Shown: piece by piece, positions 1-64,000 of the stretch | How the letters are laid out: the number at the start of each line of letters is the position of its first letter | Position numbering within the stretch: the stretch's first letter is position 1 | From: Dehalococcoidia bacterium | GTDB lineage: Bacteria > Chloroflexota > Dehalococcoidia > Lucifugimonadales > QGNO01 | Assembly (NCBI GenBank): GCA_965261445.1 | Contig: CBDHCW010000011.1 | Span: 967-64,966 of the forward strand | Length of the DNA stretch: 64,000 nt | Reading direction: 5' to 3' | Notes under the pieces: model-generated | What the model was told of the DNA's origin: nothing | Database searches by the model: none | The model's input: the letters and a program-made list of their open reading frames with translations, nothing else | Translations under genes and position numbers: made by a program

Positions 1-985
1 GGAACGCGGCCTCAGCCTGGGACAGCTTTCTCATGCCTATCTGCTGGTGGGCCCGCCTCAAGTGGGGAAAGGCACCCTGGCGATGAAGATGGCACAGGCG
101 TTGAACTGCCTGCAAGACTCCCCTCCTTGTGGAGAGTGCGCGTCGTGCAGCCGCGTCCAGCGCGGCATACATGCCGACGTGCAGGTCATAGCGCCGGCGG
201 CGGACGAGCGCACGGGGAGAATGCGGTCTGAGATAGGAATAGACCAGGTGCGCGACATGGAGCATGCGGCCGCTCTGGGAGCGTACGAAGGGAAGTACCG
301 CGTATTCATAATCGACGGCGTGGAAAAAATGAGCCTGGAAGCGTCCAACGCATTGTTGAAGACGCTGGAAGAACCTCCGTCCGGGGTCATCTTCCTGCTG
401 CTCTCTTCACGGGAAGACGATCTGCTATCAACCATCCGCTCACGGTGTCAAAGGCTGGAGGTCAAGTCGGTGCCTGAGAGGGAGATGGTGGAACTGCTAG
501 TCAGCGAGCACAGCCTGGGAGCTGAAGACGCCGAGTTGCTGGCCAGGCTTTCCGCGGGCCGGCTGGGCTGGGCGCTGGCGGCGGCAAGAGAGCCCAGAAT
601 ACTGGGCGAGCGGCAGCAAAAGCTGGACGACTTGATGGATGCCCTGAAGGGCGGAGCGGAACGCCGCTTCCGGATCTCACAGGAACTTGCTTCCTTGCAA
701 TCGCGTGACCGCAGGGCTGTACAGGAAACGCTGGCGCTCTGGTTGTCCTGGTGGCGTGACCTCCTCATGCTCAAAGAAGGCAAGCCGGACTTGGTGGCAA
801 ACCGGGACTGCATGAAAGCGTTGGATGAGAAGCAAGCGGAGTTCAGTACAGACCAGGTAGTAGCGATTATAAAGGAGACCCTTGCTACCAAGGAGCGGTT
901 GATGCAAAACGCCAGCCCCCGGCTTGCGCTGGACGTGCTAATGTTGCTGCTGCCTGAGAGTGGAAGGATCGGGTCTAGCTCTTAG
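1..985 (+). CDS. holB: DNA polymerase III subunit delta' (5'-partial)
   Basis: Frame is open from the window edge (SHAYLLVGPPQVGKGT); Zn motif C...PCGECASC, ASNALLKTLEEP, TIRSRC. Confidence 0.93.
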   Translation, partial: ERGLSLGQLSHAYLLVGPPQVGKGTLAMKMAQALNCLQDSPPCGECASCSRVQRGIHADVQVIAPAADERTGRMRSEIGIDQVRDMEHAAALGAYEGKYRVFIIDGVEKMSLEASNALLKTLEEPPSGVIFLLLSSREDDLLSTIRSRCQRLEVKSVPEREMVELLVSEHSLGAEDAELLARLSAGRLGWALAAAREPRILGERQQKLDDLMDALKGGAERRFRISQELASLQSRDRRAVQETLALWLSWWRDLLMLKEGKPDLVANRDCMKALDEKQAEFSTDQVVAIIKETLATKERLMQNASPRLALDVLMLLLPESGRIGSSS

Positions 986-1499
986 CCCAGGGAATGAATG
1001 GCAGCCATTCTTCCTGGAGCGAGCGGTGATAGAACATGGAGTAGGGGTTTGGCCTGGGCGTCCTCGGAACGTTGAGAAGCTTAATGCCTGCTTCCTTGGG
1101 CGTGCGTCCCGCCTTGCGGTGATTGCAGGGGATGCAAGCGGCCACCACGTTTTCCCAGGAGTGGGCGCCTCCCCGGTAACGGGGCAAAACGTGGTCCAGC
1201 GTGAGGTTCTTGCTCTGTTTGCCACAATACTGGCAGGAAAAGCTATCACGAAGAAAGACCTCTTTTCTTGATAGCCGACGCCGAACCATGGGACGCTTCA
1301 CAAGGCTGATCAGCCTTATCACGGACGGTGCGGGGAAAGCCGTTGTGGTTGTGCGCAGCTCGCCCCTACCATTGATGAGAAGCTCCGCTCTGCCCCGGCT
1401 GAGGAGGACTACCGCCCGTCTTACGTTGCACACGTTGAGGGGCTGGTAGTTCTGGTTGAGCACCAGAACGGGAAGCCGGATTACGCTTTGCATCACCAT
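975..1499 (-). CDS. HNH endonuclease (McrA-like)
   Basis: VLVLNQNYQPL N-terminus, RDSFSCQYCG, TLDHVLP, WENVVAACIPCNHRK; start uncertain. Confidence 0.85.
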   Translation of the reverse strand: MVMQSVIRLPVLVLNQNYQPLNVCNVRRAVVLLSRGRAELLINGRGELRTTTTAFPAPSVIRLISLVKRPMVRRRLSRKEVFLRDSFSCQYCGKQSKNLTLDHVLPRYRGGAHSWENVVAACIPCNHRKAGRTPKEAGIKLLNVPRTPRPNPYSMFYHRSLQEEWLPFIPWAKS

Positions 1500-1512
1500 C
1501 TGCGTCCCTTCA

Positions 1513-2100
1513 TTAGGCAGCCTCTTGCTCAGCCAACTTATCAATCTGCTCCAAGGCTATCTTATAATCGCCGGGTACGAAACCCAAGGCGCTGCCGGGC
1601 AACGAGCCGGTTACGTTTATGAACACGCTGGTAAACCTGGAGAAGACAAGTGCTTTTTGCAGGCTGCCCCTGAATTCCTTCGTCTCAATGACAGTGTCGA
1701 TAGCACCCTGGGTGGGAAGGTCGCTGGAAAAGCGGGCTGCTCCCAGAATGAGAACGCTTGTGAGTCCAATACCGAACAGCAGCCCTGCGACCATGGCCCC
1801 CAGCGATCCTACCCATCCCAAGAATGGCAGCTTTATTGCCGCTTTGGCAAAACGGTGGGCTACCAGAGCGCAAATAAACACACCGGCAAAAATAACCGCG
1901 TAGGCAAGGACGGTAGCGTAGGCATCGGCGGCACCCTGGTTGGTAAACCAGCCGGCAATATCGTCACTGAGGTTGGCAGCGAGCAACGACGCTACAAGGA
2001 CACCTGCGGCATAGAAGACGGCACCTATCAGGCCTACACGAAACCCGGCAAAAAGTCCGACCAAGGCCACGACAATGATAACGAAATCAAACCAGTTCAT
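1513..2100 (-). CDS. CvpA (colicin V production) family membrane protein
   Basis: MNWFDFVII...GFRVGLI start and four hydrophobic segments. Confidence 0.75.
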   Translation of the reverse strand: MNWFDFVIIVVALVGLFAGFRVGLIGAVFYAAGVLVASLLAANLSDDIAGWFTNQGAADAYATVLAYAVIFAGVFICALVAHRFAKAAIKLPFLGWVGSLGAMVAGLLFGIGLTSVLILGAARFSSDLPTQGAIDTVIETKEFRGSLQKALVFSRFTSVFINVTGSLPGSALGFVPGDYKIALEQIDKLAEQEAA

Positions 2101-2188
2101 AGCATTCTTCTTGCCTTGCAAGAGGATCCAATTCACCGGTCATTGGCTGCGGGCCCCGCTTTGTGCAAAGAGACGCCCTTTGCTTGAA

Positions 2189-4555
2189 TCAGGGTGTTCG
2201 TAAAGCGGCCTCCAGCACCTCTGCCATGCCTTTCACGAAAACAAAATTGATGTCCTTGCGTACGTTCCTTGGGATATCGTTGATATCCCTGCGGTTCTCC
2301 GCAGGGAGGATGAAAGAAAGAATACCGGCTCTGTGAGCCGCCAGGACTTTCTCCTTGATGCCGCCAACGGGCAAGACTTTGCCTCTGAGCGTTATTTCTC
2401 CGGTCATTGCCACGTCTTTGCGCACCGGCTTGCGGGTCAGCGCAGAAACGAGCGCCGTGGTCAAGGCGGCGCCGGCGGACGGCCCCTCCTTGGGCATGGC
2501 GCCGGCCGGTATGTGGATGTGAATATCCTTTGTAGAGAAGTAGCCGTCCTTCAGATGCCACTCCTCAGACCTAGCGCGGGAATAGCTCAGCGCCGCCTGA
2601 GCCGACTCCTTCATCACTTCGCCAAGCTGTCCCGTAAGCATCAGGTTGCCCTTGCCCCTCATCAGGGCTACTTCTATGGAGAGTATGTCGCCACCGGACG
2701 GCGTGTATGCCACGCCCGTGGCCACGCCAATTTCGTCCTGTTCCTCGGCGATGCCCCGGGTGAACCGGGGAGGGCCAAGATACTTGGCTATGGATTGAGG
2801 CACTATCAGGGCGCGCCCTTCGCGCCCTTCCGCGACGCGTTTGGCTACTTTCCGGCAGATGGCGCCAATCTCTCTTTCCAAGTTGCGTACGCCGGCTTCC
2901 CTGGTGTACTCACGGATGATACGTCGTATGCCGTTATCGGAGAACCTCAGGTGTTCCTGGGAGAGACCGTGCTCTTTGAGCTGGCGGAGAAAGAGGAACC
3001 GTCTTGCAATCTGCAGCTTCTCCTCTTCCGTGTATCCGGGAAGCTCTATGATCTCCATACGGTCTTGCAGGGCGGGAAGAATCGGGTCCAGAACGTTCCC
3101 CGTACAGATGAACATCACTTTGGATAGGTCGTAGGGGACTTCCAGGTAGTGATCGCTGAAGGAGTGGTTCTGCTCCGGATCCAGCGCCTCCAGCAGGGCG
3201 GAAGAGGGGTCGCCGCGGAAATCTGCGCCGACTTTGTCTATTTCGTCCAGCATGAAGACGGGGTTGACCGTGCCGGCCTGTTTCATGGTCTGGAGGATGC
3301 GTCCGGGAAGAGCGCCTATGTAAGTCCGACGGTGACCCCGTACCTCGGCTTCGTCGCGGATACCGCCCAAGCTGACGCGGACGAATTTCCTCCCCATGGC
3401 TTCGGCGATAGACCGGCCCAAGCTGGTCTTGCCGACGCCGGGAGCGCCGACAAAGCAGAGTACAGGGCTTCTCAGCTTACCTTCTGAGAGTTTGCGTACG
3501 GCCAGGTACTCTAGGATGCGCTCTTTCACCTTGGGCAGCCCGTAATGGTTGGCCTCCAACACCTTGGAGGCCGCCTTGATGTCCAGATTGTCGTCGGTCT
3601 TCGTCTGCCAGGGAAGCTCCACCAGCCAGTCCAGGTAACCCCGCACCAAGGAGTGCTCCGGAGATGCGGGAGGTATCTGGGTCAGCCTTTCCAACTCTTC
3701 GTTGGCTTTCTTGGCCGGGGCTTCAGACATGCCTGATTCCTGGATCCTTTGACGTATGCGTTCGACCTCTTGCTGCTGAGGGTCGGTGCCGGTAAGCTCC
3801 CGTTGGATGGCCTGCATCTGCTCGCGGAGGAAGTACTCCCGGTGCGATTTGTCCAGCGACTCTCTGACCTCGTCATCGATACGACCCTGTATCTCCAGCA
3901 CTTCAACTTCGTGGGCAAGTAGGAGATTAACGGTGCTGAGCCGCTTCGCGGGGTCCAGAGTCTCCAGGATCTCCTGTCGCTGCTCCATCTCCAGATTGAG
4001 GGACGAAGCAATGAGATCGGCGAGCCATCCCGGTTTGTCGGCATTCAACGCGGCAACGTAAGCGTCCCAGGAAAGCATTGGCGACAGTTGGACGCACTTT
4101 TCGAACAGAGCAAGCACCGACCGCATGGAGGCTTGCTGCTCTACGGAATCCTCTTCAGGCTCCGTCAACACCTGCACCTTGGCCTTGTAGAAAGGCTCGG
4201 TCTGCGTCACCTCCAGGATGCGGACTCTCTCTTCGCCCTGTAGCCACACTGTGGCTGCACCCTCCGGCAGCTTGAGCATCCTGCCCACCATGGACATAGT
4301 GCCCACTTCGTACAGGTCGTTCACATCGAACTCTGAGCTTTGGACGTTGCGGCGACCGATAATCACGATGCGTCTATCCCCGGCAACAGCTTCCTGGAGA
4401 GAGCGCTGAAACGCGGGACGGAACACCGCCAATTGGGCAACCAGCTTGGGGAAGACGAGCGCTTCACGCCGGGGAAGAAGAGGCAGCTCTTCTACCGTGG
4501 CTTCTGGCTCTGGAGGTGGAACCGAACGGGCTTTACGTTTGTTTGCCAAACTCAT
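2189..4555 (-). CDS. lon: Lon ATP-dependent protease
   Basis: Walker [22 protein letters not shown], catalytic PKEGPSAG. Confidence 0.97.
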
Positions 4556-4704
4556 ATCTCCTGATTTACAGTTGGGATTATTCTTAGGAGCAATTACAGA
4601 TTACCATACAGCACCCGGAGTTGACCGTACAACTTCCTGCACAGTCCAGGGTGTTGCATAGATTGCCAAGCAGGTTTGGCCCCTAAGATTATGACTGAGG
4701 ACCC

Positions 4705-5574
4705 ATGCGTTGCCATACGTTCGCTCTTCTCTGTGCCAGCTTGGCCATCCTGATATTGGGTTGCGCGTCTCCAACCGCAACGTCTACTCCCACGGCTACT
4801 CCCGCACCTGTGCCAACGGTCGTTTGGCCGTCTCTAGCCTCGATTGAACCGCAAAAGGTATCTCCTGGAGAGAAAGTCCTCGTTTCGGGAAGTGGGGGAT
4901 ACCTCTTTATACCGCCTGGTGAATACGTAGAAGACAGTAGAACGTTTGAGGCCTTCTTTGACGGTGAGCCGGTAGGTTCAGTGACATGTTTCGTCAATAC
5001 GTGTCAGGGAGAGTTCAGTGTGCCTGAAACCGCGGAACCCGGGGAACACACAATAACGTTGGAGGGTGGGGCACAGGCCTCTATCCTGGTAGAGGAGGTC
5101 TCGTTGGACGAAATCAAGGAGAGGCTGGGCTATGCCCTGCTGCCGGAATACGTCCCCAACGGATTGAAGCTCAGCGCGGCAAACGTGACCGGCTCAAGGG
5201 GGCACCTCATGTTCGATGGCCCCGAAGGTAGGCTCAACGTATCTTATCCCGTTCCCTTTTCAGAGGAGGGCTTCCTAGTGGAGGGAGACCCAAATTCGGC
5301 AAGGCGCCCTGACGACGCAGTTATGGAGGTAGAGTTGGGGGAAGGGATGGGCTACCTGGTGCGGGGCAAGTGGTCGGATGCAACGGTGGCCATGGGGCCG
5401 TTCATGGATCCGTCACTGGCAGAGTGGGAGTACCATGGCGCCCTGTCCCTGTACTGGAGCATGCGCATCCAGGAAAGCAACGTGGGCGTTGTGATACAGG
5501 CGCAGGGCAGTTCGTTAGACTGGATAGAACAGGAAGACATGGTTCAGATCGCCGGGTCTCTGAGGCAAAGGTGA
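4705..5574 (+). CDS. Hypothetical lipoprotein
   Basis: Signal peptide with lipobox ILGC, Pro/Thr linker, beta-rich domain. Confidence 0.65.
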   Translation: MRCHTFALLCASLAILILGCASPTATSTPTATPAPVPTVVWPSLASIEPQKVSPGEKVLVSGSGGYLFIPPGEYVEDSRTFEAFFDGEPVGSVTCFVNTCQGEFSVPETAEPGEHTITLEGGAQASILVEEVSLDEIKERLGYALLPEYVPNGLKLSAANVTGSRGHLMFDGPEGRLNVSYPVPFSEEGFLVEGDPNSARRPDDAVMEVELGEGMGYLVRGKWSDATVAMGPFMDPSLAEWEYHGALSLYWSMRIQESNVGVVIQAQGSSLDWIEQEDMVQIAGSLRQR

Positions 5575-5576
5575 GT

Positions 5577-6368
5577 TCATAGTTGGGCAAGCACCTGGAA
5601 AACGGCGCCCGCTATCATCAATACACCCACGCTCAGGACAAACGGTCCAAGGTTGACTCGTTCAGCCAGGCGCAGCAGGACTCTTATGCTGAAGAGGCCT
5701 GCCAGAAACGCGACAAAGCTTGCCACTATACCTTCCGTTCCCATGAGTGCGTTGTCCCTGAAATAAGCGAATAGCGCCGCACCCAATCCGGCGGGAATGC
5801 TCATGAGGAAGCTCAAGGTAAGGGACTCCCTTCTGTCCAGTCGACGGGCAAGAAGCACGGCCACGGTCAGTCCGGAGCGGCTCAGGCCGGGCAGCACGGC
5901 CACTCCCTGGAATATCCCGCACAGTAGGGCGTCCTTTATTGATACACTGGCCAAGCCCCTGACGCCGGCGCTGCGTCTACGGAGCTGGGCTGCCCCGGTG
6001 AAGAGTAGCAGTACGCCTACAATAACCATTGCCGGCGCACCTATTTGCTCGGACAACTCGTCCAGGAGCAGCAGCAGCGGAACTGCTATCGCCGTACTGA
6101 TTAGCGTTGCCACTACAAGGAAACGCAACAAGGGGGAGGGAGCTAGAGGAGTGGATGTCATCTCTTTGATCAGGTCCCGGACCTGCCTGCGGAAGGCAAC
6201 TAGCGCGGAGAAGGCGGTGCCCAGGTGCAGCCACAGGGCGTAGGCCACGGCTTCAGAAAGGGACGTGTTCCGCAGAAGAGAGTAGATGGCGGCAACAGCG
6301 CCCTCCGAGCTGATGGGCAGCCACTCTGTGAGGCCTTGAATGACTCCGAGCAGGACGGCTATATCCAT
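5577..6368 (-). CDS. uppP: Undecaprenyl-diphosphate phosphatase
   Basis: QGLTEWLPISSEG and PGLSRSG motifs. Confidence 0.93.
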   Translation of the reverse strand: MDIAVLLGVIQGLTEWLPISSEGAVAAIYSLLRNTSLSEAVAYALWLHLGTAFSALVAFRRQVRDLIKEMTSTPLAPSPLLRFLVVATLISTAIAVPLLLLLDELSEQIGAPAMVIVGVLLLFTGAAQLRRRSAGVRGLASVSIKDALLCGIFQGVAVLPGLSRSGLTVAVLLARRLDRRESLTLSFLMSIPAGLGAALFAYFRDNALMGTEGIVASFVAFLAGLFSIRVLLRLAERVNLGPFVLSVGVLMIAGAVFQVLAQL

Positions 6369-6608
6369 ATGGCGAGCATCGCTTTCACTGATGTTGTAGA
6401 CCGGGACTTTCCGCTACAATAACCCGGTGACGCGGCGGACGGTGCGGGCCGGCGCCGGGCGATGTGGTCATCCCTGTTGCGAGTATAGTCAAGACGGGGA
6501 TTGTAACCTGTTCCGAACTTACCATACCGGCCGGCAAATCATACAGCCCTGTTGTGCGGCGCATTTCCGAAGCCTATAATCACAGCGCTTGACGTACCGT
6601 TTGAGAAT

Positions 6609-7283
6609 ATGAGTAGGCCCAATGCCATAGCCATAGACGGTCCAGTTGCATCCGGCAAGACATCCGCAGGCCGTATGCTGGCCGGGAAGCTGGGATATAG
6701 ATTCTTGGATACCGGCTTGATGTACCGCGCCTTAACCTGGGCGGCCGTTCACAATAACATAGACCCCACGGATGTCGATACGGTAGTCAGGCTGGTGCAG
6801 GAACCGATTATAAACGTGTACTTCGACGATAGCGGTGTGGCGTCTGTATATCTTGGAGATTGGGACGCCACACCTTATCTGAGAGACCCGGATGTTGAGA
6901 GGCACGTCTCACGGGTGTCACGTATAGCCGCAGTGCGGAGAGAGCTGGTCAGGCAGCAATGCGTCATAGCGGGGAGCGGGCCCATTGTAATGGCGGGCCG
7001 CGATATAGGGACAGAGGTGCTTCCCAATGCGGATATCAAGATATTCTTGACTGCTTCTGCCGGATTGCGCGCCAGACGCCGCAGCGAAGAGCAATCCGTT
7101 ATGGGACTAGAGACCTCTTTTGAAGAGGTTCTGGCGGAAGTAGAAGAGAGAGATTTGCTGGACTCTCAGCGCAGGGTGGGACCGCTCAAGCCCGCGGAAG
7201 ACGCCCATATCATCCACACCGATGATCTATCGCTGGAGCAAGTGGTAGAGTGGGCAATGGAGTTGATAGAGGAGATGCGGTGA
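6609..7283 (+). CDS. cmk: Cytidylate kinase
   Basis: IAIDGPVASGKT, DTGLMYR, GRDIGT. Confidence 0.93.
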   Translation: MSRPNAIAIDGPVASGKTSAGRMLAGKLGYRFLDTGLMYRALTWAAVHNNIDPTDVDTVVRLVQEPIINVYFDDSGVASVYLGDWDATPYLRDPDVERHVSRVSRIAAVRRELVRQQCVIAGSGPIVMAGRDIGTEVLPNADIKIFLTASAGLRARRRSEEQSVMGLETSFEEVLAEVEERDLLDSQRRVGPLKPAEDAHIIHTDDLSLEQVVEWAMELIEEMR

Positions 7284-7954
7284 CACTTGTATACAAAGCG
7301 AGCAGGGTTCTGGCCAGGTTCTGCTTCTTCACCTTTGGGCGCTGGGAAGTTGTAGGCCAGGAAGGAATCCTGCCTAGGGGAAGGCTGATAGTGGTGGCCA
7401 ATCATCAATCCAACGCCGACCCACCCGTGCTGGTCGCCGGCATAAACCGTCCTCTCAACCTGGTGGCGAAACGCGGACTGTTCCGCTATCCGGTAGTATC
7501 CTGGTTTATGCACCAGTGGCATGCCTACCCAACCGACAGGGATGGCCGTGACGTCGATTTGCTGAGGTGGCTGCTCAGGAAACTGGAAGGGGAGGAAGTG
7601 GTGGTGTTGTTCCCCGAAGGGACCAGAAATCCTCGCGGCATTGGCCTGGTAAACAACGGCGTGGCATACCTTGCTTTGAAATCCAACGCACCCATCCTGC
7701 CCGTGGGCATTACCGGCACGGAGAACGTCCAATCCTTCAAGCGTGTGCCATTCCCCTTTACACATTTAAAGCTCAACATCGGCCAGCCGTTCAGCTTGCC
7801 CCCCATGGAAGGCAAAGTCAGGGGCCCCTTGCTCGATTCGCTGACCGATATGATCATGAGCCGGGTAGCGGCATTGCTGCCTGAGGAGTACCGGGGGGAG
7901 TATGCGATAGAGCGTACAATACCCCGGCGTGATCTAGAACGCGTCGATCCCTAG
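7280..7954 (+). CDS. plsC: 1-acyl-sn-glycerol-3-phosphate acyltransferase
   Basis: NHQSNAD and FPEGTR motifs; GTG start overlaps the cmk stop. Confidence 0.88.
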   Translation: MTLVYKASRVLARFCFFTFGRWEVVGQEGILPRGRLIVVANHQSNADPPVLVAGINRPLNLVAKRGLFRYPVVSWFMHQWHAYPTDRDGRDVDLLRWLLRKLEGEEVVVLFPEGTRNPRGIGLVNNGVAYLALKSNAPILPVGITGTENVQSFKRVPFPFTHLKLNIGQPFSLPPMEGKVRGPLLDSLTDMIMSRVAALLPEEYRGEYAIERTIPRRDLERVDP

Positions 7955-7959
7955 TCATT

Positions 7960-9804
7960 ATGTGCGGAATCATGGGCTATATAGGCAGTAAGGAAGCGGC
8001 GCCGATACTCCTACAAGGATTGGAGCGTCTGGAGTACCGCGGATATGACAGTGCGGGCATCGCCGTTGTGAATGGAGAGGGGCTTGTTGCCGTGCACAAG
8101 GCCACGGGAAAGCTGAGTGCGCTTGTCAAATCGCTGAACGGCAGCCTTCCCCTGGGAGTAGTGGGCATTGGACACACGCGCTGGGCCACGCACGGCAGCC
8201 CCAACGAGGTAAACGCGCACCCGCACGGAGATTGCAACAGGGACGTGGTGATAGTACACAACGGCATTGTGGAGAACTACCTCAGCCTGAAGCAGCAACT
8301 CCAAGAAGACGGCCACAGATTCAGCTCGCAAACGGATACCGAGGTTATAGCCCACCTTGTCGAGTCGTTTATGGCGGAGGGCGCCTCCTTGGAAGAGGCG
8401 GTTGCCTTGTCGGCCAAGGCAATAAAGGGAGCTCAAGCTGTGGTGGCCATGCTTGCTTCACAGCCGGATCGCCTGGTCGCCTTCCGTTTGGGGAATGCCG
8501 GCGGGATCACGGTTGGTTACGGCGAAGGGGATATGTATCTTGCCAGCGATCTGCCCGCCTTGCTTCCCTACACCTCTCGTGTCGTCTACCTTGGCCCGGG
8601 TGAGCTGGCAGAGATATGGCCCGACCGCGTACACTACCGGTCGCTGGACAATGGCGCCGTGGAGAGGCTGCCGCAACAGGCCCCCTACGACAGCGTGGCC
8701 CTGGCCAAGGGTGGCTTCAAGCATTTTATGCTGAAGGAGATCATGGAGCAGCCGCAGGCTTTGCTTCAGACCCTGTCCGGCAGAGTTTCCTTTGACCCTC
8801 CGCGGGTGGTGCTGGAAGGACTCCCGTTCTCCAACTCAGAGATAGCAGATTTGAACAGGGTGGTGCTCACCGGCATGGGCACCAGCCTGCTGGCGGCACA
8901 GGTAGGCCGCCACTATATAGAGAAGCTTGCTGGTCTGCCGGCAGAGGCAGACAACGCTTCCGAGCTGCGATACAGGGATCCCGTAGTAGACGAGCACACC
9001 CTGGTTGTTTCGGTCAGCCAGTCGGGAGAGACGGTGGATACCCTTGCCGCAATAGAGGAGGCGGCGCGCAAGAACGCTAGGCAGATCTCCGTTTGCAACG
9101 TGGATTCCAGCCAGGCTACTCGTATTGTAGACGGCACGGTGAACATAGGCGTAGGACCGGAGATTGGGGTTGCCACCACCAAGTGTTTCACGGGCTCCAT
9201 TGCGGCGCTCTATCTGCTCGCGGCATATTTGGGTAGAGCCAGGCAGGCTATTGACGACGAGATGCTGAGCAAACTGCTGCACGACCTTTCGACCATTCCA
9301 AGATTGATGGGCCAGGCGTTGGAGCAGGAGAGGCACATAGAAAAGCTGGCCCAGAAGCTGCATAGATATGAGAATTTCCTCTACCTGGGCCGCGGCTTGA
9401 ACATGCCAGTTGCCCTGGAGGGCGCTCTGAAGCTGAAGGAGGTCAGCTACATTCATGCTGAGGGCTACCCGGCGGGGGAGATGAAGCATGGCCCAATAGC
9501 CCTCATAGATGAGAATATGCCGGTGGTGGTGATTGCGCCACAGGACGGTCTATACGATAAAATGCGGGGCAACGTTGAGGAGGTGAAGGCAAGAGGAGGA
9601 AGGATAATAGCCCTGGTCAGCGAGGGTGACGAAGACCTAGCGGCCCTGGCCGACGAGATCATTGAGATTCCACAGACGCCGGACCTTCTTACTCCCATAG
9701 TCTCTGCCGTGCCCTTGCAGATGCTGGCCTATCACGTGGCTGTACGTAGAGGCTGTGACGTAGACCAGCCAAGGAACCTAGCAAAGACGGTAACTGTGGA
9801 GTAG
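7960..9804 (+). CDS. glmS: Glutamine--fructose-6-phosphate aminotransferase
   Basis: MCGI start, LEYRGYDSAG, C-terminal DQPRNLAKTVTVE. Confidence 0.98.
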   Translation: MCGIMGYIGSKEAAPILLQGLERLEYRGYDSAGIAVVNGEGLVAVHKATGKLSALVKSLNGSLPLGVVGIGHTRWATHGSPNEVNAHPHGDCNRDVVIVHNGIVENYLSLKQQLQEDGHRFSSQTDTEVIAHLVESFMAEGASLEEAVALSAKAIKGAQAVVAMLASQPDRLVAFRLGNAGGITVGYGEGDMYLASDLPALLPYTSRVVYLGPGELAEIWPDRVHYRSLDNGAVERLPQQAPYDSVALAKGGFKHFMLKEIMEQPQALLQTLSGRVSFDPPRVVLEGLPFSNSEIADLNRVVLTGMGTSLLAAQVGRHYIEKLAGLPAEADNASELRYRDPVVDEHTLVVSVSQSGETVDTLAAIEEAARKNARQISVCNVDSSQATRIVDGTVNIGVGPEIGVATTKCFTGSIAALYLLAAYLGRARQAIDDEMLSKLLHDLSTIPRLMGQALEQERHIEKLAQKLHRYENFLYLGRGLNMPVALEGALKLKEVSYIHAEGYPAGEMKHGPIALIDENMPVVVIAPQDGLYDKMRGNVEEVKARGGRIIALVSEGDEDLAALADEIIEIPQTPDLLTPIVSAVPLQMLAYHVAVRRGCDVDQPRNLAKTVTVE

Positions 9805-9805
9805 T

Positions 9806-10042
9806 ATGCCCGCTTGGGAGGATTTTATGGACAGAGACAAAATAGGCATCTACGCAAACCCCAGCCAAGGAACTGTAGTGCGGATAACGTCCCCCTACTG
9901 GCTTCCTGAAGAGCCCGCCTGGAAGCTTGTGACCGGCGATCCCAACGCTACGCTGGTAGCCATCAAGCAGGCCATCAAAGACAATGGCATAATGCAGGAC
10001 GCATCCGGCGTGGTCTGGGCCAGCATTCCCGACAAGGGATAG
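9806..10042 (+). CDS. Small hypothetical protein
   Basis: Directly follows glmS; protein-like composition; the true start may be the second Met. Confidence 0.6.
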   Translation: MPAWEDFMDRDKIGIYANPSQGTVVRITSPYWLPEEPAWKLVTGDPNATLVAIKQAIKDNGIMQDASGVVWASIPDKG

Positions 10043-10093
10043 GCCGGTATCCTCTACATGACCGTAGAGCGTGGTCATTTCCTGTTGATCTAG

Positions 10094-11356
10094 ATGTCTT
10101 TGCTGACCGCCTTGAGTTCACGCTTGAGCCTTTTCGAGGCGCTGCAATACCGGGACTATCGCATCTTCTGGTTCGGCCAGGTGGTCTCCGTCATGGGCTT
10201 TCAGATGCTCATTGTGACCATTGGCTGGCTGATTTATGACATCACGGGCTCGTCCGTACAGCTGGGGCTTGTCGGGCTGTCCACGGCTTTACCCGCTATC
10301 GTTTTGAACCTGTTTGGAGGAGTGGTAGCGGACAAGGTAAACCCCAAACGCCTGATAATGATAGTGCAGTCGCTGAACGCCGTAGCCGTAGGCATCATGG
10401 CTACCCTGGTCTTGATGGGACTGGTCCAACCCTGGCACATCATGGCGAACGCATTCATAATGGGCGCACTGGGCGCCTTCGATCAGCCGTCGCGGCAGGC
10501 TATCTTCCCTCATCTCATAGACCGGCGGGTGATGATGAACGCCGTGGCGCTGAACTCCATGGTCTGGCAGGGCAGCAGAATAGTTGGTCCCGCCATAGCC
10601 GGAGTGCTCATCGCTTGGGTTGGAGCGCCTGTGACGCTGTATCTTGCCACCGCCGGCTTCCTGGTCTTCGTGACGTTCCTAAGCGCAATACGCATGCCCA
10701 AGATCCCGCGGTCCCGTTCGGCAACCTTCTTCAGAGACCTCCTGGATGGCCTGTCCTTCGTGCGCAAACACCACATCTTCGCCTTTCTGCTGGGCATGAC
10801 CTTCTTCAATAGCTTCTTTGGCCTATCCTACGTTTTCCTGCTCCCCATATTCCAAAAAGACATTCTGGGAGTGGGGCCGTCGGGACTTGGCTTCCTTCAC
10901 GCCATGAGTGGAATAGGGGCAGTGACGGGGACGCTGATAGTGGCGTCTTTGCGTGATTTCCGGAACAAGGGTGTTGTGCTCGTTGGCGGCGCAATTGCCT
11001 TTGGAACGCTGCTCATCCTGTTTGGCTATTCCAATTGGTTCCCTGTTTCTCTAGCGCTGGTGGCTTTGGCCGGGATGTCCACTGCCACCTACATGATTCT
11101 GACTCAGAGCACTTTGCAACTGCTGGTGCCCGATCAGCTGCGCGGCAGGATTATGGGACTGTGGGGCATGACGTTCAACATAATGCCGCTCGGCGGGTTT
11201 TATGCGGGAATCCTCGCCAGCTACATCGGCGCTCCAAGCGCTGTGGCAATCGGCGGCGTGGCGGTGATAGCTTTTGCCGTATTCGGCGCTGCCCGCGACC
11301 GGCAGGTTCGCAGGCTGGACATACCTTCCCTGCAGAGCACGATCAAGGGAGCATGA
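10094..11356 (+). CDS. MFS transporter
   Basis: About 12 TM segments, GGVVADK motif A, VPDQLRGR. Confidence 0.9.
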   Translation: MSLLTALSSRLSLFEALQYRDYRIFWFGQVVSVMGFQMLIVTIGWLIYDITGSSVQLGLVGLSTALPAIVLNLFGGVVADKVNPKRLIMIVQSLNAVAVGIMATLVLMGLVQPWHIMANAFIMGALGAFDQPSRQAIFPHLIDRRVMMNAVALNSMVWQGSRIVGPAIAGVLIAWVGAPVTLYLATAGFLVFVTFLSAIRMPKIPRSRSATFFRDLLDGLSFVRKHHIFAFLLGMTFFNSFFGLSYVFLLPIFQKDILGVGPSGLGFLHAMSGIGAVTGTLIVASLRDFRNKGVVLVGGAIAFGTLLILFGYSNWFPVSLALVALAGMSTATYMILTQSTLQLLVPDQLRGRIMGLWGMTFNIMPLGGFYAGILASYIGAPSAVAIGGVAVIAFAVFGAARDRQVRRLDIPSLQSTIKGA

Positions 11357-11511
11357 ACGCCGGTGGTAGGCAGGATGCCAGGGAGCCCCGCCGCCGCAGA
11401 TACGGTTCGAAGTGCCATCGCCGTCCGGCATTCGTTGTGGGGGAACCTGCCCCAATAGCGGTCTCTATGCTAAACTGAATAGGACGGTTGACCTGATTGT
11501 GGAGAGTTGGT

Positions 11512-12711
11512 ATGGCTGAAGAGCCTAAAGACCTGATCTACATGGACCACGCCGCTACAACCAATATGCGGCCTGAGGTCCTGGAAGCCATGTTGCCGTA
11601 TTTCATGGAGAGCTACGGCAATCCCTCCAGCATCTACACCCTGGCCCAAGAGGCGCGCAAGGCTGTGGATGAGTCCAGGGAGGCGGTGGCGCGGATTCTG
11701 GGCTGCCGCACCAGCGAGGTGATTTTCACCAGCGGAGGCACGGAGTCCGACAACACGGCGGTCTACGGAGCGGCCATGGCTCTGCAACCCACCGGCAACC
11801 ACATCATCACAACCGGCATTGAGCACCATGCCGTGCTCCACGCCTGTCATTTCCTGGAGAACCTGGGATACAACGTGACGTATCTGCCCGTGGATAGGTA
11901 CGGTATGGTCGACCTGGAGGACCTGAACAAGGCCATCACGGACCGCACCATCCTGGTCAGCATGATGTATGCCAACAACGAGATAGGCACCGTCTTACCC
12001 GTGGCGGAGGCGGCAAAGCTGGTCAAAGAGCGTGCCGCCGCCATGGAGCGCAGCATCACGTTCCACACGGACGCCGTTCAAGCTGCGGGATACCTGGATA
12101 TAGACGTCAGGCGGCTTGGAGTGGACATGCTGAGCCTTTCCGCTCATAAGTTTCACGGGCCCAAGGGCGTGGGCATCCTCTATGCAAAACGGGGCACTCC
12201 ATTCACGCCGCAGCATGTGGGCGGCAGCCAGCAGAGGCAGCGGCGCGCCGGCACGGAGGACGTGGCCGGCATTGCTGGCAGCGCTAAGGCGCTCCGGCTG
12301 GCCATGGATGAGCAGGAGTGGCTCAGCGGGCACACCAGGCGTTTGAGGGACAGACTTATACATGGCATCCAGGAGAAGATACCCTCCGTTTTCTTGAACG
12401 GTCACCCGGAACGGCGCCTACCCAACAGTATCAACCTCTCATTTGAGCACTTGGAGGGTGAACCGTTGCTGCTGGGACTGGACTTCGCGGGGGTGGCGGC
12501 ATCGAGCGGAAGCGCCTGCACGTCGGCGTCCCTGGAACCGTCTCACGTTCTTGTCGCCATAGGGTTGACGGCGGAGCTGGCACAGTCCAGCCTGCGGCTG
12601 ACGCTGGGCCGGGAAAACACCGATGAAGACGTGGATTACGTGCTGGAAGTCCTGCCTGACCTGGTGCAAAGGTTGAGATCCATGGCATCCATATCTTCCA
12701 TAACTGCATAG
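11512..12711 (+). CDS. iscS: Cysteine desulfurase (IscS/NifS type)
   Basis: [18 protein letters not shown] (PLP Lys), SSGSAC. Confidence 0.93.
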
Positions 12712-12741
12712 CACTATTATCATTACCTTGAGAGACTACAG

Positions 12742-13299
12742 ATGACCAACCGAGCACTGGCCACGTCTGCACTGGTTATTCTCCTCTCCCTGCTGGCTAT
12801 GTCCGCATGCACTGCGGGGTCGAGCGCCACGGACTGGGCCTTTGGAGAGGCCCTCACCGTCAGGGTAAAGGAGATGCGCCTTGTGGATGAGGTGGCATAC
12901 TCAATAGAAGACAACCACTATGTGATCAGGCCTTCCCAAGAGGGCAGAATGATTGCGGCAGCCCACCTGGAACTGCGCAATCGGCAGGCAAACATTGTCT
13001 TCCTCTCCATAGACACGCAGTCCGCCAGGCTCAGGGACGGCGAGTTCTTTGACTACAGGCCGCTCAATCCATTCCAGGACAGGAGCGACGTGGCCGAGGC
13101 GCCGCCTTCGGATGGAAGACTGCTTCCCTTCCTCTGGGGAGACGGCATAGACGCCCCTTCCGTGGAGCTGCGTACAACCTGTGACGAGGCAGGTCGTCCC
13201 TGTGAGCTGGTGGGGTGGATGTTGTTCGAGGTCCCCAGCGACATAGAGTATTACCAGCTCATTTGGGAGACCGCCGATACAATATACATGCGGTTCTAG
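12742..13299 (+). CDS. Hypothetical lipoprotein (Ig-like, DUF4352-like)
   Basis: Lipobox MSAC; GWMLFEVP near the C-terminus. Confidence 0.6.
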   Translation: MTNRALATSALVILLSLLAMSACTAGSSATDWAFGEALTVRVKEMRLVDEVAYSIEDNHYVIRPSQEGRMIAAAHLELRNRQANIVFLSIDTQSARLRDGEFFDYRPLNPFQDRSDVAEAPPSDGRLLPFLWGDGIDAPSVELRTTCDEAGRPCELVGWMLFEVPSDIEYYQLIWETADTIYMRF

Positions 13300-13448
13300 T
13301 AGAGCGGGACACACACCATGGCACGGGTGGCAGGAGTGCGCGTACTGACACAATCATTGGACATTGAGGCGAGTGTACTAGTCTCCCAGCAAGGAATCGG
13401 CTGAAGCGGCGCAGACATCGTTACCCAATGTAGGCTTGGAGGTGGTGA

Positions 13449-13544
13449 ATGGTCACGGTAGTAGCAATCGGAGTAGCGGTCTTTCTGCTGGTGATCGTGC
13501 TGCTCATCTGGACGGTCAATACAGTAGAGAGGTCCCGATGGTAG
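13449..13544 (+). CDS. 31-aa single-TM small protein, absent from the ORF track
   Basis: SD GGAGGT upstream; MVTVVAIGVAVFLLVIVLLIWTVNTVERSRW*. Confidence 0.5.
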   Translation: MVTVVAIGVAVFLLVIVLLIWTVNTVERSRW

Positions 13545-13564
13545 TGAGGCACATTACACAGCAC

Positions 13565-13593
13565 TTGACAGTCACCATAGCTGGTGTTAACTT
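13565..13593 (+). promoter_or_regulatory. Sigma70-type promoter of the ilv-leu leader
   Basis: TTGACA-17 nt-TAACTT with extended TG. Confidence 0.65.
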
Positions 13594-13614
13594 TGCATAG
13601 TTACAGTAAGTGAA

Positions 13615-13850
13615 TACTCTGCTTTGAACGGGAGTAGTAGGAGAGGCTCGGTCACAGAGAGCCGGCGGCAGCTGAAAAGCCGGTGACAAAGAGGTCCCGA
13701 ACTCGCCCGGGAGCAGTTGGCTTGGGCCGTAGAGCTGGAGCCAACGGAGTTGCACCGTTATAGCAATAGAGAGCCCTGATGTGATGTTGGGGAAGAAGGG
13801 TGGTACCGCGGGAACCGTTTCCCGTCCCTTAGTGGGACGGGATTTTTTGT
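13615..13850 (+). promoter_or_regulatory. T-box riboswitch with Leu (CUC) specifier
   Basis: Stem I with AGAGA bulge and GCUGAAA loop; GAA-CUC specifier at 13702-13704; T-box AAGGGTGGTACCGCG at 13796-13810. Confidence 0.93.
13821..13848 (+). terminator. T-box attenuator terminator
   Basis: CCCGTCCC/GGGACGGG stem followed by a T-run. Confidence 0.88.
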
Positions 13851-13899
13851 TGTCAGTCAAAGCTGAATTTGGAAGAGCTATTACGGAGGTAGAGGAGAA

Positions 13900-15624
13900 A
13901 TGAAGCTCACGGGCGCCCAGATGGTTTGTGAGAGCCTTATACGTGAGGGTGTGGACCTGGTATTTGGGCTCCCTGGCGGCGCGATACTACCTCTCTACCA
14001 GACAATGCCGGAGTACCCGCAGATACGGCATATACTGGTGCGCCATGAACAGGGAGCAGCCATGGCGGCGGACGGGTACTTCAGGGCGTCTGGCAGGGTA
14101 GGGGTTGCCTTTGCCACCTCCGGGCCGGGCGCTACCAACCTGGTCACAGGCATTGCCTGCGCAAACATGGACTCCTCTGCAATGGTCTGCATCACGGGCC
14201 AGGTGGCCCGCGCCGCAATTGGCAAGGACGCTTTCCAAGAAGGCGATACCACGGGAGTCACACTGCCCATTACCAAGCACAACTATCTTGTGATGAAGGC
14301 GGCTGATATCCCCAGGGCTATTCATGAAGCGTTCTACATAGCAAAGACGGGCCGGCCAGGCCCTGTGCTGGTGGACATACCCAAGGACGTGTTCATAGAG
14401 AAAGCAGAATTCGAGTATCCGGAGGAGATAGACTTGCCCGGATACAAACCGACTCTGGAGGGTCATCCCACCCAGATCAAGAAAGCGGTCAAGCTGATCA
14501 AGGATGCTCAGCGGCCCGTGATACTTGCCGGACACGGCGTGATAATTTCCCACGCCTATGAGGAGCTGAGGGAGTTTGCCGAAAAGGCGGAGATCCCCGT
14601 CATAACCACACTGCTCGGCCTGAGCTGCTTCCCGGAGACACACGTGCTCAGCGTGGGGATGCCCGGTATGCACGGTGTGGCCTACGCAAGCCTGGCCATC
14701 GACAGGTCGGACCTGGTGATTTCACTGGGGGCGCGGTTTGACGACCGTGTTACGGGTCGTGTCAGCGCTTTCGCACCCAGGGCCAAGGTGATCCACGTGG
14801 ACATAGACCCGGCGGTTATTGGGCAGAACGTGAAGACGCACGTTCCCATTGTGGGAGACCTGCGTCGCGTGCTCAGGACACTCAACAAGCAGATAGAGCC
14901 GGCAACCCGCACAGAGTGGCTGGACGAGATCGAGCAGCTGCGGAGAGAGCATCCGTCCCTGCGGATGCCCAACAACCCCAAGCTGACCCAGCAGTTCATC
15001 CTGAAGCAGCTTTCCGATATCACACAGGGCAGGGCGATTATAGTTACCGGAGTGGGGCAGCATCAGATGTGGGCAGCTCAGCTATACACGTTCACGGAAC
15101 CCAATACCATGATCACATCGGGCGGCGCCGGAGCCATGGGGTTCGAGGTGCCTGCCGCCATGGGTGCTCAGCTTGCCAGGCCCGGCGAGGTGGTCTGGTC
15201 GATAGCGGGTGACGGCGGCTTCCAGATGACGATGTCGGAGCTGGCGACCATGGTGGAGAACAAAATACCGGTGAAGTTCGCCATAATGAACAACCGGTTC
15301 CTGGGTATGGTAAGGCAGTGGCAGCATATGTTCTACAACGATACTTTTTACGCCACCGAATACACGGGGAACCCGGATTTTGTGAAGCTGGCCGAGGCGT
15401 TCGGGGTGCTGGGCATTAGAGTAACCGAGAACTACCAGGTGGCGGGCGCCATTGAACAGGCGATGTCGCATGAGGGCCCAGTGATCGTGGACTTTGTGGT
15501 GGACCCGGAGGAGAACGTCTATCCAATGATCCCGCCCGGGGAGAGCATCAACGAGCTTATAGAGGCGCCGGACCAGTTTGCGGCTGTGCTGGAGGCAAAT
15601 CCGGACATGATGCCGCCGTCCTAG
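13900..15624 (+). CDS. ilvB: Acetolactate synthase large subunit
   Basis: RHEQGA, TSGPGATN, GDGGFQM...NN ThDP motif. Confidence 0.96.
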   Translation: MKLTGAQMVCESLIREGVDLVFGLPGGAILPLYQTMPEYPQIRHILVRHEQGAAMAADGYFRASGRVGVAFATSGPGATNLVTGIACANMDSSAMVCITGQVARAAIGKDAFQEGDTTGVTLPITKHNYLVMKAADIPRAIHEAFYIAKTGRPGPVLVDIPKDVFIEKAEFEYPEEIDLPGYKPTLEGHPTQIKKAVKLIKDAQRPVILAGHGVIISHAYEELREFAEKAEIPVITTLLGLSCFPETHVLSVGMPGMHGVAYASLAIDRSDLVISLGARFDDRVTGRVSAFAPRAKVIHVDIDPAVIGQNVKTHVPIVGDLRRVLRTLNKQIEPATRTEWLDEIEQLRREHPSLRMPNNPKLTQQFILKQLSDITQGRAIIVTGVGQHQMWAAQLYTFTEPNTMITSGGAGAMGFEVPAAMGAQLARPGEVVWSIAGDGGFQMTMSELATMVENKIPVKFAIMNNRFLGMVRQWQHMFYNDTFYATEYTGNPDFVKLAEAFGVLGIRVTENYQVAGAIEQAMSHEGPVIVDFVVDPEENVYPMIPPGESINELIEAPDQFAAVLEANPDMMPPS

Positions 15625-15644
15625 TAGTTGGTATAGTTGAGAAC

Positions 15645-16199
15645 ATGATTACAGCGGCAAAGAACTCTCACACACTTGTGGCTCTAGTTCAAGACAAGCC
15701 GGGTGTATTGAACCGCATAGCCAGTATGTTCAGGCGGCGCGGCTACAATATCTACAGCCTTGCCGTAGGTCACAGCGAGATACCCAACCTTTCTCGCATG
15801 ACTTTTGTTGTGGAAGGCGACGACACCACGGTTGAGCAGGTCACCAAGCAGCTCTACAAACTGATTGACGTTGTGCGGGTTACCGAACTGTCGGACATGG
15901 ACTGCGTGTCCCGTGAGATGGCACTGATCAAAGTGCGCTCCACGGCACAGACCCGCAGCGAGATCATCCAAATGGTCGATATTTTCAGGGCGAACATTGT
16001 GGACGTTTCCGCCGAGTCCATGATCATTGAAGTAACCGGAGACGAGGACAAGATAGATTCGCTGTATACGCTGCTCAAACCGTTTGGCATAAGAGAGCTG
16101 ATGCGGACGGGCCGGGTGGCTATGAACCGCGGGCCGGCTACGTCGCACGGCCTGGAGAACGGGAGAGGGAAGAGCAAAAACCTGAGCATTTCAGAGTAA
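15645..16199 (+). CDS. ilvN: Acetolactate synthase small subunit
   Basis: ACT domain DKPGVLNRIASMFRRRGYNI. Confidence 0.95.
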   Translation: MITAAKNSHTLVALVQDKPGVLNRIASMFRRRGYNIYSLAVGHSEIPNLSRMTFVVEGDDTTVEQVTKQLYKLIDVVRVTELSDMDCVSREMALIKVRSTAQTRSEIIQMVDIFRANIVDVSAESMIIEVTGDEDKIDSLYTLLKPFGIRELMRTGRVAMNRGPATSHGLENGRGKSKNLSISE

Positions 16200-16226
16200 G
16201 CCCAAGCGAAACTGAAGGAGCAAGGC

Positions 16227-17225
16227 ATGGCAACGGTCTACTATAAGAATGACGCCGATCTTTCACTGATCCAAGACAAGACAATTGGAATCATTGGATA
16301 TGGCAGCCAGGGGCATGCGCATGCTCTGAACCTGAAGGACAGCGGACTGAACGTCATTGTAGGCCTCTACGAGGGAAGCGGGAGCTGGCCCAAGGCGGAA
16401 GAGGACGGCTTCAGTGTTGCCGTCGCTTCCCAAGCCGCCAAAGAGTCGGACATTATAGTCATGCTGCTCCCCGACACCTCGCAGGGCGAGGTCTACAAGC
16501 GTGACATAGAACCAAACCTCAGCGCCGGAAAGAGCATTGCTTTTGCTCACGGTTTTTCCATCCACTACGAGACGGTAGTCCCGCCCAGCAACGTGGATGT
16601 CTGGATGATAGCTCCCAAAGCTCCGGGACATAGGATGCGCGAAGTATACAGGCAGGGGAACGGGGTGCCTTCCCTGGTGGCGGTGCACCAGGACGCCACG
16701 GGCAAAGCCAAAGAGACGGCGCTGGCTTATGCCTGGGGGGTAGGCTCGCTCAGAGCGGGCGTACTGGAGACCACGTTCAAAGAGGAGACGGAGACCGACC
16801 TCTTTGGCGAACAAACCGTGCTGTGCGGCGGCGTTACTTCTCTGATCAAGGCGGCGTTTGAGACCATGGTAGAGGCCGGCTATCAACCGGAGTCGGCTTA
16901 TTTTGAGGTGATGCACGAACTGAAGCTGATAGTTGACCTGCTGTATCAGGGCGGTATGGAGTACATGCGTTATTCGGTCAGCGATACGGCAGAGTACGGC
17001 GACTACACCCGTGGGCCCCGGATCATAGACGAAGATGTCAAGAGGAAGATGCAAAAGGTGCTGGGTGAAATACAAGACGGTTCCTTTGCCAGGGAGTGGA
17101 TTGCTGAAAACGACGAGGGACGTCCCAGATTCAAGCTTCTACGTGAGGAGAACTCTGGCCACCCCATAGAGAAGGTTGGCAAGGAGCTGAGGGGTATGAT
17201 GCCCTGGCTCAAGAGCACTACGTGA
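16227..17225 (+). CDS. ilvC: Ketol-acid reductoisomerase
   Basis: [23 protein letters not shown]. Confidence 0.97.
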
Positions 17226-17398
17226 TGATTGCCAAGCCATCATATACAGATGCGTTGGAGGTATGGCGCGTGGTCCGTTGCGAAGGCCGGGTCTTAGCAA
17301 GGCTGGGTCTAACTGACCGCGTTGTCCTGTGACCCCTTAGCTTCCCTCCGATATGCCCGCCGGGCACTATCCCAAATTGTTACTAGGAGCACCAGACA

Positions 17399-18950
17399 AT
17401 GGTAGAGGACAAGGTATATATATTCGACACCACGCTGCGCGATGGCGAACAGTCTGCCGGCGCGGCAATGACCGTAGATGAAAAGCTGGAGGTAGCAAGG
17501 CGGCTGGAAGCAATGGGCGTGGACATAATAGAAGCGGGGTTCCCTGTAAGCTCCCCCGGTGATTTTGAAGCGGTGAGGGCCGTTGCCAAACAGGTACGCA
17601 AGCCCATCATCTGTGCCTTGGCACATGCCAACCCTACCGCCGTGGATAGAGCGTCTGAAGCTTTGCAGGAAGCCAGGCATCCCCGCATCCACGTTTTTCT
17701 CTCCAGCTCTGACATCCACATAATGCATCAGCTTCGCAAAGGCCGGGAAGAGGTCATGGATATGGCAGTGTCCAACGTGGAAACGCGCCAAGAGCTACGT
17801 TGAGGACGTAGAGTTTTCGCCCATGGACGCCACGCGGACGGAACCGGAATACCTCTATACAATGCTGGAAGCCTGCATCAATGCCGGCGCCACTACAATC
17901 AACATCCCGGATACCGTGGGCTACACAACACCCGCCGAGTTTACCGAGCTGCTGGAGGGCATCAAGAAAAACGTGCCCAACATAGGCAAAGTGAGGCTAA
18001 GCGTCCACTGCCACAATGACTTGGGGATGGCCGTGGCCAATAGCCTTGCCGCCGTAAAAGCCGGGGTGCGGCAGATAGAGGGATGCATCAACGGTATCGG
18101 CGAAAGGGCAGGCAACGCGGCTCTGGAAGAAGTGATTATGGCTCTGCACACTAGGGCGGACCACTACAATGTCAGGTTGGACATAGATACAACCCAGATC
18201 CACCGTATCAGCAAGATGGTAAGCGATATCACAGGCTTCTCGGTGCAGCCCAACAAGGCTGTGGTGGGGAGAAACGCCTTCAGACACGCCTCAGGCATCC
18301 ATCAGGACGGGTTTCTGAAGGAGCGCACCACCTACGAGATAATGGACCCGCTGAGCATAGGCTGGCCTAGCAGCGAAGTGGTGCTGGGTAAGCTAAGCGG
18401 ACGGCATGGACTGAAGTCCAGGCTCGACGAGTTGGGATATCAACCTACCGACGCTGAGCTAGGCCGTATATTCGAGAGCTTCAAGGAGCTGGCCGACAAA
18501 AAGCGCGAAGTAACCGATAGAGACCTGGAGTCGCTGATGGCCAACCAGCGCCGCAGCTTCGATGACATATACAAGCTTGACCATATACAGGTCTCGTGCG
18601 GCAATCACGAAATACCAACGGCTACCGTACGGTTGATTGCGCCGGATGGTCAAATCAAAACCGACGCCGCTACCGGCACGGGGCCGGTCGACGCCGTGTA
18701 CCAGGCTATTAACCGGGTCATAAAAGTGCCCAACACACTGACCGAATTCAGCGTACAAGCGGTTACGGAAGGCATAGACGCCGTCGGCGAAGTGAGCATT
18801 CGCATTGAGAGCGGAGATCAAGCGTTTGTTGGACGCGGCGCCGACACCGACATCATAGTAGCCAGCGCAAGGGCATACATGAACGCCCTGAATCGCCTGC
18901 TCAACATGGGAGACGTGGAAAAACCGGCCGAAGCAGTAAGCTTTACCTAG
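17399..18950 (+). CDS. leuA: 2-isopropylmalate synthase, split by an apparent +1 frameshift near 17780
   Basis: [20 protein letters not shown]; deleting one G at 17779-17780 gives [18 protein letters not shown] and joins the two ORFs. Confidence 0.92.
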
Positions 18951-18997
18951 TTGACAAAAGACACGGCGTGGCTTTCAATCCTTCTGATAAGTAAGGA

Positions 18998-19483
18998 ATG
19001 GAAGGAGACCGACCATTGGCTGTTGTAACCATCACTAGCAAAAACCAAATAACGCTGCCCATAGAAATAGCCAGACAGCTGAACGTTAAAGCCGGAGACA
19101 AACTGGTGGTGGAGCTAGTTCAAGACCATGTTGTTCTCATGCCGCAACCTGGAAGCTGGGCTGACTACGTGGTTGGCAGTGTCAAGGGAGTTTACGGAAC
19201 TCGCAAAGAAGATATTGACAGCTATATCAACGAAGTCCGCTACGGTGATGGAGGTGAGGCCGGTGAGGAGCTGTTGGGCGCACTCAACCTGGATGAGGAG
19301 CTTCGCGCTGTGTATGAGGCCGTTTCCTCTAGAGATATGTCCAGCTTGAGCCAAATCAGAGAAAGTTCCGGCGTATATCTTGCCCAGCAGAAGCTGGAGA
19401 AGCTGGAGGGACTGAGAGCAATTGAAAAGTGGGAGAATCCAGCTCACAAATCTGAAACTTACTATCGCAGAGCCGGTAGATGA
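18998..19483 (+). CDS. AbrB/MazE-type antitoxin with C-terminal extension
   Basis: VTITSKNQITLP...LNVKAGDKL; start may be TTG at 19016. Confidence 0.8.
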   Translation: MEGDRPLAVVTITSKNQITLPIEIARQLNVKAGDKLVVELVQDHVVLMPQPGSWADYVVGSVKGVYGTRKEDIDSYINEVRYGDGGEAGEELLGALNLDEELRAVYEAVSSRDMSSLSQIRESSGVYLAQQKLEKLEGLRAIEKWENPAHKSETYYRRAGR

Positions 19484-19951
19484 GGAGGAGTCTTCTCATT
19501 GGCCCCTGGCTGGAGCAATTGAAACGATACCGCAGCGTTGCTCTGGACACCAACCTGATAATCTATGCGCTGGAAGGCGTTGAGCCCTATGATGAGATGG
19601 CACTGCACCTGTTCAGATTGATGGAGCGGGGGATACTTCAAAGGAGTTGCATCCACTATTGTCGAGGCTGAGACCCTGGTCAAGCCCATACGCAACCGTG
19701 ACCGGCTTGCCATAGACAAGATAGAGCTCTTCTTTAGAAACCTGCCCAACTTGCTAGTGAAACCCGTGGACAGCGGGCTGGCCAGAACAGCGGCTAGAGT
19801 TAGGGCCGACAACAGACTGACGCTGTTTGATGCGGTTATAGTGGCCACTGCCCTGGAACAGGGGTGCGACGCTATAATAGGAAACGACCGCCTCATGGGA
19901 CAAAGGGTCACTGGGATACCCTACGTTTACCTTGAGAACTACCTTATCTGA
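19480..19951 (+). CDS. vapC: PIN-domain (VapC) toxin with apparent +1 frameshift near 19641
   Basis: [10 protein letters not shown]; deleting one A gives [15 protein letters not shown]...[10 protein letters not shown]...GND. Confidence 0.82.
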
Positions 19952-19961
19952 GAGGGAAGAG

Positions 19962-21368
19962 ATGCCCAATACCATGTTCGAGAAGATCTGGAGTGAGCAC
20001 ATAGTGCACGAGGAGCCGGATAAGCCGGCTATCCTCTACATAGACTTACACCTTGTGCATGAAGTCACCTCACCACAGGCGTTCGACGGGCTCCGCATGA
20101 ACAACCTGAAAGTCCGGCGAACGGACCTGACGGTTGCAACCGTGGACCACAACGTGCCCACAACAGACCGCGCACTGCCTGTTGCCGACCTGATTTCCCG
20201 CGCTCAGATAGATGCTTTGAACCGGAACGTAGAGGAGTTTGACATAACCTACTACGGTATGGACAGCCCCGGCCAGGGGATTGTCCACGTCATAGGGCCT
20301 GAGATGGGCTATACCCAGCCTGGCAAGACAATCGTCTGCGGCGACAGCCATACGTCGACACATGGCGCATTTGGCGCACTGGCCTTCGGCATAGGCACCT
20401 CTGAGGTGGAACACGTGCTGGCGACACAGACCCTGCGCCAGGCGAAGCCCAAGACCATGGAGATTCGAGTCGATGGGAAGCTGTCTTATGGCGTTACCGC
20501 CAAGGACATCATCCTGGCTATCATCGGCAAGATAGGTGTCGGGGGGGCCACCGGCCACGTGGTGGAGTATACCGGTGAAGCCATCCGCAGCCTCTCCATG
20601 GAGGGCCGCATGACGGTGTGCAATATGTCTATTGAGGCAGGAGCAAGGGCGGGTATGGTGGCCCCGGACGGAAAGACCATTGAATACCTCAGGGGAAGGT
20701 CCAGAGTCCCCCAAGGGAACGCTTTTGAAGCCACCGCCGAGAAGTGGCTCTCGCTTAAAACGGACGCGGCCGCCGCCTACGACACCACGGTTGAGCTGGA
20801 CGCGTCTACTCTGTCGCCCTTTGTCACCTGGGGGACCAACCCCGGCATGGTGGTGCCGGTGGTGGAGCGCGTGCCTGATCCGGGTTCGTTCCAATCCGCG
20901 GTGGAGCGTGAGGCGGCGGAGCGCGCCTTGAAGTACATGGACCTGGAACCCGGCAGACCAATGCAGGAGATACTCCTTGACCGTGTCTTCATAGGCTCCT
21001 GCACCAACTCACGCATAGAAGACCTGCGCGCCGCCTCAGAGGTGGTCGGCGGGCACAGGGTGAACGACAAGATTAGGGCAATGGTGGTGCCAGGCTCCAC
21101 GGCAGTGAAAGCCGAGGCGGAAGCGGAGGGTTTGGATAGGATATTCATGGACGCGGGGTTCGAGTGGCGTGAGTCGGGGTGCTCCATGTGCCTGGGTATG
21201 AACCCGGACATCCTGGGCCCCGGTGAACGGTGCGCTTCCACGTCCAACCGCAACTTTGAGGGAAGACAGGGACCGGGCGGACGCACGCACTTGATGAGCC
21301 CGCAGATGGCCGCCGCAGCCGCCATTGCCGGGCATATTGTGGATATCAGGGAGTGGAACTTCAGCTAG
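19962..21368 (+). CDS. leuC: 3-isopropylmalate dehydratase large subunit
   Basis: [29 protein letters not shown]. Confidence 0.97.
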
Positions 21369-21378
21369 GAGAAAAACT

Positions 21379-21972
21379 GTGGAACCGTATGTAAGAGTGA
21401 CCGGGAGAGCCGTTCCTTTGGATAGGGCCAACGTAGATACTGACCAGATAATTCCCGCCAAGTACTTGAAGCGCATTGAGCGCACGGGATTCGGGGAGTT
21501 CCTCTTCGACTCGTGGCGAAAGCTGCCAGACGGGAAAGCCAACCCCGACTTTGTTCTCAACGATCCTAAATACAAAGGCGCCACGATCCTCATCACCGGG
21601 CCGAACTTCGGCAGTGGCTCCTCCAGGGAGCATGCTCCCTGGGCGCTGGAGGACTACGGGTTTCGCACCATCGTCGGTTACGGCTTCGCCGACATCTTTC
21701 GCAACAACTGCTATCAGAACGGTATGCTGCCCGTGCAGCTTGCACCAGAAGACGTCGATCACTTCATGGGCAAGGCCAAGGAAGGCGCGGACTATGAGAT
21801 CACCGTCGACCTCGAGCGCTGCCTGGTTACGGGGTCGGATGAATACACGGCGGAGTTCCAGGTGGACCCGTTTCGTCGCGACTGTTTGCTGAGGGGCCTG
21901 GACGATATAGGTCTAACCCTGGAGCACGAAGCCGCTATCTCTGAGTACGAGCAGGCACACGCTACAACGTAG
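21379..21972 (+). CDS. leuD: 3-isopropylmalate dehydratase small subunit
   Basis: NVDTDQIIP, NFGSGSSREHA; GTG start after an SD. Confidence 0.95.
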   Translation: MEPYVRVTGRAVPLDRANVDTDQIIPAKYLKRIERTGFGEFLFDSWRKLPDGKANPDFVLNDPKYKGATILITGPNFGSGSSREHAPWALEDYGFRTIVGYGFADIFRNNCYQNGMLPVQLAPEDVDHFMGKAKEGADYEITVDLERCLVTGSDEYTAEFQVDPFRRDCLLRGLDDIGLTLEHEAAISEYEQAHATT

Positions 21973-22004
21973 TCATCCGGCTTGGTTGACTTCCCTGTTG
22001 GATA

Positions 22005-22742
22005 GTGCTAGGAATACGTGCATCTGTTCAAGGGGTGCTCCAGCAGATGAGTGTCAAAGGTCTCACTCAGCAATGGGATATATCTTCAGGTCTTGTCCTC
22101 ACTGACCCTGAGTCCAAGGAGTTGCTGCATGAGGCGGGAATACCGGTAGCTGAAACCAAGACGGTAACGTCCGCCGATGAAGCCGTCTCCGCCGCCAAGG
22201 CTTCCGATTTCCCCATCCTGCTTAGGCCCGTATCCAGGCAGCGACTCCTGCTTGATGGTGGAGCAGTTATATCGTTGTCGTCTGAAGCGGACCTGCGCAA
22301 CGCCTTCCCCACGCTCCTTGCTCAGGCAAAATCCTGGGACGCCAGTGTGGAGGCGCTCTCTGTAAGCAAGGCGCCGCCTTCCGGCGTAGAGGTGATAGTC
22401 CGCCTGCACCAAGACCCGCTGTTCGGACCCGTCCTCTCGTTCGGCTATGGAAAGATGGCCGTAGAGGTGTGGGAAGACGTTGCATACCGCATTGTGCCCC
22501 TCACCAGTAAGGACGCCAAGCTTATGATACGCGAGCCAAAAGGAAGCCGGCTTCTACAGGGATACGGAGCGTTGCCCGCGCCGAGGGTTTCCCTTCTGGA
22601 AGGGATGCTTCTAAAAGTCTCCGACCTTGTCCATGAGAACCCTGAGATAGAGAGCTTGGAGCTGTTCCCCGTCTACGCTTATAGAGAACAGGTACTGGTT
22701 GCAGAAGCAAGGATAGGGTTGAAGGAAAGAGAAGAGGCCTGA
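22005..22742 (+). CDS. ADP-forming acyl-CoA synthetase beta (ATP-grasp) subunit, divergent
   Basis: DPLFGPVLSFG, EDVAYRIVPLT; start uncertain. Confidence 0.75.
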   Translation: MLGIRASVQGVLQQMSVKGLTQQWDISSGLVLTDPESKELLHEAGIPVAETKTVTSADEAVSAAKASDFPILLRPVSRQRLLLDGGAVISLSSEADLRNAFPTLLAQAKSWDASVEALSVSKAPPSGVEVIVRLHQDPLFGPVLSFGYGKMAVEVWEDVAYRIVPLTSKDAKLMIREPKGSRLLQGYGALPAPRVSLLEGMLLKVSDLVHENPEIESLELFPVYAYREQVLVAEARIGLKEREEA

Positions 22743-24145
22743 TGCACAAGCTGGAACGTATCTTCAGTCCAAGAAGCGTTGCCGTTGTTGGCTCCAAGCA
22801 GGTGGACAACCACAACTGGCTGCGCACCGTGCTGCCATTCCAGGGTCCCAAGTACCACATCAACATAGACAAGAATGAATGGTCCAGCGCGGAAGAGCTG
22901 GGGTTCCCCAACTATGAAAGGCTGGTGGACGTCCCCGGGGACGTGGATTTCGTGATCATATCCGTGCCTGCGCAGGTGGTGCCCTACGTGATCAAGGACT
23001 GTATAGCCAAGGGCGTGGCCGGGGTGCATCTCTATACGGCGGGCTATGGCGAGCTAGGCACTGAGGATGGCCTTCACCGGGAGCGGGAGTTGCTCCAGCT
23101 TGCCCGCGACGGCGGGTTGAACGTAGTAGGCCCCAACTGCCTGGGCGTTTTCAATCCCAAGGCAGGCATAGGGGTGAACCTGGGCGGGTACCACGGTGAT
23201 GCCGGGAATTTTGCCTTCATCTCTCAGAGCGGTTCTCAGTCTGGGGGATTTGCCAGGGGATGTCTGGCCAACGGAATCAAAGTAAGCAAGCTGGTGAGCA
23301 TGGGCAACGGCATCATTCTGGACAGCACGGATTACCTGGAGTACTTTGCCCAGGACGAAGATACCACGGCGATAGGCATGTACTTGGAGGGAATCAGAGA
23401 CGGCAGGCGTTTCTATGAGGTCCTGCGCCAAGTATGCACCAAGAAGCCCGTCCTTGTCTGGAAAGTTGGAGAAACGGAGGATGCGGCACGGGCCGTAGCA
23501 TCCCACTCCACCTCCATGACAACGGAATCCGCGGTCTGGGATGCTATGCTCCGTCAGTGCGGCGCCATTAAGATGGAAAGCGTTGACGAGGTCTTCGAGA
23601 CGGCCAAGCTCCTCCTGCAACTGCCGCCGACCACCGGCGACAGGCTGGGGCTGCTGGCGTTGTCCGGCGGGCATGCCACTGAAATGACCAACGTCTTCTC
23701 CAAGGCTGGCTTCAGGGTGCCTTCGCTACAAGAGAGCTCCTATGAACGCATACTGGAAAAATTCGAGATTGTAGGAAGCACGTATCGCAATCCCATCGAG
23801 GGGCGCACGCTGAACAATCCCGATCACCTGAACAACGTCATGGACGTACTGAACGACGATCCGAACGTGGACATCATCGTCCATGAGGTACATACCGTTG
23901 TCAGAGACGGCGAGCCTTCACTATATAGAGGGCATGGCCCGGAGTTCCTGGCCGAGTTTCGCAAACGGGCCAAGAAGCCGTACGTAGCCGCCATCTCTAC
24001 GTCACATCCCCACCCGCCCCAAGAGGTAGCGGACGAGTTCTACAAGAGGCTCACGGGTGCCGGCATACCCGCTTTGCACGGACTGCAGGGCGCGGCGGCG
24101 GCGTTGCGGAAATTTGTCGACTATTACCAGTACCGAGAGGCTTAG
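22742..24145 (+). CDS. ADP-forming acyl-CoA synthetase alpha (CoA-binding) subunit
   Basis: PRSVAVVG, GPNCLG, SQSG, YLEG, ASH phospho-His region. Confidence 0.85.
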   Translation: MHKLERIFSPRSVAVVGSKQVDNHNWLRTVLPFQGPKYHINIDKNEWSSAEELGFPNYERLVDVPGDVDFVIISVPAQVVPYVIKDCIAKGVAGVHLYTAGYGELGTEDGLHRERELLQLARDGGLNVVGPNCLGVFNPKAGIGVNLGGYHGDAGNFAFISQSGSQSGGFARGCLANGIKVSKLVSMGNGIILDSTDYLEYFAQDEDTTAIGMYLEGIRDGRRFYEVLRQVCTKKPVLVWKVGETEDAARAVASHSTSMTTESAVWDAMLRQCGAIKMESVDEVFETAKLLLQLPPTTGDRLGLLALSGGHATEMTNVFSKAGFRVPSLQESSYERILEKFEIVGSTYRNPIEGRTLNNPDHLNNVMDVLNDDPNVDIIVHEVHTVVRDGEPSLYRGHGPEFLAEFRKRAKKPYVAAISTSHPHPPQEVADEFYKRLTGAGIPALHGLQGAAAALRKFVDYYQYREA

Positions 24146-24156
24146 CAGAAGGTATA

Positions 24157-25491
24157 GTGGCGGAGTCCTCTTCAGATTTACCGGCTGAAGTAGAAGCAAG
24201 GCCTGTTGGCCGTGTCCGCGGCTCTGTGGTCGCTTTCGAAGTAGCCAACTTTCGCATCCTATGGGCTGGCCGCGCCAGCTCCAACATGGCCCGGCAGATG
24301 CGTGTTTTCCTCCGTGCCTGGATGGTCTGGGAGATAACGGACTCTCCCTTCCTGTTGGGCTTTGTTACCTCCTCTCTGGCATGGCCTATGCTCTTCATGC
24401 CGTTTATCGGCGGCTTCCTGGCGGATAGGATGGACCGCCGTTTGCTGGTCAAAGTCACGGAGTCGCTCCTTGTAGTGCTCTGGGCCGCCGTGGCCGTTTT
24501 GATAATTGTGGATCTGGTCCAGTGGTGGCACTTCCTGATTTCATCCGTGCTTAGCGGCGTGATTCAGTCGATTGGACGGCCGGGTCATCAGGCGCTTTTG
24601 GGAAGCATCGTGGACAAACCGCGCCTCTCCAACGCCGCAGCATGGGACAATGTGGCCGACACCTGGCCCAGGATAGCCGGCCCGGCGTTGGGCGCTATAC
24701 TGGTAGGCGTTATAGGTGCGGGATGGGAAGGGATCCTCTTCGCATCAACGGCGGCAATGCAACTGTTCACCGCCGTAACGGTGTTTCTGCTGGACTGGGA
24801 CCCCCAGGAGCAGCGCGCCAGACAGCGAGGGTCCGGTGAAAGAGGCTCCTTTGCGGAGGGCTTCAAGTACGTCTGGAATGACAAGGTGCTCTTTGGCTTG
24901 ATCAGCATAGGCGTGACCTTCTCCGTGATTGGAGGCGCCGCCGGGTTCATGCTGCCCATTTTTGCCGATGCAATGCTGGGAGAGGGCGCTTCCGGGCTGG
25001 GGTATCTAATGACCGTTTCTACAGTGGGCGGCGCCGTTGGCGCGCTGACCGTTGTATCTCTTTCCAATTTTGGGCACAGGGGCTATCTGTTGCTGGCCGT
25101 GGCCGTGCTCAATACGGGTCTGCTCATAGCTTTTTCCAGGTCAGACGTTTTCATTCTAACTATGGTACTGGTCTTTGGCATGGGACTGGCCCAGGTGATG
25201 TTCCGCGCCATGCGCATAGTGGCTATGCAGGTGCTAGCCCCCGACGACCTGCGCGGCCGGGTGATGAGTTTCCAGACCACCATCCAAGGGATGAGCTGGA
25301 TAGGCGTTCTTCTGTTGGGAGGCATTGCGGAGATACTGAAGCGCCCAGGAGGTCTGGACCTTGGTTTCATGCAGCTGGGCGGTAGCATAGCCAGTGGAGT
25401 GGCCGATACCGTGCTGATAAGCGGTATAGCCTACGGAGTGGTTACTCTGATCTTCTTTGCCGCCTTCTCTTCGTTGAGAAGCTTTAGATAG
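24157..25491 (+). CDS. MFS transporter
   Basis: GGFLADRMDRR, PDDLRGR, about 12 TM segments. Confidence 0.88.
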   Translation: MAESSSDLPAEVEARPVGRVRGSVVAFEVANFRILWAGRASSNMARQMRVFLRAWMVWEITDSPFLLGFVTSSLAWPMLFMPFIGGFLADRMDRRLLVKVTESLLVVLWAAVAVLIIVDLVQWWHFLISSVLSGVIQSIGRPGHQALLGSIVDKPRLSNAAAWDNVADTWPRIAGPALGAILVGVIGAGWEGILFASTAAMQLFTAVTVFLLDWDPQEQRARQRGSGERGSFAEGFKYVWNDKVLFGLISIGVTFSVIGGAAGFMLPIFADAMLGEGASGLGYLMTVSTVGGAVGALTVVSLSNFGHRGYLLLAVAVLNTGLLIAFSRSDVFILTMVLVFGMGLAQVMFRAMRIVAMQVLAPDDLRGRVMSFQTTIQGMSWIGVLLLGGIAEILKRPGGLDLGFMQLGGSIASGVADTVLISGIAYGVVTLIFFAAFSSLRSFR

Positions 25492-25536
25492 CCCTCTGCC
25501 CTTGCTTTACTTGGACGCTTTTCCTACCATTCCACA

Positions 25537-26700
25537 ATGAACGCCAAATTCGAGCTTCATACGGTTGACGGCGCCGCTCGCGCCGGAGTTTTGCGTACGC
25601 CGCACGGCCCCGTGCCGACCCCGGTGTTCATGCCGGTGGCCACTCAAGGCTCGGTTAAAACGGTGACCCCCCAGGAGTTGCTTTGCCTGGATGCCGCTTT
25701 ACTCTTGGGCAATACCTACCACCTGTATCTGCACGGCATTGAAACCGTGCGCGATCTGGGAGGGTTGAGCCAGTTCATGGGCTGGAACGGCCCTACGCTC
25801 ACGGATAGCGGCGGGTTCCAAGCCTACAGCCTGAGCAGCCGTGCCAAGATCACCGACGACGGAATCGAATTCCGATCGCATATTGACGGCTCACGCCACA
25901 TGTTCACCCCCAGGCAGGTCATCGACTATCAAGAATGCCTGGGGGCGGACATAATCATGAGCTTGGACCAGTGTTTGGCCTATACCAATGACAAGGATGC
26001 GGTGCAGGATGCCATGGAGCGTACCCACCGCTGGGCGGAGATATGCCGTGAGGCGCATTCCAGGGATGACCAGGCGCTCTTTGGAATTGTGCAGGGAGGG
26101 ATGTTCGAGGATCTGAGAGAGGAGTCGGCCTCTTACCTAAAAGGACTGGATTTTTCGGGATATGCCATCGGTGGCCTGAGCGTGGGCGAGCCCAAGTCGA
26201 TAATGTACCCGCTCGTGGAGCATACTGCCGGGCTGCTGCCGGAGGACAAGCCGCGCTATCTCATGGGTGTGGGTTCGCCGGAGGACCTGGTGCATTGCGT
26301 AGCCAGGGGTGTGGACATGTTCGATTGCGCCCTGCCGACAAGGGTGGCGCGTAACGGGGCGCTCTTCACCAGGCGGGGAAGGCTGGATATACAATCTCCC
26401 GTGTTCCAGGGCATCAGAAGCCCCGTGGAGGATGGATGCGACTGCTACACCTGTACTCATTTCACCGCGGGTTATCTCAACCATCTGTTCAAGGCGAAAG
26501 AGCTCCTGGGCCTGCGATTGGCTACGATTCACAACTTGAGGTTTGTGATGAGGCTCATGGCCGATATGCGCGCGGCCATAGCCGGGGGCAGCTTTGATCT
26601 TTTTGCCAGGGAGTTCCTGGACGACTACCGGCCCGCGGACGAGGCGGCTCGTTTGGAGCAGAGCCGGAGATGGTTGACTTCGCGGAGTAGGGGAGGCTAG
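25537..26700 (+). CDS. tgt: tRNA-guanine transglycosylase
   Basis: TPVFMPV, TDSGGFQ, CDCYTC...H Zn site. Confidence 0.96.
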   Translation: MNAKFELHTVDGAARAGVLRTPHGPVPTPVFMPVATQGSVKTVTPQELLCLDAALLLGNTYHLYLHGIETVRDLGGLSQFMGWNGPTLTDSGGFQAYSLSSRAKITDDGIEFRSHIDGSRHMFTPRQVIDYQECLGADIIMSLDQCLAYTNDKDAVQDAMERTHRWAEICREAHSRDDQALFGIVQGGMFEDLREESASYLKGLDFSGYAIGGLSVGEPKSIMYPLVEHTAGLLPEDKPRYLMGVGSPEDLVHCVARGVDMFDCALPTRVARNGALFTRRGRLDIQSPVFQGIRSPVEDGCDCYTCTHFTAGYLNHLFKAKELLGLRLATIHNLRFVMRLMADMRAAIAGGSFDLFAREFLDDYRPADEAARLEQSRRWLTSRSRGG

Positions 26701-26978
26701 AAAGAGCCGCCGGCGACTGCCGGGACGATGCTCAACTCATCTCCCGAATTTATCTCTGTTTTCAGACCATCCAGGAAGCGGACGTCTTCACCGTTGAGGT
26801 AGACGTTGACAAAATAGCGGAGGTCACCCGACTCATCGCAAATGCGCTCTTTGATGCCTGGGTGCTTGGCATCCAGTGAGTCGATCGATTCGCCTACGCT
26901 TGTGGCCTCCACAGCTACCTGTGATTCGCCATTAGTCACGCGGCGCAGTGGCCCTGGTATTCGCACAGTGACGCTCAT
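26697..26978 (-). CDS. MoaD/ThiS/CysO-like ubiquitin-fold sulfur carrier ending GG-SF
   Basis: FVNVYLNGEDVRF...SIVPAVAGGSF. Confidence 0.88.
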   Translation of the reverse strand: MSVTVRIPGPLRRVTNGESQVAVEATSVGESIDSLDAKHPGIKERICDESGDLRYFVNVYLNGEDVRFLDGLKTEINSGDELSIVPAVAGGSF

Positions 26979-27044
26979 CCGCTAGTCCCTCCTAGGTATT
27001 GCAGCGTTGGACTTCAACTATTGTACGGCAGGTGAAGATGAAGT

Positions 27045-27287
27045 TCACCCTTCTATTACATCTCCGCCCACCGGGTCAACACGCACTCCCAGTCCGGTGA
27101 CCCACTCCAGGCTCCGCTCTATCTCTTCTTCTTCGCCGATAAGCTCCAGCACCACCCAACCCATCTCCTCGCGCACGTCCGCGCGGCGGATGTTGGTCAC
27201 AACGTGGAACTCCTGTCCCAGGTTGTGAATGACCGGTTCGGTAATCAGTACCGGGGGGAATGTGAACTTGACGCGCTTATTGGCCAT
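27045..27287 (-). CDS. Stand-alone NIL-domain protein
   Basis: EPVIHNLGQEFHVVTNIRRADV...GWVVLEL. Confidence 0.75.
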   Translation of the reverse strand: MANKRVKFTFPPVLITEPVIHNLGQEFHVVTNIRRADVREEMGWVVLELIGEEEEIERSLEWVTGLGVRVDPVGGDVIEG

Positions 27288-27301
27288 TAGAAAGCCTCCT
27301 G

Positions 27302-28535
27302 CTAATATGCCGGGCTAGCATGAAGAGCCTCTTCGAAGGCTTCCAGATTGGGCTTTGTAAGGACCGGTCTGACCATGTCCTCCACCGCTTCAATTGTCTT
27401 GAGCCCGTTTCCCGTGATATAGGCCACCGTGACCTCGTCGGGCTTGATCCTGCCTTGCTCCATTAGGCGCTTCAGCCCCGATATAACTACACCGCCGGCG
27501 GTCTCGGTGAAGATACCTTCCGTTTCGGCAAGGAGCTTGATTCCGTCGGCGATTTCGTCCTCCATTGCCATTACCGCCGAGCCTTCCGAAGCCTTGATTG
27601 TATCCAGCGCGAATACGCCGTCCGTGGGGTTGCCTATGGCCAGCGACTTGGCGATGGTGTTGGCCCGCACCGGTTTGACCTGCCGGGTGTTGTTGTCGTA
27701 AGCCTCTATGATTGGAGAGCACCCCCTCTGGCTGGGCCACGTGCATCCTTGTATTCACTTTGCCTATCAGGCCAAGATCCGACAACTCCTTGAGCCCCTT
27801 CCATATCTTGGTGAACATGGAACCGGAGGCGGCGGGCACCACCGCGTGGTCGGGAGCGCGCCAGTTGAGCTGCTCGGCGACTTCGTAAGCCAGGGTCTTG
27901 CTGCCCTCGGCGTAGAAAGGGCGGATGTTGATGTTGACGAACGCCCAGGGATAGTTGTCGCCTATTTCAGAGCAGAGGCGGTTGACCTCGTCGTAGGAGC
28001 CGTCCACGGCAATGAGGGTGGGGTTGTAGATGGCGGCGCCGACCACCTTGCCCCGCTCCAGGTTGGCGGGAATGAAAACGAACGCCTTCATCCCTGCCCG
28101 CGCCGCATGTGCAGCGACGCTGCAAGCAAGGTTGCCTGTGGAGGCGCAGGCCAGGATATCGAAGCCGAACTCGCGGGCTTTGGTTGCCGCTATGGTGACC
28201 ACCCTGTCCTTGAACGAGAACGTGGGGTTCACCGAGTCGTTCTTCACGTAGAGGTTTTCCAGGCCCAGCACTCTGCCCAGATTGTTGCATTTGACCAAGG
28301 GGGTGAACCCGGCTTCTATTTCAACCGCGTCTTCTATGTCGATTGGCAGAAGGTCGTGGTAGCGGAGCATGGAGACAGGACCGGAAGCTATGCGTTCCCT
28401 GCTTATCACCCTGGCGATGGCGTCATAGTCATAGACGACTTCAAGCGGGCCGAAGCAAAAGTCGCATACGTTCAACGGCTCTACGGGGTACTCCCGGCTG
28501 CAGGAGCGGCAGCGTAGAGCGGATACATAGGCCAA
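27302..28535 (-). CDS. Threonine synthase-like PLP enzyme with apparent +1 frameshift at 27722-27726
   Basis: CxxC...CxxC N-terminus, NPTFSFKDR, ASTGN; deleting one base of the G5 run gives QPEGCSPIIEAY and joins the ORFs. Confidence 0.88.
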
Positions 28536-28626
28536 TTTCAGGTTCTCCTGTTCCTAAACAAAGCAAGCCGCTCCACAAGAGCGACTGCTTGTACCTCCTG
28601 ATTTGCTGCGTAAACCACGCCTAACA

Positions 28627-28655
28627 ATGCTAGCAACAGCATCCGTGGGTGTCAA
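28627..28655 (-). promoter_or_regulatory. Sigma70-type promoter of the thrC-like operon
   Basis: Minus strand TTGACA-17 nt-TAGCAT. Confidence 0.6.
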
Positions 28656-28816
28656 GGAAATGTGCTCGTTCAGTACATCCCCTACACATGCCATATTCTG
28701 CTATATTTTATATTAGGGGCTAGTAGAACAGAAGGGAGTAACCGATGCCTGCGACCATTACTGCTAAAGAGCAGAACTTGGACAAGATATTTAGTGATGT
28801 CAGGTGGACCCCATCA

Positions 28817-29752
28817 TCAGGACAGCGGTGAGGCTAAAATAAGAGAGTCTACCGCTGGGGTGTCTCGTAAACCTTCATCCGATGGTAAGGCTCGTGGATG
28901 TTCCAGTAAACACCTTTGTGGGCTCACTGCTTGGAACACCTGACCCGGTGACCGATAGCCCAGGGCTTGATGGGGCCGCTCTTGGTTGTAGAAGGCCAGA
29001 TAAGCCCCAATCCCCTTTCTGGCCTCAGTCCCATTTTGGTATGCCTTCAGGTACACCTCCTCGTACTTGATGCTGCGCCACAGCCGTTCCACGAAGACGT
29101 TGTCCATACACCGGCCCCTGCCGTCCATGCTCACTTGAACGCCTTGCGCCAGCAGCATGCTGGTGAAGGCCTCGCTGGTGAACTGGCTGCCCTGGTCGGT
29201 GTTGAAGATCTGTGGCCGACCCTTGCTCAGGGCCTCTTCCAGAGCCGCAACACAGAAGTCTACCTCCAGGGTGTTGGACAGCCGCCAAGCCAGCACGTAG
29301 CGGCTGTGCCAGTCCATGATGGCCACCAAGTAGAGGAAACCCCGAGCCATGGGTATGTAGGTGATGTCGGTGGCCCACACCTGGTTGACCCGGTTGATCT
29401 CCAGCCCCCTGAGCAAGTACGGATAGACCTTATGCCCTGGGTTTGGCTTGCTGGTGTTGGGACGCCGGTAGATGGCCTCCAGGCCTATCAGCTGCATCAG
29501 CCGGCGGACCCGCTTGCGGTTGACCTGGTGTCCGTGATTTCTGAGCCAGGCAGTCATCCTTCTGGAGCCGTAGAAAGGTGTCTTCAGGTACTGTTGATCT
29601 ATGCGGGCCATCAACTCCAAGTCCTCGGCGCCGGCCTCGGTTGGCAGGTAGTACAACGAGGAGCGGCTGATACCCAGCAAGGCGCACTGGCGCACCAGAG
29701 ACAGCTTCGGTTCTTCTCGGTCAATCATGGCCCGGCGTTGGGACCGGCTCAC
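28817..29752 (-). CDS. IS3 transposase OrfB (DDE)
   Basis: [31 protein letters not shown]. Confidence 0.95.
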
Positions 29753-30033
29753 AACCCGAAGCTCCGTGACAAAAAATCCCGTTCCACCTTGAGCTGCCCA
29801 ATCTGTTGGTAGAGCTGGGCAGTGAGGACCTCTTGGTCCTTCTCCTGGCGTCCAGCACCATTTTCAAAGAGGTGCGGCGCCCCCTGAATCAAGGCCTTCT
29901 TCCAGGCATGGATCTGGCTCGGGTGGACTTCAAACCGGCTGGCCAGCTCTGCAATGGTGTGCTCCCCCTGGAGCGCGGCCAAAGCCACTTTGGCCTTGAA
30001 GACTGGGCTGTGCTTCTTACGTGTTTGCTTCAT
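29749..30033 (-). CDS. IS3 transposase OrfA (HTH)
   Basis: FKAKVAL...[18 protein letters not shown]. Confidence 0.93.
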
Positions 30034-31799
30034 GTCCTGCTCCTTGTTTCCGTCCTATTTTAGGAGCGGGACTCTCTCTTAGCCACCTGTCCGAATTTTG
30101 GGGTCCACCTCAATGACTACGTTTTTAACGTCCCTTTGTACCAAAGGCCCTATGCTTGGACGACCGAACAGGTGGATGAACTTCTTGATGACCTCACTGA
30201 TGCGATGAAGAGGGACAGTGAGCCATACTTCCTGGGAAGTGTTGTGCTCATAAAAAGCGACGGCGATGCAAAAAGCGAGGTGGTTGATGGGCAGCAGAGG
30301 CTGACAACGCTTACCATGCTTCTCTGTGCTCTACGTGACCTCTCCGACGACCCCAAAATTGTACAAGAATTGGACAAGCGAGTTTGGGAAATTGGAGACT
30401 CACTCAGCGGTAATGAGGATAGGTCCCGTCTGAGTCTAAGAGAACGTGATAGGAACTTCTTTCAGCAACACGTTCAGAAGGCTAATAGTCTTGATCATTT
30501 CCTAAAGCGCGACCCCGTGAGTTTTTCGGACAGTCAGAAGCGAATATTCGAAAATGTAAAGTATCTTCGGCGGGAACTCCTGAAACACAATGAGCAACTA
30601 AGACACCAACTTGCCAAGTACATAATTAGGAACTGCTATATTGTCGTTGTTTCAGCATCTGACGTAGATTCAGCATACCGCATCTTCTCGGTGATGAATG
30701 ACCGAGGCATGCCTCTATCACCTACAGACATCTTGAAAGCAAACATAATTGGCAAGATGCCGCCTGACTCGCGAGACGAATACACTGAACGATGGGAGGT
30801 AATAGAGGAGGAACTCGGGCGGGATGATTTTAGAGATCTGTTTGCGCATATACGTACCATTTATCGGAAGGACAAGCTGAGGGGCTCTTTGCAAAAGGAG
30901 TTCCAAGACTACGTACTTGGTGGCCTGAGCCCCAAGCAGTTCATAGATGATGTGCTTGAACCCTACGGCGATGTATACGCAACTGTGTCTATGGCATCTT
31001 ACAAAAGCACCGAGGGCGCTGAGAAACTAAACTCGCTTTTGAAGCACCTTGGCAGGCTTGACAACTTTGATTGGATACCTCCGGCAATGTCCTGGTTCCA
31101 TCGTCGTGAAGGACAAACGGACAGTCTTTTCAAATTCACACTTGACTTGGAACGGCTGGCATACGGCTTGTTCATCCTAAGGGCGAATCTCAATGAACGC
31201 ATAAGTCGGTATAGAGATGTCCTTAACGCCATTGAGACAGAAGCAGACTTGTTTGCTGAGAACAGCCCCCTACAACTCCAATCTAAGGAAAAAGAGAAAA
31301 TGCTGGATGCGCTAAATAGTAACATCTATGAGTTACCCCGCGTTCCTATGCCATTGCTGCTGCGGCTAGATAGTCTACTTGCTGAGGAAGGAGTCATCGC
31401 TGAGCCTTCGATAATCAGTATCGAACACGTTCTTCCACAGAGTCCGACGGACACATGGATAGAATGGTTCCCGGATGCCGAGAAGAGAGAGGGATGGACG
31501 CACAGGCTAGCCAACCTCGTATTGCTGTCTCGTCGCAAGAATACGCGGGCGTCAAACTGGGACTTCAAGCGTAAGAAGGAGGAATATTTCCAGAAAGACG
31601 GTGTTACGACCTTCGCCCTGACCACGCAGGTGGTGAATGAATCGGAGTGGACGCCTGAGGTCTTGGAGTGCCGCCAAGAACGCTTAATCGATGCGCTAAA
31701 GAAAGAGTGGCGGCTGGGCTGAAGACAACGGCATCCTCAGCAATGGCTGCCGTCTACCATCTACCGCCTCTACTCCGCTCCGGGTGACCCCATACCGAC

Positions 31800-32002
31800 A
31801 CCACCCACTTCCCAACCAACCCTCATCACCGCTAACATTCCTCCATGATCACGTCAACCAAACCCATCACCCCTCCGGCAAGCATGCCCCAATCTGTTAC
31901 GAAAACCGCACACACTTCTGCGATATTCGGATTTGTTTCCCATATTTCCATAAAAGTTGGTTCGTTCTAGCTTTGGAAGTTGACATAACGTCTGAAACAA
32001 TT
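31800..32002 (+). repeat. Dispersed non-coding element, copy A
   Basis: Core at 31926-32002 closely matches the reverse complement of about 46110-46185. Confidence 0.75.
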
Positions 32003-32064
32003 CCTCGCCCCATGAGCGGCAAGTCGAAAAAGGGGTGTGAGGCCCAACCGTTTGGAGCTGCCGT

Positions 32065-32922
32065 CTACCCCTCCTCCGGCGCGTTGATGGCGTCTCCATG
32101 CAGCCCCAGCGGAGCGTCCAGAGTCGTGGGGAGCGCCTCTAGCTCCGGGTTGCTCAGCACCGCCTCGATGCACTCTTGGCTCCCGCCGACGTAGGTGTCG
32201 TACAGGTCGATGTCCGTTGCCACGCACCACGCTCGGTCTTCAGGCCACCAGATGTTCGGCGACTCCCTCCAGAAAGGCCCGTCTCCGGCAAGGAAAGCCA
32301 TTATGGAGTCGATGGGGCCGCTGAACAGCAGGTAATCGCGCCCCGGAGCTCTCACCCGGGAACCGGCCTTGTATAGGCGGGTGTCTATGTTGCCGTACCC
32401 TTCCCAGAGGCAGAAGCAGCCGCTGCCGGGGGTTGAGGTGAAGCCCTTGAGTACCCCGACCAGCGTACGGCACTCCCTTTCTGGGATCGACCCCATCTGT
32501 GGATGAGAACCCCACGGCGGGTCTTTGTACGTGTCGTGCAGGTCTTCGCTGAGACCGGCAATGCGCGTGAACTGCATGAGGGGATGGACGGTTCGTCCCG
32601 TCCACGAGGCCACCGTGGACCATGGCACCGGCTGCTCCTCATCGTCGGCAAGGTAGGCGGGATGAAACAGGCGGGCGTATGCCGGAAAGCCGCCGGGCAG
32701 CAGGGCGCGCACCGTCCCAAAGTCGGATAGGCTCTCCTCCACCCACCTGGCGCCCGATACGTCCTCTGAGAACGCCAGGCCGTCCGGCGCCAGCTTGGTC
32801 TGGCGGATGGGTATGCCTCCTCTAGTGGAGAGCATCGCCATACTGGACATACCGGCTCGGCCCCTTCCCAGTACCGAGCGAAGCCTTTGGATCCATGATT
32901 GTGGAATGTAATTCTTCCTCAT
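32065..32922 (-). CDS. Hypothetical protein
   Basis: GFPAYARLFHP and SPNIWWPEDRAWCVATDID look like a conserved family; start probably further downstream. Confidence 0.7.
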   Translation of the reverse strand: MRKNYIPQSWIQRLRSVLGRGRAGMSSMAMLSTRGGIPIRQTKLAPDGLAFSEDVSGARWVEESLSDFGTVRALLPGGFPAYARLFHPAYLADDEEQPVPWSTVASWTGRTVHPLMQFTRIAGLSEDLHDTYKDPPWGSHPQMGSIPERECRTLVGVLKGFTSTPGSGCFCLWEGYGNIDTRLYKAGSRVRAPGRDYLLFSGPIDSIMAFLAGDGPFWRESPNIWWPEDRAWCVATDIDLYDTYVGGSQECIEAVLSNPELEALPTTLDAPLGLHGDAINAPEEG

Positions 32923-33166
32923 TGCAAATCCGGCAAGAGCGTCGTCGCCAACCGTTCCCTAAGCCGCGCTTGGCCGGCTGTAATTGTACGGTCTGCCGTG
33001 TAAATTAGCATTACTTCTGAACGGATTTCGTACGAGTTACTTCTTGTAAACCTCCGGCAGACCCCATCTGGTCCATCCTCTCGTTGCGTCCCATTCTGGT
33101 TGCCCGCTTGCCGCCGCTTTGCTAGGGTACGGCGCAATGTAACCGTTGGACGAGAGGTTCTGCAGG

Positions 33167-33706
33167 ATGGATACTTTCCTCACGGTCTTGAGTTGGACGA
33201 CTCCGCCCATTGTCGGCGCTCTCATTGGCTACGCGACGAACAGGATCGCCATCAAGATGCTCTTCCGCCCTCTCCGGGCAAAGCGTCTATTTGGATGGCG
33301 CCTTCCTCTGACCCCGGGTGTCATCCCCCGCAACCACGAGGCGCTGGCGGCGAACATTGGCGCCGTGGTGGGAAGAGAGCTGCTGTCGGAGGACGCCATT
33401 CGCAACTATCTGGATGACCCCGAGTTCCGCAGCGCCTTGGAGCACCTTATGCGCGTCAACTTCATACCGAACAGGAGGTTGAGGGAACGGCTTTATCGGC
33501 TTGTGGTGGATAAGATGGTCAAGTTTCGCAACGAGATCGAAGTGGACAAGCGCATCGAGGACCGGGTCAAACAGTACGACGTCAATGACATGGAGGGCAT
33601 GATTCTGAGGGTAACGCAGCAGCACCTGAGGTGGATAAGCTGGTTTGGCGCCCTTCTTGGCGCACTGATTGGCTGTCTCCAGCTTGTGTTGAATGTGTTG
33701 AGCTAG
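33167..33706 (+). CDS. Short DUF445-family membrane-anchored protein
   Basis: GALIGYATNRIAIKMLFRP; C-terminal GALLGALIG. Confidence 0.82.
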   Translation: MDTFLTVLSWTTPPIVGALIGYATNRIAIKMLFRPLRAKRLFGWRLPLTPGVIPRNHEALAANIGAVVGRELLSEDAIRNYLDDPEFRSALEHLMRVNFIPNRRLRERLYRLVVDKMVKFRNEIEVDKRIEDRVKQYDVNDMEGMILRVTQQHLRWISWFGALLGALIGCLQLVLNVLS

Positions 33707-33740
33707 CCCCCGCATTCGCCGTAGGCGAGCGCTGGGGGTC
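33705..33740. terminator. Hairpin between convergent genes
   Basis: CCCCC...TCGCC-GTA-GGCGA...GGGGG. Confidence 0.45.
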
Positions 33741-33746
33741 GGCCGT

Positions 33747-34073
33747 CTACTCTCCCTCCGTTGGTTGCATGAACAGCTGATGCAGTGCTTCCCGTTCCTT
33801 GCCGGGCAGAGGGTAGACGTTCCGGTTGGCCGTGTCCGTTTCAGCCACCAACCGCTGGGGCAGATTCGTCCAAAGATTCTCGTCCTCCTTCAGCAGGCAG
33901 GCGCTGTTGAGGGTGAAGTAGGCCTTACCGGTATCGGTCTCGTTGAGGTAAGTCCCGGGAATAGGTTGACCCTGCTCGTCGCTCCAGCGTAGTGTCTTGT
34001 TGCTCCGTCCTAGTTTGGCGGGCGCCCAGATCCCCATGTCTTTCAGCAGTTGACGGCAGTCCTGATAGTTCAT
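33747..34073 (-). CDS. Hypothetical protein
   Basis: SD GGAG before ATG at 34073; follows the 232-aa gene. Confidence 0.65.
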   Translation of the reverse strand: MNYQDCRQLLKDMGIWAPAKLGRSNKTLRWSDEQGQPIPGTYLNETDTGKAYFTLNSACLLKEDENLWTNLPQRLVAETDTANRNVYPLPGKEREALHQLFMQPTEGE

Positions 34074-34083
34074 GATGGGACTC

Positions 34084-34782
34084 CTACTTTCTGAACAGCC
34101 CCAGGAACCGCGTCTCGTAGTGCTCAAACAGCCCCCACCTTACCAGTTCCTTGTGCAGCAGGCCGGGGTCCTGCCCCTGCTTCACCTGCTGGAACAGCTC
34201 CTCTATCCTCTGTATGGCGCCCCTGGGCACGTCCATCGGCGGCACCGGGTCCAGCAAGCCCATTGCTTCCATCTCCCTGGCATTGGACTCCGACGACTGC
34301 GCCGTGTAGTCGTAGATGAACTTGAACAGGGACACGTCCCACAACTCGTCCAGGCCGCTGAGCACCACCGCCGTTCCTACGCCCCTCTCGTCAAGGTCTT
34401 TGCCTATCCGCTCCGCTACCGCCCGCACGTGGCCGTTGACAATCTCCAGTCCCCCAGGCTCGTTGCGGTACTTGTACAGTATGCCCGGACTATTGACGCC
34501 GAACTGCTCTGCCTGGTGTTGCATGTACTCCCGCACCTCTTCGCTGAATCCCTCAAGGTTCAGCATATAACCCGGCGTCACAATATCGGGCTTCTGAGCC
34601 ATGACCCGTCCGTCCCTGACCACCGCTTCATCTTCGCCATCGTCGATCTCGCGGTAGGCGGGCTCCGTCACCACGTAATATCTGAGGTCGGTCACGCCAA
34701 ACGTGGCAAGCCGCTGCTTGGGCGATCGTATCACCCTTGTCAGGTCCACAGCTCTTGCTATCCTGCGCTGCTCTTCGTACAT
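34084..34782 (-). CDS. Hypothetical protein
   Basis: 232-aa ORF with protein-like composition (LATFGVT.LRYY, GLFEHYETRFLGLF). Confidence 0.78.
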   Translation of the reverse strand: MYEEQRRIARAVDLTRVIRSPKQRLATFGVTDLRYYVVTEPAYREIDDGEDEAVVRDGRVMAQKPDIVTPGYMLNLEGFSEEVREYMQHQAEQFGVNSPGILYKYRNEPGGLEIVNGHVRAVAERIGKDLDERGVGTAVVLSGLDELWDVSLFKFIYDYTAQSSESNAREMEAMGLLDPVPPMDVPRGAIQRIEELFQQVKQGQDPGLLHKELVRWGLFEHYETRFLGLFRK

Positions 34783-34930
34783 CTTTGAGTTCTCTTATAT
34801 TACTATACTGTCAGCACGCCTAAGTCATATCCAGTTTTGGCCTCGTCGCCGTCGCTACGCGGGGGACTACAAATATAACATCAAGAAGCGCGGCAAATAT
34901 GCCTCTTTCTCCCTGCGCTACAATAGACGT

Positions 34931-35194
34931 ATGGAATTCCACCAAATCAAGGCACTGTTTGAATCGGAGCTTGTCCGCGAGCTTGGTGCGGAGCATCCGT
35001 TCCGCATGGTGCCCACCGGCCAGTGGACCGGGCGATGCACCGAAGGCGAAGGCGAAGTCCACTTGGAAGACATCCCCCGCGCCTGCTTCGACTGCCACAA
35101 AATCCACGTGCCTGCCCGGGAATACGACGATTTTACGGATGCGCGCGTCGGCGCATCCGTGGAGATGATCGTAGAGCAGCTTGAAAGAGGCTGA
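34931..35194 (+). CDS. Small hypothetical protein with CxxCH, probably leaderless
   Basis: TACAAT 6 nt before ATG; 87 aa; CFDCH. Confidence 0.6.
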   Translation: MEFHQIKALFESELVRELGAEHPFRMVPTGQWTGRCTEGEGEVHLEDIPRACFDCHKIHVPAREYDDFTDARVGASVEMIVEQLERG

Positions 35195-35365
35195 ACGTTT
35201 GGGCAAGGTCTTGCTAACGCCGCGGCGAGTCGCTTAATATAGTTTGCGTCTAATGCTTCAGAACGGATTCTCACATAGGAGTAACCTCCGGGGGCCAACC
35301 ACCCCCGGTGTCACCGCTTGGGTATAGCTGCGACAACTGGCTGTTAGCTACACCGGAGGTGACCC

Positions 35366-37120
35366 GTGGAACAAATCAACGTAGGTTCTGAAGACGTATC
35401 CCCTGAAATCGCCGATTACCGCTACCGTTTGCGGCATTCCGCCGCCCACGTCATGGCTGAGGCTGTCCTGGAGCTTTTCCCTGAGGCCAAGCTGGCCATA
35501 GGCCCGCCCACGGACAACGGCTTCTACTACGATTTCCTTGTCTCACGACCCTTTACCCCTGAGGACCTGGGAGCTATAGAGAACCGCATGGGGCAGAGCA
35601 TACGCGCCGGTCTGCCCTTCACGGGCCGCGAGCTTTCCCCTGAGCAGGCTAAAAAGCTGCAAAAGGATCAGCCATTCAAGCTGGAGATCATTGATGACCT
35701 TCCGCCCGGAGCGGCCATAACCTTTTACAGGCACGGCAACTTTGAAGACCTCTGCCGTGGGTCGCACGTAGATTCCACCGCTGAGATCAAGGCCTTCAAG
35801 TTGCTCTCCGTGGCCGGCGCATACTGGCGCGGCGATGAAAAGCGTCCCATGCTGCAGCGCATCTACGGCACCGCTTTCGAGTCCAAGGACAAGCTGGATG
35901 CCTATGTGGACAAGCTGGAAGAGGCCCAGCGGCGCGACCATCGCCGCCTTGGCACCGAGCTTGACCTGTTCATCATAGACCCCATAGCCCCGGCCAGCCC
36001 CTTCTTCCTCCCCAAGGGCACCGTGGTCTATCACGCCCTGATGAGCTACGTCAGGGACCTCTACAAGCGGCACGGCTACCAGGAAGTGATAACCCCGCAG
36101 ATATTCGATACCGAGCTGTGGCAGCGCTCCGGCCACTACCAGAACTACCAGGAGAATATGTACGTCATCCACCAGGACCAGCGTGAGTACGCCGTGAAGC
36201 CCATGAACTGCCCGGCCCACGCCTTGATCTACGCCTCACGGCTTCACTCCTACCGTGACCTCCCCCTCCGCATCGCCGACTTTGGCAGGCTTCACCGCTA
36301 CGAGCGCTCTGGGGTTATCCACGGCCTGACCAGGGTACGCACCTTCTCACAGGACGACGCGCATATTTTCTGCACGCCTGACCAGATTGCCACGGAGGTT
36401 CTCACGCTCATCCGCATGTACCGGCAGACCTACTCTCTGTTCAAATTCGATCGCGTACGCATCGCCCTCTCCCTGAGGCCGGAGAGGCGAGTGGGTTCCG
36501 ATGAGATGTGGGACAGGGCTGAGCTGGCGCTGCGCAGCGTGCTGGAAGAGACGGGCCTTCCCTTTGAACACTTCCCCGGTGAAGGCGCTTTCTACGGCCC
36601 TAAGATAGACTTCTTCGTTCCCGATGCCCTAGACCGCGAATGGCAGTTGGGCACCATCCAACTCGACTTCTCCCTGCCTGAGCGGTTCGATCTGGAATAC
36701 GTGGACCACGACAGCTCAAGACGGCGCCCCGTGGTGCTGCACAAGGCCATGGTCGGCTCGCTGGAGAGGTTCATGGGCGTTCTGATAGAGCACTATGAGG
36801 GCGCATTCCCCGTTTGGCTGGCGCCTGTCCAGGCCGTAGTCATACCCATCGCCGACAGGCACGTGGAGTATGCCAGGCAGGTCTCGCAGCGGCTGGCCCA
36901 GAACGACCTCCGCGTCGATGTCGATGACCGCAACGAGAGGATGAACGCCAAGGTCCGTGACGGCCAGCTGAAGAAGGTCCCGTACATGCTCATCGTTGGT
37001 GACCGCGAGGCCCAATCGGACAGCGTCTCCGTGCGCCTGCGCTCCAACGAAGACCTGGGTTCCATGCCCGTGGAGCAGGCCCTAACTTCTATCAAAGAGG
37101 CCGTTGCGGCATACACCTAG
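35366..37120 (+). CDS. thrS: Threonine--tRNA ligase (lacks TGS domain)
   Basis: RHSAAH, DLCRG.H, KPMNCP, QDDAHIF. Confidence 0.97.
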   Translation: MEQINVGSEDVSPEIADYRYRLRHSAAHVMAEAVLELFPEAKLAIGPPTDNGFYYDFLVSRPFTPEDLGAIENRMGQSIRAGLPFTGRELSPEQAKKLQKDQPFKLEIIDDLPPGAAITFYRHGNFEDLCRGSHVDSTAEIKAFKLLSVAGAYWRGDEKRPMLQRIYGTAFESKDKLDAYVDKLEEAQRRDHRRLGTELDLFIIDPIAPASPFFLPKGTVVYHALMSYVRDLYKRHGYQEVITPQIFDTELWQRSGHYQNYQENMYVIHQDQREYAVKPMNCPAHALIYASRLHSYRDLPLRIADFGRLHRYERSGVIHGLTRVRTFSQDDAHIFCTPDQIATEVLTLIRMYRQTYSLFKFDRVRIALSLRPERRVGSDEMWDRAELALRSVLEETGLPFEHFPGEGAFYGPKIDFFVPDALDREWQLGTIQLDFSLPERFDLEYVDHDSSRRRPVVLHKAMVGSLERFMGVLIEHYEGAFPVWLAPVQAVVIPIADRHVEYARQVSQRLAQNDLRVDVDDRNERMNAKVRDGQLKKVPYMLIVGDREAQSDSVSVRLRSNEDLGSMPVEQALTSIKEAVAAYT

Positions 37121-37166
37121 CCCACCCCTCTCCACTCACCCTTGCATGGATTCCACCTCATTTTGT

Positions 37167-37830
37167 ATTGCGAGGAACCGAACCAATCCAGCGGGGGTGG
37201 GCATACGGTCTCAGGGCAGGTACAAGTTACGTATCATCAAACGTGTTGGTCCACTAGGATTGGATTGCCGTCAGGGTCGGTTAGCACAAAGCTCGCCGGT
37301 CCTGTGCTGCGTTCGTCTGCTTCAACTTGTAGCTGTAGGCCTTCCGCTTTGAACTGCCGCTGCATGTCGCGCACGTCTGTATAGGTTTCGAGGTTTTGGC
37401 CCTGGCTATCCCACCCTGGATTGAAAGTCAGTATGTTCTTTTCGAACATCCCCTGGAAGATACCTATCGTGCAACTCCCGTTCCTTAGTATCTGCCAGTT
37501 TTCTGAAGGCTCACCTGCTACGACTTCGAATCCCAGCTTCTCGTAGAAGGTTCTCGAAGCCTTGAGGTCTTGGACAGCCAAACTAACCGAAAAGGCGCCA
37601 AGATCCATGTTGCTCCTCCCAATTTGCAAATTTGGTCTCTCATGGCCTACGAGTTACCCGAGTGACTGGCTTTATGTGCTGCTAAGGTCAAATCTGGGCC
37701 TAAACAAAGCCCCGTGTCCTTCTACGGTCGAGTTTACCATGTCTAAGAATCTGATTTTCTGTCATTGTGAGGAACCGAAAGCAATCCAGCGGTGGGCGGC
37801 TGTCACTTACAGGCTCCCCGCAATGACGGG
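37167..37830. repeat. Degenerate GTCATT-type repeats flanking the VOC gene
   Basis: ATTG(C/T)GAGGAACCGAA..CAATCCAGCGG at 37167-37194 and 37764-37792; inverted arm CGCAATGACG near 37819-37828. Confidence 0.65.
37237..37608 (-). CDS. VOC/glyoxalase family protein
   Basis: SLAVQDLKASRTFYEKLGF, DPDGNPI. Confidence 0.88.
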   Translation of the reverse strand: MDLGAFSVSLAVQDLKASRTFYEKLGFEVVAGEPSENWQILRNGSCTIGIFQGMFEKNILTFNPGWDSQGQNLETYTDVRDMQRQFKAEGLQLQVEADERSTGPASFVLTDPDGNPILVDQHV

Positions 37831-37974
37831 GTGGATTGCGGTTTCGTATAAAAGTGTGCATACAGCTAGCACCGGAAGCCAGGGGCGTGCTCATCCGCAA
37901 ACCTTTACTGCTTCAGCCATGCTGTGGTATATTCCTCACCTATCAATTCGAAAGAAAAAGAGAGGTGACTGAGG

Positions 37975-38559
37975 ATCGCTAGAGAGTACCGGGCCAACAG
38001 GGCTATACGCTCACCCAGCGTTCGCGTTGTAGATGAACAGGGTCAGCAGCTAGGCATCATGAGAATCCAGGAAGCCATGGCATTAGCCCAGGAGCGGGAT
38101 CTGGACTTGGTGGAGGTTGCACCCGGCGCCGACCCTCCCGTCTGCCGTTTGCTGGACTACGGACGTTTCCGTTACGAGCAGGCTAAAAAGGAAAAGGAAG
38201 CCAAGAAATCCCAGAAGTCTGTTGAACTCCGTGAAGTGCGGCTCAGGCCCAACATCGGTCAGCATGACCTGGATGCCAAGGAGCGCACCATCAAGAAGTT
38301 CCTGGACAGCGGAGCCAAGGTAAAGGTGACCGTCCTCTTCAGGGGAAGGTCCATTACTCACCCGGAGTTGGGTATCTCGCTTCTTCGCAAAGTTGCTGAG
38401 GGCTTGCAGAGCATCTCCAAGCTGGAGAAGGCCCCCACCATGGAGGGGCGTATGCTCAGCATCATTCTGGCGCCTGGTGCAGTTCCAGGCAAAGGGACTG
38501 CCAAAACACAGGAGACAGCCGGCACGCCGTCGGAAAAAGCCGAGCTTGTCAGTCTCTAG
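37975..38559 (+). CDS. infC: Translation initiation factor IF-3, non-canonical ATC start
   Basis: In-frame upstream IAREYRANRAIR...VRVVDEQG after SD GAGGTG; LDLVEVAP...PPVC. Confidence 0.93.
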   Translation: MAREYRANRAIRSPSVRVVDEQGQQLGIMRIQEAMALAQERDLDLVEVAPGADPPVCRLLDYGRFRYEQAKKEKEAKKSQKSVELREVRLRPNIGQHDLDAKERTIKKFLDSGAKVKVTVLFRGRSITHPELGISLLRKVAEGLQSISKLEKAPTMEGRMLSIILAPGAVPGKGTAKTQETAGTPSEKAELVSL

Positions 38560-38574
38560 TTCTCAGAGAAACAG

Positions 38575-38775
38575 ATGCCAAAACTCAAGACACACAAAGG
38601 TGCAAAGGCCCGCTTTCGCTACTCAGGCGGCGGCAAGGCGTTGCGAATGAAGGGCATGAGCAGCCACTTGCGGCGCAAGAAGTCCAAGCGCTCCCGCCGC
38701 ATGTTCGATGATACGTTGCCCGTAAGCAAGGCGGACAAGCCCAAGTTGCGCCGTCTCATTCCCTATGCTAAATAG
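38575..38775 (+). CDS. rpmI: 50S ribosomal protein L35
   Basis: MPKLKTHKGAKARF. Confidence 0.95.
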   Translation: MPKLKTHKGAKARFRYSGGGKALRMKGMSSHLRRKKSKRSRRMFDDTLPVSKADKPKLRRLIPYAK

Positions 38776-38821
38776 GGACCGCCCGGATACCTGGACGTGA
38801 CCTGCATTCAAAGGAGACATT

Positions 38822-39223
38822 TTGGCTAGAGTCAAACGCGGTGTGACCAAGCACCGGCGACGCGCTAAAGTTCTTTCCCTCACCAGGGGGCACAAGGGAG
38901 TACGACACCGCCTTTACAGGAGGGCCAAAGAGTCGCTCACCAAGGCCATGGCCTACTCCTACGCTCACCGCAGAGAGCGCAAAGGCGACTTCCGACGCCT
39001 CTGGATACTGCGCATAAGCGCTGCTGCCAGGCAGGAAGGGCTCAACTACAATACGTTCATTCATGGCCTCAAGCTGGCGAACGTGGAAGTAGACCGGAAG
39101 ATGCTGGCGGACATTGCCGTCATGGACCGGGCGGCTTTTTCCCAGTTGACGGCCACTGCCAAGCAACACCGGGCGGCTTTTTCCCAGTTGACGGCCACTG
39201 CCAAGCAACACCTGGCCGCTTAG
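38822..39223 (+). CDS. rplT: 50S ribosomal protein L20 with a 14-aa duplication
   Basis: MARVKRG, FRRLWILRISAA. Confidence 0.95.
   Translation: MARVKRGVTKHRRRAKVLSLTRGHKGVRHRLYRRAKESLTKAMAYSYAHRRERKGDFRRLWILRISAAARQEGLNYNTFIHGLKLANVEVDRKMLADIAVMDRAAFSQLTATAKQHRAAFSQLTATAKQHLAA
39126..39209 (+). repeat. Perfect 42-bp tandem duplication
   Basis: ACCGGGCGGC...AAGCAAC twice, bounded by ACC microhomology. Confidence 0.95.
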
Positions 39224-39272
39224 CCTGGGGCGCAAACGCGGAAAGGGCGGCGTTGCCGGAGCCAGAGGCCGG

Positions 39273-39740
39273 TTAGGAAGATTCCTCCACGGGCTCAGAC
39301 GGAGGGGTTTCCATCACTATCCCGTAGAACCTGTCCCCGGCTAGAATCCTGAAAATCTTGTTAGGAGTTGGGTCTCTTGGGTTGGTGGGATCTGTCCACC
39401 TTTCTTGTAGCTCGTCCAGGATTTCTTCCACGGAGAGCGGCCCCCCCCGGTGGCCCAGCAGGATGCGGAACACCGCCTCCATGATAGGCATGCCGTACTT
39501 TATGTAGTCCGGCTGCTTGGAGCACTGCTCAGCTATGCGCTTCAAGTGCTCCTTGGCTTTTATGCTCAGCCCTTGATCCGGCTCGTTGATCAGCGTTGCC
39601 CAGCATGAGGGGCAACGCCTGTGCAACAACAGCAAGCCCATAGAGCGACCCAGGGATTCCAATCTCCCAGGGTCCACCTTGAAGGTAGCCGCCAGGTATC
39701 TAGAGTCTTGTTCTTCTTCCTGATCTAAGACCACGTTCAT
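39273..39740 (-). CDS. Hypothetical protein (CxxC, possible C-terminal HTH)
   Basis: RRCPSC...C; EAVFRILL...PLSVEEI. Confidence 0.7.
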   Translation of the reverse strand: MNVVLDQEEEQDSRYLAATFKVDPGRLESLGRSMGLLLLHRRCPSCWATLINEPDQGLSIKAKEHLKRIAEQCSKQPDYIKYGMPIMEAVFRILLGHRGGPLSVEEILDELQERWTDPTNPRDPTPNKIFRILAGDRFYGIVMETPPSEPVEESS

Positions 39741-39756
39741 CTCCCATATTAGCTGA

Positions 39757-41070
39757 TTATTCCTTGTCCCAGTCCAGCATCTGGACTTGCACAATCCGGC
39801 CTTTCTCCATTATCTCCACGTCCTCAGGGCAGATGGCAAGGCCGTTTGCCCTAGCCATGGAGGTCAGAATATTCGATCCTTGAGGCCCCGTAAGGCGTGC
39901 GTAGTAGGTCTGGTCTCTTTTTGTCACTATAGCCCTGGCGTACACGCGTCGTCCGTCGCTGTTGATGATGGGGTCCTCCAGTACGGCTTCCACCGTAGGC
40001 TTTTCCAGTTTTGTACGGCCCATCATCTTCAAAATAGCCGGCCGGCCCAGCTGTTCAAACGCCACCATGGCGCTAGCGGGGTTCCCCGGCAGGCCAAGGT
40101 GGGGTATTTTGCGCCCGTCAGGGCCCCTCAGCATTCCGAACGCTATGGGTTTGGCCGGTCGCATTCTAACCGACCAAAAGGCTATTTCGCCACGCTCCGC
40201 CAGGACGTCTTTGACCATGTCATAGTCGCCCTTGGAAACTCCTGCTGACGTTATCAGCATGTCCGCCTTCAGCCCTCGTTCCAGCGCTTCAGCCATGGAA
40301 TCCATGTTGTCCCTGGCAATTCCCAGTACCCCGGGTACCCCTCCGTACCGTTTGACCGACGCCGCTATGCCGTAGCTATTGCTATCGTATATCTTTCCTG
40401 CCTCCGGTTGCTGCCCGGGCTCCAGTAACTCGTCTCCCGTGGCCAGCACGGCTACCATTGGGCGCCGCACGACCTTCACAGAGCAGTATCCCAGCGATGC
40501 CAGCACTCCAATTTCGCTGGCTCTGAGCACAGTGCCCTTGACCAGGGTCACATCACCCTTCTCAACGTCTTCCGCCGCCCGGCGCACAAATTCGCCCCTG
40601 GGAACCTCTTTCCTTACCAGAACCTCGTCGATGGGGCGTCCTGCGGCACTCCGTTCCACCTCGTCGGTCTCTTCAAAGGGGACTACGGTATCAGCGCCGG
40701 GCGGTATGGGCGCTCCCGTCATTATCCGTACCGCCGTGCCTTCGCTGACCGTAGTACGCGGGATCTGGCCCGCGGCCACGTAGTCCGCCACCCTAAGCAG
40801 TCTGCTTCGCTGGGGAGTTGCGCCTTCTATATCCGCGTGACGCACGGCGTAACCGTCCATAGCCGAGTTGTCCAAAGGCGGTATGTCGAAGCTGGCTACG
40901 GCATCCTCCGCCAGCACTTGACCCTGCGCTTCCAGCAGAGGCACGTCCTCAGCTTCCAGGACTGGGCTTAGCGCCAGAACTTTGTCCCTGGCTTCCTCAA
41001 CAGATAGCATATCCTCTGAATGGCTATGCCTGTGTTCTCCAGTAGTTATCATCTTTAGCAGTGGGCTCAC
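39757..41070 (-). CDS. moeA: Molybdopterin molybdenumtransferase
   Basis: NSAMDGYA, IMTGAPIP, TGDEL, GLPGNP; start uncertain. Confidence 0.93.
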   Translation of the reverse strand: MSPLLKMITTGEHRHSHSEDMLSVEEARDKVLALSPVLEAEDVPLLEAQGQVLAEDAVASFDIPPLDNSAMDGYAVRHADIEGATPQRSRLLRVADYVAAGQIPRTTVSEGTAVRIMTGAPIPPGADTVVPFEETDEVERSAAGRPIDEVLVRKEVPRGEFVRRAAEDVEKGDVTLVKGTVLRASEIGVLASLGYCSVKVVRRPMVAVLATGDELLEPGQQPEAGKIYDSNSYGIAASVKRYGGVPGVLGIARDNMDSMAEALERGLKADMLITSAGVSKGDYDMVKDVLAERGEIAFWSVRMRPAKPIAFGMLRGPDGRKIPHLGLPGNPASAMVAFEQLGRPAILKMMGRTKLEKPTVEAVLEDPIINSDGRRVYARAIVTKRDQTYYARLTGPQGSNILTSMARANGLAICPEDVEIMEKGRIVQVQMLDWDKE

Positions 41071-41109
41071 TTGCCGACGGAATCAGGCTGCCGGCCCCAT
41101 TGGGTTGTG

Positions 41110-43509
41110 CTATCCGCGTAGTTCAGCGCCTGTCTCTTCAGCAAGCCGTCTCATAATCTGCTCCTGCGCTGCGGATACAGCCTCCGCCGTCAGGGTTTTT
41201 CTCTTTGATTGGAAGTTTATGCGCACGGCGATGGACCGCTTACCTTCAGGCACTCCCTTGCCCGTATATACGTCAAAGATGGTAACGGTATCCACAAGGT
41301 TGTGCTGTTCGATCAGCGATTCCAGCTTTGACGCTGGCACGTCAGAGTCTACGACAAGCGCTAGGTCCCGGTACGAGCCGGGGAATCTGGGCAGCGGTGC
41401 GAAGCGGAGCATATCCTCCGGCAACAGGGACAGCAGCTTTGCCAGGTCTACCTCGAACATGGCTACGGCGCCCGCCGAGATGCTGAACCCTTCCAGTACT
41501 TCAGGCTTCACCTCTCCCACCACGCCCACCTGCTCGCCGCCCACGGTGATAGAGGCCGTTCTGCCCGGATGAAGCAGCGGGTCCTGGACTGCCGTGTATT
41601 CTTCCCTCACATCCAGTCCCGACATCAGCGCTTGTACCACCCCTTTGGCATCGAAGAAGTCCACCTTGTCACTTTGGCCTGTCCACGATAGCGATGTCCG
41701 GTCTCCCCAGACTGCGCCTACCGCAAACTCGCGTTCTTCCGGCAGTCCGTCCCGATCAGGCAGGTATACGCGCCCCACTTCAAACAGCCGTATGCTCTGT
41801 TGACCGTACCTCTGGTTCATCTCCAGGGTGGAGAGCAGGCTGCCACGCAATGAAGTCCTCAGGTATTGCTGTTCCGGGGACATGGGGTTCCGCAGTGTCA
41901 AAGGTTCCACCTCTCCCAGCGCCTCGGCCTTGTCCAAGGTCCCGTGGCTGGTCACCGCATATGAAATTACCTCTTGCAGACTCGTTTCCACCAGCAGGTC
42001 CTTGACCCTTTCCCTAAGCTCCCTCTCCGGCTGTCTGTGGTGCTGAGGAATGCTGGTGCCCAGGAACGTTGTGGGTATCGCATCGTATCCTGTTGTCCGC
42101 GCCAGCTCTTCAACCAGGTCATCCTCAATCGATATGTCGCTGCGCCAGTAGGGGGGCTCCACCTCCAACACGTCCTGCCCTTTGAGTTGAAAGGTAAAGC
42201 CCAGCGAACTCAGCACGCGTTCTGTGTCTTCTAGGGAGAACCTGACTCCAAGCACCTTTTCAACCCTGTCCAGCGAAAACCTGACCACTCTGGAGTCAGC
42301 TTTCCCCGGATACGCGTCGGCGATTCCTTTAGAGACCTGCCCGCCCGCTATCTGCTGGATCAGCTGCGTTGCTCTCCTCAGTGCTATGGGCGCCAACTCA
42401 GGGTTCAAGCCTCGCTCAAACCTGTATGAGGCCTCGGTTCTCATCTGCAGTGCCGCCGCGGTGCGGCGTATGCTCGTAGGATTGAAGTTCGCCGACTCCA
42501 GAAGCATATTGCGCGTTTTCTGGGTCACCTCAGTCTCGGCGCCGCCCATCACCCCGGCGATTGCCACCGCCTTTTTAGCGTCGGCGATTGCCAGCATCTC
42601 CGCTGTCAGATTGCGCTGCTCACCGTCTATGCTGGTCAGGGCCTCTCCTGCTTTGGCCCGCCGCACGCGTATGACGCCCTCCCCAAGCATATCGAAGTCG
42701 AAAGCGTGCAGGGGCTGGCCGTATTCCAGCATCACGTAGTTGGTAATGTCCACCAGGTTGTTGATAGGGCGCTGGCCCGCTTTGACCAGGCGTTCTTGCA
42801 ACCACTGCGGCGACGGTTCCACCTTCACTCCCTTGATCAGACTTGCCGTGTACCTTGGTGCAAGGTCAGGGTCGTCGATGAATACCTTGACCTCCTGCTC
42901 GATTGCGGGTTCCACTTCAGGATAGGAGACGTCCGGCTCACGCACTCCGCCGTCGCTGAGAGCCGCAACTTCATAGGCCACGCCGAGTATAGATAACCAG
43001 TCGGGTCTGTTGGGAGTAACCTCGGTGTTCAGCACGGTATCGCCCAGGTACTCGACCAGTGGAGTGCCCACGGGCGCGCCGTCGTTAAGCACAAGTATCC
43101 CATCGTGGTCCTCGCCCAGCCCCAGCTCGCGCTCCGAGCAGACCATACCCTGCGACACGACGCCTCTGATGCTGGCCGCTTTCAGTGTCTCCAGCTTGTC
43201 CGACTGCGGATTGATGAGGCGCGCCCCTAATCTGGCAAATGCTATCTTCTGTCCTTCAGCCAGGTTGGGACCGCCGCAAACTACCGTGATCCGCTCGCTT
43301 CCCAGGTTTACCGTGGCCAGCTTGAGCCGGTCGGCATTGGGATGCTGCTCGGCTTTCACAACCAAGCCCACGGAGATGTTCTCCCATTGCTCGCCTATGA
43401 CCTCGACCTCACCGGTCTCCAGGCCGGCCATGGTCAAACGGTGCGCCAGCTCCTTTGCCGGCAAGGCCACATCCACGTATTCTTTCAGCCAGGATATTGG
43501 TATCTTCAT
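41110..43509 (-). CDS. pheT: Phenylalanine--tRNA ligase beta subunit
   Basis: ISWLKEY, HPNAD.L, TPNRPD, FERG. Confidence 0.97.
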   Translation of the reverse strand: MKIPISWLKEYVDVALPAKELAHRLTMAGLETGEVEVIGEQWENISVGLVVKAEQHPNADRLKLATVNLGSERITVVCGGPNLAEGQKIAFARLGARLINPQSDKLETLKAASIRGVVSQGMVCSERELGLGEDHDGILVLNDGAPVGTPLVEYLGDTVLNTEVTPNRPDWLSILGVAYEVAALSDGGVREPDVSYPEVEPAIEQEVKVFIDDPDLAPRYTASLIKGVKVEPSPQWLQERLVKAGQRPINNLVDITNYVMLEYGQPLHAFDFDMLGEGVIRVRRAKAGEALTSIDGEQRNLTAEMLAIADAKKAVAIAGVMGGAETEVTQKTRNMLLESANFNPTSIRRTAAALQMRTEASYRFERGLNPELAPIALRRATQLIQQIAGGQVSKGIADAYPGKADSRVVRFSLDRVEKVLGVRFSLEDTERVLSSLGFTFQLKGQDVLEVEPPYWRSDISIEDDLVEELARTTGYDAIPTTFLGTSIPQHHRQPERELRERVKDLLVETSLQEVISYAVTSHGTLDKAEALGEVEPLTLRNPMSPEQQYLRTSLRGSLLSTLEMNQRYGQQSIRLFEVGRVYLPDRDGLPEEREFAVGAVWGDRTSLSWTGQSDKVDFFDAKGVVQALMSGLDVREEYTAVQDPLLHPGRTASITVGGEQVGVVGEVKPEVLEGFSISAGAVAMFEVDLAKLLSLLPEDMLRFAPLPRFPGSYRDLALVVDSDVPASKLESLIEQHNLVDTVTIFDVYTGKGVPEGKRSIAVRINFQSKRKTLTAEAVSAAQEQIMRRLAEETGAELRG

Positions 43510-43582
43510 AGAGTTATGCTACACAGGGTATTCAAACCAACATTATACTTATCCTGATTGATTTCGCCACCATGGGGGCGTT

Positions 43583-44590
43583 GTGAACTATAGGACTCTG
43601 GGCAGAACGGGACTTCGCGTATCTGAGGTTGGCTTTGGCTGCGGCAACGTGGGCGGACTGATGGTGCGCGGCTCCTTCCAAGAGCAGTTGGAAGGCGTAC
43701 AGCGCGCCCTTGACCTTGGCGTCAACTATTTCGATACGGCACCAAGCTACGGGGACGGGCTTTCCGAGACCAATCTTGGCCGCGTGCTCGACCACCTCAA
43801 GCCCCAGGCCTGGATTGCTACGAAAGTGAATTTGCGCCACAGCCTGGACGATATCAAGGGCGCGGCACGTCGCTCTTTGGAAGACAGCCTGAAGCGCCTT
43901 GGCCGTGACTCCGTGGACATCTTCCATCTCCACGACGGCATAACAATGCAACGCGGCGGCGGCATCAGCGGCGAGACCATAGGAATCGACGATGTCTTGG
44001 GCAAGGACGGTGTGGCTGACGCCTTCGACGGTCTGCGTTCGGAGGGGCTCACCCGGTTCATTGGTTTCACCGGCAACGGCGATACCGGTGCGCTTCTCAA
44101 GGTGGTGGACAGCGGCCGCTTCGACGTTGTGCAGACCTACTACAATATGCTCAACCCAAGTGCCGGCGTGTCGGTTCCATCCGCTTTCGTTGGCCATGAC
44201 TTCCGCCATCTCATCGACCGCGCCGCGGGGCATGACATGGGCGTTGTGGTGATTCGCGTGATGGCCGCCGGCGCGCTGGGCGGAACTTCGGCGCGGCAGG
44301 GGCACGCTTCTCCCACCATCGGGAGTCCCATGGTCACCGATTCCGCCTATGACGCCGATGAGGAACGCGCCTCCAAACTCGACTTTCTCATCTCCGGCGA
44401 CATCCAGTCCCGCCCCCAGGCCGCGGTACGCTTTGCGCTCATGCATACCGGCGTATCTACCGTGCTCGTAGGCTTTTCCAGCTGGGCCCAGATAGAGGAA
44501 GCTACATCCGCCTCTGAAAAACATCCCATTCCCCATGAGGCGTTATCCAAGCTCCACCGGCTCTGGGCCAGCGACTTCGGCAGATCGTAG
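43583..44590 (+). CDS. Aldo/keto reductase
   Basis: LGRTGLRVSEVGFG, FDTAPSYG, SLKRLG. Confidence 0.9.
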   Translation: MNYRTLGRTGLRVSEVGFGCGNVGGLMVRGSFQEQLEGVQRALDLGVNYFDTAPSYGDGLSETNLGRVLDHLKPQAWIATKVNLRHSLDDIKGAARRSLEDSLKRLGRDSVDIFHLHDGITMQRGGGISGETIGIDDVLGKDGVADAFDGLRSEGLTRFIGFTGNGDTGALLKVVDSGRFDVVQTYYNMLNPSAGVSVPSAFVGHDFRHLIDRAAGHDMGVVVIRVMAAGALGGTSARQGHASPTIGSPMVTDSAYDADEERASKLDFLISGDIQSRPQAAVRFALMHTGVSTVLVGFSSWAQIEEATSASEKHPIPHEALSKLHRLWASDFGRS

Positions 44591-44620
44591 CACTTACCCC
44601 AAGTTCCCAGGAGGCACAAC

Positions 44621-46063
44621 ATGGCAGACATTCTCATCACCGGAGGCGCCGTCATCACCATGGACCCACAGCGCAGGGTCATAGAAGACGGCGCAGTAGC
44701 CATCGAAGCTGATCGCATTGTTGCCGTGGGCCCGCGGCAGGAGGTGGAGGCCGTACACAGCGCCGACCGCGTCATCCACGCCCAGCGCAAGGTAATCATG
44801 CCCGGTCTCATTGACGGCCACGGCCACGCCGGACATGCCCTGGTGAAGACCATGGGTCACGGGCCGGGCGCTATGTGGTCCAACACTGCCGACTATATCT
44901 ATGCCGAGGGCACGGACGAGGAGTTCTGGCATGCCGAGGCGCTTCTGGCCTCTCTTGACCGGTTGAAGAACGGCACCACCTGCGGAGTCACCTACTTTGG
45001 CGGAGGCACCATGGTGATGCGCGTGGACGAACCGGTCTACGCCGCCCGCCACTGCGAGGCCGTTCAGCAGCTGGGCATCCGCGAGTTCCTCGCCGTCGGC
45101 CCCAGCAACCCTCCTTATCCCAGGCAGTACGCACGGTGGGACAACGGCAATAGCCACACCTATATGGTCGACTTCGACCGGTACATGCGAACCACAGAGG
45201 AGATTATCCAGCGCTGGCATGGAGAAGCCGGTGGCCGCATCCATGTCTCGGTGATGTCTCCTACGCAGAACCCGGCGCGTTCTCCCTACAGTGAGACGCC
45301 GATTGAAGACCTCAAGGCCCAGGCACGCGCCCCCAAGGATCTCGCCGAAAAGTACGGGCTGATCCTGACGCAGGACGGCCACGATACGGGGACGGTCAAG
45401 TTTGCTCACGAGCAGCTTGGCATCCTTGGGCCGGACGTGCTCCTATCGCATTCCACGGGACTCACGGAGGAGGAGGTGCGCATCTGCGCCGAAACCGATA
45501 CCAGGATTGCCCACAATCCAAGCTCAGGCAACTCCTATCCGTCGCGCTGTCCCGTGCCACAGCTTCTTGACGCCGGGGTCACCGTGGCGCTGGGTTCCGA
45601 CGCAGCCGGACCGGATATGAACTACGACATGTTCCGCCACATGTACGTCTGCATGCGCCAGCACCGCGCCGAGTACCGTGACGGCGCTTACATGCCTCCG
45701 GGCAAGGTGCTGGAAATGGCGACCATAGACGCGGCTCATGCCCTGGGCTTGGACGACCAGATTGGGTCGTTGGAGGCGGGCAAGAAGGCCGACGTAATCC
45801 TGGTGGATATGAACAAGCCGCACCTGTACCCCCTGAACATGCCAGTGCATCGCGTGGTTGGCTTCGCCAATGGTCAGGACGTGGACACCGTCATAGTAGA
45901 CGGCCGGGTGCTGATGCAGGGCAGGGTGGTGACGGCAGTGGACGAGGAGGCCGTCCTGCAGCGAGCTCAAGCCGCCAGCGAGGCTATGCTGGAGCGTACC
46001 GGACTGCGCTCCCGCCTGGAAATCCAGGAAGGCTTCTGGGGTCACAGCAAGTATCCGTCTTGA
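44621..46063 (+). CDS. Amidohydrolase (MTA/SAH deaminase-like)
   Basis: PGLIDGHGH, ALGSD, GSLEAGKKAD. Confidence 0.9.
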   Translation: MADILITGGAVITMDPQRRVIEDGAVAIEADRIVAVGPRQEVEAVHSADRVIHAQRKVIMPGLIDGHGHAGHALVKTMGHGPGAMWSNTADYIYAEGTDEEFWHAEALLASLDRLKNGTTCGVTYFGGGTMVMRVDEPVYAARHCEAVQQLGIREFLAVGPSNPPYPRQYARWDNGNSHTYMVDFDRYMRTTEEIIQRWHGEAGGRIHVSVMSPTQNPARSPYSETPIEDLKAQARAPKDLAEKYGLILTQDGHDTGTVKFAHEQLGILGPDVLLSHSTGLTEEEVRICAETDTRIAHNPSSGNSYPSRCPVPQLLDAGVTVALGSDAAGPDMNYDMFRHMYVCMRQHRAEYRDGAYMPPGKVLEMATIDAAHALGLDDQIGSLEAGKKADVILVDMNKPHLYPLNMPVHRVVGFANGQDVDTVIVDGRVLMQGRVVTAVDEEAVLQRAQAASEAMLERTGLRSRLEIQEGFWGHSKYPS

Positions 46064-46107
46064 TGGTGGGTGTTGGATAGCGCTGAAGGGCTAGGTCTAT
46101 TTTGAAC

Positions 46108-46322
46108 CGAATTGTTTCAAACGTTATGTCTACTCCAAAGCTAAAAGCGGACCACTTTTTTGCAAATATGGGAAACAAATCCGAAAGGCGTCATTGGGGC
46201 GACGGTTTTTCGTCTGGAGAGAAGCGTGTGTGCGGCCGTCACTAGCGGGCTTTAATTTGCGGGTAGTGTTCATGGATACAGGATAAGGGCAAGGTGCGAG
46301 AGTGGGGAAGTGGTTGGTGGCG
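46108..46322 (-). repeat. Dispersed non-coding element, copy B
   Basis: Reverse complement matches the 31926-32002 core and upstream motifs. Confidence 0.75.
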
Positions 46323-46325
46323 GGG

Positions 46326-46401
46326 GCTGGGGCGTACCAATCTGCGCTCCCGCCTGGAAATCCAGGAAGGCTTTTGGGGGAATAGCAGGTATCCGGCTTG
46401 A
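46326..46401 (+). repeat. Diverged duplicate of the amidohydrolase 3' end (45988-46063)
   Basis: Encodes LGRTNLRSRLEIQEGFWGNSRYPA* versus LERTGLRSRLEIQEGFWGHSKYPS*. Confidence 0.9.
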
Positions 46402-46439
46402 TAAGTTGACATAGCACGACCGGCAATGTATATGGACAG

Positions 46440-46955
46440 ATGATGAGGATATTATTGTGTTTGATATTGGCTGCATTGTTTATGGCATGTGAGGAGCCAG
46501 ATTATTCGCCCATTGGTAAACATCTACCTATAACTCGAGAACCACTATTTGTACCTACGTCTGCTGCTACTCCTACAACTACTCCAACTCTCATGCCAAC
46601 TCCAACTATTCCAGCAGTTGCTACCAGTGTTGGAGAGTTACTATCTTCAGGACAATCTATAGCTGATGTAGTAGAAGAGGTCTTGCCTAGTGTAGTGCAG
46701 GTGGTAACGTTTAATTCTACTGGCAGTGGTTTCATTGTTACTACAGATGGTCTAGTGGTGACTAATCACCATGTTATAGAAGGCTTTGACAGTGTTTCAG
46801 TAAGGCTGAACAATGGTGTTACGGAGAATGCTAAAGTGGTTCATGTTTACGAGTATTTAGACCTAGCTTATCTACAGATAGATAGTCGTAATTCATTTAT
46901 GTCTGTAGAGATAAGAGATTCTTCTGAGGTAAGGATTGGAGAGGAAGTAATAGTA
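46440..46955 (+). pseudogene. Trypsin-like serine protease lipoprotein truncated by IS3
   Basis: Lipobox FMAC, GSGF, VTNHHV, DLA; cut after GEEVIV, before the catalytic Ser; AT-rich. Confidence 0.85.
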
Positions 46956-46972
46956 TCAGGTGGACCCCATCA

Positions 46973-47908
46973 TCAGGACAGCGGTGAGGCTAAAATAAGA
47001 GAGTCTACCGCTGGGGTGTCTCGTAAACCTTCATCCGATGGTAAGGCTCGTGGATGTTCCAGTAAACACCTTTGTGGGCTCACTGCTTGGAACACCTGAC
47101 CCGGTGACCGATAGCCCAGGGCTTGATGGGGCCGCTCTTGGTTGTAGAAGGCCAGATAAGCCCCAATCCCCTTTCTGGCCTCAGTCCCATTTTGGTATGC
47201 CTTCAGGTACACCTCCTCGTACTTGATGCTGCGCCACAGCCGTTCCACGAAGACGTTGTCCATACACCGGCCCCTGCCGTCCATGCTCACTTGAACGCCT
47301 TGCGCCAGCAGCATGCTGGTGAAGGCCTCGCTGGTGAACTGGCTGCCCTGGTCGGTGTTGAAGATCTGTGGCCGACCCTTGCTCAGGGCCTCTTCCAGAG
47401 CCGCAACACAGAAGTCTACCTCCAGGGTGTTGGACAGCCGCCAAGCCAGCACGTAGCGGCTGTGCCAGTCCATGATGGCCACCAAGTAGAGGAAACCCCG
47501 AGCCATGGGTATGTAGGTGATGTCGGTGGCCCACACCTGGTTGACCCGGTTGATCTCCAGCCCCCTGAGCAAGTACGGATAGACCTTATGCCCTGGGTTT
47601 GGCTTGCTGGTGTTGGGACGCCGGTAGATGGCCTCCAGGCCTATCAGCTGCATCAGCCGGCGGACCCGCTTGCGGTTGACCTGGTGTCCGTGATTTCTGA
47701 GCCAGGCAGTCATCCTTCTGGAGCCGTAGAAAGGTGTCTTCAGGTACTGTTGATCTATGCGGGCCATCAACTCCAAGTCCTCGGCGCCGGCCTCGGTTGG
47801 CAGGTAGTACAACGAGGAGCGGCTGATACCCAGCAAGGCGCACTGGCGCACCAGAGACAGCTTCGGTTCTTCTCGGTCAATCATGGCCCGGCGTTGGGAC
47901 CGGCTCAC
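46973..47908 (-). CDS. IS3 transposase OrfB
   Basis: Identical to copy 1. Confidence 0.95.
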
Positions 47909-48189
47909 AACCCGAAGCTCCGTGACAAAAAATCCCGTTCCACCTTGAGCTGCCCAATCTGTTGGTAGAGCTGGGCAGTGAGGACCTCTTGGTCCTTCTC
48001 CTGGCGTCCAGCACCATTTTCAAAGAGGTGCGGCGCCCCCTGAATCAAGGCCTTCTTCCAGGCATGGATCTGGCTCGGGTGGACTTCAAACCGGCTGGCC
48101 AGCTCTGCAATGGTGTGCTCCCCCTGGAGCGCGGCCAAAGCCACTTTGGCCTTGAAGACTGGGCTGTGCTTCTTACGTGTTTGCTTCAT
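47905..48189 (-). CDS. IS3 transposase OrfA
   Basis: Identical to copy 1. Confidence 0.93.
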
Positions 48190-48268
48190 GTCCTGCTCCT
48201 TGTTTCCGTCCTATTTTAGGAGCGGGACTCTCTCTTAGCCACCTGTCCGAATTTTGGGGTCCACCTCA

Positions 48269-48568
48269 CTGTTCGCGGGGATGTCAGCATTCTCGTGGAA
48301 CGAGGCCCAGAGTCATGGCGAATGGCTAACAACCCGGGCAGGACAGTTTAGACTCATACCTCAATGTTCAAACGTGTCCGTCTCAAATTCAGCCTACCCA
48401 AAGCATGAGGTGCTTGAACACTTGGCTTCTCGCCGACTACCTTATGTTTCTCTCAAGGCTGCTAATGGAGAGGGGCTCAGGACATATGGGCCGGATCATC
48501 CCATCAACTTTTGGAAATACACTCCTCAGGGAGAATTTGATAAAGCACCTCTCAGGAACGTATCATGA
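48269..48568 (+). pseudogene. Possible 3' remnant of an unknown gene cut by IS3
   Basis: Open frame running out of the IS end; lower GC; no recognisable motif. Confidence 0.35.
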
Positions 48569-48692
48569 CCACCCTCACCGAAGCCGACGTTGGGGAGTGG
48601 TTTATGAAATGCCCACGCGGGAGACGCGGCGTTGAACCATCGCGTCGGACATGTCGGCCATATTCATAGCATCGCCATGATCGACCTGTATT

Positions 48693-48748
48693 GTAGGGGT
48701 ATCCCTCGTGGATACCCAGGAGAGGGCAACCACAAGGGTTGCCCCTAC
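48693..48748. repeat. GTAG-type REP doublet
   Basis: GTAGGGGTATCCCTCGTGGATACCC and inverted GGGCAACCACAAGGGTTGCCCCTAC. Confidence 0.85.
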
Positions 48749-48782
48749 GTGGGGACGATTATGTGCAGGGAAAGGATGACGT

Positions 48783-49132
48783 ATGGATAGCATCCCTGAA
48801 GCGCGACGCAGGCGCTCGATTCGTCTGAAGGGCTACGATTATTCCCGTACCGGCGCGTATTTCGTGACCACCGTTACCCAAAACAGGTTGTGCCTCTTCG
48901 GAGACGTGGTTGGAGATGAGATGCACCTCAACGAGGCGGGTATAATGGCACAAGAGATGTGGGAAACGCTGCCACACCGGTTCCCGGGTAGAGACCTGGA
49001 TGCGTTCGTTATCATGCCGAACCACATTCACGGTATCATCGCAATTAACGAACCCGTAGGGGCGTCCCTCGTGAGCGCCCAAGACAATAGCATGGCAACA
49101 GGAGAGAGGGCAACCACAAGGGTTGCCCCTAC
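48783..49132 (+). pseudogene. REP-associated tyrosine transposase (RAYT), C-terminally truncated
   Basis: RRSIRLKGYDYS..GAYFVT and MPNHIHGI (HUH); no catalytic-Tyr half before the EVE gene. Confidence 0.85.
49056..49132. repeat. GTAG-type REP doublet inside the RAYT frame
   Basis: GTAGGGGCGTCCCTCGTGAGCGCCC and inverted GGGCAACCACAAGGGTTGCCCCTAC. Confidence 0.85.
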
Positions 49133-49160
49133 GGGTTTTCCCGCGAACATGAGCGTGCTG

Positions 49161-49640
49161 TCAGGACTCGAGGCAGACCGGCTCTCCCAGGTTGCGCACC
49201 ACGTTCCACTCTTCTTCCGTGACGGGCTGGATGGAGAGGCGGTTGCCGCGTTTGAGCACGCCCATGTCTGCCAGCTGGGGCACACCTTTCAACTCGTCGC
49301 GGGTCACTATGCGGGTGAACCGTTCCAGCGGTTTTAGGTCTACCATGTACCAGATTGGATTGTCCGGCGTGCTCTTGGGGTCTGGATGGTCTGATGCGTG
49401 GTCCCAAGCCGTGTCGTCGGGGTAGCCTTCACGGACCACCTCGGCGGCGCCCACGATGGCTATGGGATCGGTGTTGCTGTGATAGAAGAGAACGCCGTCG
49501 CCCGCTTTGACCTCGTCTCGTAGGTAGTTGCGCGCCTTGAAGTTGCGCACCCCGTCCCACTCGGCCACACCGTCGTTGACCAGGTCGTCGAAGGAGTACG
49601 CGCCCGGTTCCGATTTGAACAGCCAGTAACGCTTTGCCAT
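49161..49640 (-). CDS. EVE domain protein
   Basis: YWLFKSEP, WDGVRNFKARN, RLSIQPV. Confidence 0.92.
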   Translation of the reverse strand: MAKRYWLFKSEPGAYSFDDLVNDGVAEWDGVRNFKARNYLRDEVKAGDGVLFYHSNTDPIAIVGAAEVVREGYPDDTAWDHASDHPDPKSTPDNPIWYMVDLKPLERFTRIVTRDELKGVPQLADMGVLKRGNRLSIQPVTEEEWNVVRNLGEPVCLES

Positions 49641-49673
49641 GGTTTCGCCTCCTGCATGGGAGACCCTTGCGTT

Positions 49674-49712
49674 CACCCCCATCTCAATCTTCCCCCGTCA
49701 AGGGGGAAGAGG
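49674..49712. repeat. Isolated palindrome TCTTCCCCC-N5-GGGGGAAGA with a C-rich tail
   Basis: Perfect 9-bp stem between divergent genes. Confidence 0.55.
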
Positions 49713-49805
49713 TTTTGCAAAGGTCTGCATGGAATTATAGCGGACACTTTTCGTATAGAATACGGATTCTATTCGTTCGATAGTCAACAGTTCCAAGGAG
49801 ACGAC

Positions 49806-50267
49806 ATGCCCAGCAGCGAAATGAAGGCCCCCGATCAGATCAATCCCCAAAGTCTGGGTGATTACCTGGACGTTATGAGCAAGGCCATCTTTCAGACGGG
49901 AATCTCCTGGAGGGTTGTGGAGAACAAGTGGCCGGGGACAAGAGAGGTGTTCCACAACTTCGACGCGGAGAGAGTGGCAAGCATGTCCCTGAGCGAAATA
50001 GACGCGATTGCCCAGGATACGCGGGTGATCCGCAACCGCCGCAAGATAGAAGCCATTGTGGGCAACGCGGTCAAGGTGGTGGAACTGGCCAAGCAGCACG
50101 GCTCTTTCAAGAGCTACCTCGGATCGCACGGCGGCTTCGAGGGAACGGTTGCCGCTCTGCGCAAGGAGTTCAAGTTCCTTGGCGATACGGGGGCGTACTA
50201 TCTGCTGTACGTGGTAGGTGAAGAGGTGCCTTCGCACGAGGAGTGGATGGAATCGAGAGGCAGATGA
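49806..50267 (+). CDS. DNA-3-methyladenine glycosylase I (Tag)-like protein
   Basis: FQTGISW, IRNRRKIEAIVGNA, FKFLG. Confidence 0.8.
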   Translation: MPSSEMKAPDQINPQSLGDYLDVMSKAIFQTGISWRVVENKWPGTREVFHNFDAERVASMSLSEIDAIAQDTRVIRNRRKIEAIVGNAVKVVELAKQHGSFKSYLGSHGGFEGTVAALRKEFKFLGDTGAYYLLYVVGEEVPSHEEWMESRGR

Positions 50268-50866
50268 CGACGCTAGAGGAGAATACGGTCCCGGGGGACG
50301 CGTTCCATCAGTTCAACTTGTGGTACGAGGAAGCGCGGCAAGCGGGCGAGGATTTTCCCGACGCCATGGTGCTGGCCACCGCGGACAAGGATGGCGCGCC
50401 TTCCGCCCGCGTGGTGCTGTTGCGCGCCGTCGGTGAGGGATGCCTTGTCTTCTTCACCAGCTACACCAGTCGCAAGGGCGAAGAGCTGAGGGACAACCCC
50501 AAAGCCGCCGCGGTGTTCCACTGGCCCAAGCTGAGCCGTCAGGTCAGGGCGGAGGGCAGCGTCGAGCCCGCGCCGGCGGAGGAGTCGGACGCCTACTTCA
50601 GAAGCCGCTCCCGCGAAAGCCGGGTAGCCGCCTGGGCGTCCGAGCAGAGCAGGGTGATCCCGGATAGGCGACGCCTGGAAGAGTGCTGGAGGGAATACGA
50701 CGCCAGGTTCAAGGACGATGTTCCCAGGCCGCCGGACTGGGGAGGGTACAGACTGCGGGTCAGGGTGATGGAGTTCTGGCAATCCAGGGAGCACCGCCTG
50801 CACGACCGTTTGCGGTATACTTTGGAAGAAAGCGGGGGGTGGCGCATTGAACGACTTGGTCCTTGA
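50264..50866 (+). CDS. pdxH: Pyridoxamine 5'-phosphate oxidase
   Basis: AMVLAT, SRKG, EFWQ...RLHDR. Confidence 0.92.
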   Translation: MTTLEENTVPGDAFHQFNLWYEEARQAGEDFPDAMVLATADKDGAPSARVVLLRAVGEGCLVFFTSYTSRKGEELRDNPKAAAVFHWPKLSRQVRAEGSVEPAPAEESDAYFRSRSRESRVAAWASEQSRVIPDRRRLEECWREYDARFKDDVPRPPDWGGYRLRVRVMEFWQSREHRLHDRLRYTLEESGGWRIERLGP

Positions 50867-50875
50867 GACGCCTTC

Positions 50876-51754
50876 ATGTGGGTAGGGAACTTCAAGCTCC
50901 AGGAGCCGTTGCCTGATCTGCGGCAGCCGCACGTTATAGGGTCGCTGTCGCCGTGGGTAGACGTGGGCCGGTCGGCCACTATGGCCCTTGAACGGCTGGA
51001 ACGGGACATCGACGCCCGCGATTTGGCGTCGCTGGCCACTCCCGGACGCTATTTCGATTTCACCCGCTACCGGCCGACGATCTTCCCCATAGAAGGACGC
51101 CGTGAGACTTCCATTCCCAACGTTCATATCAGGTACGCCAGGGGCCACGCCGGCATCGACTTCGTCACCATGCACCTGCTGGAGCCGCACGCCAACACCG
51201 ATGAATACGTCGATTCCATAGTGGAGTTGATGCATCGCTTGGGCGTGAAGCGGTACTGCCGCATCGGCAGCATGTGGTCCGACGTGCCCCACACCCGGCC
51301 TCTGCCGGTGATGGCGACCCTCAACGGCGAGGACATGACGTTGCCGGGCACCGTGCCCAGAAGGCAGAGCCGATACTCCGGCCGCACCTCAATCATGAAC
51401 CTGGTGGGCAGCAGGGCCGCGGAGCAGGGCATAGATGACGCGAATATCCTGGTGAGGCTCCCTTCAATCGCCAGGCTGGAGGAAGACCACAACGGCGTGT
51501 CCCGTCTGCTGGGCACCCTCTGCTATATGTACGGCTTCCCGGAAGGGTTGGCGGAAAACCAGGAAGGGATACAGCAGTACCAGCAGGTATCGAGGCAGAT
51601 AGAGCAGAACCCCGAGCTCAGGTACTACCTCAAGGAGCTGGAGGCCACCTACGACTCCTGGGTTGCCTCAGAGGGGATAAGACCGCTGGGGCCGCCGTAC
51701 TCCATGCCGCCGGGGCTGGAACAGCTCCTGGATGATATCGAAGACCAGCTCTAG
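50876..51754 (+). CDS. PAC2 (proteasome assembly chaperone)-like protein
   Basis: WVDVG, FDFTRYRP, VPHTRP, LEATYD. Confidence 0.75.
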   Translation: MWVGNFKLQEPLPDLRQPHVIGSLSPWVDVGRSATMALERLERDIDARDLASLATPGRYFDFTRYRPTIFPIEGRRETSIPNVHIRYARGHAGIDFVTMHLLEPHANTDEYVDSIVELMHRLGVKRYCRIGSMWSDVPHTRPLPVMATLNGEDMTLPGTVPRRQSRYSGRTSIMNLVGSRAAEQGIDDANILVRLPSIARLEEDHNGVSRLLGTLCYMYGFPEGLAENQEGIQQYQQVSRQIEQNPELRYYLKELEATYDSWVASEGIRPLGPPYSMPPGLEQLLDDIEDQL

Positions 51755-52347
51755 GGCAACCGCCTTCCTCCACCGGCACCGAGGAAGCCTCCACCAAAGA
51801 GGTCTCCTTCAGGCGTTACCAGGACATCGGTAGCTTCCATCACTCCTTCTTCGTTTCGCTCACCGCTGATGACTACCTGCTGACCGATTTCGAGGTCTTG
51901 CGGGGAGCCCTCGTTGAACACCTGGATGCCGGTCTCTTCGCTCAAAGCCGCCTGAAGCGGGCCCTGCGGCGTGTTCACGGTGATTACGTTCCCGTCGATG
52001 CTCTCTATGTCACCGGCCAAGGCCCTTGACGACAGCCCGCCGCCACCGAATGGGAACCCTCCACCCTCGCCGAACTGCTGTCCGATCTGCTGGCGGAACT
52101 GCTCAAGCTGCTGCGGGGTAATCTCCTGTAAGCCGCCCTGTGCGCCCGGAGGCGCGAAGGCAGGTGCGCTGGGAGGCGTGAAGGCGGGAATGTCGGCGGA
52201 CGTGCCGTTTGCGGCCTGGCCGTTGTCCTGGGACCTGCCCACGGCAACTCCCGCGGCGAAAGCTCCTCCCAGGCTGGCCCCCAGCAAAATTGCGACTGCT
52301 ATCAAGACCAGGAAAGCTTTGGTACCCATGTTTAGTCCTTTCTCCAA
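51751..52347 (-). CDS. Membrane-anchored DUF5666-like accessory protein
   Basis: N-terminal TM, Gly/Gln-rich linker, OB-like beta domain; start may be at 52329. Confidence 0.65.
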   Translation of the reverse strand: MEKGLNMGTKAFLVLIAVAILLGASLGGAFAAGVAVGRSQDNGQAANGTSADIPAFTPPSAPAFAPPGAQGGLQEITPQQLEQFRQQIGQQFGEGGGFPFGGGGLSSRALAGDIESIDGNVITVNTPQGPLQAALSEETGIQVFNEGSPQDLEIGQQVVISGERNEEGVMEATDVLVTPEGDLFGGGFLGAGGGRRLP

Positions 52348-52356
52348 TGATCTGGA

Positions 52357-53598
52357 TCATTCATACCGCAGCGCCTCTATGGGATGCAGCCGGGCCGCAC
52401 GCATGGCCGGATATATGCCGAAGAAGAGGCCTATGGCGGCGGAGACGACCAGAGCAAGCACAGCGATGTCCGCGCTGACCAGGGTGGTGAAGTCCTCTCC
52501 CAACACTCCGCTCCTGTCTATTAGCCTGGAAACCCCCACTCCAGACAGCAAGCCTATAATGCCGCCACTCAGGCTGAGGACGGTTGCTTCCGTGAGGAAC
52601 TGCAACATGATGTCCCTTCTTCTGGCGCCCATGGCTTTGCGTACGCCTATTTCGCGGGTGCGCTCCGTGACCGAAACCAGCATTATGTTCATGATCCCAA
52701 TGCCGCCTACGAGCAAGGATATGCTGGCGATGGCTCCGAGAAAGACGACGAACGTGTCGGTGGTCTCTTCCAAGGTCTCCAGGGTCTCCTGCTGGTTGGT
52801 GATGGTGAAGTCGTCTTCACCGGTGATCCTGTGTCGCAGCCGCAATACGGTGGCCACGTCTTGCGTGGCCTGGTCCATCTCCTCGCGGTCGTCCACCTGG
52901 ACGTTGATCAGCGACACGCTGACGCCGCCCTGCGTGGTGCGCTGCGATTCCAATCGATAGTAGGCCGTGGTGATGGGTACGAGGGCAATGCTGTCCTGCG
53001 AGCCAAAGGCGGTGCCGCCCTTGCTCTCCAGAACGCCCACCACGGTGAACTGGCGGCCGTTTATCCGTATGGCCTGGCCCACCGGGTCGCGGAAGCCGAA
53101 CAGCCATTCGGCCACTTGCGAACCCAGCACGGCCACGGTGGAACGGTTGTTGACGTGAGCTTCCGATATGAACTGGCCCGAAGCCATGGAGAAATTGCGC
53201 ACCGATTGGTATTCAGGCGTAACGCCCACCACCTGGCTGGCCACGTTATCTCTACCCACCTCTATGAACCCAAAGGAGTCGATCTCAGGAGCAACAGTGG
53301 AAACCCTGGGAGAGAAGACAGGGTCGCGCAGGCTCCGGGCGTCTTCCAAGGTCAGGGTAGCGCTATCGCTGCCCCCAAAGAAGCCCCCTTCACTCGCCGA
53401 ACCGGGCCTTACAAAGAGCAAGTTGGTGCCCAGCTCCTCTATGCGCGAGATGATGCTCTCCTGAGCGCCGCGCCCTATGGACATCAGCGAGATCACGGCA
53501 GCCACCCCGATCACTATGCCAAGAAGGGTGAGCCCGGCGCGCAGCTTGTTGGCCCCGATTGATGAAAGCGCGGTACGGATGATGAACAGAGGTCTCAG
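52357..53598 (-). CDS. MacB-like ABC permease (CTG start inferred)
   Basis: In-frame N-terminus RPLFIIRTALSSIGANKLRAGLTLLG; GIMNIMLVSVTERTREIG; PIEALRYE. Confidence 0.9.
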   Translation of the reverse strand: MRPLFIIRTALSSIGANKLRAGLTLLGIVIGVAAVISLMSIGRGAQESIISRIEELGTNLLFVRPGSASEGGFFGGSDSATLTLEDARSLRDPVFSPRVSTVAPEIDSFGFIEVGRDNVASQVVGVTPEYQSVRNFSMASGQFISEAHVNNRSTVAVLGSQVAEWLFGFRDPVGQAIRINGRQFTVVGVLESKGGTAFGSQDSIALVPITTAYYRLESQRTTQGGVSVSLINVQVDDREEMDQATQDVATVLRLRHRITGEDDFTITNQQETLETLEETTDTFVVFLGAIASISLLVGGIGIMNIMLVSVTERTREIGVRKAMGARRRDIMLQFLTEATVLSLSGGIIGLLSGVGVSRLIDRSGVLGEDFTTLVSADIAVLALVVSAAIGLFFGIYPAMRAARLHPIEALRYE

Positions 53599-54311
53599 GG
53601 GGAGCCATCCTTCCCGGCAGTGGTGGAGAACCTCTGCTGCACCACGGGCTTGTCATCCACTATTCGTCCGTCGTGCATGGTCACCACGCGGTGGGTGCTG
53701 GCGGCGATGTCAGGCTCGTGCGTTACAACGATCACGGTCAACCCTTCCTCATCGTTGAGCTTTTGCAGAAGCGCCACTATCTCCTGGCTGGAGCGGCTGT
53801 CCAGGTTGCCTGTAGGCTCGTCGGCGAGCAGGATGGAAGGGTCCTTCGCCAGGGCGCGGGCTATGCCGACTCGCTGCTGCTGTCCGCCTGAGAGCTCATT
53901 GGGCCTATGGTGAGCCCGGTCTGCCAGCCCAACCTTGGCCAGGGCGTCCAGGGACTTGCGCTTGGAGTCCTTTCCGTTGCCGTAGAGCAGGGGCATCTCC
54001 ACGTTGGCCTGCGCGGTGAGCCTGGCCAGCAGGTTGTAGGTCTGGAACACAAATCCAATCTTCCTGTTTCGGATGCCGGCCAGGCTGTCGTCGTTCAGGC
54101 GGCCCACCTCCTGCCCTTCCAGGAAGTACCGACCGGACGTGGCCACGTCCAAGCAGCCGACTATATTCATTAGAGTGGACTTGCCGGAACCGGAGGGGCC
54201 CATGACGGCAACCATCTCCCCTTGCCGGATACCGAGAGAAACGTCCTGCAACGCCACCACTTCCAGGCTGCCCATTGGGTACACTTTGTTTACGTTCTGC
54301 AACTCAATCAT
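53595..54311 (-). CDS. ABC transporter ATP-binding protein (LolD/MacB type)
   Basis: GPSGSGKS, LSGGQQQR, LADEPTGNLD. Confidence 0.95.
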   Translation of the reverse strand: MIELQNVNKVYPMGSLEVVALQDVSLGIRQGEMVAVMGPSGSGKSTLMNIVGCLDVATSGRYFLEGQEVGRLNDDSLAGIRNRKIGFVFQTYNLLARLTAQANVEMPLLYGNGKDSKRKSLDALAKVGLADRAHHRPNELSGGQQQRVGIARALAKDPSILLADEPTGNLDSRSSQEIVALLQKLNDEEGLTVIVVTHEPDIAASTHRVVTMHDGRIVDDKPVVQQRFSTTAGKDGSP

Positions 54312-54318
54312 AGATCAC

Positions 54319-56019
54319 TTACCTGGGCGGCCGGGTCAATGTAGCCCTGCCTCCCCCGCCAAAGCCGCCAAAGAAGCCGAGCGAGCTGGCATCCTGCGAT
54401 TCGATGACTATCTGTTCTCCCTCTTCCAAGCCTCCTGCGACTACAACCCAGAAGTCGTCGCTGTTGCCAAGAAGCACGGGCCGCTCTTCTACACTGCCGT
54501 TGTTCACCACCATTACAGTGGGCTCTTGGAACGTGCCGTGGATGGCTTGCAGGGGCACAAGCAAAACGTTGCTCTCCTGCCGCAGCACTATGCTGGCGGT
54601 AGCGGTGAGCCCTTCTCTGAGGTCTATGCCCGGAGGGACCTGCAGGCGTATTCCAACCGGATAGGTGACAATGCCCTGCTGGCCGGCGCCGGCGCTGCCT
54701 ATGGTAGAGACCTCGCCGGCGAGTATCTGGCCCTGCAAGGCGTCCAGCGTCACCGTGGCCTGTGCCCCCTTCTGGATGAACAGCACGTCGATCTCATCCA
54801 CGGCGCCGTCCATCTCTATCACAGATGGGTCGAGGACTTCGATGGCGAGCATGTCAGGACTGACCTGTGCTCCGTACTCGATGTTGACCGCCGAGACGAT
54901 TCCATCGAAGGGGGCGTAGAGGGCTACGTTCTCCAGGTTCTGCAATGCCGTATCCAGCGCTGATTGCGCCTCAGCCACGTCTGCCTGGCGCAGAGCCAGC
55001 ATCAGTTCGTCGGTATCGGCGGTCAGATCATCCAGGGCCTCCCTGGCTTTTTCCAGCGCATCCTCCGCCGCACTCACGGTGTTTTCCGCCTTGGCTATAG
55101 CGCCGGATGCCTGTGTCTGCGTTGTATCCAGAACCTCTAGCGCTGCGGAAAGGGCGTCCCATGCCGTAGTCATCTCGTCGTCGATGCAGGCGCCCTGGAA
55201 AGGAACGCCGTTGTCGCAGGTGACGACAATTGGGCCGGGGAATATGTTCAACCAGGTGTAGACTACAGACTCGTTCCAGGGGGTAGCCGGGTCATCGAGG
55301 GGCAACCCCTCCGCCGAGGCGTTGCGTTGTAAGTCGGAGAAGCGCAGGCTGGGGTCGTAAAGGGCGACCAGGTCGATGCCGAGAGCATCCAGCAGTTCCT
55401 GCGGCGCCATGCCGACCTGGTCCGCGTTTGGGGTGATGCCCAGCCATTTCTGGAAGGGTTTTAAGTACTCCTCTTGGGAACTGTCAAGGGCTTCCTGGGC
55501 AGTCTCCAGCTTGTTCTCCCACTCCCGGTTTGCCAGCTTCAAATCGCCGTTTGCGCTGTCGACGTCTTTTTGGGCAGAGGTCACGCTATCCTGTGCGCTT
55601 TGCAGGTCGTCAATGTCGGGGCCGTTGGCTATTTCGTCGAGCAGGTCTTGAGCGTCACGCAGGTCCACCCGCGCTTGGGCCGCGGCTCTCTCCAGGGCAG
55701 CCTTGGACGCGCTGTCCAGCGATGCCAGCAACTGGCCCTGCGCCACCACGTTGCCCTCTTCAACCGATACCTGACCTACCGTACCCTGTGATCCGAATCT
55801 CAGGGCCTCCTTGTTGGGGAAAACAAGGCTTCCGTTGGTGTGGACCTGGTTGATGAGGTCGCCGCGCTGCACCGGGATCGACTGCTGGCCTTCCTCCAGC
55901 ACGTTACTGCCTGCGTCGTTGACCATGTTGTACACGCCGTACGTTGCTCCGGATGCCACTACCAGGACTACTACCAGCACCGCCGCCTGCCACGGCTTGA
56001 TACCTCTTATCGCTGCCAT
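54319..56019 (-). CDS. Efflux membrane-fusion (adaptor) protein with a long insert
   Basis: N-terminal TM, lipoyl halves (VEEGNVV, APFDGIV), extended helical region. Confidence 0.85.
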   Translation of the reverse strand: MAAIRGIKPWQAAVLVVVLVVASGATYGVYNMVNDAGSNVLEEGQQSIPVQRGDLINQVHTNGSLVFPNKEALRFGSQGTVGQVSVEEGNVVAQGQLLASLDSASKAALERAAAQARVDLRDAQDLLDEIANGPDIDDLQSAQDSVTSAQKDVDSANGDLKLANREWENKLETAQEALDSSQEEYLKPFQKWLGITPNADQVGMAPQELLDALGIDLVALYDPSLRFSDLQRNASAEGLPLDDPATPWNESVVYTWLNIFPGPIVVTCDNGVPFQGACIDDEMTTAWDALSAALEVLDTTQTQASGAIAKAENTVSAAEDALEKAREALDDLTADTDELMLALRQADVAEAQSALDTALQNLENVALYAPFDGIVSAVNIEYGAQVSPDMLAIEVLDPSVIEMDGAVDEIDVLFIQKGAQATVTLDALQGQILAGEVSTIGSAGAGQQGIVTYPVGIRLQVPPGIDLREGLTATASIVLRQESNVLLVPLQAIHGTFQEPTVMVVNNGSVEERPVLLGNSDDFWVVVAGGLEEGEQIVIESQDASSLGFFGGFGGGGRATLTRPPR

Positions 56020-56238
56020 TGAATTTTCACCTTTGCGTTGACCGGATATTTCGAGGGAGGGAAGCGTCCATTCAGAAAGGAGAACGTTAGTAGAATACCA
56101 GATGTCAGGAGACGGTGAGGCCTATTCCACAGCAATGACAGACTCCGCAGGGTCACCCGCGCTTTACAATACGCAAGCTTGACCCTGTCCATCGCCCAGC
56201 CTAGAATCAAGGCATATCTTTCTGCAGCAGTGAGCGCA

Positions 56239-57297
56239 ATGTCTGAAACACCTTTGTTGGATGAGCTTGACCAGCTTTCGCAAGAAGCGCAGCACGTCTT
56301 GGAGTCGGCGGCGGGCGAGGACGGACTGGAGTCATGGAGAGTCGCCTACCTGGGACGTCGCGGGCGCTTGACGCTGCTGTTGCGGCAGCTAGGTTCGCTG
56401 TCCATGGAAGAGCGGCGGTCGGTTGGAGCGGAGGCCAACAGGGTCAAGTCGGTGCTGGAAGAGCGGTTCCAGGAGCGCAACCAAGGGTTGAAAGAGGCGG
56501 AACGCGCCCGGTATCTGGCGGAGGGCGGCATAGACGTCACACTGCCTGGCAGGCCCGTACCCCGTGGGCGGCTGCATCCCACTACGCAGATGGTGCGCCA
56601 GATCCTGGACGCTTTCGTATCGATGGGCTTCAGCGTGGTGGAGGGGCCGGAGGTGGAGTGGGAGCACTACAACTTTGACGCTCTGAACATACCACGCGAT
56701 CACCCGGCACGGGATATGTGGGACACGCTGTGGGTCGACTGGGAAGACCCCACGCCCCAGGGACGCCGTATGCTGATGCGCACCCACACCTCACCCATGC
56801 AGGCCCGCATCATGGAGAGCACAAAGCCGCCGGTGCGCGTGGTGGTGCCCGGCAAGTGCTACCGCTACGAGGCGAGCGACGCCACCCACGAGTGGCATTT
56901 CTACCAGGTGGAGGGCCTGGCGGTGGACGACGGCATCACCTTTGCCGATCTGAAGGGCACCCTGTACGAGTTTGCCCGGCGTATATTCGGCGAGGAGCGC
57001 CGCGTGCGCTTCCGCTGCGACTACTTCCCCTTTGTGGAGCCCGGCGTGGATATGTCCATAGACTGCTTTGCCTGCAAGGGAGAGGGGTGCCGCATCTGCA
57101 AGGAGACGGGTTGGATAGAGATCATGGGAGCGGGCATGGTGCATCCGCACGTTCTGGAAGGCGCGGGCTACGACTCGCGGAAGTACACCGGCTTCGCCTT
57201 TGGGTTGGGGCCGGAGCGCATCGCCATGCTGAAGTACGGCATCGACGACATACGTCACTTCTACACCAACGACATGCGCTTCCTGCGGCAGTTCTAG
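56239..57297 (+). CDS. pheS: Phenylalanine--tRNA ligase alpha subunit
   Basis: HPARDMWDT, RTHTS, YFPFVEP, GFAFGLG.ER. Confidence 0.97.
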   Translation: MSETPLLDELDQLSQEAQHVLESAAGEDGLESWRVAYLGRRGRLTLLLRQLGSLSMEERRSVGAEANRVKSVLEERFQERNQGLKEAERARYLAEGGIDVTLPGRPVPRGRLHPTTQMVRQILDAFVSMGFSVVEGPEVEWEHYNFDALNIPRDHPARDMWDTLWVDWEDPTPQGRRMLMRTHTSPMQARIMESTKPPVRVVVPGKCYRYEASDATHEWHFYQVEGLAVDDGITFADLKGTLYEFARRIFGEERRVRFRCDYFPFVEPGVDMSIDCFACKGEGCRICKETGWIEIMGAGMVHPHVLEGAGYDSRKYTGFAFGLGPERIAMLKYGIDDIRHFYTNDMRFLRQF

Positions 57298-57342
57298 GGG
57301 AGTGTAGTTACAGGCCTGATAGCCACGCTCACACCAGCGCCC

Positions 57343-57819
57343 TCACTTTTGCGGCGTGGGTTTCATGTAAACCCACTCGGCGTCATCTGGGTCCAGTTCT
57401 CGAATCAGGCCACAAAACGTATATCCCAACTTGCTCAGAAGACACCTCATTGCGAGGTTAGAGGAGTTTGTTGAAGTGAATATCTTCGGAGTGGTGCAGG
57501 TATCCTCAACGTAACCGAGTAATGCCTGTCCTACTCCCTGCCGCCGGTGATCGGGTGAAACCATGACCATGGATATGAACCCGCATCCATAGAAAGTGTA
57601 TTCCAAGACGGCATATCCAACGATTGTGCCATCCAGTATCGCGACAAAACAAGTATTCATGCTTACCGCGTTCTCTATGAAACGTCCCCTTTCAGGGAGT
57701 CTTGGTCTGGCGGTGTCAAGTAGGAGTAAGGAAGGTGTGTCAGATGGGAATGCAGATCTGATGTCGATGTCCTTAGCTCTGTCCGCATCTTTGTTCTGTC
57801 GTTTGCCTCGCTGGTTCAC
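57343..57819 (-). CDS. GNAT acetyltransferase
   Basis: VSPDHRRQGVG, SN..M..LL.KLGY; lower GC. Confidence 0.82.
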   Translation of the reverse strand: MNQRGKRQNKDADRAKDIDIRSAFPSDTPSLLLLDTARPRLPERGRFIENAVSMNTCFVAILDGTIVGYAVLEYTFYGCGFISMVMVSPDHRRQGVGQALLGYVEDTCTTPKIFTSTNSSNLAMRCLLSKLGYTFCGLIRELDPDDAEWVYMKPTPQK

Positions 57820-57948
57820 TGCTCTTAACTCATTGTCTGCGTCAATGGAACAAATCTCGTCGATTCCGTAGCAGAAGTCCTTCTAGTGACCAGTTTATTC
57901 ATATGCTAAAATAAGCTCAACCTTCAACCTGCCCAACGCCTGAGAAAG

Positions 57949-58617
57949 ATGGACTTCACAATTCGTCCCATGAGGCTTGAGGACGTCCCTCAAGTCGCCG
58001 ACATAGAGCGCGAGGCCTTCCCCACTATGTGGCCTCCAACACCCCTGAAGAAGGAGCTTGACAACAGGCTGGCCAGCTACCTTGTCGCGTCATCTCCAAT
58101 AGCGGGAAGCGATGGAGACTCAGGCGCGGAGCAACCCGCCTCACCCCTGGAAGCGTCCAGGCCGTTTCTGCAACGGCTGTTCTCTGGAGTGAAGTCCTTG
58201 GTGGCCCCGCCGGAACAGCTAGCGGCCGGCCAGTGGGATGAGTTCGTTGCCGGTTACGTTGGCGTCTGGTTCATGGCGGATGAGGCGCACATCACCTCGA
58301 TTGCGGTGAGGGAGGAGTTCAGGGGTAGGGGCCTGGGCGAGCTTCTCATGCTGGGCACCATGGAGATGGCCATGGCCAGGAGAGCGCAGCGGGTTACGCT
58401 AGAGGCGCGAGTGAGCAACTTCCCCGCACACGCCCTGTACGAAAAGTACGGCTTTGCCAAGGACGGCATTCGGAGAAGGTACTACGCCGACAATCATGAG
58501 GACGCCGTGATAATGACGGTGGAGCGCATCCACTCCCCGGAATACCAGCAGCTGTTCCATGACCGCATCGATAGTTTCAGCCGCCGCCGCGGTCAAGTAG
58601 TCCTCAACGTGGCTTAG
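57949..58617 (+). CDS. rimI: Ribosomal-protein-alanine N-acetyltransferase
   Basis: EAHITSIAV, RGRGLG, RVSN, RRRYYADNHEDA. Confidence 0.88.
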   Translation: MDFTIRPMRLEDVPQVADIEREAFPTMWPPTPLKKELDNRLASYLVASSPIAGSDGDSGAEQPASPLEASRPFLQRLFSGVKSLVAPPEQLAAGQWDEFVAGYVGVWFMADEAHITSIAVREEFRGRGLGELLMLGTMEMAMARRAQRVTLEARVSNFPAHALYEKYGFAKDGIRRRYYADNHEDAVIMTVERIHSPEYQQLFHDRIDSFSRRRGQVVLNVA

Positions 58618-58653
58618 CCCTGGGCCCATTTCCCAAGGAGCGCGCCCAGCTTT

Positions 58654-58762
58654 GTCATTCTGAGCGCAGCGAAGAATCCTATGTTTGCCTCCTGCTCAGA
58701 CGTTTCCTTTGATTGCCGCCAGCGCCCCGCCGCCTGGATTCCCGCTTGGGGCGGGAATGACG
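58654..58762. repeat. GTCATT-type palindromic repeats (two variant arms)
   Basis: GTCATTCTGAGCGCAGCGAAGAATC and inverted GGATTCCCGCTTGGGGCGGGAATGACG. Confidence 0.75.
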
Positions 58763-58842
58763 ACAGGGACTTATGAGACCGGCTCAAATATGCCAAACAG
58801 GCCACTAACTATCACCCTGCGGCTTGCTATAATCGTTGCATT

Positions 58843-61035
58843 GTGCAGACTACCGATATTCTGGAAGGATTGAACCCGGCGCAGAGAGAGTCCACAGAGG
58901 CTATAGAGGGCCCCGTGCTCATAGTGGCAGGCCCGGGCAGCGGCAAGACCCGCGTTATCACACATCGCATCGCTTACCTGGTGCGCGTTTGCGGCGTCGG
59001 CCCGCACCGCATTGCCGCGGTGACCTTCACCAACAAAGCGGCGCGGGAGATGCGGGGTCGGCTGGAGCGCCTGCTGGGCAGCCGCGCCGAGGGGTTGACC
59101 TGCAGCACGTTCCATTCTCTGTGCGTCTCAATACTGAGGCGCGACGGCCATCACATGGGGCTGGACCGTAGCTTTGTCATCTACGATGACGATGACACCA
59201 TGGCTTTGCTGAAACGGGCCATGGAAGAGGGTCAAATAGACCCCAAGCGGTACCCATTGCGCGCCGTGAGCAACATCATTTCAGGAGCAAAGAGCAAACT
59301 GATAGACCCGGAGGCCTTTGCCGGTGTCGTGTCGAGCTACTACGACGAGATTGTGCTCAGGATATACGAACGGTACGAAGCGCTGCTCTGGCAAAGCAGG
59401 GCCCTGGACTTCGATGACCTGCTGTCAAAGACTGTGAAGCTGCTGCAGGACACGCCCCAGGTGCTTGAGAAGTACCAGTCGCGCTACCTTCATCTGCTCA
59501 TAGACGAGTTCCAGGATACCAACACGGCCCAGTACGCCCTGGCCAAGCTGCTTGCCGGTAAGTACCGCAACATCTGCGTGGTGGGCGATCCTGATCAGTC
59601 GGTATACTCCTGGCGCAACGCTGACATCAGGAACATCCTGTCGTTTCAGAGAGACTACCCGGAAGCCAAGGTGGTCACCCTGGCAGAGAACTACCGCTCC
59701 ACAAAGAACATTGTGGAGGCGGCGAAGGGTGTAATTGCCTCCAACCAGAGCAGGCTGGAAAACGACCTGTTCACCAGCAAGGAGCAGGGCCGCCCCCTAG
59801 TGGTGCGCGAGGGTCACAACGAGGACGAGGAAGCTCGCATGGTGGTGCAGGAGGTCGACAGGCTGGTCAGGGAGGAAGGTCTGTCCCTGGGAGACTGTGC
59901 CGTAATGTACCGTATAAATGCACAGTCCAGAGCAATGGAAGAGGCCTGCCTCCGCTATGGAATGACCTACCGCCTGATAGGCGGCGTCAGGTTCTATCAA
60001 AGGCGCGAGGTCAAAGACGTGGTTGCTTATCTGAGGGTTGTGCTGAACCCGTACGACGAGGTGAGCCTGAACCGCATCATCAACGTGCCGTCCAGGGGCA
60101 TAGGCTCCAGAACAATGGAGGAGGTGACCCGATGGGCACAAGACCTGGGCCTGCCCCTGTACGCGGCTCTCCAGGCGATTGCCGCCGGGGAGGTAGGCGA
60201 AGTGAAGCCTCGGATTGCGCCGAGGGCCGTCGCCGCTATCGAGCGGTTCGTCAGCCTCACCGGCTATCTTGTCGAGCAAGCCGAGAAGGTGGGAGTCGCG
60301 GGGCTGATAGACCTGTTGCTGGAAAGAATAGGCTACAGGAGCTACCTTCAGGAGGACGAACGAGGTGAGGAGCAGTGGGAGAACGTACTTGAGTTGAAAG
60401 GACAGGCCGCCGAGGTGGATGAGCTGCTGGCCGGAGAGGAAGATGGCTCACTCGCCTTTTTCCTGGAGAGGATATCCCTTGTTTCCGACGTGGACAGCCT
60501 GGACGAAAGCAAGGACGCTCTGACCCTGATCACTCTGCACCAGGCCAAGGGGCTGGAGTTCCCCGTTGTGTTCATCATTGGGTTGGAAGAGCGGTTGCTG
60601 CCACACTCCCGCTCCATGGACGACCCGGCCCAGATGGAAGAGGAGCGCCGTCTGTTTTACGTGGGGATAACCAGGGCGGAAGAGCGACTCTACCTGTTCC
60701 GTGCTTTCCGACGTCGGCTAATGGGCTTAAGCATGGCCGGTACACCGTCCCGCTTCCTTGCCGACATTCCCAGAGAGCTCATAGAGCAGCCGGTGGCCGT
60801 TTCCCCGCCGTGGGAATGGAAAAGGCGGCGCAGCCAGAGCGAGGTAACGGCGGAGGCAGGCCCTCCGTTGAGGACGGGCGACAAGGTGCATCACAAGGCC
60901 TTTGGCGATGGAATTGTGGTCAACTGCATAGCATCAGGGAATGACCATGAGGCCACGGTGGCGTTCAAAGGATCAGCGGGCGTGAAACGTTTGCTGCTAA
61001 GTATTGCTCCGTTGGAGAAGGTGGCGGCGAAGTAG
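58843..61035 (+). CDS. pcrA: PcrA/UvrD helicase
   Basis: AGPGSGKT, DEFQDTN, GDPDQS, EERRLFYVGITRA. Confidence 0.95.
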   Translation: MQTTDILEGLNPAQRESTEAIEGPVLIVAGPGSGKTRVITHRIAYLVRVCGVGPHRIAAVTFTNKAAREMRGRLERLLGSRAEGLTCSTFHSLCVSILRRDGHHMGLDRSFVIYDDDDTMALLKRAMEEGQIDPKRYPLRAVSNIISGAKSKLIDPEAFAGVVSSYYDEIVLRIYERYEALLWQSRALDFDDLLSKTVKLLQDTPQVLEKYQSRYLHLLIDEFQDTNTAQYALAKLLAGKYRNICVVGDPDQSVYSWRNADIRNILSFQRDYPEAKVVTLAENYRSTKNIVEAAKGVIASNQSRLENDLFTSKEQGRPLVVREGHNEDEEARMVVQEVDRLVREEGLSLGDCAVMYRINAQSRAMEEACLRYGMTYRLIGGVRFYQRREVKDVVAYLRVVLNPYDEVSLNRIINVPSRGIGSRTMEEVTRWAQDLGLPLYAALQAIAAGEVGEVKPRIAPRAVAAIERFVSLTGYLVEQAEKVGVAGLIDLLLERIGYRSYLQEDERGEEQWENVLELKGQAAEVDELLAGEEDGSLAFFLERISLVSDVDSLDESKDALTLITLHQAKGLEFPVVFIIGLEERLLPHSRSMDDPAQMEEERRLFYVGITRAEERLYLFRAFRRRLMGLSMAGTPSRFLADIPRELIEQPVAVSPPWEWKRRRSQSEVTAEAGPPLRTGDKVHHKAFGDGIVVNCIASGNDHEATVAFKGSAGVKRLLLSIAPLEKVAAK

Positions 61036-61067
61036 AGGCCCCTCCTCCGTCAGCTCCCGCCGCCCCT

Positions 61068-61093
61068 GGATACCCGCCGGCGCGGGCATGACG
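61068..61093 (-). repeat. CGTCAT-type palindromic arm
   Basis: Minus strand CGTCATGCCCGCGCCGGCGGGTATCC. Confidence 0.6.
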
Positions 61094-61257
61094 GACAGGA
61101 GGGACTGGTGAAGTGCCTTTCATCGTGCTGGCGCAGACCCTCTTGCCCCGTCCGCCTTTCTGAAACAGGCTCAAAAGCGTCATTGTTCCGTTTGACTTCC
61201 ATGGCAAGGCATCCGCTACAATGACCCCAATCTTCAACCGTCTTTTTTGGGTTCACA

Positions 61258-62523
61258 ATGCATCAAAAAACAGTTCTGGACAACGGCATCCGCCTGCTGA
61301 CCGCGTCCATGCCGCATACCCGCTCGGTATCGATGTGCATATACGTAGGCAGCGGCTCACGCTACGAGGACAACGAGCATGCGGGGATTTCGCACTTCCT
61401 GGAGCACATGCTGTTCAAGGGCACGCCTCGCAGGCAGTCCGCCGCCGAGATCACCGGAGCCATAGAGCAGGTGGGCGGCATGATGAACGGCAGCACGGAT
61501 CGTGAGATCACGGCCTACTGGTGCAAGGTGGCAACGCCCCACTTCGAACGGGCACTGGACGTCCTTGTCGACATGGTTCGCAACCCCTTGATGGAAGATG
61601 AAGAGGTGGGGAAGGAGCGCAGCGTCATCCAGGAAGAGCTGGCTATGTCGAACGATTATCCCGGCTATCGAGTGGAGATGCTCACCGACCAGATGCTCTG
61701 GCCGGACCATCCCATGGGGCGTGACGTCGGTGGCAGCAAGGAAACGGTCGATGGCATAACGCGGGAGATGATGACCGACTGGTTTCAGCACCAGTACGGG
61801 GCCAGCAACGTGGTGATCAGCATAGCGGGGAGCCTGTCCCATGAAGAGATGCTGAACGCCGTGGAGCCCATGGTCAAGGACTGGCCTCCTGGATCACCGT
61901 TTGGCTGGGAGCCGGCCGGCAACGGAAGCAGGCAGGAGCCACAAGCGCGCATGGAATACCGCAAGACGGAGCAGGCGCACTTGGCGCTCTCCCTTCCCGG
62001 CATCTCCACCCGCCATCCGCAGAGATATCCCATGGATATGATGAACGCGGTCATGGGAGAGGGGATGAGCAGCCGCCTCTTCCTAGAGGTACGGGAGAAA
62101 CGTGGACTGGCCTACGATATCCATAGCTCGGCTAGCCATTTTCGCGATACAGGTTCCATAACCATATATTTCGGCGTGGACCCCAAGAAAGCGCGCTACG
62201 CCATTGAGACGACGATTGAGGAGCTGCACCGTCTCAAGGAAGACATTTCGGAGGAAGACCTGCACCGGGCACGTGAGCTGGCCAAGGGCCGTTTGCTGCT
62301 GCGCATGGAGGACACCCGCGCCGTCGCCGCCTGGGCGGGCGCCCAAGAGCTCCTCCACAACGAGGTGCTCACCGTGGACCAGGTGGTGGAACGCGTGGAC
62401 GAGGTAACTACGGAAGACGTGAAGCGGGCGGCCAACCAGTTCCTGGCCAGAGACAAGCTGATCCTGGCGGTGGTAGGTCCGTACCGCAGCGACAAACAGT
62501 TCCAAAACGCAATCAAGATGTAA
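61258..62523 (+). CDS. M16 family zinc peptidase
   Basis: HFLEH motif, SRLF.EVREKRGLAY. Confidence 0.93.
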   Translation: MHQKTVLDNGIRLLTASMPHTRSVSMCIYVGSGSRYEDNEHAGISHFLEHMLFKGTPRRQSAAEITGAIEQVGGMMNGSTDREITAYWCKVATPHFERALDVLVDMVRNPLMEDEEVGKERSVIQEELAMSNDYPGYRVEMLTDQMLWPDHPMGRDVGGSKETVDGITREMMTDWFQHQYGASNVVISIAGSLSHEEMLNAVEPMVKDWPPGSPFGWEPAGNGSRQEPQARMEYRKTEQAHLALSLPGISTRHPQRYPMDMMNAVMGEGMSSRLFLEVREKRGLAYDIHSSASHFRDTGSITIYFGVDPKKARYAIETTIEELHRLKEDISEEDLHRARELAKGRLLLRMEDTRAVAAWAGAQELLHNEVLTVDQVVERVDEVTTEDVKRAANQFLARDKLILAVVGPYRSDKQFQNAIKM

Positions 62524-62558
62524 CGGCTCACCCCGTCATTTGCCAGCGCCGTCCTCCT

Positions 62559-62673
62559 CGTCATTGCGAGTAAGCGAAGCAATCCGGTGGGGTGCAATCC
62601 TCATTCCTACCCTCACACATTGGCCAGCCCCGCCACCAGGTTGCCACGCCACGATTCTATCGTGGCTCGCAAC
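62559..62673. repeat. CGTCATTGCGAG-type repeat pair (inverted arms)
   Basis: Arms at 62559-62584 and 62633-62673; the second nearly matches 63721-63761. Confidence 0.85.
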
Positions 62674-62679
62674 GGGGCA

Positions 62680-63144
62680 TCACCGCCCCTGTTCTCGCTG
62701 GGTCAGGGCGTAGGCTATCTTCTCCCGTGACGACATGCCGCTGAACTCCTGGTTCCCTCTTACCGGCGCACCGGAAGGGACGCGCTCCCCGACAATCTGA
62801 GCCTCGATTCGCCCGCGTACCTTCTCCACCATCTGCCGCGCACCGGCCAGGGAGGTTTCGACCTCTTCCGGCGATTCTCCCCCGACCAGCTCCTCCGGGA
62901 CATCGGGGGCGGCAGCGAGCAACGCTTCTCGGTAACGGGCGGTGGCCGAGGCAAGCCGGCTCTGCAGAGCCTCGATCTCTAGGTCGCGCTGTTCCAGGGC
63001 CGTGCGCAGCTCGGCAAGCTCTGCCTGCGCTTCGTCCGATGCCGTCTCCGCTGCTGGGGCTTCACCATCCTGGCCGGCAGACTCTACCATCGTCTCTTCA
63101 GAGGTTACTTCCTCCATGATCGCCTCCTCTTCTGCGTTATGCAC
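62680..63144 (-). CDS. Putative capsid scaffold-like protein
   Basis: Acidic N-terminus, coiled coil, VPSGAP.R...MSSREKIAYAL tail; lies downstream of a portal-like gene. Confidence 0.55.
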   Translation of the reverse strand: MHNAEEEAIMEEVTSEETMVESAGQDGEAPAAETASDEAQAELAELRTALEQRDLEIEALQSRLASATARYREALLAAAPDVPEELVGGESPEEVETSLAGARQMVEKVRGRIEAQIVGERVPSGAPVRGNQEFSGMSSREKIAYALTQREQGR

Positions 63145-63240
63145 TCAGGGTAAGCCGCAGCCGGCGGCTTGGGGAAGGGGGAGATGGCAGAGTGTCATTG
63201 GAGAGCAGGCGATGATAATCCCACATGGCGGTCATGGCGA

Positions 63241-63289
63241 GCGTCCATCGCAGTGCGGCGGCTATGGATCCCTGAGCCGACTAGCAACT
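63241..63289 (-). repeat. 49-bp diverged copy of the portal-like gene segment 63893-63941
   Basis: 45/49 identical; all four differences are at third codon positions. Confidence 0.9.
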
Positions 63290-63301
63290 TGGGCTTCACC
63301 A

Positions 63302-63391
63302 CCACCAGATTGCCACGCCCCGATTATCGGGGCTCGCAATGACGAGAAGCGGTTCCGGTGTCGTCATTGCGAGCGCCCAAGCGAAGCAATC
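63302..63391. repeat. Composite palindromic unit downstream of GIY-YIG
   Basis: GATTGCCACG...CTCGCAATGACG plus CGTCATTGCGAG...GCGAAGCAATC. Confidence 0.88.
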
Positions 63392-63412
63392 TGGTGGGGT
63401 GGGGCTGGCAGT

Positions 63413-63700
63413 CTACAGCTCGGTGCTCAGGTCTCGCCAAGCCGGATTCATTTTGTTGACCAACTCAATCTTTCGCCGGCGTGAGTATGCTTTAATTTGC
63501 TTCTCGTGGGCAATGGCGGCCTCCGCTGTTGCCGCTATTTCGTAATAAACAAGGTCGGTAACGTTGTACTTTGCGGCAAAACCGGACGTGAACTTCTCCT
63601 TGTGCTCGTAGACGCGGCGTGAAAGATTATTAGTCATCCCTGTATAGAGCACTGTTTTCCTGGGGTTGGTCATTATGTATATAAAGAAGGTCTTGTCCAT
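63413..63700 (-). CDS. Small stand-alone GIY-YIG nuclease (95 aa)
   Basis: FIYIMTN...LYTGMTNNLSRRVYEH...LVYYE...AIAHEKQIK...NPAWRDL. Confidence 0.9.
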   Translation of the reverse strand: MDKTFFIYIMTNPRKTVLYTGMTNNLSRRVYEHKEKFTSGFAAKYNVTDLVYYEIAATAEAAIAHEKQIKAYSRRRKIELVNKMNPAWRDLSTEL

Positions 63701-63720
63701 GCTAATCCATGTTGGCCCCG

Positions 63721-63813
63721 CCACCAGGTTGCCACGCCACGATTCTATCGTGACTCGCAACGACGAGGAGCGGGTTCCGTCACCGTCATTGCGAGCGTCA
63801 AAGCGAAGCAATC
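63721..63813. repeat. Composite palindromic unit upstream of GIY-YIG
   Basis: Direct repeat of 63302-63391. Confidence 0.88.
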
Positions 63814-63837
63814 CCCCCGGGGGGGGGGGGGCAATTC

Positions 63838-64000
63838 TCACCCCTCCTCTCGCACCTTGGCTAGCTCCGCCTCCGGGTCCGGCACGCCGAGGGCTTCCAT
63901 TGCGGTGCGGCGGCTGTGGATCCCTGAGCCGACTAGCAACTGCTCGTCGCGGACAAGGCGGCCCCTGTTCTGGGGCAGCACGGGTCCCCAGATTATCTCC
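63838..64000 (-). CDS. 3' end of a probable phage portal-like protein (partial; absent from the ORF track)
   Basis: Manual translation EIIWGPVLPQNRGRLVRDEQLLVGSGIHSRRTAMEALGVPDPEAELAKVREEG* resembles SPP1-type portal C-termini. Confidence 0.6.
   Translation of the reverse strand, partial: EIIWGPVLPQNRGRLVRDEQLLVGSGIHSRRTAMEALGVPDPEAELAKVREEG

What the first reader, a model, noticed from the sequence alone, without database searches (positions are those of the whole stretch)
31746..32069. Dispersed non-coding element (copy A): candidate new ncRNA or mobile unit
Seen: a ~77-nt AT-rich core, TTCGGATTTGTTTCCCATATTT...TAGCTTTGGA(A)GT(T/A)GACATAACGT(C/T)TGAAACAATT, recurs inverted near 46110-46185. 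Both copies share upstream CCACTTCCC-N-18 nt-TANNNT-6 nt-ATGANCAC and ACGAAAA(A)CCG with variable sequence between. The ATG frames differ through the core, so conservation is not at protein level. Copy A is bracketed by a 13-bp direct repeat GCTGCCGTCTACC (31746-31758, 32057-32069). Inference: a self-promoted small RNA of about 160 nt with a variable 5' part and constant 3' scaffold, or a non-autonomous mobile element.
Basis: partly seen in the sequence, partly recalled or inferred. Interest (0 to 1): 0.7.

Follow-up and report, generated by a model that had tools for sequence, protein, structure and literature searches.

The report
Scattered capsid-packaging start cassettes
This repeat is one of 27 small cassettes in the chromosome that share a promoter motif with the bacterium's own virus-derived capsid genes and in full form carry a shortened DNA-packaging gene, so they likely mark where DNA is loaded into capsids and would bias which neighbouring genes, often anti-phage genes, get passed between cells.

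Summary
The repeat is real and far commoner than reported: 27 copies in this Dehalococcoidia genome, with matches in all 9 congeners searched. RNA evidence is weak: only a 7-bp terminal stem, and no target match. The full form is promoter + 99-aa small-terminase (TerS)-like gene + the same 3' core. In G004 the strict promoter motif occurs 16 times in 2.0 Mb: 14 cassettes, the capsid operon and the scaffold gene. These belong to a conserved single-copy, GTA-like head module. The module's TerS lacks the N-terminal arm; the cassette protein keeps it but lacks the C-terminal helix. Stand-alone homologues form one clade with a downstream, helically phased GAnTYGTTTY motif (35 of 45 versus 0 of 59 terL-linked). 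Insertions have imprecise ends and no target duplication, and variable, often defence, DNA sits upstream. Best reading (0.5): dispersed packaging-start sites plus a specificity adaptor that parasitise the host capsid system. Binding, packaging and spread are inferred. Copy A shows no detectable gene remnant. No paper found; unchecked scan notes describe similar cassettes in other genomes.

The parts
31796..31800 (+). Copy A: (C/T)G(A/C)CA box, likely activator site of the capsid-type late promoter
31809..31838 (+). Copy A: -35-like TTCCCA, 18-bp spacer, -10 TAACAT
31845..31898 (+). Copy A: leaderless-type ATG and variable segment, occupying the place of the TerS-like gene; no detectable gene remnant; conserved at orthologous loci
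31899..31928 (+). Copy A: ACGAAAA / ACGA(A/T)AT-type direct repeats about 21 bp apart
31929..32003 (+). Copy A core: inverted motif pair GGATTTGTTTC (31929-31939) and GAAACAATTC (31994-32003) around A/T tracts; candidate TerS-binding, pac-like site
31980..31994 (-). TTATGTCAA arm plus 6-bp spacer next to the right motif; resembles the XerD arm of the host dif candidate; unexplained
31746..31758 (+). Left copy of the 13-bp repeat; possible remnant of a duplicated piece of the downstream flank (marginal)
32057..32069 (+). Right copy of the 13-bp repeat, in host flank DNA
30136..31722 (+). GmrSD restriction gene, variable upstream cargo of copy A; G004 has different DNA here, with a PLD-type restriction-endonuclease domain
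46109..46322 (-). Copy B: box 46322, -10 at 46285, left motif 46182, arm 46132, right motif 46118
46326..46402 (-). 77-bp duplicate of copy B's downstream flank (45988-46064), ending 3 bp before the box
63147..63189 (-). Same promoter motif in front of the head module's scaffold-position gene
62680..63117 (-). Scaffold-position gene of the head module (homologue of the gene between portal and capsid in viral contigs; no PHROG name)
63838..64000 (-). 3' end of the head module's portal gene

Best explanation
The element is a dispersed cassette that shares its promoter motif with the host's conserved phage-derived capsid genes and likely acts as a packaging-start (pac-like) site, read by a shortened small terminase that a few intact copies encode. 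Shown: 27 copies; an intact form (promoter, 99-aa TerS-like gene, core); the promoter motif otherwise only at capsid and scaffold genes; complementary loss of the N-terminal arm (module TerS) and the C-terminal helix (cassette protein); imprecise insertions; variable DNA upstream. Inferred: on SOS induction the module's late activator switches on capsid genes and cassettes together. The cassette protein would co-assemble with the module's TerS through the shared helical hairpin and lend it specificity for the phased motif. TerL would then cut near the cassette and package it with adjacent DNA. In a recipient, one end would recombine by homology and the other join imprecisely, spreading the cassette and swapping the cargo beside it. 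Copies without the gene, such as copy A, would be cis-only sites served in trans.
For: Intact form and deletion derivatives: (12 of 92 non-intact copies keep a gene remnant). TerS identity: PHROG terminase small subunit E 1e-6; 35 of 80 genome loci and 24 of 24 viral loci examined lie directly before terL/portal. Promoter: 16 strict hits in G004 = 14 cassettes + capsid + scaffold; 18 in G000 = 14 cassettes + 2 scaffold + capsid + 1 duplicated cassette 5' half, against 0.2 expected. Head module: single capsid gene in 10 of 10 genus genomes and intact terL in 9 of 10; TerL family in 102 of 151 class genomes; late-activator-like gene between terL and portal (phrog_836, E 1.6e-5); SOS-type boxes (consensus recalled). 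Domain split: 11 of 11 module TerS lack the arm; C-helix motif in 57 of 63 linked-type and 0 of 45 stand-alone proteins; domain roles from PMC6854486 (passages). Motif downstream of 35 of 45 stand-alone versus 0 of 59 linked genes, found de novo outside the genus, with spacings near multiples of 10.5 bp. dN/dS about 0.47. Polarity: upstream 1.5 kb is 50% shared with G004 versus 96% downstream; breaks within 25 bp of the box in 7 of 14 pairs versus 10 of 176 control genes.
Against: The cassette protein lacks the segment that usually docks TerL, so the model needs a mixed oligomer that is untested. The motif is not found beside the module's own terS (0 of 59), so it is not a copy of a known pac site. 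Copy A and 22 other G000 copies tested show no detectable gene remnant. Both terL copies in G000 are frameshifted. No tail genes were seen beside the head genes. The promoter was found within 260 bp of only 5 of 29 stand-alone genes outside the genus. Breaks cluster at both the 5' edge and just past the core, so one of them is not a cut site, and deletion trimming up to a selected edge would give a similar picture. Birth at 27 unrelated loci needs further illegitimate joints. The XerD-like arm is not explained. Co-occurrence with terL in the class sample (7 of 7 clear cases, base rate 102 of 151) is not significant.
Confidence: 0.5

Rival explanations
1. The cassette protein is a packaging inhibitor or decoy: lacking the TerL-docking helix it would poison TerS rings of the module or of incoming related phages, or shield DNA near its sites from packaging.
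For: C-helix absent in 45 of 45 stand-alone proteins; close TerS homologues occur in viral contigs; satellites use packaging inhibitors (10.1101/2024.04.22.590561, passages).
Against: It does not explain why gene-less copies outnumber intact ones about 25 to 1-4 and keep both promoter and core (51 promoter hits with a core, 6 without), nor the one-sided cargo turnover.
Confidence: 0.15
2. A non-autonomous element moved by a recombinase in trans, for example XerD bound at the TTATGTCAA arm with the small protein as partner, with no role for packaging.
For: Arm plus a 6-bp spacer in 83 of 86 cores; the arm is TTATGTAAAG in 5 cores, identical to the dif candidate near the GC-skew turning point; a second inverted arm in the long-tail subfamily.
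Against: No fixed ends and no crossover at the spacer: both sides of it travel with the cassette, and junctions lie 8-220 bp past the core. The arm is missing from most stand-alone loci outside the genus. It leaves the capsid-type promoter unexplained.
Confidence: 0.15
3. The copies are mainly portable late promoters that put neighbouring host genes under the capsid activator or make short regulatory transcripts; the core is a feedback operator or road-block for the small protein.
For: The downstream gene is co-directional in 92 of 125 copies; promoter and ATG are kept in 111 of 125.
Against: Downstream genes are ordinary housekeeping genes that appear to have their own promoters (by eye); copies come and go between species at 94% identity; upstream turnover is unexplained.
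Confidence: 0.12
4. A structured small RNA with a variable guide and constant scaffold.
For: Promoter-like 5' end; a terminal inverted repeat with one pair changed on both sides in 8 of 90 cores; mean folding z about -1.3 to -1.5.
Against: No internal structure; the double change falls mostly in the cores of divergent lineages, including the three intact copies with the most divergent protein, as expected for one DNA motif present twice; direct, phased repeats elsewhere; no targets; no Rfam hit.
Confidence: 0.05

Closest known systems
PICI/SaPI satellites: own TerS plus pac site; E. coli PICI protein that redirects the phage TerS (10.1101/2024.04.22.590561, passages; the name Rpp is recalled)
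   Same: A small element supplies packaging specificity and borrows TerL and capsid in trans.
   Different: About 450 bp, with no integrase, replication genes or att ends; 25-27 chromosomal copies, most without the gene; the helper appears to be a vertically inherited host module.
Gene transfer agents, RcGTA TerS gp1 (PMC6854486, passages; PMC11841831, passages)
   Same: Conserved, split, single-copy head genes; the module TerS starts at the helical domain and lacks the N-terminal arm of its phage relatives.
   Different: GTAs are described as non-specific, and the 2019 paper says no GTA binding sites are known; here a separate gene keeps the arm and comes with dispersed sites. Particles, tail and transfer are not shown.
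Lateral transduction of defence islands (PMC12829572, abstract and introduction read)
   Same: Packaging from a fixed chromosomal site would move adjacent defence genes, which turn over between relatives.
   Different: There it starts from an integrated prophage or PICI; here from many minimal cassettes.
MITEs, REPINs and integron attC sites (recalled)
   Same: Short, multicopy, intergenic, non-autonomous, beside variable genes.
   Different: No terminal inverted repeats at the element ends, no fixed target duplication, no cassette arrays, and the associated gene is TerS-like.

Membership tests
Terminase small subunit | Homologues sit directly before terL and portal | tested here: met
   35 of 80 genome loci and 24 of 24 viral loci examined; PHROG E 1e-6
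Terminase small subunit | Central helical oligomerisation hairpin | tested here: inconclusive
   AlphaFold helices 52-67 and 73-98, pLDDT above 90; fold matches generic, best Z 7.0, none at E 0.001
Terminase small subunit | C-terminal TerL-interaction segment | tested here: not met
   The C-helix of linked homologues is absent in 45 of 45 stand-alone proteins; its TerL role in this family is inferred from PMC6854486
Terminase small subunit | Binds the packaging site | not testable with these tools
   Only association with a phased motif
PICI / phage satellite | Integrase, att ends and replication module | tested here: not met
   The intact unit holds one 99-aa gene; ends imprecise
Gene transfer agent (the host module) | Conserved, vertically kept head and packaging genes without phage replication genes beside them | tested here: met
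Gene transfer agent (the host module) | Particles that package and deliver host DNA | not testable with these tools
   No virion data; no tail genes seen beside the head genes; no genome-wide tail search was run
MITE / IS derivative | Fixed ends and fixed-length target duplication | tested here: not met
   8 filled/empty junction pairs read, none with a duplication or common ends; flank duplications of 25-80 bp at 2 loci among 108 copies plus the portal locus
Structured ncRNA | Conserved secondary structure with covariation | tested here: not met
   7-bp stem only, one double-change pair
Structured ncRNA | Discrete transcript | tested here: inconclusive
   RNA runs held as contigs only
Xer/dif-type site (IMEX, pdif) | XerC arm, 6-bp centre, XerD arm, crossover in the centre | tested here: not met
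   XerD-like arm and 6-bp spacer present; no XerC-like arm; junctions elsewhere

The most novel reading that the evidence does not exclude
A class-wide family of minimal selfish cassettes that turns a random-packaging, GTA-like capsid system of Dehalococcoidia into a site-directed one. A split small terminase (host half docks the motor, cassette half reads DNA) starts packaging at dozens of late-promoter-plus-phased-repeat sites, and those sites thereby become hot spots for exchanging anti-phage genes.
Probability: 0.4. Interest if true: 0.92.

Novelty: categorically new. Interest (0 to 1): 0.78.

Why it matters
GTA packaging is described as non-specific, with unexplained coverage peaks (PMC11841831, passages) and no known binding sites (PMC6854486, passages). 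These cassettes give exact candidate start sites, a candidate specificity factor and a shared promoter, so one virion-DNA sequencing experiment would test whether a domesticated capsid system can be steered or parasitised. They also point to an apparently undescribed capsid module in about two thirds of sampled Dehalococcoidia, and offer a route for the rapid turnover of chromosomal defence islets.

Tried and rejected
Rfam: only a T-box in the window; nothing at E 1 over the element. Pfam: no family for the 99-aa protein. PDB sequence search: best E 0.04. Fold searches: generic helical hairpins; no family excluded. Complex prediction of four copies of the protein: no verdict, score 0.20, not evidence either way; the cassette-plus-module pair could not be run. 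ESM Atlas did not complete. No match of the element DNA in 50,697 phage records or, as an exact core pattern, in viral contigs. Orientation on the G004 chromosome: 14 leading versus 11 lagging, p 0.69, so not a polar replication-linked motif. Clusters of copies in G003 are separated by ordinary genes, so not integron-like arrays. Reads: all runs were contigs; in two RNA runs of one study a contig runs from 31788 through the element into the downstream gene, which shows neither strand, ends nor transcription; DNA runs gave no clean excision joint. Defence enrichment: 8 of 66 upstream versus 1 of 70 downstream proteins hit PADLOC (p 0.015), but 6 versus 1 of 25 loci (p 0.10); ORFs crossing 20-kb stretch borders and duplicates were left out. 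Paper searches for a prior description listed nothing on these cassettes; most subscription papers are not covered and no supplements were read. A search for transcription-coupled packaging found nothing, so that precedent (phage T7) is recalled only.

Full report
Observation. A profile search finds 27 copies in the 1.89-Mb genome and 25 full plus 3 partial cores in the first 2.0 Mb of congener G004. All 9 congeners match (6 to 14 scored matches, capped at 14); the 51 genomes outside the genus gave only three short weak hits. Record titles of related loci name the group as Dehalococcoidia.

Anatomy. Copies share a 5' block, (C/T)G(A/C)CA-N8-TTCCCC-N18-TAnnnT-N6-ATG, then 50-130 variable bases, two short repeats about 21 bp apart, and the core; 111 of 125 copies collected from 10 genomes fit a pattern that required the -10 shape. 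One G000 copy carries a 99-aa ORF in place of the variable part. Genes at 55-100% identity occur 1 to 4 times in 9 of 10 genus genomes; G007 gave only weak or broken matches. Pairwise dN/dS among 19 intact genes is about 0.47. Twelve of 92 non-intact copies keep a detectable piece of the gene; none of 23 G000 copies tested does, copy A included, though one further G000 copy is an obvious deletion by eye. Copy A is therefore tied to the gene by its shared ends, not by a remnant.

The protein. It matches PHROG small-terminase families (E 1e-6) and has 604 relatives at E 0.001. Of the best 80 of 330 genome loci, 35 lie directly before terL and 45 stand alone; the 24 best of 79 viral loci are all linked. 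That scan required the N-terminal motif. On a tree, 45 stand-alone rows form one clade (support 88) and three others are full-length, linked-type genes. The C-terminal helix motif is in 57 of 63 linked-type and 0 of 45 stand-alone proteins, while the genus's own terL-linked TerS lacks the N-terminal GAPxGNQNARxHG arm in 11 of 11 copies. PMC6854486 (passages) assigns DNA binding to the N terminus, oligomerisation to the middle and TerL contact to the C terminus of TerS, and reports that GTA TerS lacks the DNA-binding part. That this arm binds DNA is inferred. The model shows a helical hairpin with only generic fold matches.

The core is better read as DNA. GAnTYGTTTY or its complement lies within 450 bp downstream of 35 of 45 stand-alone and 0 of 59 linked genes, with a background of 0.014 per 450 bp; the pattern was set after seeing some loci. 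De novo, AAACGAAT is in 15 of 32 loci outside the genus versus 0.6% of background windows, and same-direction spacings cluster at multiples of 10.5 bp (p about 0.004; kin not independent). In the genus the inverted pair is 62-66 bp apart (78 cores) or 53 bp (6 cores), one turn shorter. RNAalifold finds only the 7-bp terminal stem.

The promoter ties it to a capsid module. After an earlier scan note suggested the test, I searched for the 5' block genome-wide. The strict pattern occurs 16 times in G004: 14 cassettes, the major-capsid operon and the scaffold-position gene. In G000 it occurs 18 times against 0.2 expected, the extras being two scaffold genes, the capsid gene and one duplicated cassette half; one lies in this window at 63147-63189. 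The module is terS-terL-activator-portal-scaffold plus capsid-adaptor elsewhere. Capsid is single copy in 10 of 10 and terL intact in 9 of 10 genus genomes; G000 has two frameshifted terL copies. The TerL family is in 102 of 151 class genomes. The capsid promoter is conserved across the genus and overlaps a GAAC-N4-GTTC SOS-type box in most genomes (consensus recalled). Outside the genus the promoter was seen for only 5 of 29 stand-alone genes.

How it moves. G004 is 94% identical to G000. I count 14 loci filled in one and empty in the other; homology resumes 8-220 bp past the core, within 60 bp in 9 of them (read by hand). Eight junction pairs read in full show replacement of up to about 240 bp or 3-5 bp of overlap, no duplication and no common ends. 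Fourteen copies carry a tail like that of the copy in front of the portal gene, several with 20-60 bp of portal. Where both genomes hold the same copy, upstream homology ends within 25 bp of the box in 7 of 14 pairs versus 10 of 176 control genes (Fisher p 3e-5; 32 further controls broke nearer the start codon and were set aside). The upstream 1.5 kb is 50% shared and lower in G+C; the downstream 1.5 kb is 96% shared. Upstream genes include restriction-modification genes, with a weak locus-level statistic. Two loci among 108 copies, copy B among them, repeat 25-80 bp of downstream flank just upstream.

Mechanism. Shown: co-ordinated promoter motif, TerS ancestry, complementary truncations, phased motif, polar turnover, imprecise ends. 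Inferred: co-induction, a mixed TerS ring, cutting near the cassette, transfer in capsids and one-sided recombination. The data do not fix which edge is cut: junctions just past the core favour packaging leftwards into the cargo, while breaks and flank duplications at the box favour rightwards. Trimming by deletion could mimic either. A TTATGTCAA arm with a 6-bp spacer (83 of 86 cores) resembles the XerD arm of a dif candidate near the skew turning point and remains unexplained.

Comparison and verdict. It works like satellite redirection of packaging (10.1101/2024.04.22.590561, passages) and lateral transduction of defence islands (PMC12829572, abstract and introduction), but fails membership of PICIs, MITEs, Xer sites and structured RNAs. 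Seven paper searches found no description. Unchecked scan notes report similar stand-alone TerS-like cassettes with phased repeats in other genomes; these are leads, not support. Best explanation 0.5; interest 0.78.

Noticed in passing
window 62680-64000; G004 L134-L135 and L137: A split, single-copy head and packaging module (terS, terL, activator, portal, scaffold; capsid and SU10-type adaptor elsewhere) with SOS-type boxes; its TerL family is in 102 of 151 Dehalococcoidia genomes searched. Candidate undescribed GTA-like system; no tail genes seen beside it.
   Followed up: partly
G000 C4:5492-6890 and C10:255796-257227: G000 has two terS-terL-portal copies, both with frameshifted terL, whereas the 9 congeners have one intact copy; decay or assembly error not resolved.
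   Followed up: partly
G000:C33:14445-14464; G004:C1:235575-235594 (L362, L363): dif-like site near the GC-skew turning point, found once in each of 4 genus genomes.
   Followed up: partly
window about 28800-30100 and 46956-48270: Two identical IS3-family copies, each in the upstream cargo of one of the window's two cassettes.
   Followed up: no
L339:3479-5169: A gene pair that looks like DarT-DarG (recalled from the N-terminal sequences, not scanned) directly upstream of a frameshifted gene-bearing cassette in G003.
   Followed up: no
window 63413-63841 and 62627-63826: A small endonuclease-like ORF (GIY-YIG appearance, recalled; phrog_35456) with REP-like repeats, inserted between portal and scaffold genes.
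   Followed up: no
L033, L036, L044 and others, just before the core: A short REP-like unit repeatedly inserts, in one to several tandem copies, at the same point immediately before the left motif.
   Followed up: no
window 13615-13832: T-box leader (Rfam RF00230).
   Followed up: no
L137:13847-14380: An aminoglycoside nucleotidyltransferase-like Pfam domain (PF10706) directly after the capsid-adaptor genes in G004.
   Followed up: no

Follow-up and report, generated by a model that had tools for sequence, protein, structure and literature searches.

A probable Ssn-family GIY-YIG nuclease and its oriented hairpin repeats in an uncultured Dehalococcoidia bacterium

The nuclease gene and the repeats around it

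We analysed a 64,000-nt stretch of DNA (the window) from a Dehalococcoidia bacterium, in which a first-pass annotation, made from the letters and their open reading frames, had described a stand-alone GIY-YIG gene for a 95-aa protein. The gene was confirmed (Table 1): a Pfam search matched PF01541 (GIY-YIG) at residues 5-77 of the protein with E 1.3e-13 and found no second domain, so that the protein has the single GIY-YIG domain and the length below 150 aa by which Ssn proteins are recognised. Its GIY-YIG core is retained, as Y8, Y19, G21, R29, H33, E66 and N85, which we take to have catalytic roles in GIY-YIG enzymes, were invariant or nearly so in two alignments of 26 and 18 homologs. Position 65, adjoining the conserved E66, is H here and R in 24/26 aligned homologs, and activity of the 95-aa protein is therefore not assured.

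Orthologs were 99% identical in congener G004 and 92% in G003. The best matches (57-62% identity) came from Dehalococcoidales, Elusimicrobiota, Cyanobacteria and Kuenenia, with the nearest named ssn homolog in a Dehalococcoidales MAG. An indirect link to the published type comes from a homolog at locus L100 (50% identity across residues 3-94, E 5e-30): the hairpins on its flanks fit the published SRM pattern and carry the exact Neisseria NTS core GTCATTCCCGCGAAAGCGGGAATC. The genome also holds a second, frameshifted ssn paralog on contig C13, which is 49% identical to the 95-aa protein and flanked by its own repeat type, GTCATTCTGA..AGAATC. NCBIfam gave sub-threshold matches only, to a DEDD exonuclease model and to TIGR01453 (group I intron endonuclease; 18.1 bits, cut-off 56), PADLOC gave none, and PHROGs gave one weak family of unknown function. 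The best hit of a PDB sequence search was weak (UPF0213 protein BH0048, 1ZG2, E 0.007), and the same search brought up no Ssn structure.

Two direct units of about 110 bp, at 63296-63404 and 63715-63826 and spaced 419-422 bp, enclose the gene. The direct and inverted design described at first pass thus stood, while the length given there, about 90 bp, was too short. Each unit is an inverted pair of GTC(A/G)TTGCGAG...GCAA(T/C)C hairpins, consisting of a long hairpin repeat (head on minus), a 19-20-nt spacer and a short hairpin repeat (head on plus). The inner hairpin upstream has its head on the gene's strand, 26 nt 5′ of the ssn start codon, and the inner hairpin downstream has its head on the opposite strand, 21 nt 3′ of the stop codon. 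The arrangement is therefore hairpin, ssn, hairpin with heads outward, and each inner hairpin has an inverted partner here. Oriented repeats lie on both sides of the gene and elsewhere in the genome, as in the Ssn/SRM system of ssDNA nucleases, the name under which this gene-plus-repeat pairing is described in the consulted parts of Chenal et al. (Nat Commun 2025, PMC11893778).

The whole cassette lies in the spacer between an SPP1-type portal gene and a coiled-coil ORF; the portal assignment (PF05133, E 3.4e-13) was measured on the ortholog in G005. D3′, a stretch of 49 nt copied from part of the portal gene, brackets the cassette together with its source, and was confined to the three cassette-carrying genomes.

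Table 1. Features of the window discussed in the text (DNA fold in kcal/mol, followed by z)
Feature	Position	Strand	Remarks	Fold; z
ssn gene	63413-63700	minus	95-aa ORF, single-domain GIY-YIG nuclease	
REP1-type long repeat, GTCGTTGCGAG-inner hairpin-GGCAACC	63715-63764 (hairpin 63727-63764)	minus	upstream inner	-11.0; -1.95
REP2-type short repeat, GTCATTGCGAG..GCGAAGCAATC and G-rich tail	63785-63826 (hairpin 63785-63813)	plus	outer partner of the upstream pair	-7.9; -0.32 (no better than shuffles)
REP2-type short repeat	63363-63404 (hairpin 63363-63391)	plus	downstream inner	-5.7; +0.47
REP1-type long repeat	63296-63345 (hairpin 63308-63343)	minus	outer partner of the downstream pair	-11.6; -3.04
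D3′, 49-nt copy of portal gene piece	63241-63289	plus	92% identical to source, 63893-63941	
SPP1-type phage portal gene, 3′ end	63838-64000	minus	PF05133; right-hand neighbour of the cassette	
Tails-facing gene-less pair	62560-62674	plus; minus	REP2 type, plus, 62560-62584; REP1 type, minus, 62627-62674, head degenerate	
Canonical CGTC-REP/NTS-like hairpin (GTCATGCCCGCGCCGGCGGGTATC)	61070-61092	minus	directly after uvrD/pcrA-like gene	
Two tails-facing hairpins	58654-58761	plus; minus	TCTGAG type, plus, 58654-58678; canonical TCCCGCC type, minus, 58737-58761	
Two degenerate short-type copies, direct orientation	~37160-37199; ~37763-37800	plus	around 130-aa glyoxalase-family ORF	

Related arms without the gene had been placed at 62559-62673, 61068-61093, 58654-58762 and 37167-37830. 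All were present, and so was the reported co-variation of the stems (TGCG/GCA, TCTG/AGA and TCCCG/CGGGA) between a fixed GTCAT head and ATC tail. The first pair sits between an M16 peptidase gene and a 154-aa ORF, in a spacer whose repeat content was different in every congener compared. G001, G004, G005 and G007 retain the single canonical hairpin at this position; its loop carries an insertion in G004, it is tandemly duplicated in G005, and in G003 2.7 kb stood in its place. The two hairpins of the third site lie between a GNAT gene and a helicase gene. Around the glyoxalase-family ORF, the region of the left copy (37121-37225) was missing from G005, G007 and G001. A 68-nt indel between G000 and G004 beside a repeat (37789-37856) was rejected, as it was not a clean unit.

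Repeat structure and distribution in the genome

We found 29 copies of GTCATTGCGAG on both strands of the 1.89-Mb genome, where ~0.9 would be expected for an 11-mer, and GTCRTTGCGAG occurred 33 times, its backward reading once. The SRM search pattern published by Chenal et al. (PMC11893778), HGTCWYN(0-2)YYVSBRHN(0-5)WNVSBRGN(0-2)RNCYNB, is a search tool that they derived from 29 genomes and does not define the family. It had no match on this contig and 29 matches in the whole genome against 17.6 ± 3.6 in shuffles; at homologous loci it matched 0/29 within the order and 2/80 in the multi-phylum set described below. Because the pattern failed on the repeats of this genome, we employed a generic detector of head and 5-bp closing stem (GTC, a 5-nt word, a gap, the reverse complement of the word, and C) with shuffle controls. 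It returned 152 sites, whereas 20 dinucleotide shuffles gave 68.4 ± 7.4; eight family words account for 80 of the 152.

The census gave four repeat subfamilies with roughly 100 copies in total, and two ssn paralogs. The hairpin variant at this locus is two-part: between the outer stem of 5 bp (ATTGC/GCAAT) and an inner hairpin whose length varies lies a GAG/(C)GAA internal loop. As the DNA fold of the short TGCGAG and TCTGAG hairpins was no better than that of shuffles (z +0.47, -0.32, -0.40 and +1.0), the word hairpin refers for these repeats to the conserved two-part pattern and not to stability. In 26 aligned copies, conservation extends from 11 nt before the hairpin (-11) to 16 nt after it (+16), and this unit equals in size the gene-less indels described below.

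The repeats lie mostly outside long reading frames, near gene ends. The earlier claim that the arms are intergenic holds as a depletion: stop-to-stop frames of at least 200 codons contained 36% of the 80 family sites versus 82% of random positions. Both these frames and the greedy longest-ORF gene set are crude at 58% GC, and we therefore state the placement only in this form; 29/77 hairpins fell 'inside' greedy ORFs, which probably run through repeats. Neighbouring family matches under the strict detector were direct in 15 cases, heads-facing in 3 and tails-facing in 2, and the inverted-dimer predominance reported for CGTC REPs was not reproduced genome-wide with this detector. Repeat orientation followed the replichores, with a bias to the leading-strand template, the strand not exposed at the fork, and was independent of which way the flanking ORFs run (24 vs 22; 19 vs 17). 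An Rfam gathering scan of the whole window identified only a T-box leader and nothing at the repeats. PF01797 (Y1/RAYT transposase) had 0 matches in the 87%-complete genome, which rules against a RAYT as the mobilising enzyme.

Association of nuclease and hairpins, and its interpretation

Within the order, a hairpin lay no more than 150 nt from the ssn homolog at 27/29 loci (upstream on the gene's strand at 24, downstream on the other strand at 18, both at 15), and hairpin density was 7.5 per kb within this distance versus 0.24 per kb further out (31-fold). Similarly, 72 of 80 multi-phylum loci, retrieved with a 7-sequence alignment (A2) and spanning Dehalococcoidia, Cyanobacteria, Kuenenia, Ignavibacteria, CPR, Firmicutes, Bacteroidota and Proteobacteria, had a hairpin within 200 nt of the gene, 44 of the 80 on both sides in the heads-outward arrangement, with densities of 6.2 per kb near the gene and 0.16 further out (38-fold). 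The association proposed at first pass was thus borne out, and repeat type followed the protein clades: the clade of the 95-aa protein (support 97/96) carried (A/G)TTGC stems in 5/5 rows, and other protein clades went with ATTCT, ATTCC-GAG or perfect-stem repeat types. These results support that the nuclease and the hairpins belong together.

Filled and empty sites, another comparison suggested at first pass, were both found among the congeners, for the cassette as well as for the ~52-nt gene-less units. The cassette site is filled in G000, G003 and G004, holds one long hairpin in G001 and carries other cargo in G005 and G007; the gene-less unit at 63778-63837, and with it the outer REP2 of the upstream pair, is missing at the orthologous site in G001. 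Cassette presence did not track flank similarity, since G005 (93-96% flank identity) lacks it and G003 (86%) has it. The five genomes with this nuclease clade carried 33, 42, 40, 52 and 38 copies of GTCRTTGCGAG, the top five of 41 relatives; congeners without the clade had 12-25 copies and 25 other genomes at most 9. Repeats persist without ssn in G001, G005 and others (12-25 copies), and no ssn was found in G030 (82% completeness) despite 25 copies. Nor was a canonical-clade ssn cognate to the 57 canonical-type copies found in the 87%-complete assembly studied here.

Taken together, we consider it very probable that the 95-aa protein belongs to the Ssn family and that the hairpins are its Ssn-related motifs, identical in kind to CGTC-tagged REPs. 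The locus is a further example of the published Ssn/SRM system and not a new system. On the model of the four enzymes tested by Chenal et al., the protein would bind the hairpin, oriented by its GTCAT head and ATC tail on either side of the stem, only as single-stranded DNA and would cut the hairpin-bearing strand a few nucleotides 5′ of the head. Each ssn paralog is flanked by its own repeat subfamily, and specificity therefore appears to have diverged with the repeats. In the cell, the candidate roles are restriction of incoming ssDNA, as in Neisseria, and selfish maintenance and spread of the repeats.

Two readings would detach the gene from its hairpins. The repeats might be RNA-level or terminator elements, or protein-binding REPs, into whose spacers the gene happened to land; their position mostly outside long frames and near gene ends would suit this, as would the suggestion, in the consulted part of Di Nocera et al. 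2013 (PMC3733652), that many CGTC REPs are transcribed. However, the 31-fold and 38-fold enrichment beside the gene is measured over the loci's own wider flanks, repeat type tracks protein clade, orientation is unrelated to the flanking ORFs and no Rfam family was matched, all of which makes such independence extremely unlikely. Alternatively, ssn may be a free-standing GIY-YIG homing endonuclease (Seg/Mob-like) of a phage-derived cluster that cut a target nearby and was thereby copied into the spacer separating the portal gene from the scaffold-like gene, with the hairpins as bystanders. The portal gene and coiled-coil ORF as neighbours, the spacer cargo that varies per congener, the 49-nt portal segment copied in filled genomes only and the weak TIGR01453 match (18 bits) are consistent with homing. 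Yet this score is far under the 56-bit cut-off, the protein has 95 aa and no DNA-binding domain, hairpins flank 27/29 and 72/80 homologous loci in unrelated contexts, and the C13 paralog and most homologs lie outside phage-like contexts within the flanks seen, so that we regard a homing endonuclease as very unlikely.

A third reading would add to the Ssn explanation without displacing it. Together with the gene-less units of ~52 nt, the cassette could be an active, self-propagating mobile system, in which Ssn would mobilise CGTC REPs in the functional role that RAYT has for REPINs, and would be more than an ssDNA restriction enzyme serving its host. The heads-outward hairpins around ssn resemble terminal inverted repeats, and both the cassette (G000, G003 and G004 against G001, G005 and G007) and the gene-less units (63778-63837; 37121-37225) are polymorphic. 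The equal size of conserved unit and indels, the peak in copy number with the cognate nuclease clade, the independence of cassette presence from flank similarity (G005 versus G003), the scattered taxonomy of the best matches at 57-62% identity and the lack of a Y1/RAYT match in the 87%-complete genome point the same way. On the other hand, GIY-YIG nucleases to our knowledge only hydrolyse, and we know of no strand-transfer chemistry for them, so spread would need host repair or recombination. Moreover, the indels could be deletions, microhomology blurs their boundaries, which show no evident target-site duplication, genomes lacking ssn still keep repeats, and the orientation bias is opposite to that of IS200/IS605-type ssDNA transposition; the compared genomes are also close kin sharing sites, which leaves few events. 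We consider mobility possible but doubtful, and only tentatively suggest that the Ssn/hairpin pair of this genus, instead of being a domesticated relic, is still live and propagates itself by means of ssDNA. If it does, Ssn would be the long-missing enzyme that spreads CGTC REPs, and its route would differ from the one used by IS200/IS605. As the repeats are oriented, the strand that Ssn would cut lies on the leading-strand template; in this reading the orientation would reflect either a chromosome shaped against self-cutting at forks or insertion via the nascent lagging strand.

Comparison with known systems

UPF0213/YhbQ-type proteins (BH0048, PDB 1ZG2) are likewise small and stand-alone but presumably form a separate CDD family, and we know of no report of hairpins flanking them. 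Free-standing GIY-YIG homing endonucleases add a DNA-binding domain and reach ~200 aa or more, whereas the protein here has 95 aa and one domain. In RAYT/REP (REPIN) and IS200/IS605 systems, as at our locus, each repeat family goes with one gene, which its hairpins flank; recognition of an ssDNA hairpin with an unpaired tag (putative here) and gene-less copies both single and paired are further shared features. Their enzyme, however, is an HUH/Y1 transposase and not a GIY-YIG hydrolase, and the RAYT/REP tag is GTAG where the tag here is GTC(A/G)T. IS200/IS605 elements prefer the lagging-strand template, whereas the repeats here are biased to the leading-strand template.

The CGTC-tagged REPs of Di Nocera, De Gregorio and Rocco (BMC Genomics 2013, PMC3733652), which include Neisseria dRS3 and Rickettsia RPE-4/6, are characterised in the consulted sections by an unpaired (C/T)GTC head, a stem starting AT and a short unpaired tail, all of which were found in the repeats here. 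Both sets are extragenic and dispersed with several families per genome, and the CCA tail recurs on the canonical subfamilies here (35/78 matches). The rule of an 8-9-bp stem and a 4-5-nt loop given there fits the GTCATGCCCG and GTCATTCCCG subfamilies, but not the TGCGAG and TCTGAG types beside the two ssn genes, whose outer stem of 5 bp is followed by an internal loop. The host phylum lies outside the five listed for CGTC repeats in those sections. No dedicated enzyme was found in that study, whereas here, as in Chenal et al. 2025, an enzyme gene lies among the repeats.

The comparison with RAYT/REP made at first pass is apt and had already been drawn by Chenal et al., who, in the consulted parts of their article (PMC11893778), likened Ssn to IS200/IS605 and REP. 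They also showed that four Ssn members bind the flanking hairpin as ssDNA and cut a few nucleotides upstream, so that the earlier statement that no mechanism is established does not hold. The idea of a different enzyme for REP-like hairpins was right in outline and not new, having been published as Ssn/SRM. The observation of the first-pass annotation is thus confirmed and its interpretation partly supported; the locus is a rediscovery, and its value is confirmatory. In the same article, as far as consulted, TTGCGAG is absent from 10 xlsx supplements and 'Chloroflex' from the main text, and Supplementary Data 4 lists Chloroflexus aggregans and Anaerolinea thermophila with an ssn homolog and without SRM enrichment (30 against 33; 24 against 22). 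Our literature search found no Ssn work later than Chenal et al. 2025 and no paper joining GIY-YIG with repetitive extragenic palindromic.

These results extend the Ssn/SRM pairing to an uncultured lineage and indicate that repeats in a large branch spanning several phyla, the one with the TGCGAG and TCTGAG two-part hairpins, are under-detected by the published SRM pattern. For developers of Ssn-based ssDNA tools, this branch offers a predicted distinct recognition architecture and natural paralog pairs with different predicted targets in one genome, and the filled and empty sites, together with the replichore-linked orientation, bear on whether the nuclease spreads these repeats. The closest counterpart is Ssn/SsnA of Neisseria meningitidis with its NTS repeats, which likewise combines a small single-domain GIY-YIG protein of ~95 aa with a gene flanked on both sides by oriented hairpins ((C/T)GTCAT head, ATC tail); in both cases the flanking hairpins are also dispersed in the genome and homologs are paired with different hairpin variants. 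The locus described here differs from the published ones in its host, an uncultured bacterium, and in its hairpin, which is two-part and missed by the published SRM pattern, whereas the NTS hairpin is a perfect 8-9-bp stem.

Organization of the ssn locus

We found that ssn, the gene for a 95-aa GIY-YIG nuclease, is enclosed by two direct repeat units of inverted arms, 419-422 bp apart, which confirmed the arrangement proposed in the first-pass annotation; the dispersed related copies named there were also all present (see table). Each unit consists of a long hairpin repeat headed on the minus strand (GTC(A/G)TTGCGAG, then an inner hairpin and GGCAA(T/C)C), a 19-20-nt spacer, and a short hairpin repeat headed on the plus strand (GTCATTGCGAG..GCGAAGCAATC, then a G-rich tail). 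Read in the direction of ssn, a same-strand hairpin stops 26 nt short of the start codon and an opposite-strand hairpin starts 21 nt past the stop codon, and both of these inner hairpins are paired with an inverted partner farther out. Past the right-hand short hairpin, a C run is followed by a G run where the near-identical congener G004 reads CCGGGGGGGTGCAATTC, which is possibly an assembly artefact.

Coordinates of the ssn cassette, related hairpins and other features (window positions unless a genome or contig is named; G000, source genome; G003, congener; C, contig)
Feature	Position	Strand	Remarks
ssn ORF, 95 aa	63413-63700	minus	PF01541 GIY-YIG at residues 5-77, E 1.3e-13; no other Pfam match
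ssn codon 65	63507-63509		His
Left repeat unit	63296-63404		direct repeat of right unit
Right repeat unit	63715-63826		direct repeat of left unit
C run then G run	63814-63831		past right-hand short hairpin
49-nt direct repeat, left copy	63241-63289		just outside left repeat unit
49-nt direct repeat, right copy	63893-63941		within portal gene, 55 nt before stop
Further hairpin copies	62560-62674; 61070-61092; 58654-58761
Two degenerate copies	~37160 and ~37763		on either side of a glyoxalase-family ORF
Gene-less short unit	63778-63837		missing from congener G001
Another gene-less short unit	37121-37225		missing from congeners G005, G007 and G001
Portal/coiled-coil cluster	62680-64000		SPP1-type portal gene (PF05133), 145-154-aa coiled-coil ORF, beside housekeeping genes
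T-box leader	13615-13832	plus	RF00230, 113 bits; sole Rfam match within the window
Second ssn paralog	G000 C13 ~29266-29520	minus	49% identical; flanked by GTCATTCTGA..AGAATC hairpins (TCTGA type)
Loop-insert canonical hairpins	G000 C4:692-737; C10:49779-49825; C32:128975-129020		also in G004 and G005 orthologs of window 61036-61257
Two tandem TGCGAG-head arrays (8 and 5 heads)	G003 C1:1401027-1401413 and 2072087-2072513		all heads on one strand

The protein consists of a single domain, and its conserved core (Y8, Y19, G21, R29, H33, E66 and N85) was invariant across alignments of homologs. Residue 65, beside the conserved Glu66, is Arg in 24 of 26 homologs, as it is in the 99% identical G004 ortholog. 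A 142-aa extended frame at the ssn locus runs into the downstream hairpin, as do the frames of several ssn homologs (loci L012, L017, L021, L022 and L031), with tails such as ...DSSLRSE; repeat-encoded tails are likely to be met in automatic protein predictions.

A dispersed hairpin family and its orientation

The same hairpins are dispersed throughout the source genome (1.89 Mb in 33 contigs, 58% GC, 87% complete). The word GTCATTGCGAG occurred 29 times, compared with about 0.9 expected for an 11-mer by simple arithmetic, and GTCRTTGCGAG occurred 33 times, compared with once for the backwards control. Among the commonest 10-mers after GTC(A/G)T were GTCATGCCCG (35 copies), GTCATTGCGA (32), GTCATTCCCG (22) and GTCATTCTGA (17), which mark four repeat subfamilies of about 100 copies together. 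A generic hairpin detector identified 152 sites, compared with 68.4 +/- 7.4 in 20 dinucleotide shuffles. The 80 sites with family words were depleted from stop-to-stop frames of at least 200 codons (36%, compared with 82% of random positions), while the remaining 72 were placed like random positions.

In these repeats the (C/T)GTC head is unpaired, the stem begins with AT and the tail is CCA-like. Those flanking both ssn genes of this genome are two-part types, in which an outer stem of 5 bp (ATTGC/GCAAT or ATTCT/AGAAT) leads through an internal loop (GAG / (C)GAA) to an inner hairpin that varies from almost none up to 8 bp. Long two-part forms folded well as DNA (z -2 to -4.5), whereas short ones folded no better than shuffles. 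A further 57 hairpins have canonical perfect stems (GTCATGCCCG, 35; GTCATTCCCG, 22). In a variant of the canonical hairpin, GTCATGCCCGCGCAG-CTTGCCCC..GGGG-CGGGTATCC, the loop contains a second hairpin; the uvrD/M16 spacer carries the plain form in G000, the loop-insert form in G004 and both in tandem in G005.

We then scored the orientation of the heads in three complete congeners, using two head patterns in G004 and one each in G003 and G001, with the replication origin assumed at dnaA. About 70% of heads lay on the lagging-strand sequence: the GTCAT strand was on this sequence, the leading-strand template, for 71 of 98 hits (41 of 58 clusters) in G004, 31 of 42 hits (17 of 22 clusters) in G003 and 15 of 25 hits (12 of 20 clusters) in G001. 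The bias in G004 was maximal with the assumed origin at 1.1-1.2 Mb, the location of dnaA. In the source genome, 17 of 62 hairpins were co-oriented with the locally G-rich strand and 73% lay on the locally C-rich strand. Which way the flanking ORFs pointed was unrelated to repeat orientation (24 vs 22; 19 vs 17). That repeat orientation follows the replichores is a lead and not a result, because the three complete genomes are congeners sharing sites and the origin was assumed; leading and lagging strands go unmentioned in the main text of PMC11893778 or PMC3733652.

Nuclease clades and hairpin types among relatives

The first-pass annotation had put forward cross-genome co-occurrence and co-phylogeny of nuclease and repeats as a check. 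Co-occurrence was borne out. In the lineage set of 41 genomes (the source genome and 40 relatives), 23 had a homolog at E <= 0.001, and 29 loci were analysed, comprising 27 with E < 1e-12 and the two of the source genome, with 12 weaker rows left out. A generic hairpin lay within 150 nt of the gene in 27 of the 29; 24 had one upstream on the same strand, 18 had one downstream on the other strand, and 15 had both. Hairpin density dropped from 7.5 per kb close to the gene to 0.24 per kb at distances above 500 nt, both values being slightly inflated by nested matches. A wider scan, with one genome per species, identified at least 582 relatives among 589 candidate stretches. The best 80 of these came from many phyla: 72 had a hairpin within 200 nt, 44 were two-sided with heads outward, density dropped from 6.2 per kb close to the gene to 0.16 per kb farther out, and the commonest stem word was ATTGC (TGCGAG), found in 91 of 197 hairpins.

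Hairpin type also followed the protein tree. All 5 rows of the clade that holds the 95-aa protein (support 97/96) have (A/G)TTGC stems; among the other clades, one has ATTCC-GAG, a deep one has perfect, Neisseria-like stems, and the rest have ATTCT. Moreover, GTCRTTGCGAG copies in the five genomes with this clade (33, 42, 40, 52 and 38) were the five highest of the 41; these carriers span three family codes, with three in one genus. Same-genus genomes lacking the clade had 12-25 copies, and the other 25 genomes had at most 9, which is inside or close to the 0-7 given by the control. No ssn was found in G030, an 82% complete genome with 25 copies. The correspondence between repeat type and protein clade fits co-divergence without proving it, because kin share labels.

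A one-base frameshift near codon 78 sets the second paralog of the source genome apart from its orthologs and removes the conserved C-terminal N-P-x-W-x-D-L stretch; either the gene may be a pseudogene or the shift an assembly error. A canonical-clade ssn gene was not found in this 87%-complete assembly, and is present in G004 and G005 (L025, L026), flanked by the canonical hairpin type.

Site polymorphism, proposed function and relation to the Ssn system

Comparison of filled and empty sites showed that the cassette and the gene-less units are polymorphic. Between genes 83-96% identical in the source genome and its congeners, the cassette occupies the identical place in G004 and G003, while the spacer holds only one long hairpin in G001, other genes spanning 2.8 kb in G005 (a 239-aa ORF with trypsin-like and AIG2-like genes) and a 241-aa ORF in G007. 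The conserved short unit measures about 52 nt (n = 26; hairpin plus surroundings, -11 to +16), a size matching the gene-less indels. No target duplication was evident at the compared sites, and they can be read as insertions or deletions alike. The surrounding portal/coiled-coil cluster is in the same place in 6 of 6 congeners compared, and its spacer, with cargo differing by congener, has the look of a hot spot for cargo within a conserved cluster of phage origin. Two direct copies of a 49-nt sequence (92% identical) bracket the whole cassette; the left one follows GTCATGGCGAGCG, a sequence similar to a repeat head, and is confined to the three cassette-carrying genomes. This is no ordinary target-site duplication.

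Both the variable site and this portal-gene duplicate would be accounted for if ssn encoded a free-standing homing endonuclease belonging to the phage-derived portal/scaffold cluster, but this explanation leaves the small size of the protein and the recurrent hairpin flanks unaccounted for. Similarly, were the repeats RNA or terminator elements unrelated to the nuclease, neither their 31- to 38-fold enrichment beside the gene nor the co-variation would be explained. The architecture, the family relationship and the pairing of nuclease clade with hairpin type can be read from the sequences themselves. What the enzyme does with these hairpins is suggested by other Ssn members, since each of four purified enzymes bound its hairpin solely in single-stranded form and cleaved a few nucleotides upstream (PMC11893778). 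By analogy, the oriented hairpin would be bound as ssDNA and cut 5' of its head, and the 95-aa protein would bind and cut TGCGAG-type hairpins likewise. Such cutting may serve the host, through restriction of incoming ssDNA as proposed for Neisseria, or the spread of the repeat.

The repeats share their head, stem start and tail with the CGTC-tagged REPs, a class that includes Neisseria dRS3 and in which no dedicated transposase came to light in the study of Di Nocera et al. 2013 (PMC3733652). The RAYT/REP-like pairing of a GIY-YIG enzyme with hairpins, as first proposed for this locus, was largely right in outline and already in print, because Chenal et al. 2025 reported that small GIY-YIG proteins with a single domain, belonging to CDD family cd10448, are flanked by such hairpins (NTS, CGTCATTCCCGCGMAVGCGGGAATCYRG, in Neisseria; SRM as the general term), with at least one SRM near 71% of homologs and SRMs on both sides of 42%; they likened the NTS-ssnA-NTS arrangement to an insertion sequence and to the RAYT/REP case (PMC11893778). 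The flanking hairpins of a 50% identical homolog (L100) carry the exact NTS core, which gives an indirect link between this protein and the published Ssn type. The published degenerate SRM pattern had 0 matches on the window's contig and 29 in the source genome (17.6 +/- 3.6 in shuffles), and it matched 0 of the 29 lineage loci and 2 of the best 80. This mismatch probably reflects a limit of the pattern, a search tool derived from 29 genomes, and need not exclude the locus from the family. Altogether, judged by its sequence, the locus is a rediscovery of the Ssn/SRM system that adds a probable further family member, whose hairpin variant is missed by the published SRM pattern.
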